DNA of 64,000 nucleotides from Salpingoeca rosetta. Taxonomy: Eukaryota; Protista; Choanoflagellata. The stretch lies in the NCBI GenBank assembly GCA_033442325.1, contig JAWQFM010000022.1:993926-1057925 (forward strand). The letters run 5' to 3'. Below are positions 1 through 64,000 of this stretch, one piece after another. Each line of letters begins with the position of its first letter. Positions within the stretch are counted from its first letter, which is position 1. The translations under genes were made by a program, and so were the position numbers. The notes beneath the pieces were generated by a model, which saw only the letters and a list, made by a program, of their open reading frames with translations, was not told the DNA's origin and searched no databases.

Positions 1-421
1 AATGACGAGGCCGGCCGGGGGGCACCGGATGGGTGCGAGGTGTCTTGCCCGTCCCCATCGCCATCCCCGACACAGCGGGTCAGCAGTGGCGTCAAGTGTC
101 CAATCAGCCGCTGCACAAGCACCGTCATCGTTGTGCTTGTTTGTTGTCTGTTGTTGTGTGTTGTTGTTGGCCCCGCTTGTAAATGAAGTCTTATAAATAG
201 GCCATCGTCCTGATTACAGCATTCAACCCATCCACGTGCACAGCAAAGCACACACAACAACAGAACGCACGCTGCACCTGCTGCGCCTGCCTGCTTCCTG
301 TTGTGGTTGGTTTGACAACACCAACTTGTACCTCTTCCTCTCTCCCTCTCTCCCTCTCTCCCTCTCGGTCACATCAACCAGCACGCCTTGATCTTGTTGT
401 TCCTTCTGTTTGGCCGCAACG

Positions 422-1831
422 ATGAAGGTGGACTTTAAGCTGTCCAACCTGGCGTTTCTTCCAGATGGCAACTCCATCTGCAGCCCTGTCGGCAACCGCG
501 TCGCCATCTTCGACCTTGTCAAGTATGTCTCAACCTTTTTTTGTTGAGGACTGGCTCTTGTCTGATGATAGGCCGCTCAGTGGCTGGGATCAAAGGATGT
601 GTGGCTGGGATCAAAGGATGTGGGAGAGGAATGGAAAGTGAGAGGGTGGGGGCAAGAAGAGACAGCGATTTGAAACGGGTGCGACATCGTCGCTGCGTGT
701 CGTCTCAGCTGATGGTGACGTGACACGTTGCAGTGCATCGAGCAGCACTATCCGAGTTGCGTCGTGTCTCCACTCACGTTCTTCCTACCCCCTCCTTGAT
801 CCTTGTGCACGGCATGTTTCCTTCCTTTGTGTGCCTGTACACGCACAGCAACAAGTCTCGCACCTTCCCGCATCAGACCCGTGCCGATATTGCTGTGATT
901 GCCGTGTCCCCCAATGGCAAGCTGCTAATGGCCGTCGATGTCGGTGCGTTTGCCACGATCTTGTGTTGGGTTCGAGGGCGTTCATACAGTCAACCATCAT
1001 GGTTGTACACCAGGGGCGAGCGTCATGATCGTCCACCACACCGCAGTCTGCACACACTGGAGCCCACACCTTATGCATGCTCCCAAAGCACACAGTACAT
1101 ACCCCAATTCGCTCACACGTGTACATGCGTGTGTGCGTGTGTGTGTGTGCGTGTTTATGTGTGTGTGCGTGTTTTTTTATGTGTGTGTGTGGTCGTTTCT
1201 GATGCCATGTATTGCAGATGGGTACGCCGTCCTCATCAACATCCCGCGCAACGTGCTGCTGCATCGCATCAACTTCAAGTCACGCGTGCGCGCCCTCAAG
1301 TTCAGCCCCGACGGCCAGTACGTACATGCACACATGCACACACACACACTCATGCACGCATGGGTTGTGTGCGAGCATGGAAGTTTGTGATGGCGAAAAC
1401 ACACACTTGTGCACACATGCACACAAATCTCGAACAAATGAGTGCGTTGTCTGTGTCGCTTCCGTTTTCAGCCGTGCACGGTACTGCTTCGACGCTGACG
1501 TTATCACGTCCCTTTGCCTCTTCAGATACTTTGCGGTGACCCACGGCAAGAAGCTGCAGGTGTGGAGGACGCCAGGGCTGGAGTGCCAGTTCAACCCCTT
1601 TTCCCTGCACCGCACATACACGGGCCATTCTGATGACATCATCTCGCTGGACTGGTCGCACGACTCGCGCTACGTTGTCACGGGCTCGCTCGACTGCACG
1701 GCGCGTGTGTTTACGCTGCAGACGCTGCGCGGATACCGCCCCTGTGTGCTGGCGTCGCACAAGTCGCGGATTGTGCAGTGCGCCTTCTTCAAAGACTCAT
1801 ATGACGTGAGCATCTGCGTGTACTTTGCGAA

Positions 1832-1878
<47 letters not shown>

Positions 1879-4800
1879 TGGTGCTGCTTGCTGTCCTTTG
1901 GACATTGCTTCAAAGCGCCTGTGCTGACACAAGTGTCACCTCCCCCTCCTTTCACCCACCACCTTGTTGTATCGACCGTCATCGCTGCGGCCGCAGATTG
2001 AGACGGTGAGCCACGACGGCACGCTCGTCATCTGGAAGTGGCAGGAGCGCGAGCTCAAGATTGGTAAGAGCACACGCATTCACACGCATTCACACACACG
2101 TGGTCGTGCGTAGCATATTTTTGCACCTGCGCGGGAACACTTGCTGCCCCCCCCCCCCACACACACACACAAACGCGGTGCAGCCATCTGCTTGCCCTCA
2201 CGTGCAAACGCGCGCACCATGAACCGACATGAGCAGAGCGGGCGCCGCTGAAGAAGGCATTGTCGACGCGGCGGTCGCGGGCAATTGTGCAGGCGGTGAG
2301 GAGCATGAGGCAGCAGCAGCGCTTGGAGGAGCAGGAGGCAAGGAAGAAGGCAGCTGGTGGTGCCGCTTTCGCCCCGGGACAGAACGGCGATGGTGCTGAT
2401 GGCAATGCGATCAAGGAGGAGGAGGAAGATGAAGATGAGAGGGAGGCTGCCAGTGGCGAAGAGGACAACACCAGCGAGGGCAGCAGTGATGATGATGGTG
2501 AGGAGGACGTGGAAGGGAGCGAATCGGATGGAGATGCCGATGATGAAGACGGTCGTGATGATGGTGATGACGATGACAGTGATGGTGGCAGTGATGACGA
2601 CGACGACGACGACGCGACGGATGCCGGCGCGAAGCGATCGCGAGCGGCCGAGCGTGTTGAGGTGATTGTGTCCACACTCCCCTTCTGGTCCGTCCCAGCA
2701 AACGGCAGGCACTACTTTCGCCAGGGCAGCGCAAGGGTTGGTTGCCGATGCGTTTCTGTGTGTGAGTGTGTACATGCGTGTGTGTGCTTCTGTCTACTGG
2801 TGTCTTGACGTGCTTGTTCCTTGGTGCATGATTGCGTGTGTGCGTGAATCCACCTCTTCATATGTGTGGCTGCCGCCTTCCGATAACACCCCCCCCCCTT
2901 TCTTGCACCCTCTCACATGTGTACGTGTGTGCACAGGTGACGTGTGCTGTGCTGCACAAGGGATCGAGCATTCTCACTGTCGGCTTTTCCAACGGCGTGT
3001 TTGGTCTCTACGACCTTCCAGAGTTCAACAACATCCACACCCTCAGGTAACGCCTGCGTCACCTCTTTTCCCACCACCACCACCACCGAAAGCACCAGCC
3101 GTCACTTGGTCGTCGTGTGTTGTGTGCTGCTGTTGCTGTACTGCGTTTTGACTGTGTTGTGTCGCTACCATCGAATGTGCACCTCTCACGCCCGTCGCTG
3201 ATGGGGTGTCGATGAACAGCGTGAGTCAAAAGAGGATCACCGCTGCGGACATCAACGCATCCGGCGAATGGCTTGCACTCGGTACGTCAACGCCGACGGC
3301 TCGTGATGGGATGAGGTTGCGTGACAGACGGTCGTGTTGGTGTGCTTGTGTGCATAACTGTTTGCTTGCATCTCTGTCTGTTGCGTGCACATCTGTGTTC
3401 GGAAAGATGAAAGGATACGAACGAATAAACTCACTCCGTTTTTTTTTTTTTTTCATTGGTTGCCGTGTAACTTCTAACCCCCCCCCCCCTATTGATTGCC
3501 ACAGGGTGCTCGCGGCTTGGGCAGCTGCTGGTGTGGGAGTGGCAGTCGGAGTCGTATGTTCTCAAGCAGCAGGGCCACTTCTACGACATGGATGTCCTCA
3601 CATACAGGTACACACACGCTCGCTCTGTCTGTGTGTGTGTGCGTGCTTGTGTGTGTGTGTGTGTTTGTACGTGTGTGTACGTGCGTACGGTGGCGATCTT
3701 GCATTCACCTTTTGCTGATTGCCCATCGCCCACCCTATCCCTCTGCTGCTGCCTTTGCTGTTGTTGTACATCAGCCCTGAGGGCCACGTCATTGCCACCG
3801 GTGGCGCCGACGGAAAGGTCAAGCTCTGGAACACAACGTCTGGATTCTGCTTCGTCACATTCAAGGAACATGCCGGTACGAACACCATGCGCTTGTGTGT
3901 GCGTGTGCGAGTGTGTGTGTGTGCGAGTGTGTGTGTGTGCGAGTGTTCAGCTCACTTGCACGCCGATGATGCCACTCTCTTCATCTCACCACTACGACAC
4001 CCACCACCAACACCGCCGTATTGTGTGCACAGGCGGCATTACTGGGCTGACGTTTACGCCCAACGGGATGGCTGTGCTGTCGTCGAGTCTTGACGGGACG
4101 GTGCGCGCGTTTGATCTCATGCGCTACCGGAACTTCCGCACGTTCGCCACGCCAGAGCCCACCCAGGTGCGACCCCGCTGCATTGGTGGAGGGAGGAAGG
4201 GTTGAGGGGGCACTGATGCCAGAACGCATGCGCAGTGGCTTGCGTCCTGCCACAAAGCACATACTCTATCGCACGCGTCTGCGCCTCCACTAACATACTG
4301 CGCCCCCCCCCCCCCCTCCACAATCGTTTACGTGTGCAGCTGTCGTGCGTTGCTGTCGACCCGAGCGGGGAGCTGGTGTGCGCTGCGAGCCAGGACTCGT
4401 TTGAGATGTATGTCTGGTCCATGCAGACTGGAAAACTCGTCGACGCCCTCACAGGACACACGGTCAGATGCAGAGTGAGAGAAGAGAGAAAGAAAGAAAG
4501 AGAGAGAGTGTGTGTGTATGCATGTGTGTGTGTACATATGTGCATGTGTGTACGTTGGGGGCATGCGTAACACTTCAGTCTTGATGGCAGTGAGTGGGGG
4601 ATTGGGAGCGACCGCTTGCTTGGTTTGTTGAGTGTGGATGCAGCCGTTCAGCTCACCATCGCACACTTTGGCGTGCTATGTTTGCATTTGTTGCGTTGCC
4701 CATGGCCAGGCACCTGTGAGTGCCGTGAAGTTCCACACGGAGCAGGCAGTGCTGCTGTCCACCTCGTGGGACGGCACATTGCGCATCTGGGATATCTTTG

Positions 4801-5187
4801 AGAGCAAAGGCCAGCGCGAAGCTGTACGTACATGACACGCACCACTCTTTGGGGTTGTGGCGGCGGTGGTGGTCTGGGTGGTAAATGCACGTGCATGCAG
4901 TGAAACACACGTTTGCCTCCGTTGCTTCTTTCCTTCGCCCGCTGCTGCTTTGACTCGCCCGCTCACCACGCATTCATCTCACTTATTCGCAATCATTTGC
5001 ATGTGTGTACATGGTGTGCAGCTTGATCACGGGTCGGATGTTGTGTGCATGGCGCAGCGCAGCGACGGCAAGCAGCTCGTCACCTCCACCCTCAAGGGCT
5101 TCATCACATTCTGGGACTACCACAAGATGATCGAGCTCGGTGCGTGCTGGCGGAGTTGGAGAGTGAGCGATGGTGTGTGTTTGTGTG

Positions 5188-5219
<32 letters not shown>

Positions 5220-6575
5220 TGCGTGCGTGTGTTTGTGTGTGTGTGTGTGTGCGTGCGTGCGTGCGTTGCGGTGATTTTGAATGAATGCACGAATGTGCAC
5301 ATGGCGCGATCGTTTGCTCTATCACCGCAGCATCTGTCCTCTGCCAACCCTTCCACAATTCCACCCCACTCCACCACCTCACATTGCCACTCTACGACCA
5401 TCAACCCCGCCGCCGCCGCCGCCACGACACCTGGCAGGTTCGCTGGACTGCCGCCGGGACATTCGCAACGGGCGGCGGGATACGGATCTTGTGTCGTCCA
5501 AGCACATGAACCAGGCCCTCTGCTGGACCTCCCTCGCCTACTCCCCGGACGGATCGTGTGTCCTCGCTGGCGGTCGCACAAAGCTCGGTCCGTTGAGACG
5601 CTGCGCTGGCTTTGTTTTGTTTTGTTTTGTTTTGTTTTGTTTTGTTTTGTTTTGTTTTGTTTTGTTTGGTTGTTTGTTTGTTTGTTTGGTTGTTTGTTTG
5701 TTTGTTTGTTTGTTTGGCTGTTTGGTTGTTTGGTTGTTTGGTTGTTTGGCTGGTTGGTTGTTTGGCTGGTTGGTTTGCTTCTTCCGTTCTCCCCTTGCTC
5801 GTGTTCACGTTCCCTTTCCTCGAGCACCCATCTCACTTTCCCGTGATTGCCGTGCCTGCGCATCTCCATCTCCATCTCCAACCCCGCCGTCTTTATCGCC
5901 TGTATTGCGTGCGCGCTGCCAGTGTGCCTGTATTCGGTTGAGCAGCAGGTGCTGCTGGCGTATTTCTCCGTCAGCGAAAACCTCTCCATGGACGGCATCA
6001 AGTCGAAGCTCAACAGCAAATTCAACACAGAGGTGTGCTCGCATGCTGCTGTTGTGGTGGTGGCAGACGCGTGAAGCGTGGCGTTTGTGTTGTTGTTGCC
6101 GCTATTGCTCTTTTTCGGTCCCACTCGTGACACGCACGCACGTGTTGACGCGTTTTGTCCCGTGTCGTTGCTCATGGTTCGTGAATCAACCAACCCATTC
6201 CTCCCTAACCCTCTGTTGTGCACTGCTTGGGACGACCAATTGCCACCGGCCGCGTGCAGTTTGGGCCGCTCGCGCTGATTGACGCCGATTCGGATTCAGA
6301 CGTGGAGGAGCGCGTCGGCCAGTCCCTGCCAGGCGTCACCTCCGTAAGCACTCACTGACGCACATGCTCGTACAGACGGGAGCGTGTGTGCGTGTCTGTG
6401 TCTGTCACACACACACACATACATACAAAGGGACAGAGACATAGAGAGAACGAGACAGCAGCACGCACGGGTGCTCAATGACACCTCACAGGTGCAACTT
6501 GTTTCTGCTGCTCGTGCATCACTTGACATGACAGGGCGACCACAGCACGCGTCGCACCCGGCCAGAGGTGCGTAG

Positions 6576-6638
<63 letters not shown>

Positions 6639-7507
6639 CATTGTCATTGTCATTGTCATTGTCATTGTCATTGCTTTTCTCTTGCCTTGCATGTTCGCGA
6701 CATTCTGCAACCTCCTTGCTCTCCTGCTCAACGCCATGTTGCTGTCTGTCAGATCCGCACGAAGAGCGTTGCCTTCAGCCCCAGCGGCCACGCCTGGTCT
6801 GCCGCCACGACAGAGGGTCTCATCACATTCTCCCTCGACGACGGGTACGCTTGACTTCACTCGCAACACGAGAGAGACAGCGCGTGCGCGCGCGTGTGTG
6901 TGTGTGTGTGTATTCTACGTACGCAAGGCATCTGCATGCCTGGTGTTCATTGCTGCTTGCTCTTCTTCGATTGCTGCTTGCTCTTTGTCGTTCTCACACA
7001 TTCTCGCACGCACACGCATAAATTCCCCGCCGCACCAGTGTCCAGTTTGACCCGTACGACCTCGATGTCGACGTGACGCCGGCTACTGTTCGCGAAATCC
7101 TCGCTGAGAAGGACTTCCCAAAGGCCCTCTCAATGGCCTTCAGGTGTGCGTGCGTGCGCGTGTGTGTATGTATGTATGTGTGTGTGTGTGTCTGCGTCTG
7201 CTGGGAAACGAATCGTGCTCTTGCTGGCTTCGTTCATGTCTGTTTGCGGGCCGTGGTGTGTGTCTCTTGTGGCTGGTTGTGTCGATGGAAGTATGCACAA
7301 CAACGGTAGCATCAAAACCTGACATGTTGTGTTGTGTTGTGCGAATGCTTGGACAGGTTGAGTGAGCAGGCGCTTGTGCAAGAGGTGCTGGAGACCATCC
7401 CACCGTCGGCCGTGAAGGTTGTTGTGGAGCTGCTGCCGGTTGTGCACATTGAGCCGCTTCTCCGCGCAATCGCACGCCTTCTTCCTTCCACTCGCCACCT
7501 TGGTCAG

Positions 7508-7540
<33 letters not shown>

Positions 7541-8060
7541 TATGTGTGTATGTGTGTATGTGTGTGTGTGTGTGTGTGTGCGCGCGCGCGTTGTGTGCGC
7601 GTTGTGTGTGGGGGAATGTGTGTGTGTGTGTTGGATGCTGCTGTGTGATTTCTTTTCTGTGCGTGCGTTGTCGCTCGTTGTATCCATTCGATTCCTTGAG
7701 AAGAGTGCTCACGCTGGTGGTGGTGCTGCTTGTTGTGGTGCTGTGCCTGCAGCATTCTACATGACGTGGGTGATGCACGTGTTCAATGTGCACGGGCGAC
7801 GGCTGCGGGAGGAATCGGCGACGATGCAGGCCGTCATGCGCGAGCTGCAAAAGGCCATTACAGAGCACCACAAGACGCTTGGCAGCCTCTGCGATGACAA
7901 CACGCACATGCTCTCGTTTGCCTCGCACATGCTTGTTGCTGCGCAGCAGCGGCAGGAGGAGGGCGAGATGGAGCTTGAGTTTGGCGCAGACGAGCGCCTG
8001 ACCGGTGGTGGTGATGATGATGATGATGATGATGATGAGAAGGGTGCCGTTGATGCATAG
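422..8060 (+). CDS. PWP2: Periodic tryptophan protein 2 (UTP1), WD40 SSU processome subunit; multi-exon
   Basis: Spliced exons read MKVDFKLSNL..DGNSICSPVGNRVAIFDLV|NNKSRTF, HRINFKSRVRALKFSPDG, GQLLVWEWQSESYVLKQQGH, SSSLDGTVRAFDLMRYRNFRTF, FSPSGHAWSAATTEGL and FDPYDLDVDVTP, ending in a Utp12-like helical C-terminus (GAVDA*). The junctions checked are GT-AG and keep phase (exon 1 422-522, exon 2 849-943). Confidence 0.95.
580..622. repeat. 21-bp tandem duplication (gtggctgggatcaaaggatgt x2) in PWP2 intron 1
   Basis: Two adjacent identical copies are visible. Confidence 0.85.
5611..5778. repeat. Intronic (TTTTG)n/(TTTG)n/(TTGG)n compound microsatellite
   Basis: Seen directly in a PWP2 intron. 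Confidence 0.9.
6577..6672. repeat. Intronic (GCT)n followed by (GTCATT)n
   Basis: Seen directly just after a donor site. The poly-Ala ORFs here are artefacts. Confidence 0.85.
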
Positions 8061-8321
8061 ATACAGACTTGTGGGGACCTGAGGTGTTGTTTTGCGTGCT
8101 GTGTGTGCTGTGTGTGTTCTGTTGTGCGTGGTGGTCTGAAAGTAAAAACGTGTAACGGGATGCCCATGCATGTCTGCCAATCACATGCATGGAAGGTGCG
8201 ATGGTGCTGTGTGGGTGTGTGTCGCAAACCATCCTGGCGCCACTATTTTGTGGTGTCGTGGCCTGCCCATCGTTTTCGTTGCTGCTCGAACGCGTTCGCC
8301 GCCACGAAAAGGAAAAACGGT

Positions 8322-8376
<55 letters not shown>

Positions 8377-8827
8377 NNNNNNNNNNNNNNNNNNNNNNNN
8401 NNNNNNNNNNNNNNNNNNNNNNNNNNNNNNNNNNNNNNNNNNNNNNNNNNNNNNNNNNNNNNNNNNNNNNNNNNNNNNNNNNNNNNNNNNNNNNNNNNNN
8501 NNNNNNNNNNNNNNNNNNNNNNNNNNNNNNNNNNNNNNNNNNNNNNNNNNNNNNNNNNNNNNNNNNNNNNNNNNNNNNNNNNNNNNNNNNNNNNNNNNNN
8601 NNNNNNNNNNNNNNNNNNNNNNNNNNNNNNNNNNNNNNNNNNNNNNNNNNNNNNNNNNNNNNNNNNNNNNNNNNNNNNNNNNNNNNNNNNNNNNNNNNNN
8701 NNNNNNNNNNNNNNNNNNNNNNNNNNNNNNNNNNNNNNNNNNNNNNNNNNNNNNNNNNNNNNNNNNNNNNNNNNNNNNNNNNNNNNNNNNNNNNNNNNNN
8801 NNNNNNNNNNNNNNNNNNNNNNNNNNN
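8377..8827. other. Assembly gap (N) flanked by (GT)n
   Basis: Run of N. Confidence 1.
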
Positions 8828-8836
8828 AAAAAGAGT

Positions 8837-8955
<119 letters not shown>

Positions 8956-8974
8956 CTGCAGTGTGTGTGTGTGC

Positions 8975-9006
<32 letters not shown>

Positions 9007-9140
9007 TGTGTGTGTGTGCGTGTGTGCGCGACTCTGTCTCTCTCTCTCTCTCTTCTCTGTATGTGTGAACACACTTTGTTCCTTCCACCCCCGCGTACGC
9101 GCTCTCTCACTGTGCTTTGGATGTGCTTTGGGACAGAGGC

Positions 9141-12898
<3,758 letters not shown>

Positions 12899-13914
12899 CT
12901 CTGTACGGCAGGACAGGTGAACCAGTTTGACTATGTATGTTTGGACTTTGTGTGGGGTTGTAGCAAGACAGACAGACCACCAACAAGCAGCACAGTACAG
13001 CATGCGCCTTGTACCATGCTGCTGTGCTGCGACACGTACTTGCCGCTCTCAAGCACAGACATCAACGAGTAAAGCGCAAAGCAGGCCATGACGTGTGCAC
13101 ACAAAAATCCCATCACGCATGGCAAAATCCTGTTTGCCAAACTGTTTGTATTTTTGTGTGTGTCCACCCTGTTTGCCATGACGTCATGGTTTGGGCCTGA
13201 TACGCCCAGTGTGACGCAGCATCACAAATGGAGTTGGAGACACCATCCATCAATGCTTGTCTGTGTTGTGACTGTGCGAAAGCATGTCACTTTCAAAAAC
13301 ATGTCAATCAGTTGTGCCGTTGATTGGTCGTGCACTTTGCCTGCGTCTGGTTGTATTCTTGTCTTGTGTGCTTGTGTGTGTCACCTCCAGTTGTCAGTGA
13401 ACACCGTCGTTGCATCAGCGGCAGTGAAAAGTGGCCAGCAGCAACGCCTGCAGACAAAGGCACCCGCCCCGCCCCCTTGCTCCAGTTTTCAGTGTAGCAG
13501 TGTGCTTCTGCCTTCTTTCTCTTTGTTGGTCTGTTGTCGCACACACACACACACTCTCTCTGTTGTTTTCTGGAGCTTGGGCGTGACACGCACAAAGTGA
13601 CATGGCGGGGAATTGCTCGTGTCTCAGCGCCTCCAGCGGCTGAGTTGCGACTGTGCACAAGTGCTGAACGCCACACAACATCCCCCACCCCCACACACAG
13701 AGAGACACACAGCTCTCCTACTCTGGACCACTACCAGCTCAGCGGAATACAAGTGTGAGATGCTCAGTGAGCCAGTTCATTTTCCAGCTCATCAAGCAAC
13801 CAGCCAAACCAAGAACCTAAGAACCTCCGCCCCGAGGCACCGCACTTCCAAGCCAACGTCAACCCTCAACCAACCCCCTTCGTCCTTCGTCCTTCATCAC
13901 CTCCCTCGTCCGGC

Positions 13915-14643
13915 ATGCTCGGAGTTCTCTTCAATGGCGGCTTTGGCTGCATTCTTGCAGGGCTTCTTTTGGGGGCAGCGTTCTCGCAGCAACATGTCGT
14001 CACGGCCGCCCTCCCGGCGGCCCCCATCGACGCCATCAACGACGACGCCCGCCTCGCCCCCCTGGACTGCGCCCGTGCCTCTGGGTACAACGTGAGTTGC
14101 TGCCCATTCACCTGCACGCCGACGTTTGACCCGCACACGGAGATCGTTCCTGTTCCAGGGCAGCGTGCGGCCGTCGCCCTCGTCATGGCATTCAACGACT
14201 GCCCGCAAGGACCCGGGCACTACACGTGGCGGGTCGATTGGCATGACGGGTGCGTCACCTCAGGAACCTACGACCACCTCCTGCAGGTGCACGAACAGCA
14301 CCAATGTAAGTCACAGCGCGCCTCATAGATGCTTGGGGTGTGTTGCTGCCTCTTTTGGGCACGCGGAGAATAGGGCAGTGTCTGCACAACACAACATGTG
14401 ATGCTCTCTGGCACGGGTACGACACACTTTGCACGTAAAGTCTTCAAGTTACTCTCTCCTCATCCTCACTACCCTCACTGCGTCGTGGGGTTGACTGGCG
14501 TGGTTTCTGTTGCGTTACAAACTGTGGTCACAATCACAGATGCCAAGGCTGGCGTGTACGAGATCACCGCAGAGTACTGCTCCACGCCCGCCCCTGGCTG
14601 CTCCTCCTGCTCCACCATGACCACGACCATCAACGTGCACTGA
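13915..14643 (+). CDS. Small secreted Cys-containing PKD-like domain protein (exons 13915-14305, 14540-14643)
   Basis: Hydrophobic signal-like N-terminus. After splicing (t|gtaagt...cag|at) it reads YTWRVDWHDG..HQYAKAGVYEITAEYC, resembling the PKD pattern WxxxxDG..HxYxxPGxYxV. Confidence 0.65.
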
Positions 14644-15195
14644 GGCTGCCGAATTGGAGGATCCTCGCTCGTCTGCTCCCCTCTTTCTCTTCTTTCTCTT
14701 CTTGTTCTTCTTTGTCCCCTCCCTCCTTCCACATTGTCCGTGCTCTTCTTTGTCCCCTCCCTCCTTTTCCTCTCTCTGTCTCTTTGTGTCTGTCTGTTTG
14801 CCTGTCCGTCTGTCTGTCTGTCTGTCTGTCTGTTTGTTTGTCTGTCTGTCTGTCTGTGTGTCTGTGTGTCTGTCTCTGTGTCTGGTATGCTTCGTTTGCG
14901 CTCTGTTGCCTTTGTGCGTGTGCGTTCAAGTACGCAGAGTTGATTCCTTGCTTCTTGGCTGCACACCGGGCAACTGCAACGTGAGCGACGTGTTCTCTTC
15001 TGCTTTGGTCTCTGCCTGTGCGTGATGTGATTTGATTTGAGTACACCCACACCCCAAAGAAGCAACCACCATGAAGACTTGAAGAAGTGAAGCACTGAAG
15101 CAGAACAAGAAGGGTGTGCGTTTTTGTGCGGCAGGAGAAAGGAGAAAGGGGGTAGGGGGGTTTGGGAATTGAGGTGAGGGAGGGAGACAGACAGA

Positions 15196-15240
<45 letters not shown>

Positions 15241-15401
15241 TCACACACTCACTCACTCACTCACTCACACACACAGACAAACACACCACAGCGAGACAGC
15301 ACACATACACACAAGCACTGCGCCGCGACACGACACACAAAAACATTGAACGGATATCAACGCGAACGCTATCGACAACCGCACGCCACACATCAAGCAA
15401 G

Positions 15402-15951
15402 ATGGGTAAGAACCAGCACTCGAAGGATCGCCTGTTCATCACGGCGTCAGAATGGGCAACCTTGTACGGCGGAAAGAAGAAGGAAGCACCAGGTACGTGT
15501 CGTGTGTCATGCATGCTTTCGGGTGTGTGTGTGTGTGTTGTGTTGTGTTGTGTTGTGTTGTGTTGTGTTGTGTTGTGTTGTGTTGTGGTTTGTTGTTCGA
15601 GTTGCAACGGTTTCCTGGTGTCCTTCTTCCTGGGCACACCTCGTTCCTCGTTCACGCAACCTCACCACTTTGCCTTGCCGGTTTGCCATCTGCGCTTCCT
15701 TGCTGGCAATCAATTGCAGGCGCGAGTGCCAAGTACAAGAAGCTTCCCTTTGACTGCTGTTGTTTGTCGCTGCAGCCGGTCGAGCACCCCATGTGTACCC
15801 GAGATGGCTACGTGTTTGATCTCGTCAACATTGTCCCCTTTATTCGCAAGCATGGCCTACACCCCGTCACCGGCGAGAAGCTTGCGCTCAAGGACCTCAT
15901 CAAGCTCAACTTCACAAAGTAGACCTCTTGAGCGCTTCAACCACCTCTCGC

Positions 15952-15991
<40 letters not shown>

Positions 15992-18142
15992 TGTCTCCCC
16001 TCTCTTCCCTCTGTGTCCCTGTGTCCCTGCCTGTGTCCCTGCCTCGCTATCACCCTCTCTGTGGTTCATCACACGAATCATATGTTGCTTCTTGGGATCG
16101 CTAACGCTCAAGTTGCTTGCGTCTGCTCTTGCCGTGTCAACTCGTGTGACAACAGAAACGCAGACGGCAAGTATCATTGCCCCGTCACGTTTAAGGTGTT
16201 CAACGAGCACACCCACATCTCCGCCATTGCCACCACGGGTAACGTGTACGCCCATGACGCCATCAAGGAGTTCAACATCAAGGTGGGTGTCGTTGTTGCC
16301 ACGAAGAAAGAGATGGAGGCGGGGGGGGGGCAAGTTTTGTATGCACAGCATGCATGAAACACGTGTGTGCATCCTTCAAACAATGCCGGCATCAAATCCT
16401 GACAACCCCCCCCCCCCACACACACACGCGCGCGCGCAGGCGAAGAACTGGAACGACCTGCTGACGGAGGAGCCGTTTAAGCGGGCGGATATCATCACGC
16501 TGCAGGATCCCATGAACCCGGAGAAGAACAACTTTGCCAACTTTTACTACATCAAGAAGAAGCTGACGTATGGCAAGCAGAAGGCCGATGACGGTCGCTC
16601 CACCGTGCGCTCCGGCAACACAGATACACAGGCCATCCTGGTGCGTGGGCGGGGGAAGGGGAAAAGGTGAAGGCTGGAGGGCGGAAGGGAAGGAAGGCGG
16701 GGCTTGGCACCACCGTTGTGCATGTGTTTTTGTTTGCCCAGCTTGCACTGTTGGTGTCAGATGGGAAAGAGCCAACATGCGCCTGTGCCACCTCACCTCC
16801 CTGTCGTGGGCCGTCAGGACGAGGTTGCAAAGTCGGATATGGTGGCGGCAAACAAGAAGTACTCGTCAGTGCTGAGCTCCGACGCAGCAGCAGACCCACA
16901 GGACAAGGAACACACCGCGCACTTCTCAACAGGTGCGTGTGTGTGTGTGTATGTGTATGTATGTGTGTGAACGAACGCGGGCCATGATATGTCTTGTTCC
17001 TGTGTGATGGCATTTCAGCTGCAATGCCATTGCTTGTCCGCACACACACACACACACGCACACACACACACGCATACACACACACGCTAACACACCACGA
17101 TGTTCGCCACGATGTTCGCCACGATTGCGGCTGCAGGTGAGGTGAGCCGGTCGTTCACCGCGACGCATCTGACCGTTCGCACAAAGAACACCGCTGCATC
17201 CATCGACGACGATGTTGTCCGGTCAGCACTCGCAGCCCCGTTCCTGTGGCGATGATTGCTTGGTGGTTGCATCACGTGTGTTGCTGATGATGATGGCATG
17301 ATTGCAGCTTGTTTCCCCTCATGCTTCACCTCACTCCCGGGTTCTCCTCGTTGTTCCCCTTCGTCATTGTCTCTTTGCACCACATCCATCCGTGCTGCTC
17401 ATGCGGCCAACCCTGCAGATACAAGAACATCAAGGACAAGGCATACGTGCGCCTGCGAACAACGTTCGGAGACATCAACATCGAGGTGCGTGCATCGTGT
17501 GCGCGTGTGCGTCATGTTTTGTGTCAACACTTTGCTTCGACTGCTACATCTCTCCTCAGCACCACCACCCCGTGTGGCTCACACCACCTTGCTCATCGCA
17601 CGATCCCCGTCCCTCCACCAACAGCTGCACTGCGATATTGTGCCGAAGACATGCGACAACTTTCTCCGCCACGTCCGATCTGTACGTGCGGGCAATTTGC
17701 TGGCTCCCCATCATGAGTGTGCATGTGTTGTGCACGCACATTGCAGTACGTCATTGTTTGACATACGTGTGTACGTGCGCGTGCCTCCCATGTCACTCTT
17801 TTTCGCTTCGACAACAGGGCTACTACAACAACACCATCTTCCACCGCAACATCAGAAACTTCATGATCCAGGTGAGCAGGCACGGCTGCATGTGCACGCA
17901 AATTGATGTGCATGCGCATGTGCGCATGGATGGTGTAAACGAAGAAAGTTCTTTCTTGATCGATCGAAGCATGGCGATGTGATTCAACTACTCACGACAC
18001 AACACACAACACACACCACATCCCACCACATCACACCACAACACACACACACACACACACACCACATCCCATCACACACACACAACACACCACATCACAC
18101 CACATCCCACACGCACACACACAACACACACGCACACACACA

Positions 18143-18176
<34 letters not shown>

Positions 18177-18693
18177 ATACGCGTACCAGGGTGGCGACCC
18201 GACGGGCACGGGCCAGGGCGGCGAGTCGGCATTTGGCGGGAAACCATTCAAGGACGAATTCGCGCCAAACCTCAAGCACAAAGGTTGGGCTTGTATGTAT
18301 ATGTGTATGTGCGCGTGTGCATCTGTATGTACGCGTGTGTGTGCGTGTGTGCGTGTTCATACACGTCGTTGCACTTTGTCACAGTTTGAGCGGATTGTGG
18401 GAACCGCTGCTGACATCTCTGTCCGTCTTACGTCCATCCGTGTCTGCTCTCCAAACAAACGGACCTTTGTGTGCACATCAGGACGCGGTGTTGTGAGCAT
18501 GGCCAACAAAGGACCCAACACAAACGGATCACAGGTCCGCGCAGATGTTTGTTCAGCTGTTCTTGCAACCGTGATACCTCAAAGACACTCGCTCGCCATG
18601 TCGCTTGTGTGGTCTGTCCAATTGTTTTGATGTCTGTCGCATGTGCTCTCACTTGAACGTGTTGAATCTGAAATGTCCCGCCTTTTGGTTCCT

Positions 18694-18748
<55 letters not shown>

Positions 18749-19892
18749 CTTCATCACGTATCGGTCATGTCCACATCTTGACCGGAAACACTCTGTGTTT
18801 GGCCAAGTTGTTGGCGGATTTGATGTGCTTCTGGCGATGGAGAGAGCAAAGGTCGATGACGACAACAGGCCAACAGAGGTTCGTGTGCGTTTGTGTGCAT
18901 GTGTGTGTGTGCATGTGTGTGTGTTGTGTGTGTGTGCGTGTGGTTTTTGTGGCTGAAGGATTTCCTTCGTCTGTCCTGTGTTCGCGAGTACGGACTGCTT
19001 GCTGATGCCTCATCCCTTCCCCACGCACGCGCGTCACTCCCTCTGCACTGTTGCCTGCTCCGCGCCACCAGGAGATTAAGATCTTTGACGTGAAGGTCTT
19101 CAAGGATCCGTTCCAGGACCTCGACACCCAGAAGCAGCAGGTCGGTGCAGCGAGCTGTTGTGTGTGAGAGTTAGAGAGAGAGAGTGTGTGTGTGTGTGTG
19201 AGAGAGAGTGTGTGTATGAGTGTGTGTGAGTTTGTGGTGTTTGTGTTATGTGTGTGAGAGAAACACACAGAGAGAGACACAGAAAACGAGAGAGTGTGTG
19301 TATGTGTGTGTGCGCGTGGGCACACAGCAGTTCGCCAGCTGTATTTCGCATGTTCCTCATGTACTCAATTGTATGTGAACAGGAGGCTGCAGCAAAGGCA
19401 GATGAGAAGAAAAAGGAAGAGAAGAAGAAGAAGGAAACGGCTGCTCCAAAGGTGCGCGTGCATGCGTGTGCGTGCGTCAGCATCTCTGCCTGTGACGTGT
19501 GCCATGTTCGCTGAGGTGTGCTCTAGCCACTCTCACGCCCTCCTTCACCTCCTCCTTTCCCTCCTCTGTTAGAAATACCGATCTGGCGTGGGAAAATACA
19601 TTGCACCGTCCGGCAAACGTGAGTGTGCACCTGCCGTAATGGGACGCACCCCTGTCAGAAAGGAACGTGATGTGGCAGGGAGGAAGGGAGGGAGGGAGGC
19701 GTATTAGAGCCACTTTGTGTGCCCTCACTCTTGTCCTGTGGCTTGTGTGTGTGTATGTGTGTGCTCACAGGAGGCGCATCATCATCATCATCGTCATCGT
19801 CATCGTCGTCAACACTGCTGTCCTCGTCCTCTGTTCCATCCTCAAAGAAGTCAAAGCCATCTGGCGGCTTTGGCAACTTTAGCTCGTGGTAA
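15402..19892 (+). CDS. PPIL2: U-box cyclophilin PPIL2 (Cyp60); about 14 exons
   Basis: MGKNQHSKDRLFITASEW; LPFDCCCLSLQP; YHCPVTFKVFN; TLQDP; cyclophilin motifs FHRNIRNFMIQ|GGDPTGTG, SMANKGPNTNGSQ|FFITY and LDRKHSVFG; GVGKYI; C-terminal FGNFSSW*. Confidence 0.95.
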
Positions 19893-20116
19893 ATGTGTGT
19901 GTGTGTGTGTGTGCTTGATGCGTTGTGGGTGGATGTGTGAATGGTGCGTGGATATGTGTGTGTGTGCGTGGATGTGTGGGTGTTTGATGCGTTGTGGATG
20001 TGGTTGTGAACGTGGTTGGCGCGTTTCGCGTTTTGTGTCCGACCACGCCCCCAAAATGGCATAAACCACAAGAAGCAAAAAGCAATAAGCACAACACAAA
20101 AGCACCTGCGATCGCA

Positions 20117-22435
20117 ATGTCACTGTTGTGTCCGTGCGCCAAGTCAGGTGCAGATGACTATGAGGAGAGCGTGGGTGGCCGTGGAGATGTTGGAGGGCCG
20201 TACGCTGCGTCCACCAACACTGGCACCGCTGACACCGCCGTGAACAAGGCTCGAGAAAGGGAGGCGATTGTCGTTCAGCAACCGAGAAGGCAGAGCGCCA
20301 GCGAGGACAAGGACAAAGACGACACGGAAAGGGAAGAAGGTGCCAGCCCTGAGAACCGTGGGAGTGCAACGGCACCCTCCCCCTCACCACCATCGGCCGT
20401 TGGAGACGACACTCAAAAGAACACTGAAGCCGACACTACAAAGGACCCTCCCGCGAAGGACACTGCAGAGGCAGATGACACCACAAAGGACACCGTCACC
20501 AGCGCCGGCATCGACGAGGAGACTGCCAAGGCACTGCGGTCCATGGTGTCCACGTTTGCATCGCCAAGTGCCGTAGGCATGGACCCTCCGCCTACGCCTC
20601 CCGCTTCCCTGCGTCAAACGCTCACTCTCCTCAAGGACAGGACGGCCACCTTTGACAAGGCAAGCGAGGCATGCTCTAAGTTCATCTTCCAGCAATTCCT
20701 CTGGAATGATGACGACGTGGAGACTGAGTACGGCGCAACCTACGTCGACGATGACCTACTTGGTGGCGAGCACGTTGTCGTTGTTGACGAGGAGGGCAAC
20801 GTCGCCTTGCGCTGCTTCCACGTTGAGCCACGAGACAAGGACGTGCTTGTCGTCAGTTATCAGTGGAGCGCCATCGCTGGCACGGAGTTTGAATGGCCGG
20901 GCGGCGAGGCCAAGTGCACCACATGCCGCTTCGCTGGCGGCAACCGCAAGCGGGGAGGTCTCAACCCAGCCATCCTGGGCCCGGGCACGTATTGGGTGGA
21001 CCACTTGTGCTGTGAGCCCATGCCGAAGGGGCTCTGGTCCATCTACAAGAGCTTCTACCTCTACAACACCAACGAGCGCCTTATCGTTGCCACAGCATCT
21101 GCGCTTGCACACAACAGCATCCACCTGTGCAACCTCATTGCCGCGTTGGACCAGGAACAGCTCCAGAGTGCACCTGGCACGGACACTGTCCGCAGCATCA
21201 CGGAGAAGCTCCGGACGGCTGCGGAGCACGAGAGCCGTGGCTGGCTTGTGTGGGAGGAGGCCGCTGCTTCTGCCAGCCACGTCCTCATTATCAACGACGC
21301 TCATGCGGGCGATCCGGGTGACAAGAGTGACGGCGGCCACCTGGCGGTGCTGTACACTGACAGGGCCCACGCGAGCGACAAGGTGGTTGTGCGGCCCATG
21401 AACATGCTCGATGCTGTTCGCCCTCTGATTGGAACGAGCGCGGAGGCCAAGCTCGCAAAGGTGTTGGCCGCGTCCCTGCTGCTGGCAAGTACAGCTCCCG
21501 CGTCTTCTTCTTCGTCTGCGTCTTCGGGCGACAAGGGCATCAGTGCTGCTCCTTCGGCCGAGAAACGAAACGGCATTCCGCGGCCAGTGCTGCTCGCCTT
21601 GACCAACATCGTGCAGGGCATCGTTCGTGCAGGGCGCATGTTCGATGTGTACGACATCTGCAGGGCCAGCTCCATCTTTGGGCTGCAGCAAGACGTCATT
21701 GTTGCCCTCCTGGACAACACGCCCACACACGACTACCTGGATGGCAACCAGCGCACGGCCTTTCCCATCAGCGAGCACAGCTGGATGCCCCCGCTCACGA
21801 TTGTCGCCGGAACTGGAGACGAGGGCAACGGCGTGGAGGCGGACGTGCCTTGCGTAGCAATCGAATTCCCTGGTGTCCCGCCCATCCACTGGCCGCTGCT
21901 GAAGCTGTTGCACGTGATGGACGGTGGCCAGAGCCTCTACACGGCTGCGTCCATTCGCGGGCTCCTCTGCGCCCACAAGACGGACGTGCCAGCCCTCGGC
22001 TGCAAACCATTCGTCGAAGCCGTTGGCGTTGCACCAGATGGCATGCTGCTCCACCTTGTCTTCTTCGTCGACGTCACAGGCGGCGCGCACATGCTGCTGC
22101 CCGTCAAGTTGGTGTGGGAGCTGGAGGCACTGGACACTGACGGGTATGGGACGTGCCTCACTGTGTGCACAGAGCAGTGGGAGCCGGTGCGTCACGCGAT
22201 ATTCCCGCCAATGCCTAATATGGCCGGACTGTGCGGGGTGCTAGCTGGACAGGCGGTGCCTACAGACCGCGAGGCGTACGTGCTCGACTACGTTGACAGG
22301 TCGTGGCGCAGGGACGAGAAGGAACGAAACCCTTCCAGTCCCATGGTCCGAGAGCAGTGGCCAATTGCGCACAAGTGGTGTCTTGACCGCAACATGCCCG
22401 ACGAATTCCATACACAAACGCCCATGGTGGCGTAA
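20117..22435 (+). CDS. Intronless 772-aa protein with a heterokaryon-incompatibility (HET, PF06985-like) domain
   Basis: Single uninterrupted ORF with no microsatellites. Motifs occur in HET order: VVSYQW (~20849-20866), YWVDHLCC (~20990), SFYLY, SRGWLVWEE (~21233-21259), then RASS..QDVIVALL and HSWMP. Confidence 0.65.
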   Translation: MSLLCPCAKSGADDYEESVGGRGDVGGPYAASTNTGTADTAVNKAREREAIVVQQPRRQSASEDKDKDDTEREEGASPENRGSATAPSPSPPSAVGDDTQKNTEADTTKDPPAKDTAEADDTTKDTVTSAGIDEETAKALRSMVSTFASPSAVGMDPPPTPPASLRQTLTLLKDRTATFDKASEACSKFIFQQFLWNDDDVETEYGATYVDDDLLGGEHVVVVDEEGNVALRCFHVEPRDKDVLVVSYQWSAIAGTEFEWPGGEAKCTTCRFAGGNRKRGGLNPAILGPGTYWVDHLCCEPMPKGLWSIYKSFYLYNTNERLIVATASALAHNSIHLCNLIAALDQEQLQSAPGTDTVRSITEKLRTAAEHESRGWLVWEEAAASASHVLIINDAHAGDPGDKSDGGHLAVLYTDRAHASDKVVVRPMNMLDAVRPLIGTSAEAKLAKVLAASLLLASTAPASSSSSASSGDKGISAAPSAEKRNGIPRPVLLALTNIVQGIVRAGRMFDVYDICRASSIFGLQQDVIVALLDNTPTHDYLDGNQRTAFPISEHSWMPPLTIVAGTGDEGNGVEADVPCVAIEFPGVPPIHWPLLKLLHVMDGGQSLYTAASIRGLLCAHKTDVPALGCKPFVEAVGVAPDGMLLHLVFFVDVTGGAHMLLPVKLVWELEALDTDGYGTCLTVCTEQWEPVRHAIFPPMPNMAGLCGVLAGQAVPTDREAYVLDYVDRSWRRDEKERNPSSPMVREQWPIAHKWCLDRNMPDEFHTQTPMVA

Positions 22436-22457
22436 GGGGTTGGGGGTTGGGTTGAAG

Positions 22458-22503
<46 letters not shown>

Positions 22504-22848
22504 CGTGTGCATGTGTTGATGTGTGTGTGAATATGTGGAAGTGCGCACTTCTTTTCTTGCGATGACCAATTATCTTTCCTAACTTGCTAGATACCTCGTG
22601 CTTCTTCCTTATTCATCTGTCACTCCTTCATGACTTACGTACTCTTCAGTCCACTCCACCAACACATGGAGGAGAAATCGCATGTCACACACCCACAACA
22701 ACATACAAACAAGAACACCAAGAACATTAAAAAACTTCCCATGCAACACACAATACGACGCACGTGAAGCCACTGTGATGACTGTAATGTAACACATGAA
22801 ACAACGCCTGCAGCCGCCATCACCCCTGCGTTGTCCGCCTCACTCTGT

Positions 22849-26424
<3,576 letters not shown>

Positions 26425-26528
26425 CGTCTTTGTTGTTTTGGTTTGTTCTGCAAGGACCGCCGGGTGGAAAATTGACGTATATTTTCTACCAATCGCAAAC
26501 AAGAGGGTCAAGTTTTGCTGACACAGAG

Positions 26529-26721
26529 ATGGTGATGAGGATGATCGGGGTGTTGGTGTTGGTTGTGTTGGTTGTGGCGGGCGTGCTGTTCGTGGTTGCT
26601 GCTGGAGGCAGCGAGGGGGAGGTTGGATTCAAACCAACATGCCCACAAGGAGCCAGCCCCACATGCTCTCCGCACAACAAGGTGAGAAGCACGCCTGTCG
26701 TGCACGGCATGTGGAGACGTT

Positions 26722-26780
<59 letters not shown>

Positions 26781-27588
26781 GCAGTCTCATGTGTGATGTG
26801 ACATGTGATCTGAGTGATGTGACAGTGACATGGTACACAATTGCTTTTCACACTCTCACACCCCCCACACACAAACACACAACAAACACCTTTCACACCC
26901 TCACGCACACGCATGTGCATGTCATGGCGGTTAGTGCACACGCTGTCACCACAGTTGCCTGTTCTGTCAGAACTTGGACAACAGTACTTGTGGTGCAAGC
27001 GACTGCATGGTGTGCAAGGAGCCGTACTTCCTCATGGTCAAGTACGTTTGTGTCCACCAGCTCCAAGACCAGCGCTAGCTTATCTTTCTTGGCTCGTACT
27101 GCTTTTGAGTTTGGTTTTGTGTGGCCTTGACACGTGCCGCGTGAATGATGTTGCCACGTTGTTGATTGACGCGAGCATGGCGTTGTTGCTTGTTGCTTGG
27201 CATGTGTAGGTTTTCGGATGGCACTGGCGTGTGTGTGCCGGAAGGTGTGTGAACTAATCCCTGCTTGGACTGTACCTTTTGCCGCATGTGTGAAGGCCAT
27301 GAATTGGTCGTACGTGCTTCGCGCACTGGTTGGTGGTTCCACCTATTGCTGCGCATGCTGTGCTCATTGTCGACCTTTGTTTGCTTTGCTCTGTTCTGCC
27401 GGCCAACAGAGGAAGCATTCATGGAAACTTGTCCACGAAGCAACCCTCGCTGCCGACCAGGGAACAGGTTGGTGGCAATGACGCAGGCCTGGCCATCCAT
27501 TGTGTGGTCTTGTGTGTGGTACACTCACGGGCCTTGATTGCTTGCTCGTGTCAAGCGCACTGCTCTTCACACACATACACACACACAT

Positions 27589-27625
<37 letters not shown>

Positions 27626-28964
27626 AACAAACAAACAAACAAACAAACAAACAAACAAACAAACAAACAAACGAACAAGCACAAACACATACACATGCAT
27701 ACATACCTACACACACCTCATGTACACTTGGTTTTGTGTCTGCTCTGTTGCTTTTTCTTCAGGTGTATGGTTTGCCCCAATGGGTGTATCGAGTGCCAGG
27801 GACAGCAGCTGCTCTGTCTTCCACACGAATGCACAGCTTGTCAAAGCGGCTACACGCTGCACCTCGCCTCTCCCAGTGACAAGACGGGAACATGCACATG
27901 TCAGTGAATGCTCACATGAACACTGTGCTCACGCTTGTTGCTCCTCTGTACATATGCCCTCACACATGCGCTCTAAACTGCAAATGCCCTGACCCCTCTC
28001 CAACACTGCTACCCGTGCGAACCAACCCTTTTCTCACACACACACACACACATACACACATGCACACACATACATACACATGTTCACTTTGCAAACGGCT
28101 TCAGTGCGTGTGCGCTCGTTCAAACCGACGTGTCCCCGCAGCGCACACCCAGCATGCAGCCCCTGGAACCAGTGTGAACGGTGTGCGCCTGGCTGTGCTG
28201 TGTGCCAGAGCAAAGACACCAACATGTGCCACGACCGGGACTGCCTTGTGTGCGAGCACGGGTACAATCTGCGACAGGTGGATCCAGATTCTGGCAAGGG
28301 GATATGCGTGCCCAGCCCCTTGACGCAACTCAAGCTCGCGCATGCAACACACGAGCAGCAGCAACAGCACGGGGCAGACAACGGAGAAGGAAGAGGAGTG
28401 GGCACGGGCGCAGCATCACATGCGGGCGAGCCGAAAATGGTTCGGCTAACGCCAAATGCGGGCAGAGGCGGTCAGGGCGGTCGCAATGATCATGGTGGTA
28501 ACAGTGGTGGTGGTGATTGGTTGGACGGCTGGAACGCAGTTGAGCTGGAGGAAGGTGAGCTGGAAGAACTGTTGGCATCGAAGGACACGCGTGAGAGATT
28601 GGCAAAGTGGCTGGACGGGGTGTTGAGTGCAATGGAGGCAGGGGAGGAGGGGGAGGAAGAGAAATATCGCTACCCTCGTGATATTCATGTCGATGGGGAG
28701 GAAGAGGAGGAGGAAGAGGATGAGGATGGTGTGATGGAGTCATTGCTTGAGTTGAAGGCTGCGCTTGAGTTGTTCAGGTTGATGTCACTGCTTGAGGATG
28801 ACGATATCGCTGATTACGGCGACGAGCTGAGCATGGCAGATATGGACATGTGGCAGCTGTTGAAATGCATTCCACATTTCGTCGTGCTTGTCGTTGTGTA
28901 TGCAATCAAGATGCCCCTGTTCATGTTGATGACAGTTTGGTCCCACCTGCTCTCTCTTGTCTAG
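26529..28964 (+). CDS. Secreted/membrane protein with three furin-like 10-Cys repeats, acidic stalk and C-terminal hydrophobic segment; about 6 exons
   Basis: Signal peptide [26 protein letters not shown]. Phase-consistent exons give three repeats of the form FxxTCP..C.PxNxCxxCxxxCxxCQ..C..[DE]CxxCxxxYxL..GxC. The end is hydrophobic: FVVLVVVYAIKMPLFMLMTVWSHLLSLV*. Confidence 0.75.
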
Positions 28965-29427
28965 CTGCATGTATGCGCGCGCGTGGTGTGTGTGTGTGTG
29001 TGCACGTGTGTGGTTGTTAAGTTCTAATTTCAATGCTAACGGGAATAAACGACTTGTATTGGCATCACGCTCGCAGCGATGAGAGGGAGACGCAGAGAGA
29101 AAGCGAGAGCATTTTTCACGAGCTTGAAAAGCTTTATCACAAATGGCATAACAATACGGGCAGCACTGCGTGCAGATGCACAAATGCCATGCATAGCGCG
29201 TGCTGTGTGTTGGGGGAACGAAAAAGAAAGCAGACACCAAACATAACTTGCGAGGAGACAGCGGTGTATGCACATGGAGGAGGGAACGTGGTCTGAATCA
29301 TTCATCACCCACGAGTACATGTGGTTGTACCTCAGAGAGTGCAGTCCATCAGAGTGGGAGTGGTGGCAATATCAAATGTAACCAATCTTGCACACGTGCA
29401 AACAAGTGCAAGTGAAGATTCGGCGTT

Positions 29428-29428
29428 G

Positions 29429-29508
<80 letters not shown>

Positions 29509-29541
29509 GTCATCATCATCGTCATCATCATCATCATCATT
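29428..29541. repeat. (TCA)n/(TGA)n trinucleotide tract immediately after the kinase stop codon
   Basis: Seen directly. Confidence 0.9.
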
Positions 29542-29542
29542 A

Positions 29543-32500
29543 TCATGTGGAGTGTCGACGCTCAATAGATGGGCGCTTGCCCGGCGACGTCCCCTGCCCA
29601 GCGAAGAACACCACATTGTGTTTGACAGCATTCATCGCGCCACCATCACTACCATCACCTTCATCGGTGGTGCTCGTTGGCAGGCGGCGCTGCCGTTGAA
29701 GTTGCGACTTTCGTCGCTCCTTACCATCATCAACAACAGCAGCATCGTCATCGTCATCACCATCACCATCACCGTCACCATTGCCAGTGGCGGAAGGTGC
29801 GCCGTCCACATGCTGGTGCTGATCATCACTGTGAGACCCTTTGCTCTTCTTGCTCTTCTTCTCCTCCCGCTTGCTGTGTCGGTGTTCTTTCTTCTGTTTC
29901 TTCTGTTTCTTCTTCTTCTTCTTGGAGCCCCTGTCCTTCTTTGATCTCTGCCCATCCGTGGAACCACTCTCGGCACCACCATCATCGCCACTGCCACCCT
30001 CATCGTCATCGTCACCGTCACCATCGTCGTTGTGGCTCTGCTGCGAATCAAACACATTAGCGGGAGCTGTCTCCGCCCGCTCAATCCCGCCCGGTGATTT
30101 GCTCGGCGTGTGGTGGTGGTGGCGGCGGCGGCGCAGGTAGTGGTGCCGGCGGTGGTGGTGCTTGCTCTCATCACCATCTTCATCGTCGTCATCGTCGTCA
30201 CCGTGCTGGTGGTCCTGCTCCTTTGGTGGATGGATGTGGATGTCCGGTCCGCCTGCCCCGTCGCTTCCGCGCCTGAAGAAGGACAGCAACCGGCGGCGGC
30301 GGCGAGGCGTATCGGGCGCAACATCCTGTCGGCAGTCGACGTGTGTGTTTGTGGTGTGTGTGTGTGTTTGTGGGAATAACGAATGAGAGCGCGCGGATGT
30401 GATAATTGTGTGATTGTGTGACTGTGGGGTTCACGTTGGGAGAGCTGGAGGAGAGAGGCCATTGTAGCTGCCACAACGCTTGTCACTGCAACACACACGA
30501 ACACACACACACACACACAAAAAAAAAACTGTTGAAAGGGGACTCACGGGCGACTGTTGGTGCTGCTGCTTCTGGTGCTCGGATGAAACGTCCGATTTGC
30601 TGCGGGCGTGGCCGCGGCGAAACGGGTTGAACAGCGACGTGGACGAACCTCTGTGACCGTTCCCGCCACTGCCCGGTGTTGTTGGCGTTGTTGCTGCAGC
30701 TGACGATGACGATGGTGTTGCAGCCTTCGTTGCCGCGGAGGAGAGCTGCTGCTGCGCCGCCCCAAACCGCCGCGGTGTTGTCGCACCGTCACCACGCGCA
30801 GAAAATGCAGACGCTGGTGATGGCGGTGAGGGAGTGGTGGGGTGGGAGAACCGATGACATGGAGGGTGTGGCGGTGTAGAGGAGAAGTGGACGAGGAGTG
30901 AATCATGGTGAGTGAGGTTGTGAGGCGTGCCTGTGCATCACAAACCACCACAAAATAGCACGATGCCATGAAACGAAACAGCATGTGCGCACTTCACCCA
31001 ACCCCTTCGCCCGTGCACGTACGTGATGTGTCGACGTGTGCGTGTGGAGAAATAGCGGATCGTGCACCATCCAGTCGCGAGGGCGATGCCAAATCGTCAT
31101 CTTCGCGCAGTCATTACGAGGATGGTGATGATGGTTAACATTGGGGGGGGGGGGGTGGTTGTTGCAGTGATGGCGGTGAGTACCATGGAATCGAAGGACG
31201 ACGGTAGGGATGAGCGGTTGCAGGAGCAATAACGCACCAGACACACAGTCACATGTTGTGACGCTGCAAGGCGCACAGTGCTCACAGTACTTGTTTGCAT
31301 GCGTGTGCATGTTCGTGTGTGTGCATATTTGTACATGTTTGTGTGTGTATGGGTGTGTTGTACCTGAGAGGATGCGAAGGAAACCAGTTTCGGCCACTTT
31401 CAAGTGCTGGTCCGACGATGACGGCGACGAAACCATTTGTCGCGCCAACTCATCCGCCTGAACACACGCACGCACACACATACACATGGCAGGCGATGAG
31501 GTGGTAGTTCTTTGTGCCTGCAGTTCCACATTCGAGAATGCACAATACAACCATGTCCATCACCTCAATCACCAACCCCCCCCCTCAAAATAACAAATTC
31601 CATTCCGTCCTATTCGCCTTCGTGCAAAAACGTACGCTGACGTGCGTGATGTGTCTGAAGTCGCTCGGGGGCGAAATGAGCTGGTCAATCGGCACGTGTT
31701 GGGAGCGCCCTCTCCGCAGCGCCGCGTGCACCCGCTGCTGCCGCTGACGCACGGCTGCAGGCGTCCTCGCACTGACACCGCACACATACACACACACGTG
31801 AACACATGTGGCACAAAATCCATCAAGCAATCACAGGTGAGCAGGCATGCAAGATGTTGTACAAGTACGCGCGCGCGTGTGTGTGTGTGTGTGTGTGTTT
31901 GTGTTGCACCGCATCACACAAACTTGTCACCCCAATGACACGAACACCGGACCCCCCCCCCACTTGTTACACCACCACGAGCCCGTGCCATTAATTTTCC
32001 TCTCACCTGTCGGAGGGCTGGGAAGCAGCAGCCAAGTAGAACGCAGCATCAAGTGGGGGCTGCTGCTGCTGCTGCTGCTGCTGTTGGTGCTGTAGTGATC
32101 GTTCGCGTGCTGCCAATTCCTGTTCGCGCCGGTTCAGTTCCTCCTCTCGCGCCGCTTGCTCCTGCGCCTTGCGCCTGGAGCGAACGACGGCCATGGCATC
32201 GTGCATTGTGTGCGTGCGTGTGTGTGCGTGCATTGTGTGCGTGTGTGTGCGTGTGAGTGGGTGAGTGAGTGGGTGTGTGCGTGTGTGTGTGTTGTGTTGT
32301 GTGTTGCGACTAGGCGAGCTCGCAAGCGTGAAATGGGGGGGGGGGGGACGCAACAAAAGGCCATTCAGAGAACTGTGCATTCCAAGACATCATCACGACT
32401 CACAAGAGATCTTGTTCCTTGCCGACCAGTTCCACCTTCTCCTCCCGAATCCTCGCCAGTGCAGACTGTACCACACCCCCAAAGCAACCGGCATGCAGTT

Positions 32501-33129
32501 GCCGTCAGTGAACTGTCAACAACACATCTGTGCATCAAGTTACACGCAATGCATACACACAGTACGCACACTCTTTCACACACACTGCCATGGAGACGCT
32601 CAACGATCCACCACCACCACCACCACCACCACCACCACCACCACCATCAACATGGGCAGCCGCAGCAGTGCACCTGTATCTGCTTGTGCCAGGACTTTTG
32701 CATCTTCTTGAACGACATGCGTGGCGTTCGCTCAAACCCTGCCGGCCGCGGCTGCAGAGGGTGACACCGTGATATCGTGAACGTGTGATATGAAGAAGGG
32801 CATTCATTTGTGACATGCGTGGGGTGCAGGTGCGACGTATGTCGCGCGCTCACGCGCAACAATAGCTGATGCATTGAAACAATCCGTGCATCCATTCACT
32901 CGTCATCAAGCTATCGCCAACCAATCCTTTATCTTGACGCAATCAACACCGCTGTCTTACCCGCTCGAGGATGACGAGGATTTGCGCGAACGTTGGGCGA
33001 TCGTGCGGTTCGCGCTGCCAGCAATCTACTCACACACGCACACACATGTACAGGTTGGAGACGTGAGCAATAGGTGACAGCACACGACTCATTCATAGAG
33101 CGCAAATCATCTGCAACGCACACAGACGC

Positions 33130-33168
<39 letters not shown>

Positions 33169-33681
33169 CACCCACAGACAGACAAACACACAGACAAGCT
33201 CAAGCTCACAAGACCGCACCTTTGAGCAGCTGAGCAAAAGGGTCGGGGCATTCGTTTGGGATGGGGAGGGTGAGGCTGTTTGAGCCAATGCCGTACACAA
33301 TCGCAGCAAAGTCCAGACCTTCATAGGGCGGCTGGAGCGTATTGTGTATTGTGCATCGTGTGTATGTGAGATCAAATGCAGGCTGGGTCACACGCAACAA
33401 ACCTCAAACAAAACACAGCTGCCCAAGACATGGATGCCACCACCACCACCACCACCACCACCTGTGCACACCTTTCCCGTGAGCATGGACCAGCAGACGA
33501 CACCGTAACTCCACACGTCCGACGCCTTTGAGAAGACGGACTGGCGAATTGCCTCAGGACTCATGTACGCGTATGTGCCCGCTTGGTCAACCCGCGTCGT
33601 GTGCGTGTGCTCGCGCGCAAGCCCAAAGTCACTGCACCGGAAAGAATTCAGTCGGGTTAGAACAAGCACCGCACGCACACA

Positions 33682-33757
<76 letters not shown>

Positions 33758-35986
33758 ACTGACCTGATTTTGAGGACGTGGTTCTCTGCGACGAGGATGT
33801 TGTCGGCCTTGAGGTCGCGGTGCACGAGCGCAACCGGCGCCTCATCGTGCAGATAGTGCATGCCCTGATGGATGTGTTGTGGCGGTGTGTGGTGGTGATG
33901 TGGAAGTGGTGGTTTGTGGCGGTGGTGGTGTGAGAACGCGAATGGTTCAATGCGAAAGCAGTGCATGCAGCGACGCTGGCAGATGTCACTCAACACCATC
34001 TCCACCAACGAAATACACCACTGTCACAACCCTTCCCCCCCCCCAATTTCCAAAACAAAACAGCAAACCCAATCCGCGACCTTTGCGATCTGCGCTGCCC
34101 AGTCGAGCAAGCGGGCCGGGTCGAGTGTGTCCTTGCCAATGTGCTTCGCCAGCGTCCCGAGTGCTGCATACTCGAGCACCAGGCAGAAGTTGGGCGGCGC
34201 AATGCACGCGGCTGGCAAATAGGTGGGATGGAGCGTGTGAATGTGTGAATGTGTGAGTTTGCGTGAATGTGCGTGAATGTGCGTGTGTGAGTGAGTACAA
34301 ACATGCGCGTTGTTGTGTATGTGGAAGTAAGTCTGAATATGTGTGTGCGTGTGTGCACTAGTTGCGTTTGCAGAGACATGGCTGTGGGCAACAGCACACA
34401 GGAATCGTGCGCAGGGTCGTGTGTCGTCGTCCACCTCTGAGCTGGATGATGTTGCGGTGGCGGAGATTATGCAGCAACTCCGCCTCTTGCAGCAGCCGCG
34501 CCTCAGTCTGTTCGTAAACGCACACACACACACATACACACACGCACGATGATCAGCATTTGTAAAGCAGGCACAAAAACGCATGCGCATCCAGGAATGC
34601 ATTTTCTTTTTTTTTTGCATAGCACGTGTACAGGAGAACAAGACATTCCACGTTGCACATTTCACACTTTGCATGCTCTCCACCACCGGCACAACCATCA
34701 GCACCAGCACCACCAGTGTTGCATGCTCACCTTGCTGTGGTCGTTGCAGACTTCCGAGAGAAGACGCTTGATGGCGACGGTTTCGCCACGCCACCGCCCG
34801 CGCAGCACCTGAGCAGTGGTTCGATGAATAAGGTTGGTGAGGCGGGTGGGTGGTGAGAACAGGCACGAAGCAACGAAGAGCTCGGAGTGATGCTTACCAC
34901 AATGAACACATGTACACACACATACATGCACACACACACACATACATGCACACACACAGCCACATACGCACACACACACACACATACACACACACATACA
35001 TGCACACACACATACATGCACACACACACACACACACAACCCCAGCGCACCTCGCTAAAGCCGCCGCGTCCAATCACAGTCTCCACTTTCAACTCTGAAA
35101 AGTCAATCAGCCACTGGGGCTGCAGTATATCCGCGTACACGCGCGCGTGCATGTGAGCACATGTCAATGAGGCACACGAAATACAGCTTCAGCCGCATCA
35201 AGCGACACACACAAAACAACACAAACCAGCACCAACAACACAAACATCACAAACATCACGAACATCACAAACATCACGAACAATCCAAACCACCACCACT
35301 GACTGCTCACCCTGTACTTGACAGTGTCCGCGTACACGCGTTGACTTCGTGCAGACGAGCGAGACGCTGCAGACCGCGACAACTGCCCGCTCTCGCCACC
35401 ACCACCACCACCATCATCATCATCATCGTCATGGTCTTCATTGTCGTGGCGGCGAAGACGTGGTGCGCCCTGCTGTCGTCCACTCCCCGTGCGCGATACA
35501 GGGAGAGCGCGGCCATCACGGTGGCTGCTCTGGTGATCTACGACACCAGCACCACCATCGACATGGTGTGATTGATGTTGCTGCTGCTGCTGTTGCTGAA
35601 GTTGGTCGTCCATGTCGTGCTCGTGGCGGTGGTCGTGGTGAAGCTTGTGGCTGCGTTGCCTGGCTTCGTGGCTGCTGCGGCTGCTTTCGCTGACAGATGC
35701 ACTCGTGGTCGTGCTGAAATCGCTGTCGTCAACACTTCCGTACACACGCACGGTGGTCTCTGTTGCATTGCTGCTGGTGATGCTACCGCTGCGGTTGGTC
35801 GTGGTGATCCCGCCATCACGCGACCCGCCACCGGCCACAATTGCGGTGCGAGGGATGGAGGCGGTGTCACCGGTCTTTTCCACGGACACCGCTGCTGATG
35901 CAGACGATGGTGACGACGACAGGTCGCTTGCTGCCTGCTGCTGCTGCTGCTGTTGTTGTTGGTGTTGTTGGTGTTGGTGTTGTTGC

Positions 35987-36017
<31 letters not shown>

Positions 36018-36538
36018 GCATTATGTCCTGCTCAACCACTCCGCCATCAGCACCATCGTCCGCGCCGTCGCCATCGTGGCCCGTGTCGTCCGCCTCCGTC
36101 TCGTGGATGATGACGCTCGACCACGACGCGTCGCTCCTGTAGTGATCGATGCGGTGCACGGTCATGCGGTGGTGGGCATGAGAAGGGTTGTGGATGAGAC
36201 AAGAGGGTTGTTGGTTGATTAAGGAACCGGGCGGTGATGTGAGGTCGTGTTGGGATAAGAGGGAGAAAGTTCGAGTGGAAGTGGGAGCCAGTGGCAAAGA
36301 GGAGCAGGGACGAACAGGCGACAACACCAGTGGAGAAAGGAGAGAGGTTGGAGGAAGAAAATGAAACGCTCTTCAAAGAACAACCGTAGGCAATGGGTTG
36401 CAGAGTGGCAGCACTCACCTGTTGCTGTCCTGGCGAACTCTAGGTCGCTGCGGTGACAGCAACGCCGCCAACCCATGCACTTCACCATCCTCCTCTTCTT
36501 CACGTCCTTCTACTTCTGCCTCCTCCTCCTCCTCGTCC

Positions 36539-36582
<44 letters not shown>

Positions 36583-37969
36583 GACGACAACAACACCAGC
36601 GCCAGCTTTGCTGGTGCCGTTTCCCGCCGCTGCTGCCACCTCGCTCCCACGCCACCCCCTCTCCCTTGCATCCGCACCCAGCGTACCTCCACCCACATTA
36701 TCGTCACGCACCCCATCCACCTCCACACCCTCTTCCTCATCGACATCGTCGTCGTCATATCCTTCCTCCTCGTCCTCGTCCTCGTCCTCGTCGTCCTCGT
36801 AATCGTCGTAATCGTCGTGGTCAGCGAAGATGGAGCTGAGGCAGCCGCGGGCCACAGCGACCAATTGCCCGCGGAACAGCACTGGGGGTGGGGAGGGGCG
36901 GGAAGCAAGGGGGGGGGGAAGCAAGGGGGAGGTTGTGTGAGTTGTGTGAGTGTCAGCACACAGGCCACTGTCGGGGTGTATGAGCGCAAGTACGATTACA
37001 AATGCGTGGGCTCATGACATTCCGGCATGCACGTGCAAGTCAAAGTGTTCATGTTCAGCAAGTGGGCTGACATGACAGGATATCAGGTGGCAGGAGACGG
37101 CATACAATGGCACACCCTTCCCAACACCATCATCGCCTTTACCACCAGCAACGCACCGTTGACGAGAGCTGGCGGCTCCTCCTGCCCATCATCGCCATCA
37201 CCATCACCATCACCACCACCATCGTCGTGGCTGTGATGGTTCGAGATGAGGACGAGGTCACCGACTTGAAGGCCGCAGTGTACGCGCCGCCTCGATCGCG
37301 GGCACTCCGCGTCGTGCACACGACGGCCGTCGTGCTGTTGGCGGTACAAGGGGGAGTGGCGGTGCTTGCAGGCACACACCACCCGTCCCTCCTCCTCCCC
37401 TTCCTCGTCTTCCTGCACCTCGCTGTCATCATTCGCATGGCAAGAGACGTCTTCCTTGCGGGCACCGTTGGCTGTGGTGGCGCTCTCCGTGACAGCGAGT
37501 GGCGCAAATGTGGGGATGGCAAGCGAGTGGCCAAACGCAACCCTGCCATCAGTGATGATGGTGACGGTTGCGATGGTGATAATGGTGGTGACGTGACGAA
37601 GGTCATGAGCGGCGTCAGGGCGGTAAGAACGATTGTCAACCTGACAGCGAGACACAGCTTGCACCAGCCAAACAGCAAACACCCACCACAAGCACAACCA
37701 TCACCACCAGAAAAAAGCCAGTATCAATGGATGTTGACTCACCGCCTGACGCGACAGAGATCACTCTCATTCAGCATCTCCATGTTTGATGTGTTCAGCA
37801 GCCCAATGTGCCCGCGCCATCGCTGTACACACGTGAACACATGGTGTTGTGTGCCATATGCACAGGAACAGAGGAAGCAGAAGGATAAGAATGAAGGAAT
37901 AAGGGACACTCACTTGAGTTGGTTCGTGAATGGATGAACACGTGCGTGTATTTCACCACGCACAACAAA

Positions 37970-38011
<42 letters not shown>

Positions 38012-39012
38012 ACATTGGCGCTTCACTCCAAGTGCAATCATGAGCCCATCACTCATCACCCATCACCCATCACTCATCAACACCCCCCCCCCCATGTCCA
38101 TCCCCGCACCACTTCGGTCGTGTCGTCGTCGATGGCGGTGTACATCACCTCCACGAGATCCCCCTTTCGCGGCGTCAAGAGATCGTTCGTGTCAGAAAGC
38201 GCCTCATCAACCACGCGCGCAATGTTCGCTTCTGCAGTGTGGATGATGAGAACAAGGAGCGAGTGGTATGTGAGTGCGCGATCACAATGCAGGGCTGAGG
38301 AGCAGGCAAGAGGATTGGCAGGCCTTGATGGCCGTCTCTACACAGACAGAGAGACAGACAGACGGACAGACAGAGAGACAGACAGAGAGACAGACAGATA
38401 GACAGACGCACACACAGACGCACACACAGACAGACGCACACAGACAGACAGACACAGACGTACCGATGGGAGCATCGCATCTGATCAGATGTGGATCGAG
38501 CAAGCAGTTTGCGCCCTGCGGTGCAGTGTAGCTGTTCGCGGGCTGGCAATCATCTGGCATGGGCAGCTTCGCTATGCTGGACGCCAGCTTTGTAAACTCT
38601 GTCCGCGCACCCGCGAGAGGGACGGAGGGAGGGAGAAGAAGAGGGGGAGGGTGGAGAAGAGAAAAGGGCCAATGTGTTAGCAGCAGCGAGTACGTGGCAG
38701 GCAAGCAAGGCCGCGAGACATCATCTGACACAAAGGCACATAACACAGCTGTACAACGCCAAGCCATAACGTGATGTGCGTGTTGGAAGTCACAAACAGA
38801 GAAAGCAACAACAACACGCCATGTGTCGGCCACGCACTTGAATACTGCGACTCGACGGCCTGATGGATGTAAGTATTTGGGAAGGCGCAAGGCCCGCCCT
38901 GCTGCACATCGCGCGGCGGAGATGTGGATGCTGCAGATGAAGGTGATGAGGACGAGGAGGGTGGCGAGGGAGGTGGCTCCCTCGTGAAGTCGGGCTGGTC
39001 GTTTTCGTCCAT
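29543..39012 (-). CDS. Mixed-lineage kinase (MAP3K9/10/11-like): degenerate SH3, TKL kinase, leucine zippers, CRIB, low-complexity tail; 5' exons less certain
   Basis: Kinase motifs [82 protein letters not shown] and [14 protein letters not shown]. Zippers [14 protein letters not shown] and [34 protein letters not shown]3-like [18 protein letters not shown]|RWRGHIGLL. Confidence 0.88.
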
Positions 39013-39672
39013 CGGTGTGTTGGTGTAAGAGAGCGGAGAGGAGACGAGATGCGTTGCTTAAAGCACGCTCGCCTTTTGCTCTTGCCTGCTGGTTGCTTGC
39101 TTGCTTGATTGCTGTCTCCGCTCGAGAGCTGCACACTATGAATCATCAATCTGACAGGGTGCCTCCCCACAGTTAATGCGCACACGAACGCACAAACGCA
39201 CACACGCACGAGCGAGCACTCAGACAATGGTAGTTTCTTCCCACTCTGTTCTCTGTCTTCTCTATCTTTGTCTCCGTGCTGTGCTTGGCTCAGATGAAAG
39301 CCAAGCCAAGCCAAGCAAAGCCAAGCGATGTGCTGGCTGGCTGTTCTCGTTTGCCTTCTTGGCTGCTTGCCCTTCACCTCCAGCACAACAACAACAACCC
39401 TTTGTGCGGAAGAAGTCTTGGCGATTTGTGAAAGATGTTCACTAATCTTCGTGCCTTTTCTTGGCGTTCAAACACACACAGGAAGAAGAAACGACACACA
39501 CAGTTGCCGTTGCGCTTTCTTTCCTTGTCCCTCCTGCTTCATTCGTGTGTGTCGATCACACGCGTGCACAGGTGCACGCACAGCACGCACCCCTCCACGT
39601 GTGCATCACACGTACCTACGCATCGAAGCCTGCTTCTTGCTGTCGTTGTATCAATTGGCAACAACCGCGGGC

Positions 39673-40744
39673 ATGGCCAGCGGCTTCCGTTATCACATGT
39701 GGGATGGATGGCTGCTCCTGCTCCAGATGATCACGCTGCAGTGCTTGCACTACGCATCGCTTGGAATATTCGTGGCTGCCATCTCTCATACCCTGGCACT
39801 ACCACCGGCGCTGGACTATATCTTCTCAGACGTGGTGCGTCTCATCAAACACAATCAAACACACACGCACACACACACGCACACACACACGCACACACAC
39901 ACACAAACACACACACACAAACACACACAAATACAAATACACACACACACACAAACGCACACAAACAAACACACACGCACCGCCTTGACTGAATACGTGT
40001 TCATAGCACTCGTGCATGAGAGTGTGTGTTGTTTTGTTCACTCCAAGCCTTTCTGACGGACTCACTTCTTTCATGACGCAGGCGTTAGGGATCTGGCAGC
40101 TTGGCATCGCCTTTGTATTGAACGCTGTGGTGACGTGAGTCCGATCCGTTGCCTGCTGCGCGAGTTGGTGTGCGTTGTGTGTTGAGTGTGTTGCAGCCAT
40201 GTACGTGTGCCTTATGTGTGTGTGTATGTTTGTCTTGTGCATGTGTTTGCGGCGCGCTTGTTGATTCGCTGGCATGGCTTGTCCGTGCGTAGCTCACGCT
40301 GCCTGCGTCGTGTTGTTTTCGCGCAGGGGCTTTTTGATACGGATCTTTGTACGCCGTGCGAAACAAGTAAGCGACTCTGTGTGTGTGTGTGTGTGTGTGT
40401 GCGTGTGCATGTGTGTGTGTACGTGTGTGCGCTTGCTGTTTGTACAATTACGGTCATGATGGCATTCCCCTCCGTTTGTGCTCATTGGAATGTTTGCATG
40501 ACTGGCTGGTTGCAGTGTCTTGACTTTGCATCCACCATCTTCCTCTTTCACCTGATTGCGTGCATCGGGTATACTCGCTTTCCACGGTAAGGACTGCGCA
40601 CGTGATATATGTGAACGTGTGTGGATGTGGGTGTGGTGAAGGTTGCATGTATGTGATTCATGCTGGTTGTTCCGCTGCTGCTTGTCTCGTTCATGCGGAC
40701 TCAATCACTCCCAACCATTCACACACTCACGCGACACACACACA

Positions 40745-40776
<32 letters not shown>

Positions 40777-40835
40777 TTCGACGCACGCCATGACGCACAC
40801 ATGATCACACACACACACACACGCGCGCGCGCACG

Positions 40836-40909
<74 letters not shown>

Positions 40910-41269
40910 TTTAGCGCTGCGTCGTGGTGGCTGCTCAACGGGGCGTGCGTGGCCATATCAGCGACGCTGTCCGAGTACCTGTGCATCCAATCGGAGATGA
41001 ACGAGAACATCAGCGTCGACACTGCAGGTGCGGGCCAGGCTCAGCACGGCGGGAACCACATCATGGGGCATGGTGCCACCTCAGCACCGTCAGCACCGTC
41101 AACATCCTCATCGTCCACCACTGCAGCAGCAGCAGCAGCTGCTGCTTCGTCGCTCGTTCGTGGTGGTTATGGTGGTGGTCGTGGTGGTGGTGGGCAGCAG
41201 GAGCCACCATACATGCCATCGCCGTCCAAACGTAAGGCGGTGGTGCGGTCTGGTTTCTTCGGCAGATAG
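39673..41269 (+). CDS. SYS1: SYS1 Golgi trafficking membrane protein; 5 exons
   Basis: MASGFRYHMWDGWLLLLQMITLQCLHYASLG..LDYIF; VRRAKQ|CLDFASTIFLFHLI..FP; WWLLN..LSEYLCIQSEM. Confidence 0.9.
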
Positions 41270-41488
41270 CGTGTGGCGTCGCACGTGCTGTTGTGCTTTG
41301 TGTGCTGTGGGTTGGTGCTGTACATAGGGGAAACGCGTGGCATTGGTCACTGCTTGTTTCTTCCTCCCCCCCCCCCGCTTATCTTTCTAGTAGACTTTGC
41401 GACACAGAAAGGAGCGAAAGACCATGGGAGGGATATGCGGAGATGTTGGTGAAGGAAGGTGCACAGAGAGATGGAGGCATGAATGGTT

Positions 41489-41547
<59 letters not shown>

Positions 41548-41559
41548 CAACAACACACT

Positions 41560-41574
41560 GTGATGACTCATCAC
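41560..41574. promoter_or_regulatory. Extended AP-1/GCN4-type pseudo-palindrome GTGATGACTCATCAC
   Basis: Perfect 7-bp inverted arms around a central C, containing ATGACTCAT, about 210 bp upstream of the TMEM151-like ATG. Confidence 0.4.
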
Positions 41575-41611
41575 TGGCTTTGTTCATTTACATTAACAAC
41601 ACAACACCACC

Positions 41612-41769
41612 ATCGCCCGCGCACACGCGCGCGTCCAAAACACCAAAACACCCACAACCACCATATCGCCCGCGCACACGCGCGCGTCCAAAACACCAAA
41701 ACACCCACAACCACCATATCGCCCGCGCACACGCGCGCGTCCAAAACACCAAAACACCCACAACCACCA
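41612..41769. repeat. 53-bp minisatellite x3 immediately upstream of the TMEM151-like ATG
   Basis: Unit atcgcccgcgcacacgcgcgcgtccaaaacaccaaaacacccacaaccaccat starts at 41612, 41665 and 41718. Confidence 0.95.
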
Positions 41770-41782
41770 CTGCACCGCCACC

Positions 41783-64000: not shown

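Follow-up and report, generated by a model that had tools for sequence, protein, structure and literature searches.

Introduction

The closest described relatives of the gene presented here are fungal HET proteins (PF06985), for example HET-E, HET-D, HET-R and BH of Podospora as well as TOL, PIN-C and HET-6 of Neurospora. Two further Pfam families, DUF8212 (PF26640) and Het-6_barrel (PF26639), represent tails of such fungal HET proteins. NADase activity is established for many TIR domains and, to our knowledge, for no HET domain.

Few modules for cell death and allorecognition are as abundant in fungi as the HET domain, whose biochemical action is unknown (PMC10890737; PMC10197012). The domain is sufficient for cell death by an unknown mechanism, is remotely related to TIR and has homologs outside the fungi, choanoflagellates included (PMC4986451; PMC10890737; PMC10197012), the relation to TIR being one of HET as a whole (PMC4986451). 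Non-fungal HET homologs were reported from stramenopiles, haptophytes, green algae, bryophytes and choanoflagellates, among them one Salpingoeca rosetta entry (gi|514691135) that is 'annotated as HET in Pfam' (Dyrka et al., 2014).

Here we analyse a gene of S. rosetta which, in our judgement, is likely to be an intact, resident, single-exon and single-copy gene whose product is a strongly divergent representative of the HET superfamily.

Gene structure and genomic context

The gene is situated on contig JAWQFM010000022.1 of S. rosetta; all positions refer to the window, i.e., the whole stretch of 64,000 nucleotides that was analysed. An open frame on the + strand extends from 19994 to 22435, with its first ATG at 20117, its stop codon at 22433-22435 and a product of 772 aa. 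The locus comprises the following features:

19771..20100, + strand: last exon of a PPIL2-type gene (stop 19890-19892) and its 3'UTR, reaching to a few tens of bases from the ATG of the HET-like gene (sequence, RNA-seq, Pfam on upstream exons)
19894..19983, no strand: (TG)n-rich array 5' of the HET-like gene (repeat search)
20117..22435, + strand: complete single-exon CDS of 772 codons plus stop, encoding protein P0001 (end-to-end alignment with ortholog P0002 and homologs P0003 and P0004)
22459..22529, no strand: (TG)n array 24 bp past the stop codon (sequence, repeat search)
22849..23304, - strand: last exon of a convergent, purple-acid-phosphatase-like neighbour (Pfam Metallophos_C, 29.8 bits)

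The start codon is well placed, as similarity to ortholog P0002 (69% identity) begins exactly at M-x-x-C-P-C and the DNA upstream is dissimilar. The HET-like open reading frame is a real gene. Its upstream neighbour has exon pieces that match zf-NOSIP/U-box and cyclophilin in Pfam, (CA)n-rich introns and a C-terminal end (GFGNFSSW followed by the stop) at 19892, and it is correctly spliced in RNA-seq. The ATG of the HET-like gene follows exactly 224 bp past this end. Coordinates, spacing and the Pfam matches of the PPIL2 exons all agree with the first-pass annotation, which had described a single-exon frame of 2.3 kb at this distance from PPIL2. It had also described the frame as free of microsatellites, and Tandem Repeats Finder returns just two trivial repeats inside it (score <=38). 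Dinucleotide arrays are abundant in both flanks, and the gene is bracketed by the two (TG)n arrays listed above. Another uninterrupted frame in the window, with 1405 codons, is found at 55130-59347.

Selection and evolutionary origin

Besides P0002, four more relatives with E-values from 4e-45 to 1e-10 were detected among 1.84 billion representatives; word-index homolog searches returned only the HET-like protein itself and its ortholog. Compared with the ortholog, dN/dS amounts to 0.27 for the whole protein; it is lowest in the HET-like core (0.125), lies between 0.125 and 0.28 for the folded parts and reaches 0.41 in the linker, at a dS of ~0.9. The gene is thus under purifying selection, and an ortholog at this dS implies its long residence.

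As for its origin, a recent horizontal transfer or a retroposition to the site downstream of PPIL2 had initially been proposed. Such an event would fit an intronless gene amid an intron-rich neighbourhood, its tight position against the PPIL2 3'UTR and its patchy distribution among eukaryotes. However, the gene is single-copy and no intron-bearing parental paralog was found in the genome, no poly(A) remnant follows the stop (A-runs in the 3' flank do not exceed 6), and codons are used as in the host, with a GC3 of 0.725 compared to 0.785±0.08 in host exons and an RSCU correlation of r=0.81. In addition, the 1.84 billion representatives include no close relative from fungi, bacteria or viruses that could have been the donor. 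The homologs P0003 and P0004 are likewise single open reading frames on eukaryotic contigs with intron-split neighbours, one homolog contig (L003) belonging to an AT-rich, intron-bearing eukaryote. Because these homologs are single-exon in intron-bearing surroundings as well, the intronless state is a family trait. Together with the dS to the ortholog, this makes a recent transfer or retroposition very unlikely: the HET-like gene looks native and resident, and the proposed foreign origin is not supported, although an ancient transfer is conceivable. The idea that PPIL2 also lies upstream of the ortholog (contig L002) found no support, as BLASTP aligned nothing there and the DNA could be aligned only weakly.

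Domain organisation

The protein can be divided into the following parts (all on the + strand):

20117..20143, + strand: N-terminal M-S-L-L-C-P-C-A-K, in which we infer a candidate S-acylation site (Cys5, Cys7)
20144..20497, + strand: acidic, low-complexity and probably disordered linker, residues 10-127 (poorly conserved, dN/dS as above)
20498..20755, + strand: conserved, mostly helical pre-domain, residues 128-213 (kept in P0002; predicted as helices, with low pLDDT, by both AF2 models)
20756..21316, + strand: HET-like alpha/beta core, residues 214-400 (hhalign, MAFFT columns, lowest dN/dS)
21482..21571, + strand: Ser/Ala-rich low-complexity insert, residues 456-485 (length and sequence vary among relatives)
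21572..21901, + strand: HET-type tail, residues 486-595, with Y512 and H-S555-W556-M-P-P, equivalent to the PSW.P motif (second hhalign segment, conserved columns)
21902..22201, + strand: C-terminal alpha+beta domain, residues ~596-695 (AF2 pLDDT 78-87; kept in P0003 and P0004)
22202..22432, + strand: C-terminal helical tail ending in T-P-M-V-A, residues 696-772 (low pLDDT)

At the N-terminus, Cys-Pro-Cys-x-Lys-x-Gly-Ala is kept in the ortholog, while the adjoining linker has diverged and contains a 16-residue indel. The motif is absent from P0003, P0004 and P0006. The core starts with a hairpin containing C233, followed by block 1 (V-S247-Y-Q-W250), a C267-x-x-C270 hairpin and N276. Block 2 (Y-W293-V-D295-H296-L-C298-C), block 3 (I-Y, then Y316, then R-L-I-V) and block 4 (R374-G-W376-L-V-W-E380-E) complete it. 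AF2 models the core in the order beta-alpha-beta-alpha-beta, and residues 214-334 of it with a pLDDT of 63-87, a model that is not independent evidence because HET rows were part of its alignment.

The C-terminal region had been suggested to be a sensor. A separate domain of about 100 residues does exist there, modelled by AF2 with one helix lying on an antiparallel sheet of four strands that is long and curved, whereas residues 486-595 turned out to be the usual HET tail. Fold matches of the C-terminal domain are weak and below noise (NTF2-, cystatin- or VirB8-like; Z<=6.5, Foldseek E>=0.03, TM<=0.2). Within the helical tail, W-x-x-x-H-x-W and the terminal motif are conserved in P0002-P0004. 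If residues 486-772 are analysed alone, their language-model neighbours include fungal hypothetical proteins, DUF8212 clusters (0.91, 17 matches) and, weakly, Het-6_barrel (0.79). AF2 on the 6-sequence family alignment reached a pLDDT of only 44, and an atlas fold search on that model was meaningless (TM<=0.25). Fold searches with the second model gave no HET or TIR structural match; the C-terminal domain filled their results and the core was barely probed.

Evidence for a HET-like core

The first-pass annotation had assigned a HET domain. At the level of sequence models this assignment failed: Pfam PF06985, with a gathering threshold of 22.5 bits, gave no match at E<=10 for the HET-like protein, P0002-P0006 likewise lacked any match at E<=1, and a Pfam search with the protein and all relatives found no HET, TIR, DUF8212 or Het-6_barrel. 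An HMMER model of verified HETs scored the family at ~2 bits, the same as reversed and shuffled decoys. Comparison with PDB sequences, be it of the protein alone or of the family profile, returned nothing meaningful, and a canonical HET was not found in the genome by a six-frame search with PF06985 and the HET profile, which is weak for intron-split genes.

At the level of remote homology the assignment stood. As reference we used 36 metagenomic HET proteins (all ten tested score 88-119 bits on PF06985). Using hhalign, the family aligns to them in one stretch of 143 columns over the Pfam span, with all four blocks in register, at P=0.0069 for full profiles and P=6.3e-4 for core against core. 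The alignment scores 29; reversed profiles reach 11-13 and column-shuffled ones 11.7±2.3 (maximum 22.8, n=99), while the HH-suite 'probability' is low (5.6% for full profiles, 28% for cores). A further segment, collinear with this one, pairs HSWMPP with PSWvP.

A blind MAFFT alignment placed S247, Y248, W250, N276, W293, V294, D295, L297, C298, Y316, R374, W376, E380, Y512, S555 and W556 in conserved HET columns, with the same spacing between blocks 1 and 2 as in the HET references. All near-invariant HET residues are present in the HET-like protein. In block 1, V-V-S247-Y248-Q-W250-S corresponds to [AV]-L-S-Y-x-W-G, the S, Y and W being invariant in the family (S in 36/36, Y in 32/36 and W in 35/36 of the references). 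In block 2, W293-V-D295-H-L297-C298 is found in all five full-length members and agrees in part with W-I-D-x-L-C-I-N/D-Q: C-E-P stands in place of I-N-Q, and an invariant His in place of Ala. In block 4, R374-G-W376-L-V-W-E380 corresponds to R-x-W-x-x-Q-E with Q replaced by W, and R, W and E occur in four of the five members. P0003 reads L-G-K, then W-D-E, at this place; since it lost block 4, the R/W/E motif is not universal in the family. Further downstream, Y512 and S555-W556-M-P, equivalent to the conserved Tyr and P-S-W-x-P of HET, fall in columns of at least 90% conservation. The HET motif ATDPRDK..Y..LGL is not conserved in the family, where the position of D526 is taken by D, E, I, R or S. 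All six motifs quoted by the first-pass annotation are present in the protein, and five are conserved in distant relatives and in HET columns, while RASS..QDVIVALL is not family-conserved.

Protein language-model comparison points in the same direction. HET clusters make up 61 of 100 neighbours of P0001 and 69 of 100 neighbours of P0006 at a similarity of 0.96, although the two members are only 24% identical; about 1 in 100 shuffled proteins reaches 0.95, as the tool states. These signals and those of hhalign are not fully independent because they partly read the same motifs.

One might ask if the protein is a lineage-restricted one with an unrelated fold, whose HET-like motifs are short patterns that arose by chance or convergence. 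The blank Pfam search, the failure of HMMER to tell the family from decoys, the low hhalign probability, the missing structural confirmation and the tiny size of the family (5 clusters in 1.84 billion representatives) are in line with this. However, about sixteen HET-invariant positions retain the HET order and spacing across ~310 residues, the hhalign score is 7-8 SD higher than for shuffled profiles and exceeds 99/99 shuffles, and both of the divergent members mentioned above obtain HET neighbours. We consequently regard an unrelated fold as unlikely. Taken together, the alignments support a HET-like protein at remote-homology depth only, not a Pfam-level member of the family.

The core and TIR domains

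The domain had also been called 'TIR-like'. The genome carries at least 48 TIR_2 (PF13676) matches, some of which begin with VSYSWG...CWIDI and thus resemble blocks 1 and 2 of the HET-like protein. The gene could encode a canonical TIR-domain NADase, one more of the TIR repertoire of this genome, and its first strand does align to TIRs (best P=0.02). In contrast, the frame is not among the TIR_2 matches, and hmmscan gave no Pfam TIR match (PF13676/PF01582) for the protein. In profile-profile comparison the family shares with TIRs just the first-strand block (10-11 columns, P=0.02-0.055), as opposed to the 143 columns that align to HET, and the spacing of ~58 residues from the third strand to R-x-W...E as well as the PSW tail are HET features. 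A canonical TIR identity is therefore extremely improbable.

The link between HET and TIR itself was reproduced, as HET aligns with the same TIRs over 68 columns (P=0.0015-0.003). Measured alike, the link between the family and HET is at least as strong as this accepted one (P=0.0015). The term 'TIR-like' derives from the published remote link of HET to TIR (PMC4986451); the present family shares the first strand block only with TIRs. Judged from these profile comparisons, the HET-like family is nearer to HET than to the 48 canonical TIR domains of the genome.

Transcription

Absence of expression had been set beforehand as speaking against the first-pass reading. Three stranded RNA-seq runs, all from one study under one set of conditions, cover the HET-like frame at a depth of ~0-0.1, compared to 17-23 on the PPIL2 exon (about 20x). 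Hardly any transcript of the gene is thus present in these cultures, which is unfavourable to that reading. Over the PPIL2 3' end, spliced loose ends were seen, with a depth of 6-24 up to ~20044 and of 0.4-4.4 at 20045-20141. Repeats at 19671-19923 were skipped in read mapping, and the zero depth there is consequently an artefact.

Two scenarios could be envisioned for such a silent gene. It might be silenced, without current function and decaying into a pseudogene, in line with the almost complete lack of reads and with the lack of obvious room for a promoter of its own, since PPIL2 3'UTR takes up most of the 224-bp spacer. Alternatively, it might be induced under other circumstances, as genes for effectors of immunity and cell death often stay off before they are triggered. 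The frame is uninterrupted over its 772 codons and its folded parts are constrained, at the dN/dS given above; the runs represent a single study and condition, and the relative P0006 originates from a transcriptome. Ongoing decay is thus highly improbable.

Putative function and significance

By analogy with fungal HET proteins, the HET-like protein is probably a latent effector. One might speculate that the conserved R/W/E site (R374-x-W376-x-x-x-E380) would be the active part, with NAD+ or another nucleotide as its possible substrate, in the manner of TIR domains, and that the gene would stay silent until a signal of infection, fusion or mating type arrives. Acyl groups on Cys5/Cys7 might anchor the protein in a membrane, and the family-specific C267-x-x-C270 and H296 may hold a structural zinc, both ideas being purely inferred. 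If all of this is combined, the gene would represent a HET death-domain lineage of pre-fungal, opisthokont age: dually Cys-acylated, equipped with a Cys/His metal site and normally silent, serving as a suicide or allorecognition effector that consumes NAD+ or another nucleotide. As a whole, this scenario is unlikely. If true, a single-copy, intron-free gene in a genetically tractable species, from the closest living relatives of animals, would provide the simplest available system for HET biochemistry.

Independent of this scenario, the Pfam HET model appears to miss a deep branch of the superfamily, and surveys of HET outside fungi would therefore undercount. A HET-like gene that is single-copy, single-exon and under strong constraint, in a choanoflagellate that can be transformed, would furthermore be a clean test system. 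Three questions could be addressed there: if the R/W/E site is catalytic, if HET acts like TIR by cleavage of NAD+, and if such effectors are older than the split of fungi and animals.

Comparison with known systems

With fungal HET proteins, the HET-like protein has the order and spacing of the blocks in common: an I.C hairpin, [AV]-L/V-S-Y-x-W, the N and W-I/V-D-x-L-C, further on I-Y...Y, a hydrophobic strand, R-x-W-x-x-x-E, the conserved Tyr and P/H-S-W-x-P. As in fungal 'HET-only' proteins, a long tail follows the domain. It differs from fungal HET in that it falls below every sequence-HMM threshold, that WIDALCINQ reads Y-W-V-D-H-L-C-C-E-P and that Q-E reads W-E. Moreover, the family has an invariant C-x-x-C in the hairpin before helix A and the invariant His296, and the protein adds the N-terminal Cys-Pro-Cys, the acidic linker and the helical pre-domain. 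While many fungi possess tens to more than 100 HET copies, the choanoflagellate gene is single-copy. DUF8212 and Het-6_barrel resemble residues 486-772 as language-model neighbours, yet give no Pfam match. With TIR domains, the first-strand S-Y-x-W block is common and a W-x-D second strand can be recognised by eye, whereas the Glu block of the HET-like protein stands ~58 residues past the third strand and not directly after it.

Since the S. rosetta entry gi|514691135 is annotated in Pfam and the HET-like protein is invisible to the Pfam model, the gene probably differs from that entry and is more divergent. As choanoflagellate HET homologs were already reported in 2014, the general phenomenon is published and the HET-like gene is a divergent variant of it. 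The present finding is therefore a modest extension of the known choanoflagellate HET homologs rather than a surprise.

Gene model and genomic neighbourhood

The HET-like gene and its surroundings in the window comprise the following features:

PPIL2-type gene, upstream of the HET-like ORF and ending at 19892; its exon pieces match zf-NOSIP/U-box and cyclophilin (Pfam)
19894-19983 and 22459-22529, (TG)n arrays flanking the HET-like ORF on both sides
19994-22435 (+), open frame of the HET-like gene, first ATG at 20117, product P0001 of 772 aa
Purple-acid-phosphatase-like gene (Pfam), downstream of the HET-like ORF and convergent to it
23556-23699, (AG)72 array, adjoining an assembly gap (run of N) at ~23700-23800
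46378-48084 (-), exon-sized ORF with an STT3 oligosaccharyltransferase match (24.6 bits)
51287-52657 (+), ORF with a weak TFIIA match (20.4 bits, below cut-off)
55130-59347 (+), uninterrupted frame of 1405 codons, no Pfam match
62867-63946 (-), ORF with a DDE_3 transposase domain (50.8 bits)

The ATG at 20117 is the real start, since similarity between P0001 and its 69%-identical ortholog P0002 begins at M-x-x-C-P-C and the DNA upstream of the ATG does not align. The PPIL2-type exon pieces are separated by (CA)n-rich introns, their splicing is confirmed by RNA-seq reads, and exactly 224 bp lie between the end of this gene and the ATG. A repeat search found no real tandem repeats within the HET-like ORF. 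Thus, the first-pass annotation, which described a repeat-free ORF 224 bp after PPIL2, is borne out by coordinates, Pfam matches on the exons and repeat search. Its statement that every other host gene modelled there has introns requires qualification by the 1405-codon frame, which is probably a very long exon. This frame stays open across a (CA)n tract, beyond which its product is of low complexity and rich in Gln and His. On either side of the HET-like gene, the (TG)n arrays probably cause short-read assemblies to break off; the P0002 contig terminates in a TG-rich stretch right behind the stop codon (L002:2488-2500), mirroring the (TG)n array behind the stop in the window.

That the ORF is a gene is further upheld by its single copy in the 55.4-Mb genome and by a dN/dS of 0.27 overall against P0002 (Logan contig L002), at dS~0.9. 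By region, dN/dS was 0.125 for residues 214-400, 0.28 for the C-terminal third and 0.41 for the acidic linker. When 1.84 billion representatives were searched exhaustively with HMMER, only four relatives beyond P0002 turned up, from JGI metagenome contigs and a EukProt transcriptome: P0003 (E 4e-45), P0004 (E 4e-35), the 150-aa fragment P0005 (E 2e-32) and P0006 (E 1e-10).

Relationship to the HET superfamily

Pfam gave no family at E<=10 for P0001, and its relatives matched none at E<=1. By the Pfam standard, P0001 is thus not a HET protein. A deeper test by profile-profile alignment supports a HET relationship, with all four conserved blocks in register. As HET reference, 120 metagenome loci were retrieved with a degenerate DNA pattern for W-I-D-A-L-C-I-N-Q, and 36 long, diverse open frames among them were aligned; all 10 members tested score 88-119 bits on PF06985. 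Comparing the HET-like family with this reference, hhalign produced a single 143-column alignment over the whole Pfam span (score 29.5, P 0.0069), while the reversed HET profile scored 12.8 and 75 column-shuffles 12.5±2.1 (max 20). Core against core gave P 6.3e-4 and a probability of 28% (reversed profile 11.4; 99 shuffles 11.7±2.3, max 22.8). In a second, collinear segment, HSWMPP pairs with PSWvP.

Table. Block pairings between the HET-like family and the HET reference (hhalign)
Block 1: VSYxW = ALSYxWG
Block 2: YW[IV]DHxC = WIDALCI
Block 3: IY...strand = IY..A..V
Block 4: RGWlVWEe = R.WiiQE

A blind MAFFT alignment of 42 sequences placed S247, Y248, W250, N276, W293, V294, D295, L297, C298, Y316, R374, W376, E380, Y512, S555 and W556 in conserved HET columns, with a block 1 to block 2 spacing of 46 residues common to both groups. 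In a partly independent comparison, the language-model neighbours of P0001 are HET clusters (0.96, 177 shared features, 61 of 100 hits), as are those of the 24%-identical P0006 (0.96, 69 of 100 hits). A plain HMMER model of the reference gave the HET-like family ~2 bits, no better than decoys; consequently, the relationship exists only at profile-profile depth. At that depth, P0001 is very probably homologous to the HET superfamily.

An affiliation with TIR was considered as well. The genome holds at least 48 TIR_2 matches, of which 29 exceed the Pfam cut-off, and the HET-like ORF is absent from this set. With these matches as TIR reference, HET and TIR aligned over 68 columns (P 0.0015-0.003), reproducing the published remote link (Dyrka et al., 2014; PMC4986451), whereas the HET-like family and TIR aligned over only 10-11 columns of the first strand (P 0.02-0.055), which places the family on the HET side. 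Many TIR_2 matches sit in long open frames (e.g. L133, L135, L138), and one lies ~23 kb past the window end (C22:1080642-1080917). One TIR_2 subgroup begins VSYSWG...CWIDI.N and stands, by eye, between TIR and HET blocks 1 and 2.

Family-specific residues and predicted structure

C233, C267-x-x-C270, H296 and C298 (plus C299) are invariant in the HET-like family and could together form a Cys/His metal site at the hairpin that lies between strands one and two. In contrast to HET, the Q of the Q-E pair is W379 in P0001. AF2 with the HET-like family alignment alone performed poorly (pLDDT 44). HET rows were then added, tilting the prediction toward a HET fold; in this model, pLDDT is 63-87 for core residues 214-334, with the order hairpin plus beta-alpha-beta-alpha-beta, and a C-terminal alpha+beta domain was predicted at ~604-694 (pLDDT 78-87). 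Fold searches mostly probed the C-terminal domain, to which they gave only weak NTF2/cystatin/VirB8-like matches at Z <=6.5, where scores up to 7-8 count as noise. Taken by themselves, residues 486-772 have their language-model neighbours among fungal hypothetical proteins and DUF8212; thus much of the C-terminal region initially suggested as a sensor is an ordinary HET tail.

Origin

The horizontal acquisition or retroposition initially proposed finds no support as a recent event: neither a parental copy in the genome nor a poly(A) remnant was found, GC3 (0.725 vs. 0.785±0.08 in host TIR exons) and RSCU (correlation r 0.81) are host-like, and the ortholog at dS~0.9 shows long residence. Nor does the lack of introns indicate import, since single-exon homologs occur in other eukaryotes too. 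P0004 is one uninterrupted ORF on an AT-rich eukaryotic contig (L003 = JGI 3300062210, Ga0606110_0048; 57.6 kb, 35% GC), on which the neighbouring P-type ATPase and lipase are each intron-split over several called genes; P0003 is likewise uninterrupted, on a eukaryotic contig with intron-split neighbours. L003 also codes for a Wntless-like TM protein and a PCO_ADO dioxygenase. An ancient horizontal transfer is still conceivable.

Expression

Over the HET-like ORF, three stranded RNA-seq runs of a single study, each about one quarter read, revealed at most ~2 sense reads per run, an outcome unfavourable to the first-pass interpretation. In DNA run X1, reads span the whole gene, and the PPIL2-type exon 19572-19619 reached an RNA depth of 17-23 with correctly spliced ends. 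Only run X20 contained a few antisense reads towards the 5' end of the ORF (20142-20626, depth 0.05-1.2), a number too small for interpretation. The gene is essentially silent under the sampled conditions. Across the spacer 19893-20116, RNA depth was 17-24 up to ~20044 (repeats at 19671-19923 were left out of read mapping), then 0.4-4.4 at 20045-20141. The PPIL2-type 3'UTR, reaching ~20045-20100, fills most of the 224-bp spacer. Hardly any space is thus left for a promoter of the HET-like gene itself, which may relate to the silence.

Comparison with known HET proteins

Taken together, the gene is divergent, native, silent and HET-like; the initial observation of the ORF holds, and its interpretation is partly supported. 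HET alone suffices for fungal cell death through an unknown mechanism (PMC10890737, PMC10197012), and a putative death-effector role of P0001 is plausible. A 2014 study described HET homologs from non-fungal organisms, among them choanoflagellates; its one S. rosetta entry is "annotated as HET in Pfam" (PMC4986451). Since Pfam does not see P0001, the HET-like gene probably differs from that entry.
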